Shown: positions 1 through 64,000 of the stretch, piece after piece | Layout: each line of letters opens with the position of its first letter | Numbering within the stretch: position 1 is the stretch's first letter | Sequence record: MT701590.1 | Reading direction: 5' to 3' (one strand) | DNA from: Klebsiella phage Miami | DNA: 64,000 nucleotides | Translations under genes and position numbers: made by a program | The notes under the pieces: model-generated | What the model was told of the DNA's origin: nothing | The model's database searches: none | Seen by the model: only the letters and a program-made list of their open reading frames with translations

Positions 1-14
1 AATAGGAGTTAACC

Positions 15-1565
15 GTGCGTAAGACGGTGGTCATTAACAAAGCGCACAATTACCTCAGAATAACGGATTATTCTGAGGAGTTTGTGAACAGAGTGATAAT
101 GCCGTTCTGTCGACGGTATCTTTATAAGTACGCGAAAAAACCCATTCCAGGAACAAGAAAAACTCAGAGTTACGTGAGTCATGTGTTCGCTCGTATGAAT
201 AATGACAAAACGGAATTCCGTATATCCGCGGGTCTTCTAAAAGAATTCCTGAGTTTTATGGAATATTGCGGGTACGCACCTAACAGGGCGCTTGTGCTCG
301 ATGAACCAGAAATCGTTCCGACGAGAGTACAGTTCGAATGGAATAAAGGATGGGGTGGGTATAAACCAGGGAGTGAACAAGAACAGAAGGAATGGTGTGA
401 TTACCAGATTGCTGACGGACCCATAAAAGTCAACAACGCCGGAACAGGTGTGGGTAAGAGCTTTTGTGCAACCAAGCTCATGGTCGACATGGGGGTTCGT
501 GGGCTGATAACAGCATTACCTCGTTATATACCGATATGGTCCAAATGCCTGTTTCAATATTTGAAACTCTCGGTTGAAGACGTAGTCTATGTTGAATCTG
601 GCGGGCTTGAGGAGTTAGCCGAAAACATTCAGAAGGGAATCATTAATCCCAAAATTATCATTCTCCCGTTAACCAGGATTGACTCGCACTATAAACGGAT
701 GAGGGAAGATGATACCGTTCCTGACTTAGATGAACTCTACGCTAAGATGGGAATCGGGTTGAGGATCATGGATGAAGGGCATGAATCTGTTTATCAGGTT
801 TACATGTCCATGCTTTACGGTAATTTCTCCAAGACCCTGGCGTTGTCAGCAACCCTGAAAGCCGATGATGCTTTACAGAACCGTATCTATTCGTACATCT
901 ATCCTCAAAGCATCCGCTTGAAGGACGGGGAATCGAAGAAATACATCGATGTTTATGCTTACCATCACTGGATTGACATTAGGAAGTTCAGGATTAACCC
1001 CAGAGGATTTGGGGGGTATAACCACGTGAAGTTCGAACAAGGGATTATGAAGTCCCCTTACCTGCTCGGTAGGTATTACGAACTCTGTAAACAGGCGTTT
1101 GAAGAGTTTTATGTCAAAGACTTGTTACCCGAGCAAAAAGCCCTCTGGTTCTTTGCGACAGTAGAAATGTGCGTCAACATGTTGGAGTTCTTTAAAAGGG
1201 ACTACCCGGAAATGGATTTCGGGAAATACACCAACGAGGAATCGTCTAAGGCAGATACCAAGGATAATTACCTCAAGCACCAAGTCTTGATTACTACTCC
1301 TCAGAGTTGCAGCACCGGTAAAGATATTGAGAAACTCTACGTTGCGTTTAGTCCCTATGCGGTTTCTTCTAAACAGCGTAACGCTCAGTCATTAGGGCGT
1401 TTAAGGGAAATAACGAAATGGTGGCCCGATCTTTCTCCTAAGTACGTTTACTTCGTTTGTCAGAACGTAGACAAGCAAGTTGACTACCATCGCAAGCGAA
1501 TGGAGGAGTTCGCCAATAAAGCGAAGAGCATTACCAATATCAATAGCGGGCATTCCATTCCTTAG
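15..1565 (+). CDS. SF2 (DExH-type) helicase
   Basis: GTG start at 15 with AGGAG RBS 6 nt upstream. Walker A 'AGTGVGKS', motif II 'MDEGHE', motif III-like 'LSATL', motif VI-like 'QSLGRLRE'. 516 aa. Confidence 0.6.
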   Translation: MRKTVVINKAHNYLRITDYSEEFVNRVIMPFCRRYLYKYAKKPIPGTRKTQSYVSHVFARMNNDKTEFRISAGLLKEFLSFMEYCGYAPNRALVLDEPEIVPTRVQFEWNKGWGGYKPGSEQEQKEWCDYQIADGPIKVNNAGTGVGKSFCATKLMVDMGVRGLITALPRYIPIWSKCLFQYLKLSVEDVVYVESGGLEELAENIQKGIINPKIIILPLTRIDSHYKRMREDDTVPDLDELYAKMGIGLRIMDEGHESVYQVYMSMLYGNFSKTLALSATLKADDALQNRIYSYIYPQSIRLKDGESKKYIDVYAYHHWIDIRKFRINPRGFGGYNHVKFEQGIMKSPYLLGRYYELCKQAFEEFYVKDLLPEQKALWFFATVEMCVNMLEFFKRDYPEMDFGKYTNEESSKADTKDNYLKHQVLITTPQSCSTGKDIEKLYVAFSPYAVSSKQRNAQSLGRLREITKWWPDLSPKYVYFVCQNVDKQVDYHRKRMEEFANKAKSITNINSGHSIP

Positions 1566-1657
1566 AATTTTTCAGTACTAAATTATGACTAGGTCAAGAG
1601 CTGGGGGTTTCCTCAGCTCCCACCTATTATGCATTTACAAATTTAGGAGGAACGACT

Positions 1658-2107
1658 ATGCGTTCCGTCATGATCATAAGAACCGGAAAGGAGATCGAAC
1701 CCTTTGCATTGGAAGCCTTGATCGCGGGCATTTTGGACTACACGGCGCATCAGAAACTTGAAGATGCGTATGAGATCATGGACTCTTTACTGTCGAACAT
1801 TGTCACGGATAGTTTGGACGAACTTAATGACAAAATGCTCGAACCCACCACTCGACCTCTTTCCATATACGAGAAGGAAAAATATCAGCATTATTTGAAC
1901 GAAAAGAAGAACGAACGTTATATTCGTTTCTTCCAATTACGTCAGCGTACTCTGAGCGCTTTCTCGACGTTTCTTGAAAACTTTAACGACCCCATCCTAT
2001 CTATGTCTAAAGGTAATAATCTTTTACCCAAGTTGGAAGCCGAACGAAATAATATTTTGTTCGTCTCATTAGAGCAGAAGAAGAATGGAACCAAAACAAA
2101 ACAATAG
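1658..2107 (+). CDS. hypothetical early protein
   Basis: ATG preceded by strong AGGAGG RBS. 149 aa. No recognisable motif. Confidence 0.45.
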   Translation: MRSVMIIRTGKEIEPFALEALIAGILDYTAHQKLEDAYEIMDSLLSNIVTDSLDELNDKMLEPTTRPLSIYEKEKYQHYLNEKKNERYIRFFQLRQRTLSAFSTFLENFNDPILSMSKGNNLLPKLEAERNNILFVSLEQKKNGTKTKQ

Positions 2108-2483
2108 CCTGATTTCGGTATTGCGATCTCGCTCCAATTATTCTGAGGAAGGAGGCTTGGTAGCTGGAGAATATCTGGCGGATTATTTTGAAAACGCCAT
2201 TATTCAAGAGCATATGGATTTGGGTTATTTAAGAAACATGTGTTATGAACAGGCGTTAATGGGTAACAGGTCATTAACAAAACCGGGCTGGATGCATCCA
2301 GCCCTCTCTTACGACGCAAGTGACGTCTGTGACGATTTATTTACAGAAGCGATGGAAATACTCGCCGAAGTTAATAATGACGTCACAGAGGCTCTGAATT
2401 GCATTAATTCGATTTCCTTTAAACGTACTTCCCGGCTCCTCTTTAGTACCGGAAGTGTAATTATGATAAAAACCCAATGGTAA
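2085..2483 (+). CDS. hypothetical protein
   Basis: 132-aa ORF overlapping the upstream gene end. Tight packing typical of a phage early operon. Confidence 0.4.
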   Translation: MEPKQNNSLISVLRSRSNYSEEGGLVAGEYLADYFENAIIQEHMDLGYLRNMCYEQALMGNRSLTKPGWMHPALSYDASDVCDDLFTEAMEILAEVNNDVTEALNCINSISFKRTSRLLFSTGSVIMIKTQW

Positions 2484-2848
2484 ACAGAATAAGAAGTTTG
2501 GTTAGGGTCAGTGTCCCGGCAGACATCCCCTGGGCTTCTGATTCGAGGTTGTACCACGCCAGCGCACTTTTCTTTGAACGCTGGATTTACTATGGTGATT
2601 TCTCTCCTGAAGCTTACGACGAACTCTTTATCGATGTCGAATCTTTATTTGAGAAATTGCCGAAAAAAGATATCAATGAGATGTTCGATGAATGTTTGCT
2701 CTTAGTGGAAAACATTCGTAATGACGAAATTAACAGTGAAGTGAAAGATCTTATTGAGGGCAGTCGTTTTAAGGTATCGGTTGAGGGCACTAAGCTCATC
2801 AATTGGGATCATCAACGCTTTTTAATCTTAGTGGAAACTTTAACATGA
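2477..2848 (+). CDS. hypothetical protein
   Basis: 123-aa ORF. Its stop overlaps the next start (ATGA). Confidence 0.4.
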   Translation: MVNRIRSLVRVSVPADIPWASDSRLYHASALFFERWIYYGDFSPEAYDELFIDVESLFEKLPKKDINEMFDECLLLVENIRNDEINSEVKDLIEGSRFKVSVEGTKLINWDHQRFLILVETLT

Positions 2849-3297
2849 GTAGAAAATCTATTGTACTGCGTCTTCCGGCTTCAACTGTTGCCGACCTTAA
2901 GGAATTCGACGAAGAAGCACAACTTCTTATTCTCACAGCATGCCTCTCACTCGCCAAACGACCCACTCAGGAACCCGTTAAGGAAGACGAAGACACCGAT
3001 CCTCGCTCCATCATCTCCAAAGAGGTCGATGATATTCTCGACACCATCGACGATAACTTCGAAGAGGCTGACGACGGCGACGAGGATGAGGAATCTTCTG
3101 AAAACCGTAAAGATGAGCAGCGCACAGTGATCCATCAGCAAATGGCAGACTTTATTGAAGAGTTTGTTGGGTTACTGGTTGATCCGGAAACTGAGAATTA
3201 TGGCGTTTTCAGCGCCATCGTTATGGACGATCTCAACACACCTATCAGCTGGGCTGCTGATGACAAAACTGGTCTGACCACGATTGTATACGGCTGA
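2845..3297 (+). CDS. hypothetical protein with ribbon-helix-helix-like N-terminus and strongly acidic tail
   Basis: Start chosen at the ATGA overlap (MSRKSIVLRLPASTVADLKEFDEE..). Beta-strand/helix pattern resembles RHH (Arc/CopG) fold. D/E-rich segment 'EDEDTDP..EEADDGDEDEESSE'. Followed by a terminator. Confidence 0.4.
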   Translation: MSRKSIVLRLPASTVADLKEFDEEAQLLILTACLSLAKRPTQEPVKEDEDTDPRSIISKEVDDILDTIDDNFEEADDGDEDEESSENRKDEQRTVIHQQMADFIEEFVGLLVDPETENYGVFSAIVMDDLNTPISWAADDKTGLTTIVYG

Positions 3298-3301
3298 CAG
3301 T

Positions 3302-3352
3302 AATCCTCCTACCCCAATGGGGTAGGAGGATTAGCAAGTCTATTTTTTTTTT
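3302..3352. terminator. bidirectional rho-independent terminator
   Basis: Hairpin AATCCTCCTACCCC-aatg-GGGTAGGAGGATT followed by an 11-T run. Sits between convergent genes. Confidence 0.65.
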
Positions 3353-4645
3353 CTAGAAAAGTGAATCGTAAAGATTAAGTACGGTTGTTTCTACTTTAGA
3401 AACGTGGGCGTTTTTCATCTTAGTTAACATAAACCGGGTTGGGATGTTAACAACTTCACTACTTAAACGGCTGGCTGATTTACCCAAAGAAACCCCGCAA
3501 CAAACCTTGCAGTGGTTATCTTCTTTTGTCTGACAGAGATAAGGAACGCGCATCTTAACCGTACTACCTATCATTTCGGTCTCAGTGCCTTCCAGAACGG
3601 TCGGTTTACCATTCTTAAGGTAATATCCCCCCTTCCAGTTCTTGAGGCTGTAAGGGTCGATATAGACGTCCTCTGTATAGGTTGTTCCGCAATCGTCTTC
3701 AGCTACAACGATTCGTGAGGTTAACCGCATCAGTTCTTTAACCCCTGCGCCACCTTCACCCGTTGCCTTACCACGGTCATAGGACGCGGAAACTGCGGTA
3801 TTGATGTAGTGGGTGATTTGGTCGTAATTCCAAATCTCATTAAGGGGTTGTTTTATCAGAATAAACTCACCCGTGTTAAAGTCCCTTTCCAGACCAAAGA
3901 CCAGGAACATTTTCTTACGGGCGTTATCGATAAATTTCTTATCAATGAAGAAATCAGAAGAAGCGCCGTTCAATTGCTCTTCCATGTCGAGGTCTACGAT
4001 CTGTTTGATGATGTTCGCTGCGACAATGGGGTCGTTTAACTCATGGGCGTGTTCTTTAAACAATCTCTCCCTTAGTGCAATGACCGCTTTACTTACGGTA
4101 ACCGCTTGGATGCTTCCGGCTTTAGTAAAGATGTCATTTAAACCCATCAGATAGTTGGCTTGTTTAGTAAGCTTAAGACACTCGGTCACGCTTGCTTTAC
4201 CAGCCGGTATCTCTTCGCCTGGCTGAGGGTCGTCTACCATTAATTCGGCGATGACGTCTTCAACTAATCTACCGGTTATGAGTTTATTGTGATACGGAGT
4301 CCGGTTTTGGAATACTTCCCAGAAAAGACATCTGTTAAGCAACAAGATCCCCATTGTGGTGGTAATGCTCCCCTCAATACTCGGGTGCCATTTATTATCT
4401 ATCACCAGCTTTTCGTGTTTATAGAAAAGAGGGTACGCGAGATCCCCTTCTATTTCTATCGTGTCCCCATCGTCGTTATAACACCAAAGTCCGTTGGGAC
4501 TGCGATGAAGGAGCCAGGGGGTTTTACCTAACAGAGTCTCGTTTTTTTCATTATCAGTAAGAACGGAGAAGGTGCTCAGTATCCAGAGTTTCTTTTGATA
4601 CATACGCCTTTCAAAACACTGGAAGAGATAATCGATCTTATTCAT
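3353..4645 (-). CDS. hypothetical protein with C-terminal Cys cluster
   Basis: 430-aa ORF. 'CQTKEDNHCKVCCG' possible zinc-binding cluster near the C-terminus. Start overlaps the stop of the upstream gene. Confidence 0.5.
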   Translation of the reverse strand: MNKIDYLFQCFERRMYQKKLWILSTFSVLTDNEKNETLLGKTPWLLHRSPNGLWCYNDDGDTIEIEGDLAYPLFYKHEKLVIDNKWHPSIEGSITTTMGILLLNRCLFWEVFQNRTPYHNKLITGRLVEDVIAELMVDDPQPGEEIPAGKASVTECLKLTKQANYLMGLNDIFTKAGSIQAVTVSKAVIALRERLFKEHAHELNDPIVAANIIKQIVDLDMEEQLNGASSDFFIDKKFIDNARKKMFLVFGLERDFNTGEFILIKQPLNEIWNYDQITHYINTAVSASYDRGKATGEGGAGVKELMRLTSRIVVAEDDCGTTYTEDVYIDPYSLKNWKGGYYLKNGKPTVLEGTETEMIGSTVKMRVPYLCQTKEDNHCKVCCGVSLGKSASRLSSEVVNIPTRFMLTKMKNAHVSKVETTVLNLYDSLF

Positions 4646-5522
4646 TGGTTAACCCCAGTTTTTTCACTAATCCGTCAGCGTAGTACAGGCTTTCCACATC
4701 AGAGAAATCTTCTCCTAAGCGAGCAGAGAGTTTATCGAGGAAACTCTCGTTGGTAATCCCGCTGCACAGCATCAAACAAATGATCTCTTTAATGTATTTT
4801 TTAGGTTCGTTTTCTTTCATCTCGTTGAGGCGGTCAAGATAATATTTATAAATGACCAACCACCCGATTCCTAATTTGCCTGCGCTAACTACGTGTTCCC
4901 ACGCCAACGTTCCGCGTAAGAATTCTTTATTACCCCTGACTCGGTCGCTGACGTATTGAGGGACTTCGACGTCAGCATCAGGGTTAATCAACGACGTCCT
5001 TAAAACTTCTAACAGATGTTCAGAGACGTCAGAGATAATCATTTCGTACAGGCTGGTGTCCTCCAGATCAAGGAGCTTTTCGATCACCGCTATGAAACGA
5101 TCTTTTGTTTCTAAGTCGGTCGCTTCCAAAATAACACTAAGGGACAGAAGGTCCTCGTAACCATCAAGAATATAGGCGACGTCGATGATATTAGTAAGCA
5201 AGGGAAGATGATCTATGGTGATCTGATCTTTATCAATCTCAACGCCAAGTTCTGTGATGATTTGAATACTATTAGCGATGAGGATATCCCTTATAGCGTT
5301 AGTCTGTTCAATGACAGTCATTCCTTCGTCAATGAGTATTTCCAGGATTTGACTTTGTACGGTTGTTTCTTCCTGACTAATCGCAATTAAATTATACGCT
5401 TTATCGAATGTATTGAAATTAAATTCGGTAATAGATTTAGCAAAGGCCAACCAGGTTTCTCCTAACTCAGATGTCAGGATACTGGCTTCAGTGAGGTCTA
5501 TTGCTCGTTTTTCAAAAATCAT
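4638..5522 (-). CDS. hypothetical protein
   Basis: 294-aa ORF, translationally coupled to the downstream gene (overlap 4638-4645). Confidence 0.5.
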   Translation of the reverse strand: MIFEKRAIDLTEASILTSELGETWLAFAKSITEFNFNTFDKAYNLIAISQEETTVQSQILEILIDEGMTVIEQTNAIRDILIANSIQIITELGVEIDKDQITIDHLPLLTNIIDVAYILDGYEDLLSLSVILEATDLETKDRFIAVIEKLLDLEDTSLYEMIISDVSEHLLEVLRTSLINPDADVEVPQYVSDRVRGNKEFLRGTLAWEHVVSAGKLGIGWLVIYKYYLDRLNEMKENEPKKYIKEIICLMLCSGITNESFLDKLSARLGEDFSDVESLYYADGLVKKLGLTNE

Positions 5523-5565
5523 GGTTTAACCCCTGCTAAAGGTCGTGGGTAATAGGAGACATAAA

Positions 5566-6273
5566 ATGCGTAGTAGCCAGCAGAAAGCCAAGGCTAGTCA
5601 AAAGAAAGCGATCAAAAATACTCAGCGCAAGAAAAACTGCAGCGGAAAGAAGATCGTTTTAACTAAGAAGCAGAAAGAAAGGAAAATGATTGAAACGGTC
5701 ACTGCTATGGCGAAAGCCGGGGACGTCTCCAGTGTTCAATTACTGGCTGCTGCCAGCGCCAAAGCTAAGGGTGTTAAATCGGGAGAGCTTAAGACCAAGC
5801 AGCTTATCGAGCTGGTAGATGAAAATATTCAACAGCTCATTATCTCTCACGCTCTTGTGGAAGGCATTGCCGAATGTTTAGATGAAGGACTTATCGAAGA
5901 TCCTGATAATTCCATCTCTGATAAAGTCAAAGAATGCGACGAATTGACTGTGCGTTGGATGGAAGACGCTAACGCCGTTATTGCGCTCAGCCACACCGAA
6001 CTCATTCCGGAAGATTACGTCGATATGGCCATTAGCTTTATGGCCAGCACTATCGGTATCATGTCCGATAGCTACCCTCGACTCATCGAATTAACCGAAG
6101 ATATGAAATCAGTCATTAATAAGAAAATGGCTGAGATCATCGATGCGGTGAAAGCTGACTATCCGGAAGCTACTGAATTCGAACAGGTCTCCAAAATTCA
6201 CCAGAAACGGATGATGAAAATCATGCCGCTTTACGGGACCCCAGCGCCTGTAGAAGAAACTGAAACCGTTTAA
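5566..6273 (+). CDS. hypothetical protein with highly basic N-terminus
   Basis: ATG at 5566 with AGGAG RBS 7 nt upstream. The track ORF begins at GTG 5545. N-terminal ~45 aa Lys/Arg-rich, followed by an acidic domain. Confidence 0.5.
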   Translation: MRSSQQKAKASQKKAIKNTQRKKNCSGKKIVLTKKQKERKMIETVTAMAKAGDVSSVQLLAAASAKAKGVKSGELKTKQLIELVDENIQQLIISHALVEGIAECLDEGLIEDPDNSISDKVKECDELTVRWMEDANAVIALSHTELIPEDYVDMAISFMASTIGIMSDSYPRLIELTEDMKSVINKKMAEIIDAVKADYPEATEFEQVSKIHQKRMMKIMPLYGTPAPVEETETV

Positions 6274-6290
6274 TCATAGGACCGATATTT

Positions 6291-7907
6291 ATGTCTGAAG
6301 AAAACAACATTCCGGCCCAAGGGACGGCGCACGACAAGAACAACCACACGATGAGTCAGTTCCAGGAACCCAAAGATCTCAAGTTGGGGGTGTTCGATCC
6401 AAAAGAAGATAATAATTTCATTAAGGTCTTCTTAGGCGTTGACTCAGAAGAGTACAAGAAACTCTCTGGGCTTATCTCAAGATGGCTGGAGTACAACTTC
6501 GTCCTCAACGAACCCAATGCCAAACCGGCTCAGATTAACGCGGTTAAAGATAAATACTTCGGGTATCTTAAAGAACAGTACCCGAACAAAACAGAAGAAG
6601 AAGTTAACGAGCTGGCTCAGTCATACTACAGCTTCGCAACCAACTTCACTGAAAATCTGTACCGCCGGAACGAAACCGTTAATGGGGCTAAAACGACTAA
6701 CGTCTCTTTAAAAGCCCAGGGTATCGTCGAGGGAGACATCGTTGGTCGTGCGCCAGGGTTGGGTAAAAAGCTCCCTATGCGCGATATGATGCGCCGCCAT
6801 TTCCGTCGCACCACTAACGAAGCGGAAAACTTCGACGTTCTCCTGCGTAACTCATTTATTCAGTTACGTATTTCTCGCCCAACCATTCTGGAACTGGGGC
6901 GTCTGCTGGAAGACATTCAGCTCGAAGTGAAAAACTACGTTCGTCAGGTTAATGGTAACTCATTAACTCTCGCTCGTATTTCTATCGCTCGGGTTATTTG
7001 GAAATTCGTTTCTGATCGCATCGTATCCTGCTCCGTCAAAGATACCGACGATTATTACGATCTCGCTAACAACATCCTTTGGAGTGACTTTGGTGCGCTT
7101 TGCATCTCGTTACTTTCCGCATCGTCGTCTAAGGGTGTGAATTTCCAACTCGAGTGTCTTGCGAACAACTGCGACTGGGAAGAGTATCAGGTTATTGATC
7201 CTTCTCTCTTGCTTCGTCCTATTCCTGAGAATCTTTCAGAAGAGCAGTCTATCGCTCTGGGTAATATCGTTAACGGGGTTCAGCGTTATTCCCGTGAAGA
7301 GATTACCAAGCTTCAGAATAAGACCAAGTACGATTTCGATACCAAATTGATGTTCGACGAAGGCCGGCAGTATTTCGAAATCGCTCCTCCAACGCTGTCT
7401 GTTGCGTTTGAAACCTTCGACATGTTCGTCGATAAAGTCATCCCTTCGATTCAGCAATTGCGCGCTAACACCATCAACGATCAGGAGTATGCCGTTGCTC
7501 TGGCTAACCTCATCCAGAGTATCGCCGGTAGCGAATACGCCCATTGGGTTAAATCCTACGTGATTAACCCGGAGAGCGGCACAGACGGCGCACCTACTAA
7601 GTATGATCGTTTAGGTGAAGGTGGGTCTCGTGAGTTTAATGAAGGTCTCTTTGATATCCTCGATAGCGATGTTGAACTTTCCCAAGAACTCATCAAAAAG
7701 ATCAACCGTATCGGTCCATCGATGACACTCACCATCATCGGGGTGCCGAACTATCATTGCCCTCGTTGCGCGAAATCAAGTTCTGAAAGCGGTATCACTT
7801 ATAAAGGCATCACCCCTATCGATCCGCTTATGGCTTTTTTTACCCTAACCCAGTTGATGTTTATGGATCGGGTGGTGAATCTAAGCGGTCTCGACGCAAC
7901 CCCTTAG
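6291..7907 (+). CDS. hypothetical protein
   Basis: 538-aa ORF. C-terminal 'CPRCAK' possible metal-binding pair. Confidence 0.5.
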   Translation: MSEENNIPAQGTAHDKNNHTMSQFQEPKDLKLGVFDPKEDNNFIKVFLGVDSEEYKKLSGLISRWLEYNFVLNEPNAKPAQINAVKDKYFGYLKEQYPNKTEEEVNELAQSYYSFATNFTENLYRRNETVNGAKTTNVSLKAQGIVEGDIVGRAPGLGKKLPMRDMMRRHFRRTTNEAENFDVLLRNSFIQLRISRPTILELGRLLEDIQLEVKNYVRQVNGNSLTLARISIARVIWKFVSDRIVSCSVKDTDDYYDLANNILWSDFGALCISLLSASSSKGVNFQLECLANNCDWEEYQVIDPSLLLRPIPENLSEEQSIALGNIVNGVQRYSREEITKLQNKTKYDFDTKLMFDEGRQYFEIAPPTLSVAFETFDMFVDKVIPSIQQLRANTINDQEYAVALANLIQSIAGSEYAHWVKSYVINPESGTDGAPTKYDRLGEGGSREFNEGLFDILDSDVELSQELIKKINRIGPSMTLTIIGVPNYHCPRCAKSSSESGITYKGITPIDPLMAFFTLTQLMFMDRVVNLSGLDATP

Positions 7908-7954
7908 AGCTAACTACCTTTACTAACTCGCCTGATTATCTGCAGGCGAGTAAA

Positions 7955-8344
7955 ATGTTCTTAGGGAAGTCTATTAAAACGATCACCCGCACAGAACTCA
8001 ACGTCATCGATAGCAAATTAAATCGTATCGGCATGGGGTATGTGGGGCTGAGTAAAATGACTCCCTTCGATCCTATCAGTTGGGTAGAGGAAGAGCATGA
8101 GTATACTCACCCGTTCAGTCTTCAACGTCGCTTTTACGACTACGGTTATTTCCGCCTAAAAGAAATCTTTACGTTAAACGAATACTTAAACATGGAAGCT
8201 TACCTTTTGGATAAGGCGATGAAGTACATTCGTTTAGGGGCCGATTCCAGATTAAAAGATGAAATCAGGCTCAATAAAGATAAAGCTGAGCCGGAAGCCA
8301 GTGAGGTCGAAAAAGTCATGAAAAACCTATTAGGTAAAGGATAG
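7955..8344 (+). CDS. hypothetical protein
   Basis: 129-aa ORF. Preceded by hairpin TCGCCTG..CAGGCGA. Confidence 0.4.
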   Translation: MFLGKSIKTITRTELNVIDSKLNRIGMGYVGLSKMTPFDPISWVEEEHEYTHPFSLQRRFYDYGYFRLKEIFTLNEYLNMEAYLLDKAMKYIRLGADSRLKDEIRLNKDKAEPEASEVEKVMKNLLGKG

Positions 8345-8349
8345 CGATT

Positions 8350-8931
8350 ATGTCTTATTCCAAACCTTCAAGTACTTCTATCACGCCAACCAATAAGGTG
8401 ATCGAAGAAACCGAAGAAGCCGTTCAGCAACAAATCACCTTAGAAAAAGAAAATGTCCCTACCGTCGTCCTTGCCAGTGAGATGGTAGGTTCTAAAAGCA
8501 ACGCAGTTACTGACGTTTTCGTAGAGGCCCTGACGCGCTATAAAAACGTATTAGCCGGTAACCTTGTTCTTAACAAATCCCAGCTCAAAGAAGAGCAGGC
8601 TGCGTTTATGAACACAGTGAGTAACACGATGAATCTTGAGTTTAAAGATTACGTGTTAACCACCGATGCGTTGGTTCTTTTAATGCGTGATAACAAAGAA
8701 GCCTTCAACGAAAAGCGTCTGTACGAACTGTTTTATTATGTTCAAGGCGACTATTCTAAGAAGGCGGCTGAACGTTACATGCGTTACATGTCGGCTCTGT
8801 ACACCCTGTCCCAAAACCTTCGTAACCGTTCTCGAATCGGTAAGATGGTGGACATTGTCAGTCTTTCCTCTGGCTATACAACTAAAGCTGCTACGAATAT
8901 CCAGAATTACTTCAACCGTAATTACGGTTAA
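8350..8931 (+). CDS. hypothetical protein
   Basis: 193-aa ORF, followed by a terminator. Confidence 0.45.
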   Translation: MSYSKPSSTSITPTNKVIEETEEAVQQQITLEKENVPTVVLASEMVGSKSNAVTDVFVEALTRYKNVLAGNLVLNKSQLKEEQAAFMNTVSNTMNLEFKDYVLTTDALVLLMRDNKEAFNEKRLYELFYYVQGDYSKKAAERYMRYMSALYTLSQNLRNRSRIGKMVDIVSLSSGYTTKAATNIQNYFNRNYG

Positions 8932-8935
8932 TACT

Positions 8936-8975
8936 ACTCCTACTACTCCTACCGCCTTGGCGGTAGGAGTAGTAT
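8936..8975. terminator. bidirectional terminator
   Basis: Hairpin TACTCCTACCGCC-tt-GGCGGTAGGAGTA between convergent genes. Confidence 0.55.
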
Positions 8976-10697
8976 TTATGCTACGAGTTTATTGTAAACT
9001 TTTTCGATCTCAGTAATGGTCGGGAATCTATGAAGTGTGGTACAGAGACTCAACGCATTTGCTTTAGGGCTGCTGGCGTAGTTGACTCCGACTTCCCTGA
9101 ATTGGAATCGGTTCAACCCTTCAATTTTACACGCTTCCATACGTGTTGTTTTATTTGATACGTTCAGCGCCACTGTCGCCGTAGGATAAGCACCAGTAAC
9201 GTCGATATCATCGGTCAAACCACGACCACGACTTCTGATACCCGGCATGCCGATAAAGAGCGCTTTACCCATGTCCTCGTTCTTTTCAGTCTCCAACAAC
9301 GCAATCCAATCTTTAAGATCTGGTTTAAGATCATCAAGTTCATCTTTGCTTGTCGTTCCGCGAGTACCCCAAACGTAACCGTTATCTTTAGCAACAAAAG
9401 ACAGTTCGTCGGAAATACATTTCGGCTGACTAGGATAGTTAAAGAATTCAGACGATTTCAAAAGCATAGGTAGCGAGAGACTTAAGTCATCCGTCTTTTC
9501 GTTAAGTTCTTCTATCGTGATGTTATCTTTGATGTTGTAAATGCAATATTCAAAGATATGATTCTTTTGCATATAACGGTGCCAGTCAGGTGAACCTGCT
9601 GGTAAGTGACTACCTGATTCGGTATAGAGTTTACCTTCTATCCCATTATCTTGAGCGGTGAATTCCAATCCGTAAGAATCCTTCTTACCCTGAGGAGCGC
9701 GTTTAATCGCATAGAAGGATGCGGCGTCCAACCATTGCCATGACGACATAGCTTGAACGGTAGGGAAACTTTCTTGCCACTCCAGAGGTTGTTTATCACC
9801 GTTCTCCTTGACCTTATGAGTTCTTCCTTTATTGAACCAATAATTTTGGAATTCCTCAGGAACATTCGGGTCGCTATAAACCGCAGCTGGATCAATGTTG
9901 TAAGCAAGTAATGCTTCCTCGTTCTTCTCCATATCGAACTTGGCGTTCCAAGACGCTATCCAATCTGGATGCCATTCATGCCAGCGCGCTACGTTACTTT
10001 CCACTACTTGAGCTTGGTTGTCAAAGAGCTCCCAAATCACAGTCGCGTTACGTCGTTTTAAAACATCTCCTAATAATCGCTCAGCTTCAGATTCTAAAGT
10101 CTCGATAATCTTCTTATCAGACATTCCATTAAAAATCCAACGAACTGCTGAGAAGTAAATCTTTTCTTTAAACGTAGTCGACGCCATAATGATAGAGTCA
10201 TCATTATTGTTGATCATGTTTGTTTCTACGTCATAAGCTGCCGTGGTATAAGACTCTGTCTCTTGGTATTTTGCCTGTGTCCTGAAATAGTAGTTCTTTA
10301 TGAGCACCGGAGTGGTTTGCTCACAACCGTAGACATATGGAGAGTTCTTCATAGTCAGCAGGTCGGCTTTTTTATCAGGTACCCCGTAGAGGATTCGGCT
10401 GATATTCATCGCCATACGAGCACGTGTGCTTTTAAAACTATCGCATAATCGTTTGTCGATGTAGTCTTTCTTATCTTTAAACTTACGGAATTTTTCTTTC
10501 GTGATATAAAAGTCGACAACGAGATCGGGAATACCTATCAGCGAATCAGATCGAGACCCATCTTCATGGACATTGGTTATTTTAACCAGGTTATAGTCTT
10601 TTAATTTGTCGTACCGTGATGTGCTGTATGCAACTTTTTTACAAACTTTTCCAATGATGGGAGAGTCATTTTTTTCTCCCGATCCTAGTGTAATCAT
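8976..10697 (-). CDS. family-B DNA polymerase, N-terminal fragment (3'-5' exonuclease domain plus motif A)
   Basis: Exo I 'YDVETN', Exo II 'WNAKFDM', Exo III 'YCIYNIKD', motif A 'DVTGAYPTATV' about 60 aa before the stop. No motif B (KxxxNSxYG) or motif C (DTDS). The gene ends at a terminator. Confidence 0.6.
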   Translation of the reverse strand: MITLGSGEKNDSPIIGKVCKKVAYSTSRYDKLKDYNLVKITNVHEDGSRSDSLIGIPDLVVDFYITKEKFRKFKDKKDYIDKRLCDSFKSTRARMAMNISRILYGVPDKKADLLTMKNSPYVYGCEQTTPVLIKNYYFRTQAKYQETESYTTAAYDVETNMINNNDDSIIMASTTFKEKIYFSAVRWIFNGMSDKKIIETLESEAERLLGDVLKRRNATVIWELFDNQAQVVESNVARWHEWHPDWIASWNAKFDMEKNEEALLAYNIDPAAVYSDPNVPEEFQNYWFNKGRTHKVKENGDKQPLEWQESFPTVQAMSSWQWLDAASFYAIKRAPQGKKDSYGLEFTAQDNGIEGKLYTESGSHLPAGSPDWHRYMQKNHIFEYCIYNIKDNITIEELNEKTDDLSLSLPMLLKSSEFFNYPSQPKCISDELSFVAKDNGYVWGTRGTTSKDELDDLKPDLKDWIALLETEKNEDMGKALFIGMPGIRSRGRGLTDDIDVTGAYPTATVALNVSNKTTRMEACKIEGLNRFQFREVGVNYASSPKANALSLCTTLHRFPTITEIEKVYNKLVA

Positions 10698-10775
10698 GGG
10701 CTCACCACATTTTATGAATGTTGAAGTTCTCTAAACAATTACGCTTATAGTTATTTTTAACAGAGGCCTTATTAA

Positions 10776-12101
10776 ATGATTGACGTCAGTTTTCTCCGTC
10801 CTGCTAAGGTGGGTGGGATGGAGTTTATGGATTTCCAATACACCAATTTCTTCGACGAACTCAGCAGGGCCTTTGATGACGTAATTGTCGAGGGTGAATT
10901 AAAGGAAATTCCTGATGAGGTTCTTGGGCTTGTGCGCAAGTATACCGGATTTAGCAATATCGAAATTAATTTGGTCGAGGTGGGCAATCTTGCTATTGAA
11001 GCCGGGTATTTAAATCCCAATAATGTGTTCAATATTGAGGATATTGAAAAATATCTTCCTCGATCTGAGTCTACTTTGTACCGTTGGTTTACCGGAAATA
11101 AACAGACGTTCTTTAAAGGTACAATAGATTATCAAACGGGATCCGTTGGCGGTGCTTACGCCGAACTACCCTTCCGCCTATTTGTTAATTCCCGCCTTAA
11201 TACGTTTTTATCCAAATCGTTCCTGGACAAGTACAAGGCTAGTCACGGTCAGGCGTTAGCCGCTGCATTTATTCATGAGTTGGGCCACGCATTTGGCGCG
11301 ATCATGATGATCCATCAATCAGTTTACGATGCCATCACCGTAAGAACAGCGGTTGATTTCTTTACTCGAGCTAAAACGCCTAAAGATCGCGTTACCGTAA
11401 TAAAGGATGGTTACCGGTTACTCGACCCAGATGCTAAACCCGATCAGAAAATCGAAAGCGAAATCGCGAACGCCGAAGACGGTAATGAATTCGTTATTTT
11501 TCTGTCCAAGATAGCCTCGCAACGTAACCTCAAACGCAGTTTAAGCTTGGGCGTCACTAAGATGAACTCTGAGGTTGTTGCGGACGCTTATTCGGTCAGA
11601 ATGGGGTGCGGACGATCTCTTGCCGTGGCAATAGGGTCAATAACTAAGAACAGTCATTTAGGTCAGCTTGTACTTACTTTGCTGTTGTCCCTCATGACTG
11701 CGTTTTACAGCGCTTCTCTTTCTCTTACCGTCGGCGGTGTCATGGGCGTCGGCGCCCTAGTAGTCTTCTCCTTGCTTTTTTACATGGGTAACAATACGCC
11801 GGATGTCTATAATTCAGAACACCGTAGAATGACCGACATTCTTACTCAGATGATCGGCAAGCTGAAAGATAATAAATTTATTTCAGCTCAAGATAAACAA
11901 AAGTACTTGGGTCAGATTATCGAAACTCAGAAACTCATTGATGAGAACAAACCCTTCATTGAGGGTTCCGTTTTCCAATCGATGTGGATGTGGTTAAAGA
12001 GCGGATCCGATGCTAAGTTAACCAATATCGAACATTATACTTCGCTTATTGCTAACAGCAAAACGAATGTATTGTCAGAACAATTTAATTCCCTTTCCTA
12101 G
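10776..12101 (+). CDS. membrane-anchored zinc metallopeptidase (HExxH)
   Basis: 'FIHELGHAFG' HExxH motif, plus two hydrophobic segments 'LVLTLLLSLMTAFYSASLSL' and 'VGGVMGVGALVVFSLLFYM'. Divergent from the PolB fragment. Confidence 0.5.
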   Translation: MIDVSFLRPAKVGGMEFMDFQYTNFFDELSRAFDDVIVEGELKEIPDEVLGLVRKYTGFSNIEINLVEVGNLAIEAGYLNPNNVFNIEDIEKYLPRSESTLYRWFTGNKQTFFKGTIDYQTGSVGGAYAELPFRLFVNSRLNTFLSKSFLDKYKASHGQALAAAFIHELGHAFGAIMMIHQSVYDAITVRTAVDFFTRAKTPKDRVTVIKDGYRLLDPDAKPDQKIESEIANAEDGNEFVIFLSKIASQRNLKRSLSLGVTKMNSEVVADAYSVRMGCGRSLAVAIGSITKNSHLGQLVLTLLLSLMTAFYSASLSLTVGGVMGVGALVVFSLLFYMGNNTPDVYNSEHRRMTDILTQMIGKLKDNKFISAQDKQKYLGQIIETQKLIDENKPFIEGSVFQSMWMWLKSGSDAKLTNIEHYTSLIANSKTNVLSEQFNSLS

Positions 12102-12110
12102 AGGTATGAC

Positions 12111-12509
12111 ATGTCACATTTAGCCCACACCATCACCCTGAAGAGCAAACTCTTAGAGTTGGGGGTTACTGACCCTGCGGATCAAAAACGTATTGTTGAG
12201 AACGCTTATGTTCGTGCGCTGGTAAAATACCTGTTTACCTACAAATATGTTTTCTCCGGATACACCGAAGAAGTCGAATCCAATATTTACCGCCGTCTGG
12301 CCAAGTGGAATGAGATCTCGCCTATTAACGGCCCTTTCATTGTCGAGAAACTCAAAGCGATCGTTCGCAATCTGAAAAACGAAGCGCTGGCTGGCGGTCA
12401 GTTCACCCCAATTAAAAATGCGAACGAAACTTTCGATGAACTGAGTTCGGAAGAGTTTATCAAATTGATGGACTGGTTGTTCGGAGAGATGGTGACCGGT
12501 AATGACTGA
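12111..12509 (+). CDS. hypothetical protein
   Basis: 132-aa ORF with GAGG RBS. The antisense ORF 12153-12533 is judged a shadow. Confidence 0.45.
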   Translation: MSHLAHTITLKSKLLELGVTDPADQKRIVENAYVRALVKYLFTYKYVFSGYTEEVESNIYRRLAKWNEISPINGPFIVEKLKAIVRNLKNEALAGGQFTPIKNANETFDELSSEEFIKLMDWLFGEMVTGND

Positions 12510-14007
12510 TAAAAAAGATCCTGTTGTTACCACCTATCCTTTAATTGGAGAAGGTGGTAAAGTGGTCCCGGGAGACCAAGAAGAACAATTGATCGATCTC
12601 GACGCCGCCTACAAGAAGACAGGTGAAACGAAAACCAATGAGCTTGTAGAAGGCCTGGAGCGTTACATCAACCAAAAAATTCTCGGTAAACGGGAAATGG
12701 AATTAGCTGGAGTTAAAGGAGGGGAGAATTTTGATCCCCTCCCATCCAGACGTAATGCCGTGTTGGGAGGAGAATCTTTCCTCACCGCTGTAAAAGACGG
12801 TTTTTTGAAGATCATTGATTTCATTATCAAGTTTATCAAAGGCGCCGTTAACTGGGTTATCGAACGCATTAAAGTATTACTGGGCTTTAGTAAGACAAAG
12901 GCCGAGATTAAAGCCTGCGAAGACGCCAGATCTGATATGGAGAAAGAGGTCAAATCCACCCTGTCTGGATTCGGAATCAACCCTTCTTTCTACAGCCTGG
13001 ATCAGCTGGTTGAATCCGCGCCTCGTGGTATCGATCGGGTCGAAATGATTAAATACCTTTCAGCCAAATCTAAAAACGAAACCGAGATGGCGAAAGCACT
13101 CACTGGTGTTATTCCTGACCTGACAACACTGACCCGTAAGTTAAGAGATTCTTCCGATAGCTTGACTAAACGGTACAAGCGATTCAAAGTTGTTCTGGAA
13201 GACACCCGTAAGAAATTGGCCGCTAATAGAGTTGGAGATGCTGACGCTTACGAGCTGTCTAAAGCCATCAAAGACGTTATGGTCATTTCCGAAGACTATG
13301 GAGATGTGGTCGCTTCTTTGTCTGCGGTGGTGTCTAAACTGTATGGGGTTAATCTCGATAACTCTAAAATCCTTAAAGAGGGATTTGGTGTTTTACGAGA
13401 AAATATTGCCCGAAATCGTGCGGTCGCAACCAGTAAGCTCAATCCGGAAAAACTGACCGGTCTTTACGCTGAAATCGGAACGTTAAATAACCGGATTATT
13501 TCTGAATCGGGTAATACGTTCGATTTATCTCACGTCGACACTAAAGTTCTAAAAGAAGTGGTCTCTTTGGATGACGCCAATTTCATCAATAATTTATCTG
13601 ATGTGGTCGGTAATCGTCAACTCATCGCAGACTATCAGACCATGGCGGTTTCTGTCAGGGACTTTACTGCGATTCTGGAATCGTCTTCTGCCATTTGCGC
13701 CGACATTTCCCGTGAAATTGCCAACTTCACTAAGTGGAAAAATAACGTGGATATGTACCTCGCGGTAGCGGTCACAGAAGATCTTAAACTGATCGCTTCT
13801 ACGCTGATCGCTTCTGCGGGAGCCGGGGAATATGATCTCGACAAGTTAGGTAAGAGCAAACCTGTTGTTCTACCTGAACCCGGCCTGGTCAAGAAGACCG
13901 GTTTGATCACCCAGGAAATTCTCGACGCCGATCTCCATGGTGTTACTACCGCTGTTAACAATTTTGCGAAAACTGCGGGACTCAACGTGAGGGTTAAACC
14001 ACGATGA
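12502..14007 (+). CDS. hypothetical protein
   Basis: 501-aa ORF overlapping the upstream stop (ATGA). Confidence 0.5.
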   Translation: MTDKKDPVVTTYPLIGEGGKVVPGDQEEQLIDLDAAYKKTGETKTNELVEGLERYINQKILGKREMELAGVKGGENFDPLPSRRNAVLGGESFLTAVKDGFLKIIDFIIKFIKGAVNWVIERIKVLLGFSKTKAEIKACEDARSDMEKEVKSTLSGFGINPSFYSLDQLVESAPRGIDRVEMIKYLSAKSKNETEMAKALTGVIPDLTTLTRKLRDSSDSLTKRYKRFKVVLEDTRKKLAANRVGDADAYELSKAIKDVMVISEDYGDVVASLSAVVSKLYGVNLDNSKILKEGFGVLRENIARNRAVATSKLNPEKLTGLYAEIGTLNNRIISESGNTFDLSHVDTKVLKEVVSLDDANFINNLSDVVGNRQLIADYQTMAVSVRDFTAILESSSAICADISREIANFTKWKNNVDMYLAVAVTEDLKLIASTLIASAGAGEYDLDKLGKSKPVVLPEPGLVKKTGLITQEILDADLHGVTTAVNNFAKTAGLNVRVKPR

Positions 14008-14684
14008 ACGAAACCCTAGAAAAATTGCTGAGTAACGCGCTGACCCATGACAGCGATTGGGAAGCTGACGCTCAACAATTTAAAGAAGGTATAAAGGAGA
14101 TTCATCAGCTCCTGGAACGTCGACTGGATGCCAAGCTTCTCATGGAAGCTCTCGCTTTCTTCGATGCGTGTGAAGAAACGATTATCGACGTAAGAGCCAG
14201 GATGGTAACAGGTCCTTCTAAAGTCAATAACGATCTTTTCTATAATTTCTGTAAATTTAAATACACGCAGAAAATTATGGGGATCTCAGTATTGGCGGAC
14301 GGCGTTTTAGTCGCTAAGGATTTCGATACCGCTATTGGTGCGATGGTTGATGATTTGTTTAAATCGCTTAATCAATCCACTGATAACGATCGTTTCCATA
14401 AAGCGATCTGTCTTCGTCGTGATGTGAAACGACTTAAGATTGCACTGGAAGATCCGTATACGTTTAATCTCGGTGTGGATTGGACAGTCATTGAACCAAA
14501 AGAAGATTACATTGAAGACTCGACAGATCTTGACTTCTTGAAAGAATCGAGAGAACGTCTTGCCGTCAATGAAACATCTTACGAGTTCTGGGCGATCGAA
14601 AATCGTATCCGTCAAATTACGTCGGAGAATTACATTCGTCGTTCGTTCTTAGAACGTCTTGGTCTTTACTACAAAAAAGATTAA
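14004..14684 (+). CDS. hypothetical protein
   Basis: 226-aa ORF, ATGA-coupled to the upstream gene, followed by a terminator. Confidence 0.5.
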   Translation: MNETLEKLLSNALTHDSDWEADAQQFKEGIKEIHQLLERRLDAKLLMEALAFFDACEETIIDVRARMVTGPSKVNNDLFYNFCKFKYTQKIMGISVLADGVLVAKDFDTAIGAMVDDLFKSLNQSTDNDRFHKAICLRRDVKRLKIALEDPYTFNLGVDWTVIEPKEDYIEDSTDLDFLKESRERLAVNETSYEFWAIENRIRQITSENYIRRSFLERLGLYYKKD

Positions 14685-14690
14685 TGTTAA

Positions 14691-14722
14691 ATACTCCTCC
14701 TACCCTAGGGTAGGAGGAGTAT
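14691..14722. terminator. bidirectional terminator (perfect 32-nt palindrome)
   Basis: ATACTCCTCCTACCC-TA-GGGTAGGAGGAGTAT. Same 32-mer recurs at 54122-54153. Confidence 0.6.
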
Positions 14723-14725
14723 TGT

Positions 14726-17641
14726 TTAGGATTTATGCAATTTAAAGTTTAAAGTAATATCTTCAGCAATTGTCAACAACGTGTTATTGTTGTTGTTCAA
14801 CACTTTACGAATACTGAACCCGGTCGTTGCATCTTTGTTACTAATGACATCGATGCTAGTAGACCCTGCAAACGATTCCAGTTTTATATCAACCACATCG
14901 TCACCAGAAATATCTTTAAGTGCGGAGATAAGACTGGAGTTAGAAATGGTTGAGTTGGCCAGCATGTTGTTGATAGTCTCGGGATATGTGTTAGCGAGAC
15001 TGGTCTGCAACGCATCCGACTCATACCCATTTTTGGTTAAGTAAACCGTAATGGAGAAACTGAGATCGCTCCTAATCGTCGTTTCGATATCAGCGTTGAT
15101 GATGACATCGATATTCCCGATCTTAGCTTTAGGAAGAAACTTGACTTTGGTTTCGTCCAGGCTTCGATTGTTAATCGCTGTCATATCTTGCTTGATATTA
15201 TCAGTCAGATAGGTTTTGGTCGACTCATCGAAATCTTTATCGTACGTATCGGTCGTGAAGAAGTAAGAGCCATCAAACCCTAAGAAGTCGAAGCTGTACT
15301 GCAGCTTCCTAGGTTCAACTTCCACGTTGTTACCGTCGGCGTCTTTAACAAAATCGCCGATGAGATATTTGTACGTCGGATTACCTTGAGCATCCAGAAT
15401 AGGGTCACCTTTCTTATGCAAGAAGATCGGAAGACCATCATTGCCTAAAACCAGTTTCCCTTCGGCATCACGCTGAGGATAATCTTTATCATAAGTATCC
15501 GGAACGTTATAAGTGTACTTCTGATAACGCGCGTCGCCAGTGATCGGTCGGATACGAGTGTACATGTAATCGAGGCTCTGACCTAGAGTAATGTTCCACT
15601 GCGTTTCGATAATCGCTTGCATATCAGCAGAGAAAAGACTAGAGGCGATCTTGTTGTCGCTATCTGATCTGTTCGTTGCATCATCAGTAGTTTTTAACAG
15701 AAGGAAACTGAATGCGTTAGTCAGACTACTTGGGATATTATTTGCGTCCGCGTCGTACTGAGTCAGGTTGTTAAGATAAAGCAAATCGTTGTTATCGATG
15801 TCAAAGTTGCTCGATAATACAAACTGCCAAATCCTTTCACCGGAACTGTTGACCCCTACCAATTCACCCTTAACAGATGCGAGCGCTGCTGCGTTAGCTG
15901 GGGTGAAACAGAGTTGTGCTCCGACCTCACTATCCTCCAAAGCCTTGTACTCTTTACCAGACTTACAAACAAGAGTAAAGACGTAGCCCGTTTTCGTTAC
16001 GGAGACGTTAATACTTGATACGCCGAGCTCTATCCCCAGGTTGGTGTTCTCGTATAAGAATCTCTGGTAGTTGCCGGTAGGAGAATCCATCCGGTACATT
16101 CTTAACGACGCTTGATTGTCGGTAAGATCCATGACGTAATGGAACGGAGTGTAAACCAACGCATTCCCATTGACATAGTTGGAAATAGCCTCAAACCCAG
16201 AATTCTGGATGGCGGTTAATTCCGTTAAGGGAACTATCCTGGTCGTCGTTTTCGAAATATCGAATACCGTCCTGCTCGGTATAGTGATCCGTTCGCCATT
16301 GTCAAACACCATTCCTGTCGCTACCAAATCTTCGGCACTTTGCAGAATCGATCCGATGTAGGTGTTCATGCTAGAAACCATCCCGTCTTTATTAGACTGA
16401 GCTGGAAGATCTCTGGACGCCTTGTACAGACGATTGGTGATGTAATCAATGGAAAGTACTTCGTCGTAACCACGGTCTTCAATATTGTAAGAATATTGAT
16501 TAGGGGTAATCGGTAAGCTATCCCGGCGGTTGCCGTAGATGCTCGCTCGACGAACACTTTCAAAACTACGAGGATTGGCTCCGCCGGTTACAGCGTTGAC
16601 AGTAATCCAGGCTTGGTTATTCGCACTCAACAATGGCGAGGAGTACACGCCCAATTGGTTGTTGTCGTAATTATAGTCGAGATATTCCGGTGTGTGATCT
16701 GCAACACTGATCGTTTTGAGATCCTGCTCGTAATAACCGACGGTCGTATAAACGTACAACGCGATCTTACCTACGCCCAATCCGCTCGTTATATACGCAA
16801 CCGGAACTTCATAGGTAAACGAACCGTTATCATTATCCAGGGAGATAACCAAAGTCGGTACAGTCGTATCGAAGTTGGCTTTGTTGTAACTAATAGCCAT
16901 CTCGGCAGTACTGCCGTCTGAATAAGTGATAAAGGCACGGATGGCGTAAAGATAGTTACTGAAATAAAAGGTGTCTTTAGCCAAGCCGGAGGCTGCCGTT
17001 GTCGCGATATTGAACTTAGGCGTGTTGTTCAATTGACGAACAGGAACGAGGATGCGGAGGAACTTAACGTTGCTGATAACAACGTAGTCGGTATCCAGTA
17101 CGTTCTCTGAAATTGGATTGAGCGGATTGTTGACAGTTGAATCATAAACAACGCTATGACCGCCGTGTTCCATTAAACGAATTTCGAAACCGTTTTCAAT
17201 ACTGAAGTAAGTGGAGTTAACCAAAATTCGAGTATCTTTAGGAACTAACAGTTTCCGATATTTGTTTACTACCGCCCCATCTTCTTCCTGGTAGTCAACA
17301 GCCAAACGTTTTATCTCACTCACTGGAATAAGATAAGCCATCGTTGTACTGCTAGGAACACCGAGCAAACCGTACCATTCTTCGTCAGATAGATTACGGC
17401 TGAGATCAGACATGTTCCTCGCCTGGTTTTTATACATCTGAGCAGCTGCGTCACTATGACGACTCAGCAGTGTATACGCCTCACCCACGATCATATCCAT
17501 AGCCGTGATAAATGGATGCGTGGGGCTATTAAAGGCAATGTTTTTACCTGACCATGCATCTTCGATCATGGAAAGTACGTTAGGAATAACTCGAGTGGGG
17601 TTATTCGATATTTTTTCTAAGTCGGAGTAGGAATAACTCAT
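14726..17641 (-). CDS. large hypothetical virion-type protein
   Basis: 971-aa ORF. No catalytic motifs seen. Size and context suggest a structural protein. Confidence 0.5.
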   Translation of the reverse strand: MSYSYSDLEKISNNPTRVIPNVLSMIEDAWSGKNIAFNSPTHPFITAMDMIVGEAYTLLSRHSDAAAQMYKNQARNMSDLSRNLSDEEWYGLLGVPSSTTMAYLIPVSEIKRLAVDYQEEDGAVVNKYRKLLVPKDTRILVNSTYFSIENGFEIRLMEHGGHSVVYDSTVNNPLNPISENVLDTDYVVISNVKFLRILVPVRQLNNTPKFNIATTAASGLAKDTFYFSNYLYAIRAFITYSDGSTAEMAISYNKANFDTTVPTLVISLDNDNGSFTYEVPVAYITSGLGVGKIALYVYTTVGYYEQDLKTISVADHTPEYLDYNYDNNQLGVYSSPLLSANNQAWITVNAVTGGANPRSFESVRRASIYGNRRDSLPITPNQYSYNIEDRGYDEVLSIDYITNRLYKASRDLPAQSNKDGMVSSMNTYIGSILQSAEDLVATGMVFDNGERITIPSRTVFDISKTTTRIVPLTELTAIQNSGFEAISNYVNGNALVYTPFHYVMDLTDNQASLRMYRMDSPTGNYQRFLYENTNLGIELGVSSINVSVTKTGYVFTLVCKSGKEYKALEDSEVGAQLCFTPANAAALASVKGELVGVNSSGERIWQFVLSSNFDIDNNDLLYLNNLTQYDADANNIPSSLTNAFSFLLLKTTDDATNRSDSDNKIASSLFSADMQAIIETQWNITLGQSLDYMYTRIRPITGDARYQKYTYNVPDTYDKDYPQRDAEGKLVLGNDGLPIFLHKKGDPILDAQGNPTYKYLIGDFVKDADGNNVEVEPRKLQYSFDFLGFDGSYFFTTDTYDKDFDESTKTYLTDNIKQDMTAINNRSLDETKVKFLPKAKIGNIDVIINADIETTIRSDLSFSITVYLTKNGYESDALQTSLANTYPETINNMLANSTISNSSLISALKDISGDDVVDIKLESFAGSTSIDVISNKDATTGFSIRKVLNNNNNTLLTIAEDITLNFKLHKS

Positions 17642-18672
17642 TTAGCAGTCCACCATTCTAATTCCATGGTACTTAAGTTTATCCAAGGATAAACGTTGTA
17701 TTGTTTTTCTAAGAATTCACTAGGTTGTATTTGACGATAGTAAGAGGAACGCTGGTCATCACCCATGTTCGGATTAAAGAATACGGTAGCGCCATTAAAT
17801 CCGTCAACGACCTCAAATGTATCGAACCTCGCCCCAACACTACTGAACTGAATTGTCAGTTCATCTTGTCCTTGACCGCGTCTGACAGTACTCTCGTTAT
17901 CAATCGCCGACATAGCACCCATGGGGTAGGTTACGGGGATGGATTGAACTGTCATGTACATGCTTTCTATATTTCGTAAGTTTTTGTTCATAATGAAATG
18001 ATAGATGCGACAGTCGAAATCCCAGTAGTTACCGGCCAGCGCCTCAAGAGAAGGCTCCATCTCATTATCACCTAATCTCACTTCGGGAATATAGCTTTCC
18101 CAAGTTTGGAAGATATAGGGAATAATACCTGGTTTTGGATTATAGAACGTCGTATTGATCGTCAGCGGTCCGTTCTCATCCAAAATCCCAACCGGGGCCT
18201 GATGGACCTCGTTACGAATTCCCGGATTACTTTTCCTGACTTCTAAATCTAAATCAGGGAACCCGTTACTGGCTTTACATAAGTTAGTTAGCGGCGCAAT
18301 CCAGGCTAATTTATTGTCGAGATCCGGATGCGGATAAAGGTTAGCTGAGCGATAATCCAATAACCCCCTGACATAAGCAGGAAGGCTATCAGTTTGTGCT
18401 TTATAGAAAGGGGCGAATCGAGGAGATTTTACAACGTTATCGTCTTCGAGATTTAAAACAGGGCGGGTGACGAAAAATAATCCTATGACGTTGTCTGCAA
18501 TAGGCGTCATCTGTACGCCTGGTCCCAGAATACGGATTCCCTTTAAAGTATTTGCGAGGGGTGATGTATAGGAGGAACCTCCATTTGCTGTAAACACATC
18601 ATCAAAGATGCTCAACCTGTCCGTTAGGGCTTCTCCAGTGAAGTTCTCGGAACTATTGAATTTGATATCCAT
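17638..18672 (-). CDS. hypothetical protein
   Basis: 344-aa ORF overlapping the downstream gene start by 4 nt. Confidence 0.5.
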   Translation of the reverse strand: MDIKFNSSENFTGEALTDRLSIFDDVFTANGGSSYTSPLANTLKGIRILGPGVQMTPIADNVIGLFFVTRPVLNLEDDNVVKSPRFAPFYKAQTDSLPAYVRGLLDYRSANLYPHPDLDNKLAWIAPLTNLCKASNGFPDLDLEVRKSNPGIRNEVHQAPVGILDENGPLTINTTFYNPKPGIIPYIFQTWESYIPEVRLGDNEMEPSLEALAGNYWDFDCRIYHFIMNKNLRNIESMYMTVQSIPVTYPMGAMSAIDNESTVRRGQGQDELTIQFSSVGARFDTFEVVDGFNGATVFFNPNMGDDQRSSYYRQIQPSEFLEKQYNVYPWINLSTMELEWWTAK

Positions 18673-18700
18673 TATTTATTTCCAAAAAAGAGGAACGACT

Positions 18701-19816
18701 ATGATCACCGCTGTGCTGTCCTGGGCATCCGCTATTATTAGCTTAGCTAAGATGCTTAATCCTGACAACAAAAACTACGATGAGAGCAAAAAGGTCATTG
18801 ATAAATTGGGTAGTGTGGCCGGAATCGTCAGCACGAGTTCCGCAGCTAAGTCAGCGCAACGCGCCATTATCAACCCGATGGTTGTGGTGGAGCGGCCGCT
18901 CCTCCACCAAGAATATATGAATGAACTTTTAACGATCATACAATTACGCGACATCATGAACGTCCTGACCCACCTGAGTTTGCAGGGTGAAGTTGGCGGC
19001 GTTAAGATCGCTAAACTGATCGAAGGCATTAACCCGTCCCGTTCTGGTTTCCTTTCGCTGATGGGCGCCGAGTCTTTTGGTGGAACCAACATTCTTCCAC
19101 CGGTGGCTGGGGCCGAAGCCGATCTGGTTACCGTTAAAGATAAAGACGGTGTGATGATCGACACTAAACTTCAAAATACCCTCAACGAATATTCCCCGCT
19201 CGCTCTGGGTAAAGTCGTTGGCGCCGAAGTTATCATCGATGGTAAACGCAACACGTTCCCACTGGTATTCCGCCAGGTCCCGGTTCCTGCGGATACCAAA
19301 CAGCTTGAGAACGTATTCCAGGTAGCCAAGCCCGAAGACGGCCTGCGCATGCGTATCATGATGCTCAAAACAGGCGAAATCACACCTGCCGAGTTCCTTA
19401 CCGGTAGCGATCTGGTTAAGAAAGAATTCGCCGTTCGTAAGAACGATTTGACCGGGTACTACGAAGAAGCGCAAAAACGTGCGACTCGTAATCGTGTTGA
19501 GGCTATTCGCACTGGCGAAGCTTCCATGAACACAATGGCGAACGTCTTCGTTATGTCTTCCGATACCGCTCGTCAGATCGAGCTTGAAATCGGCTTACGT
19601 TTTGCCAACGCCTCTTCCCGTGACCGCATTTTCAGCAAAACCGTCGCTAACACCATTGTGGTGGTTAACGAAGGCCGCGGTATATTTACGTTCTACACTC
19701 ATGGCCAGGATATGCCGGAAGTGTACACGCGTTCAGAAATCAAAGTGAAGGCTGCTAAAGATACCTCTTCTAACAGTCTGCAAGATTTGCTTAAACTCTT
19801 TAACGGTGGTGTATAA
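18701..19816 (+). CDS. hypothetical protein
   Basis: Start moved to ATG 18701, preceded by AAGAGGAA RBS. The track ORF start at 18608 would overlap the divergent gene. Confidence 0.5.
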   Translation: MITAVLSWASAIISLAKMLNPDNKNYDESKKVIDKLGSVAGIVSTSSAAKSAQRAIINPMVVVERPLLHQEYMNELLTIIQLRDIMNVLTHLSLQGEVGGVKIAKLIEGINPSRSGFLSLMGAESFGGTNILPPVAGAEADLVTVKDKDGVMIDTKLQNTLNEYSPLALGKVVGAEVIIDGKRNTFPLVFRQVPVPADTKQLENVFQVAKPEDGLRMRIMMLKTGEITPAEFLTGSDLVKKEFAVRKNDLTGYYEEAQKRATRNRVEAIRTGEASMNTMANVFVMSSDTARQIELEIGLRFANASSRDRIFSKTVANTIVVVNEGRGIFTFYTHGQDMPEVYTRSEIKVKAAKDTSSNSLQDLLKLFNGGV

Positions 19817-20691
19817 TGGATCTGGTGAAATACGCTAAAGGCGTAAAGTCGCTTAAAAAGAAAGACGTCTACGATACAATCGCGTTACAGAAAGGCATGG
19901 TGAACACGATCAAAAACATGCTCGCCCTCAACGCCAGTAACGACGTCGGATACGACCAGTACGCTCAGCGCTGGGCACTGACCAAAGGGATCCTCAAAGA
20001 CGTTGGCCGTCGGGTAACTAATCCGACCATGACCGACATTTTTGTCGATTCGATTAAAGGGATCGAATTCATCCTGTCTCGTCTGGAACAACAGGCCAAA
20101 GGCATCGACGATACCATTGACGGAACAACCCTGACCATCAAAGAAACCAACATCCTGATCATCCTGGATAACATTGGTTTTTGGACAGGTTACACTCTGG
20201 ACCTGGTGGAAGTCCTTTCTTCTTTTGCGCTGGAAGGCAAAGAAGATGAGCGCGGTATTAATAAAGCCGACCTGACTTTCCTTAATAAGACTTGGTCTTA
20301 TTATTCCGATCTCTCGGTTCAGTTCATGGCTGAGCCCGACCAGATCGTTCGTCGTTTAGAGAAACTTTCTGACGTGCCGGCGGATCAGGATAGCGTGGAT
20401 ATTGTTCAGAACGCCAAAGGTCGTGATGCTGTTAACGCGATGAGAGGGTTCGGGATTCATACCGTTCTGCCGGCCTACTGGATTCTCGATATTAAGAAAA
20501 ATATCGATCTCGGTCGTATCAAAGCTAATCAGAAGCGCATCGAAATTCACTCGATGAAACTTGAGCAGCTGATGAACAAACGTAATGGTAGCAACGATCC
20601 TCACTTGGATCGCCAGATTGAAATCTACCAAAACGACATCATCAAGGCTAAGGCTAAAATCGAAGATATCGTTGAAAGTTATCAGGTGTAA
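19816..20691 (+). CDS. hypothetical protein
   Basis: 291 aa. Start overlaps the upstream stop (TAATG). Confidence 0.5.
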   Translation: MDLVKYAKGVKSLKKKDVYDTIALQKGMVNTIKNMLALNASNDVGYDQYAQRWALTKGILKDVGRRVTNPTMTDIFVDSIKGIEFILSRLEQQAKGIDDTIDGTTLTIKETNILIILDNIGFWTGYTLDLVEVLSSFALEGKEDERGINKADLTFLNKTWSYYSDLSVQFMAEPDQIVRRLEKLSDVPADQDSVDIVQNAKGRDAVNAMRGFGIHTVLPAYWILDIKKNIDLGRIKANQKRIEIHSMKLEQLMNKRNGSNDPHLDRQIEIYQNDIIKAKAKIEDIVESYQV

Positions 20692-20702
20692 GGGAGTCCA
20701 TT

Positions 20703-21218
20703 ATGCCGAATTACCGTTCGAGCAAATACGGTATGGTGAGTGCTGATCTTTTAGATCCCTCCCTTACCGCTGTTAACGATCTATTAAAACTCTATCTCAG
20801 AAATGCGGGCCAAGATTTCGAATTCGGCATTGCGCCTAAGAACATTCAGGAAGCGTTTCGGAATGTCAACACGCTGATGGCTAATGACTTCCGTGCTTGG
20901 CTGGCGGCTAACTACAACGATGGCGTCGGGCTACGATCAGATATGGTTCGTCGAATCCTGGGTTTTCTTTCTGGTGAACTGACGGGTCAGCTGGTCGTAG
21001 AAGGCATCCGGATGGACCAGATCAAGGTCAGACATCTGAAACGCATCGGTGGAGAGGCTAAACCTTATCTCCCTGCCCCTGCCAAAAGAAATGAAAAATG
21101 GCATGATGCCCTGAACAATGTCTTACCTAACGATTTCTACAGTTTGGTAGAAGGTATCGGCTTGCAGGCATTAGTTTGTTTAATGCTGACGTTAAGTGGG
21201 GAAACAGGCGATGTCTGA
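20703..21218 (+). CDS. hypothetical protein
   Basis: 171-aa ORF in the operon. Confidence 0.45.
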   Translation: MPNYRSSKYGMVSADLLDPSLTAVNDLLKLYLRNAGQDFEFGIAPKNIQEAFRNVNTLMANDFRAWLAANYNDGVGLRSDMVRRILGFLSGELTGQLVVEGIRMDQIKVRHLKRIGGEAKPYLPAPAKRNEKWHDALNNVLPNDFYSLVEGIGLQALVCLMLTLSGETGDV

Positions 21219-22506
21219 TGTCGATAAGATTTCAAAAGAACTTTCGGAGATTTCCATTACTCACTCTTCCGAGTTAATCGAAGCTGCCGAAGAATCCAAC
21301 CAGATGGCCGAATTTGCCGATCGACTTTCTGAGTCGGCTGACAGGGCTTTGGTTATAAAAGAAATGCTTCAGAACGTTAACCCTACCGCGGTAACCGTTT
21401 CTTTTGGTTCAGCCATTGATAAACAGTTAAACCGTATTGGGGTGATGGACGTCATTAATAAGACGTCAGCTGACGTTTTAGGCGCAGAAGCGTTGGGAAG
21501 AACCCTGATGCCTTCGGCCTATCTCCAAAGCCGTATAGCCGGCTGTGAGTCTTTTATCGGCGATGCCTTATCCAAGGCTAAGAAAATGCTGATAGCGGCG
21601 TCTGAGGGCATTAGGGACCGTTATATTCTCATTAAGGAATCTAATCGTTCTTTGGCAAGAAGAATTCTCTTAGTAGAAGAGAAGTTGAGTAAAGCCCCAG
21701 GTCCTTTAGTTCACGGTCAGTTTAAAATTAAACTTGATCGTAATCCTCGGCTTTTCCTGGTTGATGGCGTGGTTAAAGAGCAGTGGGGAGCACAACTTGA
21801 GCGAGTAGATAAATCCATTTCTGCGCTTATGTCGAACTACTACAAAAATAACCGCAGTTCTATCAACGAACTTCTTTCTTATTTCGGCGGGTTCTCCCAT
21901 CTCGAAGAAGACCGTGCTATCGAACGTCTTTTGTCCATGCCGAGCATGATCAGCCATTACACCTTTAAGGAATGTTTATATCCCAACCGGGAGCTTTCTA
22001 AGGATGGTGTGAGGGTAATGCAGTCGGTGGAACTTATGGGCGGCCGTCGTTTCCTTAACGCGGTGTATGAGAAGAAACCAAAGCAGTTTGAGTCTCTGGA
22101 AGAACTCTCCCGGTATTTCACCCAGATCCTTGAAAACGAATACGTTAAGTTCGTTGCCACCGAAAAAGTTGAATTGAATAAAGATATTGAGATCTCCAGT
22201 CTCTCTACTTTAGAGATCAAGGTTATTCTTAAACTCTGTTCAGGTATCCTTGATAAAACAGAAAGCCTGTTCAGCGAAGGCGATCAGTATTCGGTGGAAG
22301 GAAAGGATTATTTGGAAATGATTAACGTCATTTCTGATAACAACTGGGATGACAAACTCAAGTCTACCGTCGTCAGGTATTTCGAACAGCTCGCTTTGAA
22401 ATATAATAAAGAGATGCTGAACAACCGTGTGGCGGTGGTGGAATACCTGACCCTGCTTATCAATGGACTGTTAAACATCGCTGAACGTAGTATAGACGGC
22501 GAATAG
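21211..22506 (+). CDS. hypothetical protein
   Basis: ATG 21211 (MSDVDKISKE) overlapping the upstream stop. The track start 21196 is GTG. Confidence 0.5.
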   Translation: MSDVDKISKELSEISITHSSELIEAAEESNQMAEFADRLSESADRALVIKEMLQNVNPTAVTVSFGSAIDKQLNRIGVMDVINKTSADVLGAEALGRTLMPSAYLQSRIAGCESFIGDALSKAKKMLIAASEGIRDRYILIKESNRSLARRILLVEEKLSKAPGPLVHGQFKIKLDRNPRLFLVDGVVKEQWGAQLERVDKSISALMSNYYKNNRSSINELLSYFGGFSHLEEDRAIERLLSMPSMISHYTFKECLYPNRELSKDGVRVMQSVELMGGRRFLNAVYEKKPKQFESLEELSRYFTQILENEYVKFVATEKVELNKDIEISSLSTLEIKVILKLCSGILDKTESLFSEGDQYSVEGKDYLEMINVISDNNWDDKLKSTVVRYFEQLALKYNKEMLNNRVAVVEYLTLLINGLLNIAERSIDGE

Positions 22507-22514
22507 GGGGTATC

Positions 22515-23489
22515 ATGTCGCTAGAGCGCATTATGCTTTCTAAAAAGGCACAGGGCCAACATCAGGACTTGATGGATGCGTTGAACCAATTTAACGTCGT
22601 TATGGGAAACGAAACCCTATTTGACGACGTTAAGCTTATCGGGACGAACGTATTATCCCGATCTGCGGTGTTGGCTGGAAAAGGTATAACTGAGTTGAAC
22701 AATCTCTTTACTGTTGGTACTCGTAAGGCCATGGTGAAATTTGGGACTAATCGTCAGGCGATCTCTGTTTTATCCAGGGATGTCCCTAAACGAGAGCTCA
22801 AAGAAGAGGTTGTTCTTCCAGCATCTTTTGTCAACAACGTGACCTCAGAGGGCGATCTGAGTACGGTTATCGACGATACGCGAGCCCTCGGCCAAACGTT
22901 GGATTTGTTGGTCCGTCACCTCAATGACATCGACGGATACCTGAAACAACAACTGGGTTACGTAAAGGATATTGGAAACGTTCGTACTAACGATCAGGGC
23001 GTGGCTTTGATTCAGAAATACGATAAGTTATCTTATCCTCCCTTACAGCTGCCCATTCATGCTAATTTTATAGCCTCTTCGCACCCCTTGCCCGGAGGGA
23101 AGATTTTAACCTACGATGATAAACGTCATGTTTATTCTATGTCTGGTAAAAAGCCCCACGGCGAATCCCAACCTTATCCTGCTCAATTAGATACGGTTGG
23201 ATGGTTACGAGCGGTTAATGGCGTCAACGATCATTTACAGCGCTTAATCAAGTATATGTACGAGTACAATACTTTTGTTAAGAACTGGGCTAGTGCGGTG
23301 AAATCAGCGTATCCCCATCTTGAAAGAGAAGATAACCTGAGTGAGTCCGTTTCTAAGCAGCTCGAAAGAATGCTTGATGGTAACGTCAACATTATGCAAT
23401 TGTATAGCGGATTACTCCCTCGTCTTATTGGATACACGGATAAGTATATCCAGGATGTGTTAGGGTCCGTCAACAAACTTCTTAATTAA
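22515..23489 (+). CDS. hypothetical protein
   Basis: 324-aa ORF. Confidence 0.5.
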   Translation: MSLERIMLSKKAQGQHQDLMDALNQFNVVMGNETLFDDVKLIGTNVLSRSAVLAGKGITELNNLFTVGTRKAMVKFGTNRQAISVLSRDVPKRELKEEVVLPASFVNNVTSEGDLSTVIDDTRALGQTLDLLVRHLNDIDGYLKQQLGYVKDIGNVRTNDQGVALIQKYDKLSYPPLQLPIHANFIASSHPLPGGKILTYDDKRHVYSMSGKKPHGESQPYPAQLDTVGWLRAVNGVNDHLQRLIKYMYEYNTFVKNWASAVKSAYPHLEREDNLSESVSKQLERMLDGNVNIMQLYSGLLPRLIGYTDKYIQDVLGSVNKLLN

Positions 23490-23526
23490 TAAGTTTTACA
23501 TCAAATCTCTCTAGAGGATTTAAATA

Positions 23527-24792
23527 ATGAGTAAATTGTTTCTGGATCTGCTGGCTCGTCAGGGCAACGAAAACCTGGAAATCGAACTGGGTAATGGCGA
23601 TACCGCTGTAATCGTTCCTGAGTCGGCCGAAGAAATCGCTGAAATGGCTGCTGAAAACGTCCTCGCTGAAACTTCCGAAGAACTGGAAGAACACGCCGAT
23701 GACGTTGAAGACCTGTGCGACAAAGTTGAAGAACTGGAAGAGCAGGTTGAAGAACTGCAAGAAGTCGTTGAAGGCGCCGAAGCCCTCCTGCAACCGGGTA
23801 CCCAGTGGAACCCTGCTGCATTCGCCCTGCTGTACGCCCGCGGTGAAAAACTGAACGCCAAAATGAGCGATACCGCTGTCCCGGTTATGGGTGCGGAATC
23901 TCTGGCTGACGCGACTACCGCCGAACTGTCTGCTCGTGAAGGCCTGGAAGCTATGGGCGCCACCGTGAAAAAATGGGGCTCTCAGGCGATCGCTTTCATC
24001 AAGAAAATCTGGGATAGCCTGATCGCTTTCATCAAAGGCCTGTTCTCCAAAGCCACCGCGGTTAAGAACAAAGCGAAAGCTGTTGCCGCTCGCCTGGAAA
24101 AAACCGAAAAACTGAAAGAAACCATCAAGCTGGGCAAATGGAACGCGTTTGTCGGTGTTGGCGAAGGTCAGCCTAAATCTGCAACCGGTCTGTCCACTCT
24201 GATCGGCGCTGCCGGTAAAGTGGTAGCGGGTTCTGAAGCTCTGCTGTCTTCTCCGGGTAACGCCGCTGCGCTGGCAGGTCCGGTTAAAGAACTGAGCTCC
24301 GCAGCAGCTGGCCTGGACTCTGTTTTCGGCCCGGCTAAGAAAGCTGGCGGCGACAAAGCCGTTGCCGCTCACCAGTGGCGTGGTCTGACCATCGCGGTCG
24401 GTTATTACGCTGGTAAAGTCGAAACCTTCGAAGATGTTGCGAAAGCCGCTAAAGCCATCCGCATCTCCTGGAAAGTTTCCGGCGGTAAAACCTCTGGCGA
24501 ACACAAAGTCACCGACGGCAAAGACGCGCTGAAAAAATACATCAGCGACGCCAACGCTCTGGTTGACTCCATCGCTTCTTCTAAAGTTGAAGCGCAGTAT
24601 GGCGCGGCTAAACGCGATCGTATCATCGGCCTGCTGAAAGCAGCTGATACCAAAGACGGCGAAGACGTGGGTAAAGCAGTTAACGCAGTGAAAGCTGCTC
24701 AGACCGCTCTGTCCTCTGTAACGACCTCTGCGACCCGTCTGGGCCTGGCTATCGCTAACGGCGAACTCGACTACGTACGTGCTTGCCTGTAA
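23527..24792 (+). CDS. abundant Ala/Glu-rich virion-type protein (internal head or scaffold-like candidate)
   Basis: Extreme high-expression codon bias (CTG, GGT, GCT, AAA, GAA), unlike neighbouring genes. Acidic Glu-rich N-terminal third, Ala-rich remainder. Terminator immediately downstream. Confidence 0.5.
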   Translation: MSKLFLDLLARQGNENLEIELGNGDTAVIVPESAEEIAEMAAENVLAETSEELEEHADDVEDLCDKVEELEEQVEELQEVVEGAEALLQPGTQWNPAAFALLYARGEKLNAKMSDTAVPVMGAESLADATTAELSAREGLEAMGATVKKWGSQAIAFIKKIWDSLIAFIKGLFSKATAVKNKAKAVAARLEKTEKLKETIKLGKWNAFVGVGEGQPKSATGLSTLIGAAGKVVAGSEALLSSPGNAAALAGPVKELSSAAAGLDSVFGPAKKAGGDKAVAAHQWRGLTIAVGYYAGKVETFEDVAKAAKAIRISWKVSGGKTSGEHKVTDGKDALKKYISDANALVDSIASSKVEAQYGAAKRDRIIGLLKAADTKDGEDVGKAVNAVKAAQTALSSVTTSATRLGLAIANGELDYVRACL

Positions 24793-24818
24793 TCCCTCGG
24801 GATGGTTGTTTAAATCAA

Positions 24819-24855
24819 GAGAGGGGAGTCCTTAGGGGCTCCCCTCCCTATTTTG
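24819..24855 (+). terminator. rho-independent terminator
   Basis: GAGGGGAG..CTCCCCTC stem followed by a TATTTT run. Confidence 0.5.
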
Positions 24856-24870
24856 CATTTGAGAGGATTT

Positions 24871-25944
24871 ATGTCTACCCCTTACACTCAAAAAGGCATG
24901 TCCATGTCTCTCGCAGAAGAATACGAGGGAGATAAAAAGAAATTAGATCGTTACATTGAAGGTACCCCCGATAACGTAGAGCGGTATAAAAAGGTGGCAG
25001 CGGTTATCGGTAAAGAACCCGGCCATGTTACTGACGATAAAGATACAATAGACAATACCGCCGGCACAGAAGAATTTGATATCGACGAAGCCGTTCTTAA
25101 TTTCCCAGAAGATGAGAATGTTGCTGGGATGGAAGACTTCGTAGAGTTTGCCAAGAAGGCAATAGTTCGATTAATGCGAATGATCAAGAATGCGGCTATC
25201 TTCATCTACGAGCTCGTCTTTAACAAGGTTAGTCGCATCAAACACATCGCCCGTAAAGCAGAGTATCAATTAAGAACGCAGAGTCTGATACCTACTCTCG
25301 TACCTTACCCCAAAGGGACCCGTAAGATATTCATAGGGCCGGCTTTACAGACCAACGCTAATTGGACGCTTAAGAGTATTCAGCAGGTTCAACTGTTTTA
25401 TACCAGGTTGATGAAAGCGCACGGTAATTTATTGGATGCGGCTAAATCGGGTAATTGGAGAAACAACCCTAATTTCATTTTTGAAACAGCGGCTACGTTC
25501 GCTAATGAAATTTGCCAGAATCATCACAGTGATTATTCTGAAACCCAAGTTCTCCCAGGCGGGAAAATCTACAGGGTGAATTATTCCAAAGGCAGTGGAA
25601 AAAATCGTCCTGGTGTTTCCCTTAGCCAGAAACTCTCCGTTCAACTTAAGGATAAATCATTTAAGCCGGATAGAGCGATTGCTGACGACCTCATGACAGC
25701 CCTGCAGGGATTCGCTGATAAGATCGGTAACGATCATCGCAGTCAAACCAGCACTTCCAGAAAAATGGAAGCGGCGATAAGAGACCTGGAACGTTATTAT
25801 GTCGATCCTGAGGCAAAACGCCATGCGGCGGCTTACTTCACTTGGTTGATTGATTTCCAACGTACGGTTCTGAGCACTGGTCTTCAGTATGTTTTCGGAA
25901 CCCTGTTCGGTTATGCTGAATTCATTTCGGCTAATGTTAAGTAG
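24871..25944 (+). CDS. hypothetical protein
   Basis: ATG 24871 with GAGAGGA RBS (similar RBS context to 23527). Confidence 0.5.
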   Translation: MSTPYTQKGMSMSLAEEYEGDKKKLDRYIEGTPDNVERYKKVAAVIGKEPGHVTDDKDTIDNTAGTEEFDIDEAVLNFPEDENVAGMEDFVEFAKKAIVRLMRMIKNAAIFIYELVFNKVSRIKHIARKAEYQLRTQSLIPTLVPYPKGTRKIFIGPALQTNANWTLKSIQQVQLFYTRLMKAHGNLLDAAKSGNWRNNPNFIFETAATFANEICQNHHSDYSETQVLPGGKIYRVNYSKGSGKNRPGVSLSQKLSVQLKDKSFKPDRAIADDLMTALQGFADKIGNDHRSQTSTSRKMEAAIRDLERYYVDPEAKRHAAAYFTWLIDFQRTVLSTGLQYVFGTLFGYAEFISANVK

Positions 25945-25952
25945 AGGTAGTT

Positions 25953-26363
25953 ATGTCAGCTGGTGTTATTAGCAAGAACATGTGGGTGAGTCTACTCTCT
26001 AAAGCCCTCAACGCCGATGCAAGTGTATTAAAATCTCAGACGTTTGTTTTTTCGCCGAGTAGCTCTGACGACCTAGTTAGAATTAGCGACGTTAGAGGTC
26101 CCGATTCCCCCGTTGTAATGAAGAAGTTTGATTTCGGCAAACTCACCTACGGGAGAAAGTTCGACGTTCGGCACATTCTTCAGGATTCTGAAAACAAAAC
26201 AGCCGATGAGATTTTTGAATATTGGAAGAAATTGGTGCGACTCGATGACCTTGATCGCGGCGAGGTTGATTTGGTTAAAGACGAGTCGATCCTTTATATC
26301 TATTTCAAATCTTCATCTATCTGTTTCAAAGGAAGCGTTGAGGTGACGTATGCGGATCGGTAA
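25953..26363 (+). CDS. hypothetical protein
   Basis: 136-aa ORF. Confidence 0.45.
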   Translation: MSAGVISKNMWVSLLSKALNADASVLKSQTFVFSPSSSDDLVRISDVRGPDSPVVMKKFDFGKLTYGRKFDVRHILQDSENKTADEIFEYWKKLVRLDDLDRGEVDLVKDESILYIYFKSSSICFKGSVEVTYADR

Positions 26364-27690
26364 TTATTTATTTCAAAACATACGTACCGCTTTGACCCTA
26401 TTGGGTATTGTGTTTCAGATTCAAACGAGGAAACCTACTCAAGAAGAGTCAGATATTCTCGTTAACGGATTCAGGGAACTTGACGTTTCTCCTGCAGTTT
26501 ATCAAGAAAACGCATTACTGGCCTTACAGCTAGTGATTAAACGTTATATAGAGGATCTGGAAGCGTCTTTCTATGAACTGAGTCAATTACACGGATTAGT
26601 GCCAAAATCGCTTCATAGCGTATTAGGCGAGCTTATAGAGGGAATTAAGAAAACAAACAGCGACGACCTCGTTGAATATTTCGATGAAGGGTTGTTAAAA
26701 GAACACTCCATTCGCAGTTTGTTTACCCCTACCCCTGAAGACGAACTCGTCATTTCCGAGCATTACGAGACATTAAAAAGTCTTTATAACGAAACCGTTA
26801 CTAATCTCCTCGACGAATTAGAAGACACCATTGACCCTTCGATTCTTCCGATAATAGAGGATGGGGTACGCGATCTTAATTTGATCGAATTTATTTTACA
26901 GTATTTCGAATTGTCTAATTACGACAATGTCTCGGAGGAAGAGATGAAATATAGTCAGGTTAAAGCCAAACTTGATGAAATTGAAACTGCGGTCATTAGT
27001 GGTGCGGAAGAATTCAAAACCCTCATTAACGATTCTCCAGTATCGGGAATGGAAGCCGGGTTTGTTGACACTGTTAAAGCCGGAATCGCCAAAGTCGTTG
27101 ACACTATCAAGACTGCGCTGAAAACTCTTCTCGATTTCTTTGCTGGACGTAAGAAAGATGCCGCGGCTCAGATCGCAGATATCAAAGAGAAGTTCAATAA
27201 GCAAATCGAAGATCTGAAGGCGGCTGGTAACGACAAGCTTGAGATAGATCAAGAGAATATTAAGAAAACCATTGATATGTTGGAGAAGGCTGATCTTAGC
27301 GAAGTCGCCAATCATTTCAAAGGGGTGAACGATGCAACAGGTGCTATCTCAGCGTACACCGCGGCATTGTCTGATCTGGAAAAACTCTGCAAGCCGGATG
27401 ACGCCGATAAACAATTGGGTGATACTCAAACTAAACTCAATGAACTTTCCGGGACTCAGGTCAACGTGAACAACGACGCGCCAGCAGAAGAGAAGTCGAC
27501 CCTGAAAGAGGTCGTTGGCGAGCGCACCAAAGCTCTACAAGAGAAGTTCGCAGAAGCCAAAGAGAGTGTGAAGAATTTTATCAAACCTCTGTCCGCCATG
27601 GAGCGTCTCAATAGTACTCTGGGTAAAGTCATCAAAAAGAAATCAGAGAAGGAAGAAAAAGTCTCTGGTAACGAAGCCTGGATGGAGTAA
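26350..27690 (+). CDS. hypothetical acidic coiled-coil protein
   Basis: 446 aa, many heptad-like Glu/Lys/Leu stretches. Confidence 0.5.
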   Translation: MRIGNYLFQNIRTALTLLGIVFQIQTRKPTQEESDILVNGFRELDVSPAVYQENALLALQLVIKRYIEDLEASFYELSQLHGLVPKSLHSVLGELIEGIKKTNSDDLVEYFDEGLLKEHSIRSLFTPTPEDELVISEHYETLKSLYNETVTNLLDELEDTIDPSILPIIEDGVRDLNLIEFILQYFELSNYDNVSEEEMKYSQVKAKLDEIETAVISGAEEFKTLINDSPVSGMEAGFVDTVKAGIAKVVDTIKTALKTLLDFFAGRKKDAAAQIADIKEKFNKQIEDLKAAGNDKLEIDQENIKKTIDMLEKADLSEVANHFKGVNDATGAISAYTAALSDLEKLCKPDDADKQLGDTQTKLNELSGTQVNVNNDAPAEEKSTLKEVVGERTKALQEKFAEAKESVKNFIKPLSAMERLNSTLGKVIKKKSEKEEKVSGNEAWME

Positions 27691-27696
27691 AGAGAA

Positions 27697-28485
27697 ATGA
27701 TTAATTCTGCTTTCACTCCCGGATTTTTAGCGGTGTTGGGTTCGCAATACGCCCTTACCGACATCCAATCTGTAGACGATACGACTAGTGAACTCAAAGC
27801 AACCTTAGGGGAAACACCAAAGACCTTCAGATTCCCAAAAATGGATATTGGGGATATGTTCGTTGGCGCTCCTCTTATCAGCTTCGGTACCTCCGGTGAA
27901 CTTATTAACGACGTGATCGCCAGAGCCATGAACTATCATGAAGCTGGATTGGTTAGCGGTGTGGATTTCGATTTAGAGGAAGAGCAATTAGATTTCCAAG
28001 AAGGTACAAGCGTTTACCTTAATGTTAAGATACTCTCTTCATCTTTAATGTACAAAGGGAGTTTCGGCCTGACGGTTTATCGCGCTGACCTGTCACCGCT
28101 CACCCAGCCCATTGAACGTGATCTGACATCAACGATCCCTGATTACTCTTCACTGGACTGGATGACGTATCTCAGTACTCGAATTTTTAACGTTGAGTAC
28201 GATATTGAAATCGGCGACACCATTCCGGAATCCTGGAAAACCCCACTGTGGCCTTTGCTTTACGCCATGGATCCGGCTTTCAATATTGATGACGTGTTGG
28301 ACGCGATTACGGGTTCCGAAGTGTTGGAAAAATACACGGATGAAATTTCCAATCTGTTGGTGATCAAGTTAGAGGGCGGAGAACTCACCCTTCGCTACAC
28401 CTTTGATAAGGCCCAGACCGTAACCTACATTACCGATTTTGAACTCCCCGGCGACCCAGCTATCACTGACGCGTTACTCCCTTAA
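27697..28485 (+). CDS. hypothetical protein
   Basis: 262-aa ORF. Confidence 0.5.
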   Translation: MINSAFTPGFLAVLGSQYALTDIQSVDDTTSELKATLGETPKTFRFPKMDIGDMFVGAPLISFGTSGELINDVIARAMNYHEAGLVSGVDFDLEEEQLDFQEGTSVYLNVKILSSSLMYKGSFGLTVYRADLSPLTQPIERDLTSTIPDYSSLDWMTYLSTRIFNVEYDIEIGDTIPESWKTPLWPLLYAMDPAFNIDDVLDAITGSEVLEKYTDEISNLLVIKLEGGELTLRYTFDKAQTVTYITDFELPGDPAITDALLP

Positions 28486-28490
28486 CAACG

Positions 28491-28536
28491 AGAATCTGGC
28501 CCCAGAAAGGCCAGATTCTATGACCTTATATTTTTA
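28491..28536 (+). terminator. intra-operon hairpin (possible partial terminator or RNA-stability element)
   Basis: Perfect 11-bp stem AGAATCTGGCC-ccagaaa-GGCCAGATTCT, then a T5 run about 11 nt downstream. Confidence 0.35.
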
Positions 28537-28554
28537 ATAGAAGAGGACGTTATT

Positions 28555-30069
28555 GTGCTCAGAACGTTTGTAAAGGCAGGGGAAACGTACCGTAACGCTC
28601 TTTATCCTGCAATCATCGAATCCCTTCGTCGGGTTTTAGAATTCTACTCACTGACGGGTATTGACAAAGTGTATTTCAACGGGGACGCGGAAGTCTCCAA
28701 GCAACTTTTTTCTGACCTCGATAGTGGAGTAAGAGCGGACAGACAAACCGATTTCAAATTAGTTAATAAGCTTTATATCGTCACCGAAGAGCAACCTTCC
28801 GTCTTTAACAATGGTTACAGTAATGCTCAGAGAACGATTACCAACAGACCGGTGTGGAAAACGGACGACGATAAAGTTATGATCATCCCTACCTACGATG
28901 GAAGGGAGATCACGGTTGATGTTAACGCCCACTTCAGGACAAGGCAAGAAGCCCGTAATTTCCGTAACAGTTTAGAGCAGGCTAGAAATCGTCAGGCTAA
29001 CGACCTTAATTTCAACGCCCACGTCCATTACCCACTGAACCTGGAAATTATCTACTTCCTTACCACCATTCACAAACGGTTAGTGGACGCGGGCCAGGTT
29101 ACCGATGAGTTTGCCCCATGGTTCTTTAAGAATGCATGCATGCCATTCACCACGATAACTAACCCGGCCGGGAATAACACTCAGGTCGTTTTACAACAAA
29201 GACGTGATGAGATTGGGATATTCTTTGAAGAACCCACTATTGCGTTGACCCGTAAATCCAACGAATATCTGGGCCGGTACGAAGTTTCTTTCCGTTATAA
29301 GTTCTACTGGAACGAACAGACCGATTGGGACTTGCGTTACCCTCTAATGATCTATCAACAGCCGTTAGATCAAATGTACATGCCTAAACCTCAGTTGGGT
29401 TACCGGAATGGGTTTAACCCCCATGCTTTCGTAGAGTTAGGTATGATTAACTTGTTGCTGAAAAGCAGGACAAAACACTCGCCTTACTATCAGCGAATTC
29501 CGGAATACGACATGTGGGTCCCTCCAGGACAACGTTGGTTGGATACTCAGTTGACGATCGCGATTACGGTTAAAGACGAAGCGAACGTTCCTCTTATGAA
29601 TATTGTTAACGATATTCCTAATTGGACCTGGGATGACGACTTCTTGGAACACATGTTAAAGTACCGTGAAAATCTCTTCACCCGCCATGAAGACATTTTC
29701 CATATTCAGGTTTATTCTGACGATATCTTAGTCCTCCCAGAACAGCTCAGTATGGATGAGGAAGGGAACATACTTCTTAATCGTAAACCGACGATGGGTA
29801 ACGTATATCGGGTCGTTATTTTTGTCGACTGTAATTTAAAAGAATTCAGCGATCAAAATAACCAAAACATATTGGACGATGAAAATTATCTCTACGTCGT
29901 CATTCCTAAATTATTCCCTTGGTATAAGTGGGATAAGTTCCCGGTGAATACGCCTAACGATCTCGCTAGATTGATAGACGAATCGGGCTTAGGGGACATG
30001 GGTGCGTTAAGAGAGCCAGTGCCAATGTATATGATGAATAACAGCCTAGCGGCCTATAGGGAGAATTAA
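28555..30069 (+). CDS. hypothetical protein
   Basis: GTG start with AAGAGGA RBS. 504 aa. Confidence 0.5.
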   Translation: MLRTFVKAGETYRNALYPAIIESLRRVLEFYSLTGIDKVYFNGDAEVSKQLFSDLDSGVRADRQTDFKLVNKLYIVTEEQPSVFNNGYSNAQRTITNRPVWKTDDDKVMIIPTYDGREITVDVNAHFRTRQEARNFRNSLEQARNRQANDLNFNAHVHYPLNLEIIYFLTTIHKRLVDAGQVTDEFAPWFFKNACMPFTTITNPAGNNTQVVLQQRRDEIGIFFEEPTIALTRKSNEYLGRYEVSFRYKFYWNEQTDWDLRYPLMIYQQPLDQMYMPKPQLGYRNGFNPHAFVELGMINLLLKSRTKHSPYYQRIPEYDMWVPPGQRWLDTQLTIAITVKDEANVPLMNIVNDIPNWTWDDDFLEHMLKYRENLFTRHEDIFHIQVYSDDILVLPEQLSMDEEGNILLNRKPTMGNVYRVVIFVDCNLKEFSDQNNQNILDDENYLYVVIPKLFPWYKWDKFPVNTPNDLARLIDESGLGDMGALREPVPMYMMNNSLAAYREN

Positions 30070-30072
30070 GAA

Positions 30073-31368
30073 ATGGGTGTGTTCACTCCAGGTACCGGTG
30101 ATAATCCCACCGTAACGACCGCTGAAGGACCTAAGATTTATGCTGATGACTATAAGTCAAGTATCGTCGATTCCGTCTATGTACACGGGACGAGTTTACT
30201 GACTTTTGTTACAGGTACTCCAGTAAGGACACAATACTACCGCCAATATCTTGGCGCTGATGAAGTTCCTGTCGGACCACAGTTAGACGATATAAACACC
30301 TACCAGTCCTACACTCGAATCAACGACCTCATCATGAAATTCGAGGGTAAGCCGGCGTATTCATTTGACACCGATACCGCCGAATCAACAGAGACGGGTG
30401 GAGCTTACGTCATTTTTGATCTGAACCCAATTCAGGGTGATGTTTTTATCCGGGATATTGGTGACGGTCGTGCGGGTATTTACGTCGTAGAAGGCCAGCC
30501 TGAACTTCGTAGTTACGCGGCGGATAAAGTCTATTTTATCCAGTTCAAACTCATCGGTTTGATGACCCAAGCTATAGAAGACAATTTTAATAGTAAGGTC
30601 GTCAGGGAATATTACTATTCCAAAGATTCCGCTCTAAACGGCGGGAACGCGTTGTTATCTAAAGATCGTTTAGATGGCATCAAGGAACTGATGCGGTTGT
30701 CCTTCGCCATTACGCAGCAGTTGTTACGTAAGAACTATTTTAACCCTGAAGAAACTATCACGTTTAAGAACGAAGAAGACGGTTTTGTTTATTACGATCC
30801 TTACTTGACGAGATTCCTTACGTATGTTTTACCTTACCGAGAATTCCTCGGGGTCAAACCTATTAATCTCATCAATACTCAAGTGGGTGTTAAACACAAC
30901 TATAACGACCAGCTTACGGTTTACGACGCGCTCCTCCAAATGAATAAGGATCTGCTCGCTGTTGTACCGCGTAAGATGTACGTTTATTCTCGTCGTCAGT
31001 TCTTCGGAACCCGGACATACGGTTCTCCGTTGATGACGAAAATAGACCGTTTCTATCAGGTGGAGAAACTTGAGTTCGATGGTATTCAGCGACTCAATTT
31101 ACCTGTTAACGGTTACATCCTTTATCCTGACCCGGAACCGGGTAGTGAAGAGGATTTCTATTTCAGCGCTGGTTTCTTTGACGGTGTTCCGGCTAATGAA
31201 TTTGAACGTTTAACGCTGGACTTTTTCTTTAACAAAGTCAGAGATCGGGATGCGTTGCTGGCGTACGCTAAAACGGTATTAACGTTACCAGATAAAGATC
31301 TGGCTTATCAGGGCGGGGTTGTGGTGGCTATGATAGAACTATCCCGCAGAGTTTTAACTGGAGAATAA
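30073..31368 (+). CDS. hypothetical protein
   Basis: 431-aa ORF. Confidence 0.5.
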   Translation: MGVFTPGTGDNPTVTTAEGPKIYADDYKSSIVDSVYVHGTSLLTFVTGTPVRTQYYRQYLGADEVPVGPQLDDINTYQSYTRINDLIMKFEGKPAYSFDTDTAESTETGGAYVIFDLNPIQGDVFIRDIGDGRAGIYVVEGQPELRSYAADKVYFIQFKLIGLMTQAIEDNFNSKVVREYYYSKDSALNGGNALLSKDRLDGIKELMRLSFAITQQLLRKNYFNPEETITFKNEEDGFVYYDPYLTRFLTYVLPYREFLGVKPINLINTQVGVKHNYNDQLTVYDALLQMNKDLLAVVPRKMYVYSRRQFFGTRTYGSPLMTKIDRFYQVEKLEFDGIQRLNLPVNGYILYPDPEPGSEEDFYFSAGFFDGVPANEFERLTLDFFFNKVRDRDALLAYAKTVLTLPDKDLAYQGGVVVAMIELSRRVLTGE

Positions 31369-31370
31369 TC

Positions 31371-32033
31371 ATGATCGAGCTCTTCCGTTATAAAGAGATT
31401 AGGAAGTCACTTATTGCCCAACACGACATTATTGTTAATCGCAATTATCGTGTGTCTTTTCCTCGGCAATACTTAATGTCCTTGGATCAATTGGAGAACC
31501 GAGAAATCGTCCGTATGACGAGCGTGATCGATCCGGATTCACACACTCGGCCTTCCCCCATGACTGTGACGTTAGAGCGAGTTATCGATATTCTCAAACG
31601 GCTTCCTGATAGTAGGATACTCGCATTTAAACACAGCAGGGATGCACTGGAGATTTACGAAACTATTCAGGGGTATCTCAACAATTGGATAGAGATCATT
31701 TTAGAGGCCCCTGAATTCTCCTACCCTACGATCCAAGAGCTTTATGATTTGGAAAGTGTGGCCAAGTGGGCATTCCCGGTTTATCAACATGAAAAACGAA
31801 TGATGTCGTTCAGGGAAAATAGGGATTTCAATAAGCAACAGTTCGCCCATCCTTTGCTAAGCCTGATTGGTGTGTTGAAGTCCGATGACGATGTTCCGTC
31901 ATTTATCTCATTTTTGGATAACCGTCTTCCGCAACATCTCAAGGCTTATCGCAACGAAGAACTCTTTACGGAAGACTTAAAAGAAGTTCTTTCTTTTGAC
32001 AACTCTTTATTTGGAATTAAGGGTGGGTTATGA
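31371..32033 (+). CDS. hypothetical protein
   Basis: 220-aa ORF. Confidence 0.5.
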   Translation: MIELFRYKEIRKSLIAQHDIIVNRNYRVSFPRQYLMSLDQLENREIVRMTSVIDPDSHTRPSPMTVTLERVIDILKRLPDSRILAFKHSRDALEIYETIQGYLNNWIEIILEAPEFSYPTIQELYDLESVAKWAFPVYQHEKRMMSFRENRDFNKQQFAHPLLSLIGVLKSDDDVPSFISFLDNRLPQHLKAYRNEELFTEDLKEVLSFDNSLFGIKGGL

Positions 32034-33376
32034 TACCCGTTAATATTAGTAACGTCTTAGAACAGGCGAAGCAGGTTGCCGCAACCAAACGCGCTACCAT
32101 CTCTACGCTCGAGCTAACTCTTATAACCCCGGAATTACATTATCCCGTTCCTAACGTTCAGAGGCTCTCTAAGAGCTCTAATTTCTTGGAGGACGGGACG
32201 GATATTTGGGCGATTAACTTCTTGATGCAGCCTGGCGTTTTCTTAAAACAGATTCTTCCGTACAAAGATAACCTGCTCGTTGACTTAGTTGAGAGCACGG
32301 GACTCAATAGAACACTTCGTCGCCTTCGCGCGACAATTCCAATGGACGTTAATCCTCAAACCAGTTCGGATAACAGTGTCTATATTGATCCAGGTGTATT
32401 AGATCAAAACATGGTCGTTCCCGTCACGCTTATTTTGATCGATACAGTATACGAACAGTTACGTAACCAACCGCTACTTGATAATTACTTAATGGCTACA
32501 ACCAAAGACGTTTTGCATAATGTCTGGAGTCAGCAAGGTCACGCCATTCAGTCTAACGGGGTTAACAAGTTTAAAGGAGTTGACATTGAAGAACCCACCG
32601 ATAACCCTAGAGTTTATCGGCAGATTATGGTCAAGCACGGCACGCGTCTGACTCGTTTCGCGGACTATCTTCAGAATGAAGAAGGATTGGGAATTTATAC
32701 CCGTGGGTGTGGGTCTTTCTATCGAGATGGAATTTGGTACGTCTTTCCTATTTGTAAACCCGAAAGATACGGTACGGTGAAGAAGTCCTTAGATATTTAT
32801 AAGTTCCCTGAGGACGTTCTACCAGTAACGGAACAAACGTATGGGACGACGGCGAACTCCACGTTAATACTTTCTACAGGCCCATCTAAATTGCTTGACG
32901 GCACTGATAACCTGAGACAGAATTTTGGTGCCGGTCAACAGATCATTTCTTCGGATGCGATTTCAGGAGAAGCTGGGTCGCACTATAACAACGGAGCGAG
33001 TGTCACTCTACGAGCAGAGAAAGTGACTGAATACAGAACCACGCAGCGTGCCTCAGGGCAGGAACTTATCGACATCAACCCCACTCCTACCAATAACGTT
33101 TTTAAAGAGATAACTAAAAACGCCATGAGGGACTGCAAAGTACTGGAATTGAATTGGAGTAACTCTAATCCTTTTCTCATTACCCCAGGGGCCCCGGTTA
33201 AGTACTATTTCCTTAACGAACAAGGAACACTCACTATTCAGGAAGGCACGGTAATATCGGAGCAGACCACCTATTACTCTGATTCTACCAGACCCCTCAC
33301 ACCGTTTAGAAAGAACTCTGTTCTGACCATACTCCTGCTCCCTATTCAAAATACCACGATAACCCCGAACAATTAA
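32030..33376 (+). CDS. hypothetical protein
   Basis: 448-aa ORF, ATGA-coupled. Confidence 0.5.
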   Translation: MIPVNISNVLEQAKQVAATKRATISTLELTLITPELHYPVPNVQRLSKSSNFLEDGTDIWAINFLMQPGVFLKQILPYKDNLLVDLVESTGLNRTLRRLRATIPMDVNPQTSSDNSVYIDPGVLDQNMVVPVTLILIDTVYEQLRNQPLLDNYLMATTKDVLHNVWSQQGHAIQSNGVNKFKGVDIEEPTDNPRVYRQIMVKHGTRLTRFADYLQNEEGLGIYTRGCGSFYRDGIWYVFPICKPERYGTVKKSLDIYKFPEDVLPVTEQTYGTTANSTLILSTGPSKLLDGTDNLRQNFGAGQQIISSDAISGEAGSHYNNGASVTLRAEKVTEYRTTQRASGQELIDINPTPTNNVFKEITKNAMRDCKVLELNWSNSNPFLITPGAPVKYYFLNEQGTLTIQEGTVISEQTTYYSDSTRPLTPFRKNSVLTILLLPIQNTTITPNN

Positions 33377-33463
33377 AATTCAACATGGAGTTTTTTATGG
33401 CACTATATAACCGCAGTGTATGAAAAACAAAATGTTATTTTTAATTTAATAGAGGAAATCATC

Positions 33464-33922
33464 ATGAAACGTTTTATCTCTGCGGCTATTCTTTCCGTTA
33501 TTGCTATGAGCGCTACCGCAACTGAAAATACCAACATCTGGGGCTGCGTCACAAATACAGGCAAAGTCGCTAGAGTCGACTTGGTAGAAGGAGCGGGTGG
33601 CGTTCAGGCGGTCTACACGTTCGGTAAGGCCGGGAGCAATCCAGAGCTCTCCGTTGTCAAGAAACCTTCTGACGTTAAGTATACTGAGAAAGAGGCTTAC
33701 GCCAACGGTATCCTGCAAACCACGTATTACCAGCTGACTTTTAATAACGGACAGTTCAGTTATATCGCTGAACAGTTTAACAAGATCGGGCGTCTTTATG
33801 TGCTCAAGAACGATAAAGTTATTTCGACCATTGAGTGCGAAGACATTATCGATGCCGGTGTTCTCGACAGCGAAAACATGATCAAAATCTTTCCTTACCA
33901 TGAAAAGGTAAAGGATGAATAA
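33464..33922 (+). CDS. secreted (Sec signal peptide) protein of unknown function
   Basis: ATG 33464 with GAGGAAA RBS. N-terminus 'MKRFISAAILSVIAMSATA|TEN' is a classic signal peptide with an AxA cleavage site. Two Cys in the mature part. Own AT-rich upstream region and own terminator. Confidence 0.55.
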   Translation: MKRFISAAILSVIAMSATATENTNIWGCVTNTGKVARVDLVEGAGGVQAVYTFGKAGSNPELSVVKKPSDVKYTEKEAYANGILQTTYYQLTFNNGQFSYIAEQFNKIGRLYVLKNDKVISTIECEDIIDAGVLDSENMIKIFPYHEKVKDE

Positions 33923-33924
33923 AC

Positions 33925-33978
33925 CTCCTACCTCCACCCATAAGGGTGGAGGTAGGGCAACCTAATTTATTTTTTTTT
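33925..33978. terminator. bidirectional terminator
   Basis: CCTCCTACCTCCACCC-ataa-GGGTGGAGGTAGG hairpin, then an 11-T run. Between convergent genes. Confidence 0.6.
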
Positions 33979-35520
33979 TTATCCTGCAAAATCGAAATCA
34001 GGAACTGATTCGCCGTTTTCGTCTAACATGTGTTTAAAGGATTTCTTACCAGCACACTTGGTGTTGATATCGTGAACTAACCCTAATACCGGATCGAGCG
34101 GATAGACCCAAAATCTTTCCGATAGAGGAGAACCCTCTCCTCTCATTTTGGATAAGTTGACGGTCCAGTAAGCTTTGTCGTCCACTGTTTTTGCAACATG
34201 CACTGTGATAACGCCATCACATTCGTTCGTTAATTTAGTCGAGCCTTCAGTCATGGACTTCCCGCCGACTTCTTTGGCGAAAGTCAGTTCTGCGTCGTCG
34301 TCTGATTCACGTAAGAACTTTTTAGCCTCTGGAGATAACTGGTGAGGTGTACAGAAACAAATACCGTGATTGACGATGAACCCACGGACACGCTTGTACA
34401 GGTCTTGTAAGCGATCAGAGCGAGATTCCCCAGAAGTCCCCTTGAGGTTAGCCATCCCTAAGTAATCGTAAGCCCAGAAAATGATTTCGTGACCTTTCAT
34501 CTGTAACTTACGAATACGGTCAGTCATCTCATAATAGTTATCATTGACGGGATCGACTCGGTTCATGATTAAGAACCAGCCATTCTTCCTAAACCCGTCT
34601 GCGATAACTTGAGCGATCGTTTCAGGCAACTCGTTCTTGAAGTCACCTTGGTGGCCGAACTGGTTGACCATGATGAGCTTATACATGCGTTCGATAATTA
34701 TGTCTAACGCATCCTCAGCGGAATCCAGTACGATGGTAGGTATTTTAGACTTATCACGCAGCAGGGGTTTGTTATAGAGACCTATCGATGATACGATGTG
34801 TCCCATGGTCAAGCTCTTACCCCTGTTTGTTAACGCCTCCCACATATAGAACTTGGAGCGACGCAACCCATTATCGGGATATAGCGCTTTGTTTAGTCCC
34901 TGAAGACCTGTCTTTAACACACCTTCTTCCGACGATTCGATTTTAGCACGTTCAATGATATTAACGATGCCACTCAAATCGTCTGTATTGACTTCTTCTA
35001 CCAAAGCGACGTTCTTGTCAGCCAATACAGCTTCCGTCAATTTGGTTTCAATCATGTCGGCTATTTTAGCCCAAGTGGTTTTATCCGTTTTACTCGGGTC
35101 GCCAAAATAAAGTTCTTTAATTTCGTTCTTAAAATCTTTATTGAACTTATCGTCACCCACTGCTTTTTTGACTTCTTGAATATGACGATAAATAATCTGC
35201 CGTGTTCTTTCTTCGCTAGGGTAGTCTTCTAATCCTGCTTCAATAGCTTTGGCTAACTCAGGTGCGTCCTTCATAAAGTCCATTACTCGTTGAGTGAGCA
35301 ATGATTTTATGATCGGCTCATCTTCGGGTTGAGCTAAAATCCAGTCGATGGTATCGCGAATAGCGGTTTCTATTTTTTTATCCTGCGTGAACAAATCACC
35401 TTTAGAAATCGGTATTCCATTCAAAAGATCTTTCGCTTCCCCTAACAGAGTGACGTCTTTTATTTTTTTAATTTGGTACATCGCACTGAGAATCTTAACC
35501 AGGATCAGTAACGTGCTCAT
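33979..35520 (-). CDS. DnaB-like replicative helicase (RecA-fold)
   Basis: 'NRGKSLTMG' Walker A-like. 'IIFWAYDYLGM' matches the DnaB 'vvIDYLQLM' region. '..SRSDRLQDLYKRVRGFIVNHGICFCTPHQLSPEAKK' matches the DnaB '..LKxLAKEL.vPVIALSQLNR' region. Confidence 0.45.
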   Translation of the reverse strand: MSTLLILVKILSAMYQIKKIKDVTLLGEAKDLLNGIPISKGDLFTQDKKIETAIRDTIDWILAQPEDEPIIKSLLTQRVMDFMKDAPELAKAIEAGLEDYPSEERTRQIIYRHIQEVKKAVGDDKFNKDFKNEIKELYFGDPSKTDKTTWAKIADMIETKLTEAVLADKNVALVEEVNTDDLSGIVNIIERAKIESSEEGVLKTGLQGLNKALYPDNGLRRSKFYMWEALTNRGKSLTMGHIVSSIGLYNKPLLRDKSKIPTIVLDSAEDALDIIIERMYKLIMVNQFGHQGDFKNELPETIAQVIADGFRKNGWFLIMNRVDPVNDNYYEMTDRIRKLQMKGHEIIFWAYDYLGMANLKGTSGESRSDRLQDLYKRVRGFIVNHGICFCTPHQLSPEAKKFLRESDDDAELTFAKEVGGKSMTEGSTKLTNECDGVITVHVAKTVDDKAYWTVNLSKMRGEGSPLSERFWVYPLDPVLGLVHDINTKCAGKKSFKHMLDENGESVPDFDFAG

Positions 35521-35534
35521 TTAAAAACTCCAAG

Positions 35535-36092
35535 GTGATGATAATGAATTTAATTTTTCAAGAGTCTCCTGACCGCCACCAGGTATGGTTATTAACTAAT
35601 GATATGGTGAAAGCGGTTGAGAGATCTCGTATAAGATTCGATCAGTTAAATCGAATCCCAGAATATCGAGATCGTTTTGCGGAATCCGATATTATTGCTA
35701 TTGCTGTTTTACAATACAGTATGAGCCTTAAATTGGGTCGTCCGCTCCAGGACGTGTTTGATCCAGACGCTTATGTGGGTGACGAAGGACTTGTCCTCAA
35801 GAGTAAGATTAGCAATGTATTAGCAGAACTCCCTCGTCTGACCGTTATAGCGGCGTTGAGCAATCCTGCTCGTTATTACATTAAGAAAGTGGGTAATGAC
35901 GTTATTTTATGTCAAGGTGAGCTGGTTAAACCAGACACTAGCTGGACTGAGCTAAACGAATCTCTCTTCACTCACGCATTATTAAAAGGGATTTATAGCC
36001 AATACGGCTACCATCAATTGCATTTCCGAGAATTGAACCGACCGCAACGAGATAGCTTTACGTTAGCCGACGTTCTCCGCGTATTGTCTTAA
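35535..36092 (+). CDS. hypothetical protein
   Basis: 185-aa ORF. Confidence 0.4.
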   Translation: MMIMNLIFQESPDRHQVWLLTNDMVKAVERSRIRFDQLNRIPEYRDRFAESDIIAIAVLQYSMSLKLGRPLQDVFDPDAYVGDEGLVLKSKISNVLAELPRLTVIAALSNPARYYIKKVGNDVILCQGELVKPDTSWTELNESLFTHALLKGIYSQYGYHQLHFRELNRPQRDSFTLADVLRVLS

Positions 36093-36114
36093 TCCCTGAT
36101 GCATAAGGGGTTAA

Positions 36115-36154
36115 GTACATTTTATGTACTAGTGCCGTAAACAAATATTTGTTT
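36115..36154 (+). promoter_or_regulatory. paired palindromes upstream of the major structural gene
   Basis: Inverted repeat GTACAT-ttt-ATGTAC (36115-36129) and perfect 16-nt palindrome AAACAAATATTTGTTT (36139-36154), 26-65 nt upstream of the ATG at 36181. Confidence 0.3.
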
Positions 36155-36180
36155 AAAGCTTTGAATAAAGGAAATTATCG

Positions 36181-38367
36181 ATGAAGCGTACAATTAACGT
36201 CCGCAAAGGCTCCACTGCTGTAAAACCCCTGAACCTCGCGATGAGCGACATGTTTAGTCAGGGCGGCTTTAAATCTTTTACTGGTGTTGAAAACCTGGAT
36301 ACTGCGACCGACCAGTTCAATGCCATGTTTGCTGGCACCGAGTCACTGGCTAACGGTATTAGCCCAGAGTCTTCCAAACTGCTCAGCAACCTGACCAACT
36401 CTCAGCGTTTCGCGACCATCTCCAGCATCGCGTCGATGCAAAATGCATTCCCGACCGTTGATCGCCGCCTGGCTGACTTCGCCGGTACCGAAGGTTTCTC
36501 AATGGCGCAGTTTGCCGGTGAGTCCGCTAAAGTTAAAGGCGTGAACATCACTCTGAACGCCCTGTCTCACCGCCAGACCGACGCTGCTGAAGCTCTGTTC
36601 ACCACCGTCACCATTCCGTACGCGGAAGAGTACCTGGAGTTCTCCGTGCGTACCGCTGGCCTGGGTCGTTACATCTACGGTGCTGCTGCTGGCGAACGTG
36701 CCTCTGAGCTGGTACCGGTAATGAGCCTGATCCGCAAAGGTAAAGCTTTCATGGCTGATACCCTGCGCATGTATCCGGTTTATCCGACCGACTCGGCTGA
36801 TCCGAACCGTAAATACTTCATGGCTGAGTCTGTAGCTGCTGCTACCGAAGCCACTTACGACAGCGCTGATCCGCTGAACCGTCAAGCTCACAAGACCCAA
36901 TACCTGAAAGTTCCGGTATCCGTACCGAACCTGGTTGGTCTGTCTGAAGCCCCGGGTCAGAACCCGTTCGAAACTTCTGATGAAGTTGAATCCAACTCCA
37001 TCCAGATGACCAACGTCGCACTGACCGCCAACGTCGGCGCTTCCGGCTCTGCTACCGCAGTCGTACTGCGTATGCCGACCGTGAACATGTCTCAGGCGCA
37101 TTTCGGTATCGCTGCAATGGGTGCTTCTTCTGACGATCGTCAGATGGACTTCCAGGTACAGGGTCTGCCGGCGTCTGCACTGTTCAACATCGGTAGCGAT
37201 ACTGTTACCACTGCACTGGATGCACTGAAAGCGAATGGCGCTCAGCCGTTCTTCTCTCTGAGCATCACCGGTACTTACCAGCGTCAGACCAATACCCTGA
37301 AAATCCAGGGCGGTTCTTTCGAACTGGAGTACATCAAAGATGCGGCCGGCAACAAACATCTGCCGACCACCTCCAGCGCAACGATCAAAGCTCTGTTCGG
37401 CCTGTTCGCTGATGGCGAAATCGCCGGTGTTGAACTGCGTTACAACCACACCAACATCAACCGCGTGAACTTCGGTTACCGTGTTGAAGTGTTTGACGCA
37501 CGTAAAACTCTGACCACTCATCGTCAGACTCCGATCTCTGTTCGCTACCCGGTCAGCAAAGAAGATACCAATGAGGAATCTCTGAGCTACGCGATCGATC
37601 AGATGGCGATCATCCTGAACGCACAGACCACCGCAAACGCGTTTACCAAAGCTGAAGAGCACGTTGATTACGTGACCTCCATCAACGGTTCCGCGATCGT
37701 AGGTAACGAACAGGCGTCTAACGTCCTGGCTGGTATGCACTACGCTAACGCTGCTGCGATCAACCGTACTCTGAAACTGTCTGACATCGTGTCTACTCAG
37801 GACAGCGTCGGTGTAGTTGACAACATCTCTGCGGCACTGTGCAACACCCTGAGCGAAATGGCAGCAGCGCTGGCCACTAACTCCGGTCTGGCTGCTATTG
37901 CCGAATACACCCGTGAAAAACTGAAATGGCAGGTTGTTGCCCATCAGAACATGGGTCGTTACCTGATGCGTTCTGGCGACGCTCGTACCATGGGTGCGTA
38001 TACCGACTTCGCGGTTGAACTGACTAACGTCGAAACCATGATCGGTAAATTCTACCTGGTACCGCAGTCCGAAACCGACGGCAACACCATCGACCCGCTG
38101 GGTGGTATGGGCGTGTGCGTTGATAAAGAGCACGTTGTTGTACAGGGCGACGTCACTCGTACCGATCGTCAGTTCGGTATCCTGATGACCATGCCGATCT
38201 TCCAACACCACTCTGTATGTCCGATCGTCGGCGTACTGACCGTTGAAGACGCTGTACTGGCTCTGAACGACGAAGGCCTGATCGACGCTCTGGCTAAACA
38301 GCGCGTTGTGGTTAACGGCGTTGTACAGTCTGAAGTCGACGCTGTAGACGACGGTCAGCTGCCGTAA
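36181..38367 (+). CDS. major virion structural protein (major capsid protein candidate)
   Basis: 728 aa. Strongest high-expression codon bias in the window (CTG, CGT, GGT, ACC, GAA). Long antisense shadow ORF 36499-38211, typical of such bias. Strong terminator downstream. Size fits jumbo-phage major capsid proteins. Confidence 0.45.
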   Translation: MKRTINVRKGSTAVKPLNLAMSDMFSQGGFKSFTGVENLDTATDQFNAMFAGTESLANGISPESSKLLSNLTNSQRFATISSIASMQNAFPTVDRRLADFAGTEGFSMAQFAGESAKVKGVNITLNALSHRQTDAAEALFTTVTIPYAEEYLEFSVRTAGLGRYIYGAAAGERASELVPVMSLIRKGKAFMADTLRMYPVYPTDSADPNRKYFMAESVAAATEATYDSADPLNRQAHKTQYLKVPVSVPNLVGLSEAPGQNPFETSDEVESNSIQMTNVALTANVGASGSATAVVLRMPTVNMSQAHFGIAAMGASSDDRQMDFQVQGLPASALFNIGSDTVTTALDALKANGAQPFFSLSITGTYQRQTNTLKIQGGSFELEYIKDAAGNKHLPTTSSATIKALFGLFADGEIAGVELRYNHTNINRVNFGYRVEVFDARKTLTTHRQTPISVRYPVSKEDTNEESLSYAIDQMAIILNAQTTANAFTKAEEHVDYVTSINGSAIVGNEQASNVLAGMHYANAAAINRTLKLSDIVSTQDSVGVVDNISAALCNTLSEMAAALATNSGLAAIAEYTREKLKWQVVAHQNMGRYLMRSGDARTMGAYTDFAVELTNVETMIGKFYLVPQSETDGNTIDPLGGMGVCVDKEHVVVQGDVTRTDRQFGILMTMPIFQHHSVCPIVGVLTVEDAVLALNDEGLIDALAKQRVVVNGVVQSEVDAVDDGQLP

Positions 38368-38390
38368 GCAACATTAGTACCGTGAAATAA

Positions 38391-38422
38391 TAACCCCCTA
38401 CCCTTAACGGGGTAGGGGGTTA
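38391..38422 (+). terminator. rho-independent terminator
   Basis: TAACCCCCTACCC-ttaac-GGGGTAGGGGGTTA. Confidence 0.55.
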
Positions 38423-38546
38423 TACTTCGTCTTCTTAAATTTTTTAAGGACTATATTATCTCTGGGTAAAGGGTTGGTATAAGGGACCGCGCATCCCATA
38501 CCAGATGAAGCTCTAGTCTAAAAATAAACCTTAAGGAAATTAACAA

Positions 38547-39569
38547 ATGAGTCTTTCGTCTTACGGCACGCAAAATGCCTTATCTTATCAGTTATTTAAT
38601 AACACGAGCAAGGAGCTCTTGCTACGTAATAACGGCGGAATGAACAATATTATATCCGCGTGTCCTAAAAGCGGATATAATAACACTATTGTTCTGCGGG
38701 TTACGCTTACTGTACATAATGTTCACAATGTATTATTTGATTTGGAAGGCATGACCAACGCTTTAGATAGGGAGATCGCAACTGAATTCATCACTCAGTT
38801 AAATGCCCGTAAGAAGAACGACTTTGTTTATTTAGAAATTAACGACACCATTTGTATGACACACACAGTCACCCTAGGGCAACGTCACGCGAGTGGATTA
38901 AAAAATGAAATTAAAAGTGACCTGCTCAATTTCACTTTAAGTCAAGAGGTCAATAAGTATAAAGACAGGTTCGTTGGTAAGACCGCAACCGCAATCACCC
39001 AAGAGATAAAAAATGATTTAACTGAAGAAGAATCAGAAAACCTCATTGTGTGTATGAGAGTTAATGATCCCCTTTCCATTGTAAATAATCTCTGGACCAC
39101 AGCGGGCGGTGAAGCAGTTTTAATACCGAAAACTACCAATGAAGACGAACCAGCGGGCCTGTATATTGTGAAAGGTCATAACGCTTATAACCGTGGAAGT
39201 GAATATCATGATATCGCTAAGTGCAGTAAGGAATTCCTTAACGCACTAGGGGTTTATCACAGTAAACACGAAGCCGATATTGGCGGTAACAGTAAATTGT
39301 TACACGACCTTACATCTAAAGTATCAGAAATGAAGAAATCCACTGAGAAAGCTCAACGGGAACTAAACACCGCAGAAGTTAAAGCAACCACTCTAAATAA
39401 TCGGTTGGAGCATGCAAAGATGGTGCAACTGTTCGATAAAGAACGGGCTAAGTTCAAGGAAGATATATCCAAAAGCGCGAATACCGGTAGTGGATGGGGG
39501 GATGCATTTAAATCTGCAGGGGGGTTCTTGTCGACGCTGTTCTCGATATTTAAACTCCTTCCCATTTAA
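38547..39569 (+). CDS. hypothetical AT-rich protein with C-terminal coiled coil and hydrophobic tail
   Basis: 340-aa ORF, visibly AT-richer than its flanks, with its own upstream region. C-terminus '..GGFLSTLFSIFKLLPI'. Confidence 0.45.
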   Translation: MSLSSYGTQNALSYQLFNNTSKELLLRNNGGMNNIISACPKSGYNNTIVLRVTLTVHNVHNVLFDLEGMTNALDREIATEFITQLNARKKNDFVYLEINDTICMTHTVTLGQRHASGLKNEIKSDLLNFTLSQEVNKYKDRFVGKTATAITQEIKNDLTEEESENLIVCMRVNDPLSIVNNLWTTAGGEAVLIPKTTNEDEPAGLYIVKGHNAYNRGSEYHDIAKCSKEFLNALGVYHSKHEADIGGNSKLLHDLTSKVSEMKKSTEKAQRELNTAEVKATTLNNRLEHAKMVQLFDKERAKFKEDISKSANTGSGWGDAFKSAGGFLSTLFSIFKLLPI

Positions 39570-39580
39570 CAAGGTGCGAC

Positions 39581-41251
39581 ATGGATCCTAAGTTACTGAA
39601 AGCGGTATCGGCTACGATGCCTAAGTTTAATGAAACGATAGCTTCAGGTTTCCATCAACGAGAATTTGAGCAAATACATAAACGTTATGAATATCTTTTA
39701 AGAATGACGTTTGAACCCATTGAAAAGAAAGGAGTATGGTTTGTTGGCGTCAGGTCGGTACGACCTCATGAAATGTATAACGTCATCGCGAAGAACACAC
39801 AGCAGAAAACCTTTGAAACAAACAAAGAAAGTCTTTATCCGGTTAAACTCGTCTTTAAATACGGGATGGATAAAAATACTGCCAGGGAGATGGATCCTGT
39901 TTACGTACTCCTTCCGTTCTGTGATCGGTATGGGGATGTTTGGATCAGGGGAAGTCAATACAGCTTACAGATCGTCCTCGCTGACCGAGGGTTGAGCGTC
40001 ACTAAAGACGATCAGATCTTCGTAAGGCTCCTGGGATATAAATTCAAAGTAGGAACTGAGCAATATGAATACACTCAGATCCACAATGAAATAAATCCTG
40101 TCAGGGAAACTAACCTTCCTATTAACCTTCCGGCTAACCGCTTCTACGTGGCCAGTGAAGCACGTCGTCCAAACCCAACTAAAACCCCCACACCTTTATT
40201 GGCGTGGTATGTGTTTGCGGAGTATGGTTTTAGCGAAACCATGCGTAAGTTTGGGGAATGCGATTATGCGATAGGTGATCGTGATGCGATCATTCAGCAA
40301 TATAGTGAAGATAAAGGTTGGAAGCTGTTTGGCAGTAAAGGATTGGCGATTGGCAAAAGTATCACGCCATATGTGAATTGCGGGTTAGCTATAGCGGCTA
40401 AACCATTAAACGAAAAACGAAGAGGGGAAATACCTAACGTTGCACAACAGTATATTGCGGCATTGCTTTATCTGTGTGATGTTGGCGGAGAATTTATTGA
40501 TTTGGATAAACTCGACGATAAATATTTTTGGCGTATGATGGTCGGACACGCCAGTATTAAAGCCGGAGGAAATCTCACCCATTTGGAAAAACAGATGGCG
40601 GATCACTTCGATTCCATGAACGAAGGTTTAGACCAAACAAGTATCCAACGATTCGCTGAGCAACGAATTGTGGTTAAAGATCGTTATGAATTGTTTAATT
40701 ACATCATAGCGAACCGGGCTGAAATCGTTAAGACTTCCGATAAAGCCAATATGTTACATAAAGAAATTAGTTCTAGTGAGTTCACATTAGACAAACTGAT
40801 TACTGCGGCTAACCGCTTTAAACACGACGTCAAAAACACAACAGAACTCAACTATGAACGTGTTAAGTCATTCATGTCATCTCATTTCAAATTACGCGAT
40901 ATCGAATCGGCTGCTTGGGAATCTAACATGATCCAAGAAGCTACGCCGACAGATTGCCCTATCGCCGATTATGGCTTTGGGGTGATGTCTCAGGCGAAAG
41001 TATTCGGTCCTCGTAATAACGGGAGAAACAGTGACTTTAACCCCAACGATCCCGCTAACTGCATACATGGCTCTGTACCTTTTGTGATGAGTTTCCAACG
41101 GGTAACTAAACCCGACCCAAACGCTTGCGGATTCTTAGCCCCCTGCGTGTATTTGATCAACGACAAATACTTGGGACTCAGACCAGAAGATGTGGAACTG
41201 TACGAAGCCACTGTGAGCAGACTTACTAAGTCTGAGGTTAAAATTAAATGA
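39581..41251 (+). CDS. hypothetical protein
   Basis: 556-aa ORF. Confidence 0.5.
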   Translation: MDPKLLKAVSATMPKFNETIASGFHQREFEQIHKRYEYLLRMTFEPIEKKGVWFVGVRSVRPHEMYNVIAKNTQQKTFETNKESLYPVKLVFKYGMDKNTAREMDPVYVLLPFCDRYGDVWIRGSQYSLQIVLADRGLSVTKDDQIFVRLLGYKFKVGTEQYEYTQIHNEINPVRETNLPINLPANRFYVASEARRPNPTKTPTPLLAWYVFAEYGFSETMRKFGECDYAIGDRDAIIQQYSEDKGWKLFGSKGLAIGKSITPYVNCGLAIAAKPLNEKRRGEIPNVAQQYIAALLYLCDVGGEFIDLDKLDDKYFWRMMVGHASIKAGGNLTHLEKQMADHFDSMNEGLDQTSIQRFAEQRIVVKDRYELFNYIIANRAEIVKTSDKANMLHKEISSSEFTLDKLITAANRFKHDVKNTTELNYERVKSFMSSHFKLRDIESAAWESNMIQEATPTDCPIADYGFGVMSQAKVFGPRNNGRNSDFNPNDPANCIHGSVPFVMSFQRVTKPDPNACGFLAPCVYLINDKYLGLRPEDVELYEATVSRLTKSEVKIK

Positions 41252-43641
41252 GCAGCATTCGCCCTACCAATCGCGGTAATGGAGTGAGTATTCCTAACGA
41301 AGATCCGAGCATGGGTAATGGTTTCGGTTCACTGGCTACAGGAATGCAACAAAATAGCATGTACGGTCAACCGCAACAAATGTTTGATCCGTCTGCGATG
41401 ATGAAAATGATTTCAACAGGAGGTATGAGCAATAACCCAGCCTCCGGCGGTTGGGATTGGTCGAACGTAGATAGGCCGAAAAACCCTAATGCTGCATTCT
41501 TGGATGAGTTTTTAGGGCATCAGGAAGATGAACTCGAGCACGCGTTGAAAATGGAAGCGCAAGCTTACGCAACTAAATTCGCAGCGCGTATTATCAACGA
41601 CATTAAAACGAGAAACACAAGCGGGTATTATAAGTTCTTCCTTAACGCGTATAATATCTTTGCACTGGTCCCCGACGCCCCTCCTATGATGTGTCCTATC
41701 AGGGGGCGGTTCATAGAGGTTATCAAGAATACTCAGGCGGCGCAGTTGCGTATTGCGGGCCGTGGTGTGACATTCGGTGGTCGTGATTTCGCTTTACAGA
41801 TCATGGCGCAGAATCCACTTGATCAACGTCTGGTAGAAAACCTCTTCAGTACTGGTATTGCGAACGCCATGTTTTTAGAAATGGTGGATTGGTTTGCTAA
41901 AACGGCTGATGGCAGAGACGCATATAGCAAGCTAACTAATGAACTTAAGTTGACATTGACTAAATTACCTAAGTTCATTACTTACGCAGCGGAATGCTTC
42001 CAGTTCTTCAATATGGATAGCCCGTATAATGACCTGAGTCCAGTCCCTAAAACTTCCCCAAACCCAGATCAGAACATGAGTCAGTATGTGGTCAGATCGA
42101 CGTCAGGGAGTGGAGCGGAGTGGTTAGGGTTCCAGCATTCTACAGAATCTCAACAGCAGAAGGAGATCAGGGAGATCAACGAATGGGTAGCGAATAATCT
42201 TCGCCAACGCCAAGAGTACCAATACCAGCAAGCCCAGCAACAAACTCCCGACGCGGCATATTGGTGTGGTCAGCAGACTCAGCAACAGTATAGTTTTGGG
42301 GAACTTCATACTAAACGTGTTGATTTCGAAAACGTTAATCCCGATAACGTGGCGGATTTCTCTTTAGAGAACTTCAAACGTATCCCGGGGACAGATAAAT
42401 ACGTTGTCGATGAAACCACTTGGAGTTATTTCTCCAAGGCGTTCAAACGAGCCTATCGTCCCTATGGTGAACTTTTTGCCGGAACATACGGAATACGAGT
42501 CGTCAAGATCAATTTCGAGCTCAACGACGGTTGGGTGGACAATGTTCTGTTTATAGAAGGAGTGACTCCAGCCATGGCTTTAGCCAACCCAGCGATGCTA
42601 CTTCCGCATCTCGAGACTGACCAGCAAGGCAACGTGGTCATCGTCGATGAAGTGGTCCTACCAAAAGAGAAGGACGAAGAAACTGGCATTGAAATGGTTC
42701 CGTTACAGAAAGTTAAAGTGATGGAACACGCCCCGACAGCGGTTGTTGTTCCCGAGGTTGTCACAGGTGATAGCTTTGGAAATATCGAGACCGTAATCGA
42801 CACCATGTTCGATACCGTTAAACCGTCAACATCCGGATTGTTCGGTGTTGCCATCCCGGTAGAGAACTGGAAACGTTTCTTCGTAGAAGACAGCACAATC
42901 GTAGAAGAAATCTACCTTCGTTTACCTTGGCTGGTTAAAGGTAACGGCGGCGGTACTCCACCTACGTTCTTTGATTTCGTTTCAGAGATACAAAAGACGA
43001 TGGATCATTATATCGGTTGTGATGAACTTCGTGGATTTGTTGAAACTCATATCACTGACACGGTTAACCGTTGGTTGGTTGATACGAGAGGTTACGGCGG
43101 CAATCGTGACGATCAATATCGCTTCAGAATTAATGGGATCTTCAGCAATCTCAAGAATCTGATTAATCACTTAGAGAAAAACGATCCCGACACGTTCAGT
43201 GTTTTGATCGATCCTAAGCGGTTTAAGCGACTCTTTACTAAGTGTAAACTGTTTGCACCGCGTGAGACACGTTCAGCGCTCTTGAATGGCGCTCTGCCGA
43301 GTTCTCCAACTCAGGCTGCGATAGCTAAGGAAAATGATAAGAAAGCTATGGTCGTCCTTACAGACGTCGTAGTGACCCGTATCGGCAATATCCTCGCACC
43401 TAATACACAAAAGACCGTTATCAACGTAAAACGTTCAGCGTTCCCAGAGATGTTCTCTTTAATCGAACGTTCATTTGGGAAAACCTCCGATCTGTTACCA
43501 GAAGGTGTTGAACAGGTACTGTCTTTTGTCAGTGACGATAGTCTTTGGACTTTCAACACATCAGGATTTGATTCCAACGTCGCAGTTATGCGTAAGGTAC
43601 CCAGAACCCAAGGCATGCTTAATTTTAAATTAATTGAATAA
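41248..43641 (+). CDS. large hypothetical virion-type protein with Q/N/G-rich N-terminus
   Basis: 797 aa, ATGA-coupled to the upstream gene. N-terminal ~90 aa low-complexity (GNG, QQ, MM, SGG). Confidence 0.5.
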   Translation: MSSIRPTNRGNGVSIPNEDPSMGNGFGSLATGMQQNSMYGQPQQMFDPSAMMKMISTGGMSNNPASGGWDWSNVDRPKNPNAAFLDEFLGHQEDELEHALKMEAQAYATKFAARIINDIKTRNTSGYYKFFLNAYNIFALVPDAPPMMCPIRGRFIEVIKNTQAAQLRIAGRGVTFGGRDFALQIMAQNPLDQRLVENLFSTGIANAMFLEMVDWFAKTADGRDAYSKLTNELKLTLTKLPKFITYAAECFQFFNMDSPYNDLSPVPKTSPNPDQNMSQYVVRSTSGSGAEWLGFQHSTESQQQKEIREINEWVANNLRQRQEYQYQQAQQQTPDAAYWCGQQTQQQYSFGELHTKRVDFENVNPDNVADFSLENFKRIPGTDKYVVDETTWSYFSKAFKRAYRPYGELFAGTYGIRVVKINFELNDGWVDNVLFIEGVTPAMALANPAMLLPHLETDQQGNVVIVDEVVLPKEKDEETGIEMVPLQKVKVMEHAPTAVVVPEVVTGDSFGNIETVIDTMFDTVKPSTSGLFGVAIPVENWKRFFVEDSTIVEEIYLRLPWLVKGNGGGTPPTFFDFVSEIQKTMDHYIGCDELRGFVETHITDTVNRWLVDTRGYGGNRDDQYRFRINGIFSNLKNLINHLEKNDPDTFSVLIDPKRFKRLFTKCKLFAPRETRSALLNGALPSSPTQAAIAKENDKKAMVVLTDVVVTRIGNILAPNTQKTVINVKRSAFPEMFSLIERSFGKTSDLLPEGVEQVLSFVSDDSLWTFNTSGFDSNVAVMRKVPRTQGMLNFKLIE

Positions 43642-43749
43642 CCCCACCATCCTAGAACCATTTAATCGATTAAGTAGTTACTATCGGATATCCTTCCTTA
43701 ACGGGAGGGTATCCCTTAATAACCATTTCCCACAAAAAAGGAATACGAA

Positions 43750-44385
43750 ATGAATCGTCCAATTTTTAAAATTAGTCAGCACGCGCAGTTGTCGATCCCG
43801 GCCCTCATCGATGTTACAGAAAATGAAGCGGAATGCTCGTCACTTGTTTACGGCCTCCATCCTTCCATGACCGGGGTATTCTCTGAACGCCAGAAGGATT
43901 CAATGGCAGAGAGTCTTTACCTAATGGGTCAGTACGCCGAAATCATTCCCAGGAATAAGCCGGAGTGTACGATTGATTATCATCCCATCACTAACGAGCA
44001 TTACCTTAAATCGTTTAAACATTATTACGAAGCATGGGTTGCTTTGGGTAGAGATGAAGTGGTGATGCAGGGAGCTACTGTTAGGGTTTCGTCGTTTTTA
44101 TTATTAAGGACTATGTTCAATGGGGTCATAGGAATTCTACCTTATCTCGACCCCAAAGGACATCGGATGCAAGCAAAGGAATACGCTAAATTAGACGATT
44201 TGGTTAAACTGACCTACGGCGTGCCCGCTGGGTCATTCTCGGCGACCCCCGATTACCAGGTTGTTCCTAAAATAGAGGTGCGGGAACAGATCGTGATGAG
44301 TTTTACTGACAAATACGGTAATGCAATCACCATCACCGGGAACGACAGAGAAAAGATGATCGAACAGATAGAAAAATTAAAGTAA
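43750..44385 (+). CDS. hypothetical protein
   Basis: 211-aa ORF, followed by a terminator. Confidence 0.45.
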   Translation: MNRPIFKISQHAQLSIPALIDVTENEAECSSLVYGLHPSMTGVFSERQKDSMAESLYLMGQYAEIIPRNKPECTIDYHPITNEHYLKSFKHYYEAWVALGRDEVVMQGATVRVSSFLLLRTMFNGVIGILPYLDPKGHRMQAKEYAKLDDLVKLTYGVPAGSFSATPDYQVVPKIEVREQIVMSFTDKYGNAITITGNDREKMIEQIEKLK

Positions 44386-44390
44386 TCGTC

Positions 44391-44423
44391 TTCCCTACCA
44401 CTCCTTAACTGGGGTGGTAGGGA
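44391..44423 (+). terminator. rho-independent terminator
   Basis: CCCTACCAC-tccttaact-GTGGTAGGG hairpin. Confidence 0.45.
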
Positions 44424-44527
44424 GTAAGAAAGCTTTAATTTTTTAACATGAAGATTTTTATAAGTCGATATCATTCAGGTGTATAAACAACAAGTATTTT
44501 AATTCTTATTCACTAAAGAGGTCCAAA

Positions 44528-45100
44528 ATGGAAATTCGTAAAGATATGATCAATGAAATCGCTGCTCGTATCATCTCTGGTTGCAACGACGTGGAAGCCA
44601 GTGTCCGCGAAAAGCTGCTGCGTAATTTGGTTAATGGTGAGATCTGGCAGTTCGAGCTCAATGAAACTGAGCAAGCGGAACTGATCGCGATCGTAAGCAA
44701 AGAGTTCGGTATTTCCGATCTGGTCTACGTCGAACCGCAGAAAAACATTTCTGAAGAAGATGTCGCCAAAGTCGCCGCCAGTGTTAACGGGCATGTCGAA
44801 CACAAATATCTGAATCTGCGAAATGCGATGGCGGTCGGTGCAGTACTCGGTGCTGGCGCGGCCATCTTAAAAGAAGGTGCGAACGCAATTAATGCCGGCG
44901 CTGGTGTGGTCGGCGCTGCTGTTTCTTACGGCGTGGGTTATCTGGCTGACAAGAAACAGATCGGTATGGGTAATCAGTACGCTGATGTCGCGGCAGGTAT
45001 TGTTGCCGGTGGCGTTATCGGTGGCGGCGCTGTATTTGGCGCGGGCTTTGTCGCCAAACGTTTCTTCAGCAATGAAGAAGTTGAAGTTGTTGCAGAGTAA
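44528..45100 (+). CDS. glycine-zipper membrane protein, paralog 1
   Basis: AAGAGG RBS. Hydrophilic N-terminal 100 aa, then two GxxxG/AxxxG-rich hydrophobic segments 'AVGAVLGAGAAIL..GAGVVGAAVSYGVGYLADKK' and 'VAAGIVAGGVIGGGAVFGAGFV'. Highly expressed codon usage. Confidence 0.55.
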   Translation: MEIRKDMINEIAARIISGCNDVEASVREKLLRNLVNGEIWQFELNETEQAELIAIVSKEFGISDLVYVEPQKNISEEDVAKVAASVNGHVEHKYLNLRNAMAVGAVLGAGAAILKEGANAINAGAGVVGAAVSYGVGYLADKKQIGMGNQYADVAAGIVAGGVIGGGAVFGAGFVAKRFFSNEEVEVVAE

Positions 45101-45163
45101 TAAACGCATCTGAAATATCCGATGCATCTTAAATTAAACTATCAATAGTAAGGAAATACGATC

Positions 45164-45556
45164 ATGAAAAAAGAAAACACTGAACTGACTGGCGCTGAAC
45201 TCGACGAAGCTAAAGCAATGCTGGCTGTTGATGCAGAAACTTCCCTGTTCGACGACATCTGTGAAAAACTCGGTGGCTACGTAGCTACCGACAAACAGAA
45301 AAGCCACGTGAAAGCCGCAGTGATCGGTGGTGTTATCGGCACCGCTCTGAGCATGGCGACCAAACCGTCGGTCGGGACACTGGTCGGTGGCGTGGTTGGT
45401 ACCGCAGGCGGAGCTTATATCGGTAGCCGTCTCGCCGATGATCTGAGCGATCGTTTCATTGACAAACTACTCACCGGTGACATCGGCTTCGTGTGTAGCG
45501 CTATCGGCGCATCCATCGGCGGGGCATTAACCCCGAGCAAAGTCGAAGCGGACTAA
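45164..45556 (+). CDS. glycine-zipper membrane protein, paralog 2
   Basis: 'AAVIGGVIGTALSMATKPSVGTLVGGVVGTAGGAYIGSRLADD', and 'GFVCSAIGASIGGAL'. Confidence 0.55.
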   Translation: MKKENTELTGAELDEAKAMLAVDAETSLFDDICEKLGGYVATDKQKSHVKAAVIGGVIGTALSMATKPSVGTLVGGVVGTAGGAYIGSRLADDLSDRFIDKLLTGDIGFVCSAIGASIGGALTPSKVEAD

Positions 45557-45624
45557 ATCATCCAGTTCGTTCCACTATCGTTAAATTTTAGGCAACTCAA
45601 CATCAAAACGTAAGAGGTAATATC

Positions 45625-46020
45625 ATGGATATGGCAAACAAACCTGCAGTTAACAAAGCTACCTTGTCAGAAGAAGAAATTCTGAAAATGCTGGCTGGTC
45701 ACAAATCCACCGATGCCAACTATCGCGTTGGTCGAATCGCTGGTGTGCTGGGCGCAGTCGTCGGCGGCGCACATCGCACTATCACTCAAGGCATCAAACC
45801 ATCAACTGTCGTCGGCGCAGTCGTCGGCGGATTAGTTGGATACAAAACCGGCAAGCTTGCGGATGGCTTCAGTGGCCTGACGGGAACGCATTCCCCGATC
45901 GCAGATGTCGGCGCATTCACGGCAGGTTACGGCGTGACTCTGGGCATGAGCGCCCTGGCGGCCACCTTCGATCAGTACATCACACCGCTGTACGAATCAG
46001 AAGAAGAAACCGAAGAATAA
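45625..46020 (+). CDS. glycine-zipper membrane protein, paralog 3
   Basis: 'IAGVLGAVVGGAHRTITQGIKPSTVVGAVVGGLVGYKTGKLADGF'. Shares the KPS..VGG.VG.Y.G..LAD core with paralog 2. Confidence 0.55.
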   Translation: MDMANKPAVNKATLSEEEILKMLAGHKSTDANYRVGRIAGVLGAVVGGAHRTITQGIKPSTVVGAVVGGLVGYKTGKLADGFSGLTGTHSPIADVGAFTAGYGVTLGMSALAATFDQYITPLYESEEETEE

Positions 46021-46026
46021 GAAAGT

Positions 46027-46075
46027 TAACTCCTCTACCCTTACGGGTAGAGGAGTTACTTAATTACTTATTTTT
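46027..46075. terminator. bidirectional terminator
   Basis: TAACTCCTCTACCC-ttac-GGGTAGAGGAGTTA, then a T7 run. Between convergent genes. Confidence 0.6.
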
Positions 46076-49042
46076 TTACTCTGGAAGGGTGTCATCAACT
46101 TGGAAGTCGTCTTTCTTATTGCCGTCTTCTTCTGTCTCTGTTTCTTCCTCGGTTTGGTTTTCTTCTTCGGAAGTGCCTGTTCCCGTCTCTTCTTCCTCAG
46201 TCGTTCCCCCTTCCCCAGGCAAATCTTCCTCTATAGAGAAATCGTCGTCTGTCTGAGTTCCCTCTTCAGGGGCACCCTCATCATCAGGTGGGGCGCCGAA
46301 CTCATCCGCCGGAGGCTGTTCCGCAGGCATGATCTTTTCCAAACGTTTAGCCAGTCGATCAGTCTCTTTATTCCAGGCCTTCATGAACTGTTCTAAGAAC
46401 ATTCCACTGTTGTCCACGTACTGAGATATGTTGTGGATTAACGAATAGACCCCGCCCTCTTTACCCTTGTTACCGATAAGATCGAACGGCATAGGGAGGT
46501 TGAATCGATCATAAAGTTCAATTAGATAAGTACTGCGAATAATGGATTTGACTTTCTCAATATCCAACCCGCCGCTACCATCAGTTTTGTTCATGATCTG
46601 TTCAATCAGACCGGAAGTCCCTGACATTTCAACCCACGAGTTTACAAACTGATTGACCGTATCGATTTTATCTTTCAGTTTGGTTACTGATTCCTGAGTA
46701 GCCGGAGTCGGTAAGGTCACGGTGAGGTTGTTGATAAAGTCAGCCAGGATAACTTCAACGATGTGCTCGTTAGTTCCCTCTATCTCTTCGCCGTTATCAG
46801 GTTTCCACAACGATTTGTTCTCGTTAATGGTGTCGACCAAACGATTCAACATAACCTGGTTAACCAACATATCCTTACGTTCGATCTCAGCAACAAAGTC
46901 GCCCAATACCTTCTGCCAGATCAATGTTTGGTTGCGGAGCATTTCCTGCTCGGCCAATGCTTCGACCTGGAAGTTGGTTCCTTCTTCTTTATCGTCCAAC
47001 CAAGTACGTTGGAGTTTAAAAGTGGAGGCGATGTTGTTGAGGAGGTTCTGTCTGGAGGTTTCGTCGATAGCTTTGAAGTTACCGCGTTCAACCGGTTCCA
47101 GAGTTATCTTGGGTCCGACCATCCACGGGTTACCGTTACTATTAACCTCAACGATCAGGGATTGAGTCTTCATTGCTTCAACAATGTCGGGCACTGAAAC
47201 AGTACCGGAGTTTACCACGTTGTGAAGCGTTGGGTTTACCCTGAAGAACTGCGCCCTGGCCGTAGCAATCGTACCATCCGGATCAACGTCGTCTTCTTCC
47301 AGATCAACCACTAAACGCTGACGGGTTTGAGCCTGATCCAAGTTAGCCAGAATGTCAGCAGTATCCAATGCTGCCAGACGACCGATATGGAGTTTAGCCT
47401 GGTTGGTTAAAGAAGAACCAATACCAAAGCTATTGTAGTCAAACGCGACGTAGGTGAAGTACTCTGCCGGAATGTAAAGAACCCGAACACCCTGTTGCTT
47501 GAAAGAACGAGCCAGGAAGATCTTCAGGTTAGCTTCAACCAATTCAACAGAAATATTTTTCCCACTCACCCCGGAAGCAATAGCCTGGATAAGGGATTTT
47601 TCTATTTGATCCTTCGATAACAGGGTGAATTCTGACATATCGAAGTCACAATCGGCACCTTGCTGAACTTTCTTCAGGTTAGCGATAAGTGCGTTGGTTC
47701 CACCTGTTTTATTAGGCGTGTCGATCTTATCTTTCTGACCCTTAGAAGACTGATAGAAGTTAAAGTCCCTTGTACTTTTTAAGAACTCTCCGTTAGACGG
47801 ATCAAGCAAAGCGAACCCACCAATGAGCTTAGTCCGATCACCTTCCATATGGACGGGAATAAAGGCTTCACTCGGAATATGGTACCGTAACGGAATTCCA
47901 TAAACTGAGGTGTCGTAAACCCCTGGGCTGCGGACACTGATAGTTTGACGATGCGGGTAACTACGATGCGGATAAAACTCATTCTGAAGAACTTCCAGTT
48001 GGCTTTCCGACAAGATCTGAGTTTTAGTATCGGCGTTAGGCGTCCCGTTCTTACGTTTAGCCTTAGAGTCGTCAGGCTCCTTATTCGACTTCTTAGGATC
48101 TTCCTTTTTCTTATCCTTGGTCGCCGTAGTCTCTTCTTCGCCTTCCTCACCTTTTTTCTCTAGGCGAGATTTAATAAGGGAAGCGAGATCTTCTGTCCCA
48201 CCGATGTCATTGACGATCTTCTTCGTTAAAACCTGATTCACGGAACGAAGAGCCAGAACCGCCGGGTTGTCAGTCAAGGTAATCCCGAACCCTTCCCCTT
48301 CATCATTCTCGATCAATTCGAATTCAGTTGAGGTATCTGGGGTGGAGTGACTAAACAAAGCCTCTAGCCCATGAACGACGTTATTGAGCTGTTTAGGACC
48401 CCTCACCAATCCTTTGTTGATGGCAAGAAACTTGCCGTCCACATTTTTAAATTGCTTCTCAATCTCTGGTTTTATCTGAGTGTTAATGTAACTTTCGTTA
48501 CCTGTCACTCCGTCTTCCCCAAACTGCTGACCGTTGATAAGGTGATCCAGCGCAGGTCTAGAGATGTTCAAAAGCACGTAGGATCCTGTGCCGAATAACC
48601 CATCTTTGATGAACTCCGGTAACAGCTTCTCGATTTTATAGTCGCTGGTATAGTAGGTTTCCGTCTTACGGAGCAACTCTTCATGCAGCTTAGTATTTTT
48701 AAATTGAGACCGCAAAGTATCGTGAGTAAGGATCCTTTCCTGTAATCCGTTCGGGTAGAGGAGAAGCGTCTTCCAGATTAATTCCGCACGCGAAACATAA
48801 GGTGTGATTTCCCTTAAGTCAGTTGCCGCATTGATATTGTTGGCAATGATATCGCTGATCTTTTTTAATTTGGAAGGTTGGACTTTACGTTCTTTCTCAT
48901 CTGTATTTCTGGTATGATCTCTCTCGTCCCGAACGAGGTTCCGAACGACGCTTTTTAACGAGGGGCTGATATTGTTTAAATTACCCCTGAGTTTGGTTTG
49001 ATCGAGGTAATCATATCCTCGGGTTGAACGCGTTCTATTCAT
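46076..49042 (-). CDS. large hypothetical virion-type protein with poly-acidic C-terminal tail
   Basis: 988 aa. Last ~90 aa almost entirely D/E/T/G. Internal Lys/Glu-rich linker. Confidence 0.5.
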   Translation of the reverse strand: MNRTRSTRGYDYLDQTKLRGNLNNISPSLKSVVRNLVRDERDHTRNTDEKERKVQPSKLKKISDIIANNINAATDLREITPYVSRAELIWKTLLLYPNGLQERILTHDTLRSQFKNTKLHEELLRKTETYYTSDYKIEKLLPEFIKDGLFGTGSYVLLNISRPALDHLINGQQFGEDGVTGNESYINTQIKPEIEKQFKNVDGKFLAINKGLVRGPKQLNNVVHGLEALFSHSTPDTSTEFELIENDEGEGFGITLTDNPAVLALRSVNQVLTKKIVNDIGGTEDLASLIKSRLEKKGEEGEEETTATKDKKKEDPKKSNKEPDDSKAKRKNGTPNADTKTQILSESQLEVLQNEFYPHRSYPHRQTISVRSPGVYDTSVYGIPLRYHIPSEAFIPVHMEGDRTKLIGGFALLDPSNGEFLKSTRDFNFYQSSKGQKDKIDTPNKTGGTNALIANLKKVQQGADCDFDMSEFTLLSKDQIEKSLIQAIASGVSGKNISVELVEANLKIFLARSFKQQGVRVLYIPAEYFTYVAFDYNSFGIGSSLTNQAKLHIGRLAALDTADILANLDQAQTRQRLVVDLEEDDVDPDGTIATARAQFFRVNPTLHNVVNSGTVSVPDIVEAMKTQSLIVEVNSNGNPWMVGPKITLEPVERGNFKAIDETSRQNLLNNIASTFKLQRTWLDDKEEGTNFQVEALAEQEMLRNQTLIWQKVLGDFVAEIERKDMLVNQVMLNRLVDTINENKSLWKPDNGEEIEGTNEHIVEVILADFINNLTVTLPTPATQESVTKLKDKIDTVNQFVNSWVEMSGTSGLIEQIMNKTDGSGGLDIEKVKSIIRSTYLIELYDRFNLPMPFDLIGNKGKEGGVYSLIHNISQYVDNSGMFLEQFMKAWNKETDRLAKRLEKIMPAEQPPADEFGAPPDDEGAPEEGTQTDDDFSIEEDLPGEGGTTEEEETGTGTSEEENQTEEETETEEDGNKKDDFQVDDTLPE

Positions 49043-49067
49043 AAATGTAGACTCTTAGAGAAGACTC

Positions 49068-51155
49068 ATGGAAAATATTGATTTTAATGCGTATGTGGCG
49101 GATACGATAAGTTTGGTCAGAACCATGGTCGTCAAATGTGAAGCCATAGCGACTATAGATAACTCGTTGCTGACCTCCGCTGGTTACCCCGTCAGTGACG
49201 ATAAACGCACTTGGCGGTACTACCTTAACTTAAACGGCCAATATCACGCTGCTGATGTAAAGATGTACGTGTCCTCACTGGATACGGGTGAAGAGATTCT
49301 TTTTAGTAAAGAATCGTTAGAAGAACACCTTATTACTAAAAAGGCGTATCTTTCTTCCGGTTATTGGTATAACCGATTGGTAACTGATTATCCCGCGCAA
49401 CGAGAGCTAATAAATGGGATATTGGATCCTATCGCGTTAGATGACGCCATTGGAGCCAAGAACTATAAAATCCTTCGGTATAACGAAGACTTAGTTTTGT
49501 GGAATGAAGATCAGGTTATTCCGAGACTCCAGGATTGGATTGACGCGTTCTGCCATCAGCATTTCGGGACAGAATACTTTTACACAGATAACTTAATGCT
49601 CCCAGTAGTATTGGCTACGCTGTACGGATTAATGCCAGGGGCGTTAATGACGATCCGTGAAGAAGCCATAGGAACGAGGTACGTCCACGACTTCCATATC
49701 TGGGGGCGGTTAAATTCCTACGGTGATTTCACTCAGTATAAAAATGTGCTGAATGGGGTTCAGACTCTTTGGCTTTATCGCAATATTGAATGGTTGGCGG
49801 ATAATGCCGGGAAGAACTACACACTCGGTTTGCTCATTCAAAATCTGCTGACGGTAAGAGGGATACCTATCGCTGAGTTCGAGGTAACCTACAATACTGA
49901 AAATCAAATTGAAGATCTATCTCCAACGGTCGCCTTCATTAAGAACAACTTAAACTTACTCGATCGATATACCGACAAGCACAAAATTTATACTGCGGAA
50001 GAAATCATCGATAAAGAATCTCTTTTGGCTAAAGATAATCCGGCTCAACAAGAAATATATCTGGATGACATCAAAGCCAAGGGTAAGTTCGCGTTATTCT
50101 CCAGCATCCCGTCCAAGTTACTGGAATCGGAAATGGAGGACTATACCACTCGTCACGCTATTACGCTGATGAACTCCGCATATCACCATTGGGTTTATCT
50201 TGTCAAGAACGGTTATTACAACGCTGTTATTGACGTCCCTAACCCTAAAGAGGCGACTACCTTCAGATTGACCGTTAAAGAAGGCTTGATACTCTGGACG
50301 TATCTGACCAGAAGGATACGTGGCGAAGATCTCTCTTTAATGGAAGGTGTTTTTTATCAGAACGTATTAAAGATCACCCCGCCCACTTATTCCGAGTTAA
50401 GGGAAAAGGGTTCAAATTCCTTTTTATACGATTACCAGATAAAAGATGCCATCGAACTTCACGTCCCGTACGAAAAGATAATTTCTACTGATGCTTTTTA
50501 TCAAAAAGCAAAAGAGAATTATTTGCTGGCTTGGAAATACCAAAAGTTCTACGCTCAGTACCACGATCAGTTCCGTCAGGCGGTAGTTAAAAACGTAACG
50601 GACTCTTTCTTTGAGCGGGGCAAATGGGATATCAAAAGTGAAGTAACCTCTTTTGATACCTGGCTGGCTAACAAGGAATTGGATTTCTCTAATTATACTG
50701 ACGATGAGTTATTAGGGCTGGCTTGGGATACGTTCTCGTTAGCAACTGGCTGGGATAGTTCAAACGTAACGTTACGCACGCTGCAATCTAGTCTTATTAA
50801 GCTGATGCTGGAACTTTCTAGTTACACCATCCACGTTTACACGACTATTGACGACGGTAATAATACTATTGAAGCAGGGTCCCGCATAGATTTGGGGATC
50901 CGTAAGGATTCCTTCACCTCTACTATGGATAGTAGGGCGGTTCTGCTTCCGGCTATGTTGCACGTCGTACCTAATATCGACATGAAGGGCAAAACAACAT
51001 CCATCGTTGATTTTAATACTTACGGTGGTGTTGACACGGGGTCTGTTGGCGAAGCCACGTTGCCTCTCGATCCCGAGTTAGTAGAGAATACAACAAGGAA
51101 ATCCTCTTCCTACGGATTACTCCCCATGTTCTTTACACTCACTAACTCGGAATGA
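49068..51155 (+). CDS. hypothetical protein
   Basis: 695-aa ORF, divergent from 46076-49042. Confidence 0.5.
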   Translation: MENIDFNAYVADTISLVRTMVVKCEAIATIDNSLLTSAGYPVSDDKRTWRYYLNLNGQYHAADVKMYVSSLDTGEEILFSKESLEEHLITKKAYLSSGYWYNRLVTDYPAQRELINGILDPIALDDAIGAKNYKILRYNEDLVLWNEDQVIPRLQDWIDAFCHQHFGTEYFYTDNLMLPVVLATLYGLMPGALMTIREEAIGTRYVHDFHIWGRLNSYGDFTQYKNVLNGVQTLWLYRNIEWLADNAGKNYTLGLLIQNLLTVRGIPIAEFEVTYNTENQIEDLSPTVAFIKNNLNLLDRYTDKHKIYTAEEIIDKESLLAKDNPAQQEIYLDDIKAKGKFALFSSIPSKLLESEMEDYTTRHAITLMNSAYHHWVYLVKNGYYNAVIDVPNPKEATTFRLTVKEGLILWTYLTRRIRGEDLSLMEGVFYQNVLKITPPTYSELREKGSNSFLYDYQIKDAIELHVPYEKIISTDAFYQKAKENYLLAWKYQKFYAQYHDQFRQAVVKNVTDSFFERGKWDIKSEVTSFDTWLANKELDFSNYTDDELLGLAWDTFSLATGWDSSNVTLRTLQSSLIKLMLELSSYTIHVYTTIDDGNNTIEAGSRIDLGIRKDSFTSTMDSRAVLLPAMLHVVPNIDMKGKTTSIVDFNTYGGVDTGSVGEATLPLDPELVENTTRKSSSYGLLPMFFTLTNSE

Positions 51156-51161
51156 TAAAAA

Positions 51162-51569
51162 ATGACTAATACACAGCAATGGCCTATCAATCTCGTTAAA
51201 AACGAATACTTCAAAGACAACGGAATACGTGGAGAAAGATTGCAGCAACTCATCTCCTTTATTCCGTTAGGCAGGACAGAAGAAGGCAATTATCTTTATG
51301 AGGTCACCAAATCAGGAAGCTGTCCGAATACTGAACAGTGGGAATTAGAACGATACGATCTTTCTTTTATCTCAAGAAAACATCTGATAAGTGATAGCGA
51401 AACCGTAAATCATTTGAACATGCTAATCCCTTTTATTAGTAAGGCGACGGGTTATCACTTATTACCGGGTGACATCGGTGGCGTGACCTTTCATAAAACA
51501 TACTGGATTATCGACGTAGCGAGAGACTCGTTGAGATTCACCGGCTCTTTCTCAATCATGAAGAAATAA
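51162..51569 (+). CDS. hypothetical protein
   Basis: 135-aa ORF. Confidence 0.45.
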   Translation: MTNTQQWPINLVKNEYFKDNGIRGERLQQLISFIPLGRTEEGNYLYEVTKSGSCPNTEQWELERYDLSFISRKHLISDSETVNHLNMLIPFISKATGYHLLPGDIGGVTFHKTYWIIDVARDSLRFTGSFSIMKK

Positions 51570-51580
51570 GGATTTATTCA

Positions 51581-52486
51581 ATGGCAACTGACACTCAACA
51601 ATCTTCCAACTCCAGACTGCCCAGTCAGATTGTTACCGCAACAGCATTTGGTGTGAAGATCGCGATCGCCGCTATTACCAAACAAAACGTGGAAGTCGAA
51701 CAATACACCACGCTCAACGAAATACATTCCGTCCTGGCCGATGAAAGTTTGGGTGTAAAAGCTGGTTCTGACTTTACCCTGAAGTATTATGGGTTAGGTG
51801 TTAAGGGTTCTCAATTCATTGGTAACGACGCCAACGGCATCGCCCGTATGTTGGTTAACCAACATCAGCCGATCGACTGTAACGCGTTCTATCCCATTCC
51901 GCTTGTCGTAAGAGAGCTCTCCGACGACCTCACCGCGGATCAACGTGCTAACTACCGTATGCGTGTTGTTTTTACTAAAGATAGTGTGACTTACGTCGCT
52001 TACTATCTGCGGGTCATCAGTTTTGCGGCGTTCAGTCCGTCGATTGTAAAAATCACGAAGGATCCTACAACGGGTAACGAAGATCCTGATGTTTACGTTC
52101 CGACCTCTGACTATCAGCACCCGACTCCGATCACGCCTAATAGCGACGGTACCGTTCCGCTTTCCAATCAGTATGTTTCGGCAACGGGTAAACTGGATCT
52201 CAGTATCGATGCTTCAGGTCTGGCTGAACTTCGCAACGCCTGTTCAATTATGTTCGGCGATGAGTCTTACGCCGCTCCAAACGAATATTACGTTTGCACC
52301 GGTATCGATACCCCGAGCTCTGGTCAGACGTCCGGTTCCATTAATGTTTCCTATACAGAAGCTGTCAGCGCAATCATCGCTTACTTCATTACGGAAACTC
52401 ATCCTCGCGATGCTAATGCGAACGGCGCAATTGAAATGTTCTTTGATATCGGAGCAAGTGCCCCGTTGTTGCTGGCTTCTAGCTAA
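51581..52486 (+). CDS. hypothetical protein
   Basis: 301-aa ORF. Confidence 0.5.
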   Translation: MATDTQQSSNSRLPSQIVTATAFGVKIAIAAITKQNVEVEQYTTLNEIHSVLADESLGVKAGSDFTLKYYGLGVKGSQFIGNDANGIARMLVNQHQPIDCNAFYPIPLVVRELSDDLTADQRANYRMRVVFTKDSVTYVAYYLRVISFAAFSPSIVKITKDPTTGNEDPDVYVPTSDYQHPTPITPNSDGTVPLSNQYVSATGKLDLSIDASGLAELRNACSIMFGDESYAAPNEYYVCTGIDTPSSGQTSGSINVSYTEAVSAIIAYFITETHPRDANANGAIEMFFDIGASAPLLLASS

Positions 52487-52497
52487 GGAGAAACATC

Positions 52498-53145
52498 ATG
52501 CTCTTTAAAGAGTTATCTCCTACTGGGGGTGTTCTTCAACTCCCTAAGCTAGTCGTTGGTAAGTTATCCACGGATTACTTTGAGACGATTACCGATTTCT
52601 ATGAAGTCGTTCTGGATCAAAGTGTTTACAAAGTTTCCCAGGTTTATCTCGGCAGTGACGGCAAGCCCAAACTCGAACTCGTTCCCAATGAAATCAATGT
52701 GTTTAACGACATACTTTATTTCACTGGTAAAGGAGTGACGGGATTAACTTCTCAAGATGTTGTTACAACTATCGCCAACCCTATGCAGACCGTTGCTGAT
52801 GCGTTTTTGGATCAGTCCCCTGTTTGGGTGCCGGCTATAGAAGAGCTGAGTTTCTTTTCTAATATCGAACTCAATACCCCACGTGACATCTTCACCGTGA
52901 CCGATCAATATCCTCGTAAACTTGCTAATTTGTTGAGCGGGGGAAGGAATCACGTGAAGTGGGGTGTGGGGTCTTTGAACGAGTATTCCACTGCGGGATT
53001 CTCTTTACTGTATTACGGTGATGTGAGTAACGCGCCATCGTCTTACGCTTATCCGCCTGCTGCTAAAACAATTGCTATTGTTTCGCTTAATTCAGGCAAT
53101 AACAAAGGAATGGTAATGCTGTGCTCGGACAAAAAGATCGAATAA
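52498..53145 (+). CDS. hypothetical protein
   Basis: 215-aa ORF. Confidence 0.5.
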   Translation: MLFKELSPTGGVLQLPKLVVGKLSTDYFETITDFYEVVLDQSVYKVSQVYLGSDGKPKLELVPNEINVFNDILYFTGKGVTGLTSQDVVTTIANPMQTVADAFLDQSPVWVPAIEELSFFSNIELNTPRDIFTVTDQYPRKLANLLSGGRNHVKWGVGSLNEYSTAGFSLLYYGDVSNAPSSYAYPPAAKTIAIVSLNSGNNKGMVMLCSDKKIE

Positions 53146-53720
53146 GAGAAAAAACGATTATTCGGATTATCGGGACCGACCCCAGTACAACGCACATGGG
53201 TAATGCCGTTATTGACGTCAACATTACGGAAACTCAAAAATTCCAATTACGTTACGTCAATACGGTTATCGGCGACAAGGTCGATTTTTACGAGAAGCTG
53301 AACTACGCTGAGAGACCCGTTACCAAACGCACATTGGGGATGTCAAGGTCATATAAGGATCTCTTAGAGATCTTTGAGCCTGACATCGCCATTTGCGAGG
53401 ATAACTTCTTAGGGGCTTCTGCGGATACGTATAAACGATTAGTTGAAACCGTTTCTATGTTGCGCGATACTGTTAAAGAGCACAGTAAATCACTGTTCTT
53501 TATGAGCGTTCTCCCTAATCTTGCTAAGGCTATCGTTGGTGCTAATTTTAAAGGTACTCAAAAAGAAGACGTGCTGAAGGGTTTAAAGAACTATCCGCAC
53601 TTAGATCTTAACGGTATCGATCTTGACACCCTCGATGACCACAGCGTTGACAGTATCGTTATCGCATTATATCTTTGTGAAATGGTCGCAAAAGACTATA
53701 AGGTATTTCCTCATGACTGA
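53121..53720 (+). CDS. RuvC-like Holliday-junction resolvase
   Basis: GTG start. 'IIGTDPS' (catalytic D1), 'DIAICEDNF' (catalytic E), 'DHSVDSIVIALYLC' (D..D) in RuvC order and spacing. Confidence 0.5.
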   Translation: MLGQKDRIREKTIIRIIGTDPSTTHMGNAVIDVNITETQKFQLRYVNTVIGDKVDFYEKLNYAERPVTKRTLGMSRSYKDLLEIFEPDIAICEDNFLGASADTYKRLVETVSMLRDTVKEHSKSLFFMSVLPNLAKAIVGANFKGTQKEDVLKGLKNYPHLDLNGIDLDTLDDHSVDSIVIALYLCEMVAKDYKVFPHD

Positions 53721-54114
53721 AACTAAAGCACCGGGGGATGAAACTACCGAAGAGGACCCGATACTCGAGGTCCAACATCCCCAGGGGTTGGAGGGAAAGG
53801 TATTTGGTAAATGGACGGTAAGGTTGCGCAACGTCTGTGGCGTGGTTGCGTGCCTTTCGGTTTGTTATAATTCCATTAACTACACAGATACCATAAAGAA
53901 AGCAGTCCTGGCGGGATACGGTTATCCAGACAGGACGAGCTTAGGGATCGTCTTCATCGGTCCGATTATCATCGCCCTTGTTTTCATGAACGCCAGCAAA
54001 ATCTTGCAGGTTATCATGAAGATTCCTGGTGTGGCGGAAAAGCTGCGCAAAGGAACTATCGGGGTGCTGACTCGACCTGGAGATAATCCTCCACCGCCTC
54101 CACCACAGAAATAA
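53713..54114 (+). CDS. holin-like small membrane protein
   Basis: ATGA-coupled to the resolvase gene. Acidic N-terminus, then hydrophobic segments 'VCGVVACLSVCY' and 'LGIVFIGPIIIALVFM'. Polyproline C-terminus. Sits immediately upstream of the spanin pair. Confidence 0.3.
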   Translation: MTETKAPGDETTEEDPILEVQHPQGLEGKVFGKWTVRLRNVCGVVACLSVCYNSINYTDTIKKAVLAGYGYPDRTSLGIVFIGPIIIALVFMNASKILQVIMKIPGVAEKLRKGTIGVLTRPGDNPPPPPPQK

Positions 54115-54121
54115 GAAAGTT

Positions 54122-54153
54122 ATACTCCTCCTACCCTAGGGTAGGAGGAGTAT
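54122..54153. terminator. bidirectional terminator (same 32-nt palindrome as 14691)
   Basis: ATACTCCTCCTACCCTAGGGTAGGAGGAGTAT, then an AT-rich run. Confidence 0.6.
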
Positions 54154-54166
54154 ATTTATTTTATTA

Positions 54167-54700
54167 TTATTTTTGCTCGGTAGTCGTCGAAGAAGTGACT
54201 TTCGTTACAACAGATTTAGTTGCTGCTTTGGCTTTGGTCATTAGGAATTTAGGATCAAAGACATTGACCGTTCCTGAAGCCTGATCGACAATTTGATCAA
54301 TGTTGCCGAGTAGGCCTTTGATGGCAACTTGCGAAGCATAAACCAAATCGTTGGCGTTATCTAAATCCCTCGTAGTCGTAATAAGTTTTAAACGAGTGAG
54401 CTTGTAGCATCTAACATAGTCAGTATTCTGATCCAAGCAATCATTCGCCTTAAGCCATTCATCGAGTACGATGAGTTGACTAATTGGCTCTACCGGATTA
54501 TCAGAAACGAGTTCCTTTGGGACGGTATGGGCGGCTTCTTTCAATTGCTGAAGATTGATTCCCATACTACTGACTTGAGCGGCTTGAGCCTCCACCTGAA
54601 GTTTGGTGTTGGCTTCGCTGACTGTGGTCTTGTGGCTGCACCCCGTCACTAAGATCATCAGCGCCGTAACGGCTAAGCATTTCATTATACGTTTTTTCAC
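54167..54700 (-). CDS. o-spanin-like outer-membrane lipoprotein
   Basis: 'MKKRIMKCLAVTALMILVTG|C' lipobox LVTGC. Start embedded in another frame within the C-terminal end of the upstream type-II membrane protein gene. Confidence 0.45.
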   Translation of the reverse strand: MKKRIMKCLAVTALMILVTGCSHKTTVSEANTKLQVEAQAAQVSSMGINLQQLKEAAHTVPKELVSDNPVEPISQLIVLDEWLKANDCLDQNTDYVRCYKLTRLKLITTTRDLDNANDLVYASQVAIKGLLGNIDQIVDQASGTVNVFDPKFLMTKAKAATKSVVTKVTSSTTTEQK

Positions 54701-54959
54701 GATCTTGACCTCGACGATCTAACATAAGAGCAAGTTGAGCGTTAAGTTTAGTTTGGCTGGCTGTGGAGACCTCGATAGCCTCCCGTAAACTCTTCATTTG
54801 GTCAGTGATTTTTGCCATCTGACCCACGGTTTCTTGATCGACTGTATCCTTAGGGAAAAACCGATTAACCCCAAGAATAATCATGATGACCAATAATAAT
54901 AAAATAACGATCCCATCTTTAACTACACTTCCGACATTATCTTTAGTAATAACCGACAT
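54567..54959 (-). CDS. i-spanin-like type-II inner-membrane protein
   Basis: N-terminal TM 'IVILLLLVIMIILGV', then a periplasmic coiled-coil-like region. Overlaps the lipoprotein gene by about 134 nt (overlapped spanin architecture). Confidence 0.45.
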   Translation of the reverse strand: MSVITKDNVGSVVKDGIVILLLLVIMIILGVNRFFPKDTVDQETVGQMAKITDQMKSLREAIEVSTASQTKLNAQLALMLDRRGQDREKTYNEMLSRYGADDLSDGVQPQDHSQRSQHQTSGGGSSRSSQ

Positions 54960-54970
54960 GACGAATACCT

Positions 54971-56233
54971 CTAAACTAGAGCATGGATTTTGAACACAAA
55001 GCCAGTCACAAGGTCATCGCTAAAGTAACGGTTACGGAAAGCATGATAGAGATCCCCCCCGTTATCGACGCCCGTGAGGCCATTAACGTAATCCGGGGTT
55101 AACCGGATATCGGTACTCCACAGCATTTGGTTACCGCCTCTTTTAGAAATATAAGAGGGGAACAGGCCGTTGCTCAACATAAGAGGATGAGCGTAGGTGT
55201 CGTTAACCAAGAAGACTGTAGGGTAGCGATAGGTGATCAGTGGGGTTATCGTAATCCCGAAGTCTGGATTATCAAACACCACAAAGAAACTATTTTGATT
55301 TAAAAGAAGCGCTTTAAACGTTTCCGCAGTATAAAGCTTATCTTTAGCAATGACTTTACGTTCCTTAGGATAAAGGTTACTTAAGTCAACGTAATTAAGA
55401 GATTCGAAAATTCGCTCGGGCCATTTATAATGACGGTAGTCGATACGTAGTCTTTTCTCACCCGTTCTTGTAACCAGGGGAGAACCTGTGACTAATCTTC
55501 CAGCGATAACTAACCAAACCTTCTTATCTTTGATAGGAACGTCTAGTTCGACTTCTAAACCAGTGAATCCATCTTCGTCAATGAACTTTATCATGTCTTC
55601 GGTAAATGGACGTGTCTCTAAAGCAGACACTTTGGAGAAGTCATAGATATCAACGTGACTACTATCATTAATGCGGTAATTCTTCCCACCGTTTAAAAGA
55701 TAGATCCCGTCGTCTCTACTTATTCCTCTAATGAAATGCCCGTTGAGATTAAAAAGACATTTCGTGATAAGGTCGTCATATTTGCGCGTTGTTACGATAG
55801 TAGTTAGTAACAGATCCGGGGCTTCACTAACACTAACCAGCGCTTGACGGTCAGCAGACAACAGATGATTAGCAGGAGCGATACGATAGCCGCTTAATTG
55901 AGCGTCACCACGTTGAACATAAACCAACTTCTCTCCCGGGAGTTCCGAAGAGAGAGTAAGCGGATCATTCTCTTTTGTCAACAGCCAGGCTTCAATGGTC
56001 CCATCGAAAGTTTGAAACTCATATTGATAATCGAAGGCGTTTAAACAAAGCTGTTTACCCACTAGTTCGTCGAGAATAACTATTCGTAATTTACTGTAGG
56101 TTTTAAAGTACTGGTTGGTCTTTAAAGTGCTTAAATCTACAACGGCTTCTCCAGCGTGCCCTGTGAGAGCAACACCTACGGCTCGTACATACTGATAAGA
56201 CATAGCGCCCTCTTCCGGAATTCTATGGTTCAT
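54971..56233 (-). CDS. hypothetical protein
   Basis: 420-aa ORF. No lysozyme, amidase or transglycosylase motif recognised. Confidence 0.5.
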   Translation of the reverse strand: MNHRIPEEGAMSYQYVRAVGVALTGHAGEAVVDLSTLKTNQYFKTYSKLRIVILDELVGKQLCLNAFDYQYEFQTFDGTIEAWLLTKENDPLTLSSELPGEKLVYVQRGDAQLSGYRIAPANHLLSADRQALVSVSEAPDLLLTTIVTTRKYDDLITKCLFNLNGHFIRGISRDDGIYLLNGGKNYRINDSSHVDIYDFSKVSALETRPFTEDMIKFIDEDGFTGLEVELDVPIKDKKVWLVIAGRLVTGSPLVTRTGEKRLRIDYRHYKWPERIFESLNYVDLSNLYPKERKVIAKDKLYTAETFKALLLNQNSFFVVFDNPDFGITITPLITYRYPTVFLVNDTYAHPLMLSNGLFPSYISKRGGNQMLWSTDIRLTPDYVNGLTGVDNGGDLYHAFRNRYFSDDLVTGFVFKIHALV

Positions 56234-56304
56234 TATTTAAATTCATTCATAGGATCGGGCCGCTTAGCGTGGCGAGGTCTTCTAACCGCCAAACAGGATT
56301 CGAT

Positions 56305-59076
56305 ATGTCAGAATATTTATATCCTTGGAATCCCTTCCAAGATGATGATGACGCCCGTATCACTGGAGAGCTCGCGAGTGTACCCGGGGGAACCCGTGTG
56401 CTGGTCGTTCCTAGAGCCGCTCCTTTCTTTTCCGAAAACTTAACTATTGTCAATTCGGATACTAATGCCCCGTTGGTATTAGGTGAAGACTACGTCTTCA
56501 GTTATCCGTTTATGGATTTTATCAAGAATTATTCCAAAAACGTTTATGGTGGGATAATTCTTCTCAAAGCAACCACTGCTTTGAACATTTCAATAAGTTA
56601 TGACACCATCGGCGGGCCGTTCGTTTTAGATGACGTTGCGTACGCTGAAGCTGTGGCCAATATCATCTCATCCGGGAGATTGGCAGATTGGAGTCAGGTC
56701 GTTAATCTCCCTTCTGGTTTCCCAGCCGATCCCCACGACCATCCAGAAAGTCAGACTTATAACTACAACGAGTTCATGGCTAACCTCACTCTGATGATTG
56801 AGGCGATGAACAATGAAACGAATAACCCAACTGTCCAGACACAGCTGACACAGCACAGTGCCGATAACTTAAGAATCGCGCATCCCAACGGCGAGCCAGA
56901 GGATGTGGGATTAAGCAATCTTCACGATTACCCGGTGGCTCAAGAAAGTGATTTCGACGGTAATTCCAACCAGTTATATATGGTTCTTGGTATTACGAAG
57001 AAACTCATCGATAAAATGTTAGCCGAGTTCTTGAACGGATCGTTACCCGCTGACTTCGAAGAAACGGTTCAAGAAATCTACGATCAAATGAACTCTTACC
57101 TGCAGCAAACGGCTACGCTCGCTGGGCAAGTTGATAACAAGCTGTCGAACACCATCAACGGTTTGGAAACCTTCGATAATGGCGCGACACTGAAGTCAAC
57201 CAAGGATATGTTATTCCATACCCCAACTAACAGCTGGTACTATTGGGGTGGGACTTATCCTACTGGCGGTTACGTTGTCAGCGGCGGGGCTTCCCCTTAC
57301 GATGCTTCAGGTAATCTGATAGCCGGTTGGAAAGTGGCTGGTGCAGTTGAGCTTGAAACCAGACTCTCTTCGAAAACCATCGGCCTGGGTGGGGATATCG
57401 TAGGTTACACGGCAGTGGCTGGAGCAATAGCCCGTACTGTGAATGACCGACTCCGGGATACGATTAGTGTAAGGGACTATTATCAAAGTAGTGATAATGG
57501 TAACTGGGCCTTGGCTTATAACCGAGCTAAAGCGGTCAACCCTAAAGTTTGGTTCCCGAGATCCGATTCTGCGTACATCGTTACTTCAACGTTGGCTCTG
57601 TCCGCTGGAGGTGGGATATACTCAAACGGCGCAACTATAAGCTCTCCTCCTGCGGCTGACGCCACGGGTACAGCACTGATAAAGGTTATTTCGGCGACAA
57701 GTGTTTCCGACATCGAGCTAAGTGGGATAACTATCGATGGTGGGGTTAACGAAACACTGACGTCTAAAAACTACACTCGGCCTGTTCAGATGACCGGATG
57801 CACCAATATTCGGTTTAGGAACGTCAGGATCGTAAACAATCCGGATTGGAGTTTTTCACTAGAATCGTGTAAACAGATCATTATTGACAATTACTATCAA
57901 CGTTCTTTCGTCTATGCCAACAGTGCGACGACTACATCGTTAGCTGGCGGTCGAGACGGCGGTCACCTGATGGACTGTGTCGACGCAACATTAACGAATC
58001 TGGATATCGAGTCTGGTGACGATTGCATTGGGATCACATCTAAACTTTCCGGCTGTGCCAACATCACAGTGAGAGGGCTTAAAGGAAGCTCGGTTATCGC
58101 CAGCCTCCTCATTTATAACGAAGAACAGGACGCTTCACTGAATTATTATTCGCAACCTTGTTCTCGTTTAAAATTCTCCGAGATCCATGTAAAAGATGGA
58201 GCTAACTGTCGCAACATCGTTCGAGTTAAGAAATACGGTTCTACTTCTGTCATTAACGATGTCTCAATAACGGGAGTGAGTGGGAAAGCCAATAACAGCT
58301 ACGGTGTATGGGTGGGTGGTGTTAATAACGTTTACCTCAACGATATTAACGTCGAATCAACCCAGGTTCATGGGGCGTATATTGAGAACTGTTCAAGAGT
58401 GAGAGGCAACGTAAAAGCGAAAGCCAATGTTTCCACTTACCACGGCGTTATCGTATACAACTCCAACAACTGTGACCTGATACTGGATTCCGATCAATCA
58501 GCCGGGTATGGTATCTATCTCGATACTGTGAGCTATTCCGTCATCAAACCGTATTCCTATAACTGCGGGGCTGGTTTGTTCTCTACCTCGGCAGGTGGCG
58601 GATGTAGGATGGTGAACTGTACCAACGTGAACATGCCGGAAGGTAATCTCTACGGTACAACCACAGTATCCTATTATGGTTTGAACTACTCCACTGGCAA
58701 CACCGGATGTACGTTTGGTCTGGATCTGATGTTCTACGGCCTGGTTCCGTCTACCCGTCTCCCTACGGCGTATTACCTTAAAACCCCAGCGGTCAGTCTT
58801 AAGTTTAAGGAAGATTCTGCGGGAACGTTGTCGGTTTATTCCAACATCGGGTGTACGTTAACCAGAAACGCGGCGGGTAACTACACGGTTGCTTTTTCAA
58901 GTAACATGAACTCAACTGGGTTCCAATGGGTTCTAGAAGCCTATCACAACGGCGCACGTAGGACGGTTCAATTGTCCTCAGCGGTGACTGTCGGTGGATT
59001 TAGTTTCTTAACTCAGGACGCAGCGGGAACAACGACTTACGCCGATCACGTCAGTCTGGTCGCCTGGAACACTTAA
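56305..59076 (+). CDS. tailspike-like receptor-binding protein (right-handed beta-helix)
   Basis: ATG 56305. N-terminal 'VLVVPRAAPFF' module shared with the next receptor-binding protein. Central region full of short beta-helix rungs (NxxxG/V-x-N repeats, 'CTNIRFRNVRIVNN', 'GDDCIGI'). Confidence 0.5.
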   Translation: MSEYLYPWNPFQDDDDARITGELASVPGGTRVLVVPRAAPFFSENLTIVNSDTNAPLVLGEDYVFSYPFMDFIKNYSKNVYGGIILLKATTALNISISYDTIGGPFVLDDVAYAEAVANIISSGRLADWSQVVNLPSGFPADPHDHPESQTYNYNEFMANLTLMIEAMNNETNNPTVQTQLTQHSADNLRIAHPNGEPEDVGLSNLHDYPVAQESDFDGNSNQLYMVLGITKKLIDKMLAEFLNGSLPADFEETVQEIYDQMNSYLQQTATLAGQVDNKLSNTINGLETFDNGATLKSTKDMLFHTPTNSWYYWGGTYPTGGYVVSGGASPYDASGNLIAGWKVAGAVELETRLSSKTIGLGGDIVGYTAVAGAIARTVNDRLRDTISVRDYYQSSDNGNWALAYNRAKAVNPKVWFPRSDSAYIVTSTLALSAGGGIYSNGATISSPPAADATGTALIKVISATSVSDIELSGITIDGGVNETLTSKNYTRPVQMTGCTNIRFRNVRIVNNPDWSFSLESCKQIIIDNYYQRSFVYANSATTTSLAGGRDGGHLMDCVDATLTNLDIESGDDCIGITSKLSGCANITVRGLKGSSVIASLLIYNEEQDASLNYYSQPCSRLKFSEIHVKDGANCRNIVRVKKYGSTSVINDVSITGVSGKANNSYGVWVGGVNNVYLNDINVESTQVHGAYIENCSRVRGNVKAKANVSTYHGVIVYNSNNCDLILDSDQSAGYGIYLDTVSYSVIKPYSYNCGAGLFSTSAGGGCRMVNCTNVNMPEGNLYGTTTVSYYGLNYSTGNTGCTFGLDLMFYGLVPSTRLPTAYYLKTPAVSLKFKEDSAGTLSVYSNIGCTLTRNAAGNYTVAFSSNMNSTGFQWVLEAYHNGARRTVQLSSAVTVGGFSFLTQDAAGTTTYADHVSLVAWNT

Positions 59077-59085
59077 GGAAAAAAT

Positions 59086-59340
59086 ATGCCTGTTACAGCA
59101 GTACTTGCCGCCACTGTTAATCTCACTACTCTGAAAGATAAGAGTTTGGAAAATGAGGTTCTCCAAACCATTAAAGAAAGAATGGCTTACGAGAAACCAG
59201 ACATTGAACTGACCTTATCTAAAGATGACAGTGTTGTTAACAGTTACACCTTTGTTAGTGGCGACGCTCTAACCGTTTCCGATGATTTCAGTTTTGTTTT
59301 TAACGGGATCGTCGCGGACGTAATCAGCAACGTTAACTGA
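59086..59340 (+). CDS. small hypothetical protein between receptor-binding genes
   Basis: 84-aa ORF, followed by a terminator. Confidence 0.4.
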   Translation: MPVTAVLAATVNLTTLKDKSLENEVLQTIKERMAYEKPDIELTLSKDDSVVNSYTFVSGDALTVSDDFSFVFNGIVADVISNVN

Positions 59341-59351
59341 GTAACCTAATA

Positions 59352-59383
59352 AGGTAGGGGAGGGCGTCAGCCCTCCCCTACCT
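59352..59383 (+). terminator. rho-independent terminator
   Basis: AGGTAGGGGAGGGC-gtca-GCCCTCCCCTACCT. Confidence 0.55.
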
Positions 59384-59451
59384 AGTCGATTTTATGATTC
59401 AGGCTTAATATTCGTGGAGTGTGATACTCACTCCATCACGAGGTGAGATCA

Positions 59452-62400
59452 ATGAACTATCCTAATATTCCCGAATACCGTTTGGATATCACGGGGAAGA
59501 ACCCAGAAAACTTGATTCCTTTCGAGCATCTTCAAAGGGAAGATAATGATCGAAAAATGATCGTCGTCCCACGTCACGCTCCCTTCTTTATCGACAGCGT
59601 GATTTTGAGCTTCCCTGACGGCACCCCAATGGTTTACGGAACCCATTATGAATTCTTCAACATCATGGGTGAGCTTTCCAGAAGAACCGGTAAGGCGGTC
59701 GGTTGTTTTATTCGCATTTTGGATAAAACCATAACTCGGTTTAACGCCCGCTATCAAACAGTAGGTTCGGTATCTCTCTTTGATAAGAGTTTCCTGGATC
59801 TCTATAATACCGTCATAGACGATGAGCGAGCTGTTTGGTTCGACGATATCGCCAACAAGCCTATATTGTTTGATCCAGAGCAGCATGGTCATGACGTCAG
59901 GTACGGAGTATACGCATTTAAAGACCTTGCAGATGCTTTCGAGCAGATGGTCGCTAACACCGTAGGTGGGGAAGGTTATCACGCCCCGTACGAAGAATTC
60001 TTTGTTCAGCGTATCAACAACGCCATTAGTTACCTTTCACAAGTACAGAGTCGTTGCATCGCACTCATTAACGAACACGCCAGTAACAAGATCAACGTGC
60101 ATGGGATCGATAATGTTAAAGTGGGATTGGGTAACGTTGATAACATCGGGACTTATACTTCCGATAATTGGGGAGATCCTATCGATGATAAACATCGCAT
60201 AACCCCAGGGTATCTGAAAAAGTTAGCTGAAAACACCACTGTGGATCTCAGTAACTTGGTCCAACCCGGAGTTCTCCCAATTGCACGCTACGGTGAAAAC
60301 TTTTACATCCCTCCGGTCATCGATGGATCTTTTAAAGGTGTCGGGACCCGTCAACCTTGGCGAGTGGCCTGTTTAGAAAGAAACGGTTATTTAGTAGCAA
60401 TAGGTAATTACAAGGATGTCAATACGGACGTTTTGATGTACATGTATAACAAAACCCCGTTTGTTTCCCCGGCCAATTCTGCTAACTGGATAAATACACG
60501 TTACGAATATAAACCCACTCGTGCCGTTGAAGATGACGTTAAACTCACCACAGTTATTAAAGGCGGTGATTACCGTTGGATGATCGTAGGTAACGACCAA
60601 ACCAACAAGTGGTATGTAGTTAACTGCAATTCCACATTCAATCCGGTTAGTCACGTTCTCACGCCAATCAGCAATGTGGACTTTTTCTCCAACATTAGTC
60701 ATATCAGAATGTCCGTTTGCGGAGAGAGTATTTATCTGTTCAAGATCACGGATACTCAAGCTGATGGACGTAAATATGTGACGATGAGGAAGATCGACGT
60801 AAGCTCTGTTGATGTTAACACAGAGAGTGTCGCTCTGACCACACCTTCTCTTATTTACACCGATTCATCTAACGCCAGTAAAACATCCACCACCGGCGTT
60901 TTCGATCCTTTCGTTGTTACCAAAGACGGGTCTAATAAAGTCACTAAAGTGTTGGGTAGCTTTAACCCAGTACTGGACTATATTGAAATGGAAAGGGATA
61001 TTCATATTGAAATGATTCCTGATCCAACTAACCCCACAGTAAGTTATATGCGTTGGTGGACCCCCTGTATGCATCATCTGGGGACTAAGGCAGTAACGAC
61101 GACTTACTCCCCGTCCTGGAAATTGCAGGAGAGTGGTGGGTTTACAACGATGACGTGGACAAAAGGACTGGGGTCCGCTACGATGAACATCACTGCGTGG
61201 GATTTAAATTACGCGCCGTGGATGGGTAATCAAAATACAGCGAATACCGACTTCTTCAAGCAAACCTCATCGTGGTTCCACTCACCGGCAATGGGTAACG
61301 GGTTTACTGGTTCGTCTTCAATACTGTCCAATGATGCAAGATTCTCATGCGCGTCGACTCACTGGAACTTCTTCCCGTTATTGACAGCAACGAGCATGTC
61401 GGACTTCTTTACGTCTAGTGACCCTTCCACATTTACGACTGCCGATCCGGCAATAACAAATATGGATGTTAATGAAGCCGGTGGTTATAACCTGAGAACT
61501 TTACAGTGTGGTATTACCAATACCACCGTGTACGGGTCAGCTCCCGCTTCCAGTTGCCACTCTACTTTACCCTTTACTGAGGCGAATAACTCGATAACAC
61601 ATTATGAACTTATTAAGTCAGAAGTTAATGACGATACCTTTGTTCATACGGCTAAATTGAGAACGGGTGATAGAACAACGGCTTCTGTATACGACGCCAA
61701 CACTTATTACCATATGAGTTACACCAACGACATTTATAAAACCAACATCCCTCCAAGGGGTGTACGTGTTTCTTACGTTGATGAAATGAATACGACTAAT
61801 AAGGGAGAGACGTTCTTCTCAGTGACTGGCGGGACGGTTTATAGTCTTGGTACCGGGCTTCAGGATAATCTGTTAACTCACTCTTTCACTACGACCAGAG
61901 ATTCTTCTACCAGGACGTTGTCGTTTAATCCATCTCTGTATGTTCAAATTACTAATGCTTTGGTTTTGTCTTTAGTAACAGCGAACTTCCCAAATGCAGC
62001 GGCTTACTATCAGAAAGCTTGGACTTTGTTATGGGTGCCAGGGAAAGAGAGTATTATAGCTCCTATGCTGATCGTAGAGTGGATGGGTACGGGTTCTGAT
62101 ACTAATGCTTATATCGGCGTGATGACGTTAAACGTGGTTAAAAACCCAACGCTGGCTGCTAACCAAACTACGACTGTGAATGGTGTAAAAACCTGCGTAA
62201 TGAATGTAGGTGATTTGACAGTAGTCAACAAATATACTGTGACGAACGGAACCTATTCTGGTGATCGTTCTTGGTTTGATGCGATTGGTAACCACTACAT
62301 CAACTCAGGATATTTTACTGTTTATCGCAATGCGTCTGGCGAAGTCTCTTTCTATTGGGGTTCTACCAATTCTAAGAACTACGGAAGCGCGACCAGTTAT

Positions 62401-63066
62401 GGTGTTGCTAAAACGGCGTACCTGTCTGGTAAAATGTCGTCAGCAACCGTCATTTCCGCTATTAACAATTACCCTGGCGGAAGAGATATGTTGGGGTCTG
62501 TCGTCTATGCATTAAAAGGCGTCGGTCTATTACTGATTTCCGATACGATGGCTACCGATATCTTTGTGGGTGGCGGCATTACTCCGGCTAAGCTGGCGGG
62601 TAGTACCTACCAGTCAGTTCTGGATGGATATGCTAACACAGCGCTGTTAGGATCGTTCTACATCGTTGCCGACATCATCCCGGTCAATCAATGGACGTTG
62701 TTCTTCTCAGCGAGTAAGATCGTTTTGAAAGGAACCTATTTCGAACTCCCCGTTGGTACTCTGACATTAACAGATTACTTCACCAATGTTCAAAATAAAA
62801 CGTTCTACTTGTTTTTAAAACTCACTGAAGGTAGTCCTGTGTATGAACTGTCATCAACCATGTTGTCGGAAACTTCGACATGTATGTTGATAGCGACGGT
62901 TACTACTGACGCCTTAAGCATTGTTTCTGTAGATACACAAAAGGTCTTTTCAATGACCGGCTATCGCGTGTCGTCTCAAGCTATCGGTTCGATCATACCT
63001 GGGTCGACCGGGGGGATCAACGAATTGGGCGAGACACCGTGGCTGTCGTCTACCTTGGTTGATTAA
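59452..63066 (+). CDS. tail fiber protein
   Basis: ATG 59452 with GAGGTGAG RBS. N-terminal 'MIVVPRHAPFF' module. Tail-fiber-type motifs 'EQHGHDV' and 'VGLGNVDNIGTYTS'. 1204 aa. Confidence 0.5.
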   Translation: MNYPNIPEYRLDITGKNPENLIPFEHLQREDNDRKMIVVPRHAPFFIDSVILSFPDGTPMVYGTHYEFFNIMGELSRRTGKAVGCFIRILDKTITRFNARYQTVGSVSLFDKSFLDLYNTVIDDERAVWFDDIANKPILFDPEQHGHDVRYGVYAFKDLADAFEQMVANTVGGEGYHAPYEEFFVQRINNAISYLSQVQSRCIALINEHASNKINVHGIDNVKVGLGNVDNIGTYTSDNWGDPIDDKHRITPGYLKKLAENTTVDLSNLVQPGVLPIARYGENFYIPPVIDGSFKGVGTRQPWRVACLERNGYLVAIGNYKDVNTDVLMYMYNKTPFVSPANSANWINTRYEYKPTRAVEDDVKLTTVIKGGDYRWMIVGNDQTNKWYVVNCNSTFNPVSHVLTPISNVDFFSNISHIRMSVCGESIYLFKITDTQADGRKYVTMRKIDVSSVDVNTESVALTTPSLIYTDSSNASKTSTTGVFDPFVVTKDGSNKVTKVLGSFNPVLDYIEMERDIHIEMIPDPTNPTVSYMRWWTPCMHHLGTKAVTTTYSPSWKLQESGGFTTMTWTKGLGSATMNITAWDLNYAPWMGNQNTANTDFFKQTSSWFHSPAMGNGFTGSSSILSNDARFSCASTHWNFFPLLTATSMSDFFTSSDPSTFTTADPAITNMDVNEAGGYNLRTLQCGITNTTVYGSAPASSCHSTLPFTEANNSITHYELIKSEVNDDTFVHTAKLRTGDRTTASVYDANTYYHMSYTNDIYKTNIPPRGVRVSYVDEMNTTNKGETFFSVTGGTVYSLGTGLQDNLLTHSFTTTRDSSTRTLSFNPSLYVQITNALVLSLVTANFPNAAAYYQKAWTLLWVPGKESIIAPMLIVEWMGTGSDTNAYIGVMTLNVVKNPTLAANQTTTVNGVKTCVMNVGDLTVVNKYTVTNGTYSGDRSWFDAIGNHYINSGYFTVYRNASGEVSFYWGSTNSKNYGSATSYGVAKTAYLSGKMSSATVISAINNYPGGRDMLGSVVYALKGVGLLLISDTMATDIFVGGGITPAKLAGSTYQSVLDGYANTALLGSFYIVADIIPVNQWTLFFSASKIVLKGTYFELPVGTLTLTDYFTNVQNKTFYLFLKLTEGSPVYELSSTMLSETSTCMLIATVTTDALSIVSVDTQKVFSMTGYRVSSQAIGSIIPGSTGGINELGETPWLSSTLVD

Positions 63067-63072
63067 CCCTTT

Positions 63073-63100
63073 AAAAGGAGGGAGTTTCCCTCCTTTTATT
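63073..63100 (+). terminator. rho-independent terminator
   Basis: AAAAGGAGGGA-gtttc-TCCCTCCTTTT, then TATTTT. Confidence 0.55.
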
Positions 63101-63114
63101 TTCATAGGTGTAAT

Positions 63115-64000
63115 ATGTCTGACTTTAAAATCCTATCTTTCGATCCCAGAGGGGATAACGCAGATAATCTGTTAACCGAGCAGGTGACGTTGGATGACAC
63201 CACCCTCGATTACATTAAACCGGATTACAGTCCATTTTATTCTAACACTGTGGTTATTACTGATAAAGATGGTCAAGTGAGGAATGAAGGGACAGATTAT
63301 GTTCTGGAAGGTTTAGTCGTCCCACTGGTAAAAACTTCCGGTAAGGATGTAAAGGCTTACATCAGAATCGTCAATACAGAACTCTATGCTAAGTCTCCAC
63401 TGAGCATTCGGTATCATTCTTGCGGGATTAACCACTTTCCGAGAGATATGGTTAAGAACACTCCAACCGGGTCAGAAGGTAACAACCTCCCCGTCGATTG
63501 GAATACGCAAGTTTTAGGCAAGCCCGATTCTTATCCTTTTAAACCGCATATTCATAACGTTGAAACTGAAATAGCGGCGTGGACTGATTTGGCCGATGAA
63601 ATAGAAGAAATTTATCAGTACAGAAAAAATCACATCCTCAGCAAATACCAAGAGTTAAAAGGTCTGAGCGATGCAGTTTGGACTGCGACTGATCTCACCG
63701 CCAAGCAGCTCCGCGATAATGTGATGAATCACGATCGTGATCTCGATAACCCTCATGACGTTGATGCGGCTGACGTTTTACTCGGTAACGTAGACAACTT
63801 TGCTACAGCAACCGCCAATGACGAACTCCTGGGCTCGGCTGATAAGTTCTCTACCCCCCTAGGAGCGCAGTCTATACTTAATAATTCATTACAAAGTACG
63901 GACAGTTATCATCACATTGGTCGTCTTCCCCTTTCTTATTACGGAACTGATTTTTATATCCCCCCTCCGATAGAGGGAGACTTTAAAGGGATGTGGACTA
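63115..64000 (+). CDS. tail fiber protein (5' part, truncated by window end)
   Basis: 'KPHIHNV', 'LLGNVDNFATATAND' and 'YGTDFYIPPPIEGDFKGMWT' parallel 'EQHGHDV', 'LGNVDNIGTYTSD' and 'YGENFYIPPVIDGSFKGVGT' of the 59452 gene. Confidence 0.5.
   Translation, partial: MSDFKILSFDPRGDNADNLLTEQVTLDDTTLDYIKPDYSPFYSNTVVITDKDGQVRNEGTDYVLEGLVVPLVKTSGKDVKAYIRIVNTELYAKSPLSIRYHSCGINHFPRDMVKNTPTGSEGNNLPVDWNTQVLGKPDSYPFKPHIHNVETEIAAWTDLADEIEEIYQYRKNHILSKYQELKGLSDAVWTATDLTAKQLRDNVMNHDRDLDNPHDVDAADVLLGNVDNFATATANDELLGSADKFSTPLGAQSILNNSLQSTDSYHHIGRLPLSYYGTDFYIPPPIEGDFKGMWT

Follow-up and report, generated by a model that had tools for sequence, protein, structure and literature searches.

Beside the portal-class gene of Klebsiella phage Miami (MT701590.1) lies an operon of three genes with small glycine-rich products and its own promoter and terminators, which raises the question of what such a cassette contributes to infection. 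The phage is a phiKZ-like, nucleus-forming Klebsiella jumbo phage with a genome of ~252 kb, and the window analysed is a stretch of 64,000 nucleotides from it. A first-pass annotation described three consecutive small genes of 190, 130 and 131 aa, each with a good ribosome binding site. Both points hold, with all ORFs on the + strand: p1 (44528-45100, 190 aa), p2 (45164-45556, 130 aa) and p3 (45625-46020, 131 aa) are preceded by the Shine-Dalgarno-like sequences AGAGG, AAGGA and AGAGG, respectively. Comparison with sister phages reveals purifying selection on p1-p3 (dN/dS 0.00-0.28 overall, with 0.00-0.04 for p1, 0.09-0.28 for p2 and 0.06-0.13 for p3), and for this reason they are regarded as real genes.

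The cassette is bordered by a gp124-like gene, an upstream 211-aa ORF and the portal-class gene (46076-49042, - strand), which is convergent with it. The portal-class product matches phrog_3004 (E 1.7e-211) and is 41-46% identical to its counterparts in EL, RisingSun and VP4B, and the gene order of phiKZ gp118-gp125 and gp129 is matched here. The 211-aa neighbour was considered as a homolog of phiKZ gp125, which was unsupported on comparison. Whole-genome comparisons used the 289 genes of sister phage YC1 (96% identical), across which p1-p3 are the sole family members and in which chimallin was found (phrog_4795, 2e-100).

Both hairpin terminators proposed to bracket the genes fold strongly. 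The upstream hairpin (44391-44424, + strand; first placed at 44391-44423) closes the 211-aa gene with a 14-bp stem and a 6-nt loop, at -27.5 kcal/mol (z -5.1) with none of 200 shuffles folding equally well, and a hairpin of different sequence occupies the same spot in the related locus L010. The T-run after it comes only past a gap. The downstream bidirectional terminator (46027-46075, both strands) consists of a stem at 46027-46058 and a T-rich tail, and separates the cassette from the portal-class gene. Its stem folds at ~-27 kcal/mol on either strand (z -6.5 on +, -6.9 on -), was scored as terminator-like on the - strand by the scan, and is kept in L010, RisingSun and Yubaba; VP4B gp151 likewise has a hairpin and T-run 3' of it. 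Inside the cassette neither an internal promoter nor a significant hairpin was found and, together with the flanking hairpins, this indicates that the cassette is its own transcription unit.

The three genes had been called paralogous on first inspection, a relationship which BLASTP of single sequences detects only weakly (E 8e-4 and 0.005 for two pairs, no significance for the third) but which is clear between ortholog-group profiles. The latter align by hhalign at E 4.2e-9, 7.3e-10 and 3e-7 over 89-111 colinear columns, values that the glycine-rich composition may inflate. By sequence comparison, p1-p3 are thus shown to be distant, ancient paralogs. The family is small, with a profile search returning 11 matches among 1.84 billion representative proteins and no homolog outside small phage-type proteins of this group; phiKZ and EL were examined directly at the syntenic locus. 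Database copies are all annotated 'hypothetical protein'. The claim that the set is not a described module also stands, as no match was found in PHROG, Pfam at threshold, NCBIfam, the PADLOC anti-phage defence profiles (E<=1) or the PDB by sequence-profile search. Searching IMG/VR with the p1 profile gave no match, and tblastn of p3 against a phage database gave nothing beyond five sister phages.

Among relatives, the family is confined to one spot beside the portal gene, where it occurs in 0-3 copies. L010 carries the triplet in the same order with the same neighbours, including a p1 ortholog (P0018) of 44% identity, and the p3 ortholog elsewhere is RisingSun gp87. RisingSun and Yubaba have one copy each at this position, VP4B has two, and L009 has none. 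The last of these was the one examined of two loci found in IMG/VR with the portal-class protein. As copy number varies from 0 to 3 at the same locus, the function appears to be accessory, while retention of the p1-p2-p3 order at ~40% identity suggests that the three products are non-redundant partners.

Each protein begins with a hydrophilic, acidic N-terminus and no signal peptide, as was originally described, with the first hydrophobic run starting at residue 38-100. The number of glycine-zipper segments requires revision, as there are not one or two but three uncharged Gly/Ala-rich runs of 12-23 residues in each protein. In p1, a helical acidic N-terminal domain of ~95 aa precedes runs at 100-114, 123-140 and 154-176 and an acidic tail. 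The runs of p2 are at 51-66, 68-88 and 107-125, and those of p3 at 38-49, 59-73 and 95-115, the latter protein ending in the tail EEETEE. In each protein a gap of 1-9 residues lies between two neighbouring uncharged runs, the spacing [GAS]xxx[GAS]xxx[GAS] is matched 9-14 times per protein, and both termini are acidic with a net charge of -4 to -9. The predicted architecture is a helix-loop-helix of two short Gly/Ala-zipper helices, then a longer Gly/Ala-rich helix, the third, and finally the acidic tail. AF2 monomer models are all-helical for p1 and p3 but of low confidence (pLDDT 52 and only 38, respectively). The shared motif reported after the zipper is present, with G-x-(K/R)-L-A-D following the second run in p1-p3. 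It loosens to G-x-[KRG]-[LVIMC]-[AS]-[DE] in relatives (L010, P0016, RisingSun gp87) and is missing from the VP4B and Yubaba members.

The resemblance to glycine-zipper domains is partial. Of the two parts of this assignment, the helix-loop-helix with small-xxx-small spacing is present but no gathering score is reached in Pfam. The best scores belong to p2 and are still sub-threshold, at 23.7 bits (E 4e-5) for Gly-zipper_YMGG (PF13441, cut-off 28.9) and 22.2 bits for Gly-zipper_Omp (PF13488, cut-off 25). p3 scores 17.5 bits against Rick_17kDa_Anti (PF05433, cut-off 24.2), and p1 matches none of the Pfam glycine-zipper families. In NCBIfam, p2 reaches 19.1 bits against the glycine-zipper part of YiaD, for which the cut-off is 175. 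Across the family, PF13441, PF13488 and PF05433 are matched at E<=0.01 by 2, 2 and 1 of 19 members, and any contact with a glycine-zipper Pfam profile involves 2-4 of the 19, all sub-threshold. For class II bacteriocins (PF10439), where the cut-off is 27.1, the scores were 14.6 and 14.1 bits, and the cassette proteins have long acidic N-termini without a leader.

That the products are membrane proteins had been stated with a certainty that the hydrophobicity data do not bear out. Hessa free energies, calculated as a simple 19-residue sum rather than with the full predictor, range from +2.5 to +8.8 kcal/mol, with best values of +2.5 (p1), +5.5 (p2) and +3.7 (p3), whereas a true transmembrane peptide of 41 aa from the same phage gives -2.8. 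Classical transmembrane helices would call for longer and more strongly hydrophobic segments than those of p1-p3, whose binding to a membrane is plausible but no more than that.

The timing of expression is suggested by the promoter. A sigma70-like TTATAA-18-TATAAA had been proposed, and its letters are present, but it is no better a sigma70 match than chance: the site was absent from the list produced by a scan, which found 4 sites against 3.4 expected, and sigma70 recognition does not depend on the positions that are conserved (TCGATAT, GTG). It overlaps a putative phage-specific promoter of the chimallivirus 'early' class (44456-44487, + strand; TTTTATAAGTCGATATCATTCAGGTGTATAAA) within a conserved block at ~44436-44495. 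By a by-eye count from the alignment, the core promoter block is ~88% conserved with L010, compared to 56-60% for coding DNA. The element is the top match in the 64-kb window, at 20.3 bits, for a matrix drawn from other genera only and built without this phage's own sites. It is intergenic, correctly oriented, placed after a terminator and kept at orthologous sites. The consensus and its early assignment are published for phiKZ, EL, OBP and N1M2 (PMC7058600, PMC7598289), and 44456-44487 aligns to the consensus of phiKZ (TATATTAC), EL (WTTTYAAACCTACATTATY) and OBP and N1M2 (TTTCARRYAKATATTATYWAAGTGWA). The cassette differs in having TTATAAG rather than TTTCARR as its -35-like part, and its core is GATATCAT.

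The same motif lies 5' of chimallin in YC1, VP4B and RisingSun, representing three genera, and 5' of glycine-zipper homologs in five lineages; it precedes family members in VP4B, RisingSun and Yubaba. In YC1 there are 17 promoter sites of at least 15 bits, 16 of them intergenic and all 17 on the gene-sense strand. The class also precedes an operon holding an nvRNAP subunit, and no such motif stands 5' of the capsid or internal head genes. In phiKZ the early class is attributed to the virion RNA polymerase, and the published N1M2 promoter list places the motif upstream of ORF104, a family member. The relationship to timing is not absolute, with the same predicted motif preceding some genes annotated as virion structural in N1M2 and the promoter classes of 201phi2-1 not all cleanly matched to timing. 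Based on the motif class and its co-occurrence with chimallin and the nvRNAP operon, the cassette looks to be switched on very early in infection, together with the chimallin gene.

Other readings of the upstream region were considered. A 12-codon leader frame (ATG at 44449, TAA at 44485-44487) is intact in three copies. As a leader peptide it was rejected, since its substitutions are not third-position-biased and the ATG is missing in VP4B and RisingSun. A long form of the element at first seemed to occur in 2-4 copies, 5' of the cassette, a secreted protein, the 41-aa transmembrane peptide and chimallin. An 'envelope regulon' was discarded when a broader matrix showed a general promoter class of ~17 sites. 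As a candidate late promoter of the TATG type, ATTTTATG is found 6 times where 3.4 are expected, with one copy 5' of the capsid gene and none 5' of the cassette.

Codon usage typical of very highly expressed genes, as originally noted, is upheld in both the window and the genome. Within the window, p1-p3 come 3rd-5th of 51 genes when ranked by how closely their codons follow those of the genes for the capsid and the major internal head protein. In YC1 the cassette genes rank 4th, 9th and 12th of 289, with p2 in 4th place behind only chimallin, the major internal head protein and the capsid protein. The triplet is therefore very probably highly expressed, as judged by its codons.

Taken as a whole, these features are best explained, albeit tentatively and with rather less than even confidence, by an accessory module that is made early and works on a membrane from its cytoplasmic side, for instance to exclude superinfecting phage or to take over the envelope. 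p1-p3 would be produced in bulk in the cytoplasm minutes into infection and associate with each other via their small-residue helix faces. They would then attach to the cytoplasmic leaflet of the host inner membrane or of the early-infection vesicle, or insert shallowly in it, forming a re-entrant or oligomeric assembly and not the classical helices that Sec inserts. The envelope would thereby be altered in favour of the phage, most plausibly by superinfection exclusion or by a change in permeability or energetics during host takeover. Exclusion or membrane perturbation by p1-p3 is possible, and the specific choice of exclusion or permeability is modelled on small membrane proteins that other phages make early.

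Several features of the cassette could also describe soluble proteins, abundant early in infection, whose Gly/Ala-zipper helices form a helical bundle or a higher-order cytoplasmic assembly that associates with the growing chimallin shell, acts as a scaffold, or serves as a decoy or anti-defence factor. The positive Hessa sum of every segment, the acidic termini, the sub-threshold Pfam scores and the promoter class and codon bias shared with chimallin all fit this explanation. Conversely, three uncharged runs with small-xxx-small spacing are the signature of glycine zippers that sit in membranes, and it is membrane hairpin domains that the proteins match best in profile searches. Nor does the family look like a core shell component, as the profile search found no homologs beyond small phage-type proteins of this group. 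A soluble role is considered rather doubtful.

The genomic position of the cassette among head genes and adjoining the portal-class gene raises an alternative that is less likely still, in which the virion carries the products and ejects them. They would serve either as a filling akin to the inner body or as ejection proteins for insertion into the host membrane while DNA is delivered. Such proteins were among the candidates of the first-pass annotation. The codon bias of p1-p3 is comparable to that of the genes for the capsid and the major internal head protein, strong bias and head-region position being features also of phiKZ-type internal head proteins (PF12699), and the only other glycine-zipper-like runs in the genome are in a 2268-aa tail lysin/tape-measure-like protein. 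The N1M2 motif preceding some annotated virion genes would also fit. However, p1-p3 match neither PF12699, an internal-head PHROG nor any other head-protein profile, are much smaller than internal head proteins and differ from them in composition. The 421-aa major internal head protein gene of the window (23527-24792; phrog_5750 at 3.8e-76) has a different promoter type from the cassette. A promoter class shared with chimallin and the nvRNAP operon, published as early and unlike the upstream regions of the capsid and internal head genes, argues against both this candidate and the holin or lysis-timing function that had also been proposed. A copy number of 0-3 is unusual for structural parts, and RisingSun gp87 was not in lysate mass spectrometry, although that set is shallow and missed the portal-class homolog gp88 too.

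Small tandem paralogs with hydrophobic segments and charged C-termini might also form a lysis module, comprising a holin, antiholin, pinholin or membrane-disrupting peptide that times lysis. This is very improbable. Besides the early-class promoter, which is at odds with late expression, the segments are far less hydrophobic than the transmembrane helix that is a hallmark of holins, and PHROG and Pfam gave no holin match. Linkage to an endolysin or spanin, a further hallmark, is also lacking: the neighbours are of other kinds, and the only annotated endolysin gene of YC1 is ~107 kb away. Very high codon bias is likewise atypical for holins.

A more specific variant of the membrane reading draws on the lipid vesicle inside which nucleus-forming jumbo phages start infection. 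Made alongside chimallin, the triplet could insert from the cytoplasmic side into the bilayer of this early-infection (EPI) vesicle as a membrane-active complex, opening it for mRNA exit or rupturing it for genome hand-over to the nascent chimallin shell. We know of no protein currently assigned to either step. This more specific role is considered highly unlikely.

For the preferred accessory membrane module, the nearest structural parallel is the bacterial glycine-zipper hairpin domain (PF13488, PF13441, PF05433) of SlyB/Pcp, the 17-kDa antigen and YiaD. The two short Gly/Ala-rich helices, small-xxx-small repeats and short polar loop of this domain are also found in the cassette, and p2 and p3 align to its profiles over 35-45 residues, below the curated cut-offs. 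However, the bacterial proteins carry a signal peptide with a lipobox cysteine, and the cassette proteins have neither, so a membrane would be reached from the cytoplasmic side. The cassette proteins are also extended by one more Gly/Ala-rich helix and by acidic regions at both ends, and are phage-encoded with only 11 detectable relatives. In function, the closest parallel may be Imm and Sp of T4, early small membrane proteins of a lytic phage that block superinfection. The cassette is alike in its small products, probable early and abundant expression, hydrophobic segments and accessory variation between relatives, yet it shows no sequence similarity to such proteins in any library searched, is much less hydrophobic and comprises three paralogs.

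The finding would be a modest one should p1-p3 prove to be exclusion factors of an ordinary accessory kind. To our knowledge, almost nothing is known about phage proteins that contact membranes at the early vesicle stage, and an unannotated family with a promoter class and codon bias like those of the nuclear-shell gene is a concrete candidate for a membrane or vesicle, exclusion or envelope-takeover role. Independently of function, this Klebsiella clade joins those with the published early-promoter motif, which marks its chimallin gene and can help to assign a time of expression to further uncharacterised genes of these phages, which are relevant to therapy.

Five jumbo phages of ~252–257 kb are 95–96% identical in DNA to the cassette region: Klebsiella phages YC1, KPN8, and phiKp_32, Raoultella phage VB_ZK_P1, and 'Stenotrophomonas' phage BUCTxx100. 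All carry counterparts of p1, p2, and p3 labelled hypothetical. The convergent neighbour of the cassette (46076-49042, - strand) encodes a portal-class virion protein (phrog_3004, 1.7e-211) with 41–46% identity to its EL, RisingSun, and VP4B counterparts. Gene order 5' of the cassette tracks phiKZ gp118-gp125, with a helicase, small head protein, capsid protein, gp122-like protein, non-virion RNA polymerase (nvRNAP) subunit, and gp124-like protein. Combined with the chimallin (phage-nucleus shell) gene of YC1 (phrog_4795, 2e-100), these features indicate a nucleus-forming phiKZ-like phage, on the EL/RisingSun/Tidunavirus side of the group.

The three ORFs and ribosome-binding sites of the first-pass annotation were recovered exactly (p1, 44528-45100, 190 aa; p2, 45164-45556, 130 aa; p3, 45625-46020, 131 aa; all + strand). 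Compared with VB_ZK_P1 and YC1, dN/dS is 0.00–0.28 with synonymous changes predominant, and all three are real genes. The codon usage of highly expressed genes also described for them holds quantitatively. By a synonymous-codon log-likelihood score, which compares usage in the capsid and major internal head protein genes with that in the remaining genes, the cassette genes rank 3rd–5th of 51 in the window, and p2, p1, and p3 rank 4th, 9th, and 12th of 289 in YC1. The three genes above p2 there encode chimallin, the major internal head protein, and the capsid protein. In the window the strongest bias is that of the capsid gene and the major internal head protein gene (23527-24792; phrog_5750, 3.8e-76), the latter with a GC content of 0.55 vs. 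0.45 for the window. The proposed paralogy of p1, p2, and p3 is accepted on sequence grounds. Pairwise similarity is marginal; ortholog-group profiles align colinearly over 89–111 columns (E of 4.2e-9 for p2/p3, 7.3e-10 for p1/p3, and 3e-7 for p1/p2), scores which can be inflated by glycine-rich composition.

The flanking hairpins are both strong, with z of -5.1 upstream (44391-44424) and -6.5 and -6.9 downstream (stem 46027-46058). The sigma70 promoter read between them, TTATAA-18-TATAAA, is not significant as a sigma70 site and this reading was dropped. Despite this, the upstream region appears functional. In L010, a divergent relative from a public read assembly, the cassette proteins are 36–44% and the coding DNA 56–60% identical, and a ~55-nt block 5' of p1 is nearly unchanged (~88%, counted from the alignment). 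The same element lies 5' of the glycine-zipper genes VP4B gp150, RisingSun gp87, and Yubaba 00230, and 5' of the chimallin gene in YC1, VP4B, and RisingSun. The cassette copy (44456-44487) resembles a 'putative phage promoter' feature of the EL record and matches the published N1M2 motif TBYAWWWWWTTTCARRYAKATATTATYWAAGTGWA, which has counterparts in OBP, 201phi2-1, EL, and phiKZ (TATATTAC), the OBP version being deemed early (PMC7058600). The supplementary list of that study places a copy 5' of N1M2 ORF104 (PMC7058600), a member of the cassette protein family (P0009). According to a review (PMC7598289), motifs of this kind define early promoters, which the virion RNA polymerase must recognise.

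A matrix built from instances of the cassette promoter found 17 sites of ≥15 bits in YC1, 16 of them intergenic and all on the gene-sense strand, with shuffled genomes peaking at 13–18 bits. Many of these sites head small-gene arrays. With a matrix from other genera only, the cassette site ranks first in the 64-kb window (20.3 bits). Second is a site at 38441-38472 (19.3 bits), upstream of an operon (38547-43641) encoding a gp122-like protein, the nvRNAP subunit (phrog_2943), and a gp124-like 797-aa protein, as would be expected if the non-virion polymerase is expressed early. In the window, capsid and internal-head genes have no copy of the motif upstream. By sequence, the cassette forms a terminator-bounded operon under a predicted promoter of the published chimallivirus motif class, and would be transcribed early, together with chimallin. 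A 12-codon ATG-to-stop frame inside the promoter (44449-44487) was considered as a leader peptide and rejected, its ATG being missing in VP4B and RisingSun. Three copies retain the frame (cassette, L010, and window 33386), probably because the promoter itself is conserved.

A second strong promoter copy (33393-33424) precedes the gene of a 152-aa protein (33464-33922, + strand) with a Sec-type signal peptide (MKRFISAAILSVIAMSATA) and no match in Pfam or PHROG, followed by a hairpin terminator (33923-33978). The stretch 33393-33978 thereby resembles another self-contained promoter-gene-terminator unit, for a predicted exported protein. Outside the window, a 41-aa single-transmembrane peptide (MSIIASIAIVVIITAVVYVL...) of YC1 (OR493421, 100471-100596, - strand; L013:471-596) has a promoter copy among the best-matching and its own terminator.

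The cassette protein family is small. A search of 1.84 billion cluster representatives with its profile yields just 11 proteins at E<=1e-3, each a small phage-type protein. The cassette proteins have no Pfam match at threshold, negligible PHROG matches, and no match in NCBIfam, PADLOC, or the PDB. p2 and p3 do touch glycine-zipper profiles but score below the cut-offs, and only a few of 19 family members touch them at all. The family occupies one variable spot, between the gp124-like gene and the 3' end of the portal-class gene, with no copy in L009 (an IMG/VR relative), one each in RisingSun and Yubaba/N1M2, two in VP4B, and three in both the Klebsiella clade and L010, the latter keeping the order p1-p2-p3. 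Other genes occupy the locus in phiKZ and EL, and no members besides the three cassette genes were found in the YC1 genome. Since copy number varies from 0 to 3 at one spot, the family is accessory; it is also fast-evolving, with ~40% identity where the portal-class protein keeps 75%. Purifying selection nonetheless retains it, with the triplet kept as a set. The only other YC1 protein with several glycine-zipper-like runs is a 2268-aa protein annotated 'endolysin' (149372-156178, + strand; tail lysin or tape-measure-like), and the weak match of p2 to phrog_20938 (a 1028-position profile) may reflect segments similar to it.

The hydrophilic, acidic N-terminal part described for each protein is present, and an acidic tail closes each. 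Gly/Ala-rich zipper segments are also present, as three uncharged runs per protein rather than the one or two first reported. The first two runs span 12–21 residues, most of them too short for bilayer-spanning helices, and the third 19–23. Simple summing on the Hessa scale over 19-residue windows gives +2.5 to +8.8 kcal/mol, compared with -2.8 for a 41-aa peptide from this phage that is genuinely transmembrane. The claim that these are membrane proteins is weakened by these values and run lengths, but membrane association is plausible. A glycine-zipper hairpin that is re-entrant or oligomerises suits the pattern better than classical Sec-inserted helices, and with no signal peptide the proteins would meet any membrane on its cytoplasmic face. 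AF2 modelling of the monomers gives all-helical folds at low confidence.

These properties bear on the roles suggested by the first-pass annotation. A holin or lysis-timing function and an inner-body role are both argued against by the early promoter class, the chimallin-like codon bias, and the absence of a head-protein signature. This leaves two readings, in which these abundant early proteins would either work at a membrane or form a soluble assembly. As the set is dispensable in relatives, an accessory envelope function is favoured; superinfection exclusion, or a perturbed membrane during takeover, is proposed as its specific form with low confidence. A less probable candidate is action on the early-infection vesicle, where the patchy distribution makes a core mechanism unlikely; the searched literature reports no phage membrane protein for this vesicle, and contains no transcriptome or clean virion proteome for this clade.

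Directly 5' of the cassette, a 211-aa gene (43642-44385) evolves unusually fast: amino acid identity with L010 is 23.5%, and dN/dS among sister phages is 0.28. It is preceded by a well-conserved ~26-nt block (AACCATTTAATCGATTAAGTAGTTAC) and a hairpin, and similarity to phiKZ gp125 is undetectable though position and size are equal. The window start (15-1565) is the counterpart of one piece of the YC1 terminase large subunit, which the record annotates as intein-containing and in several pieces (85426-88972, 124202-127600). The palindrome TAAAACGTTTTA and its sub-words, including the 9-mer AACGTTTTA (24 occurrences in YC1), are among the commonest words of the whole YC1 genome (L011-L016), as are the terminator stems ACTCCTACTCCC and GGGAGTAGGAGT.
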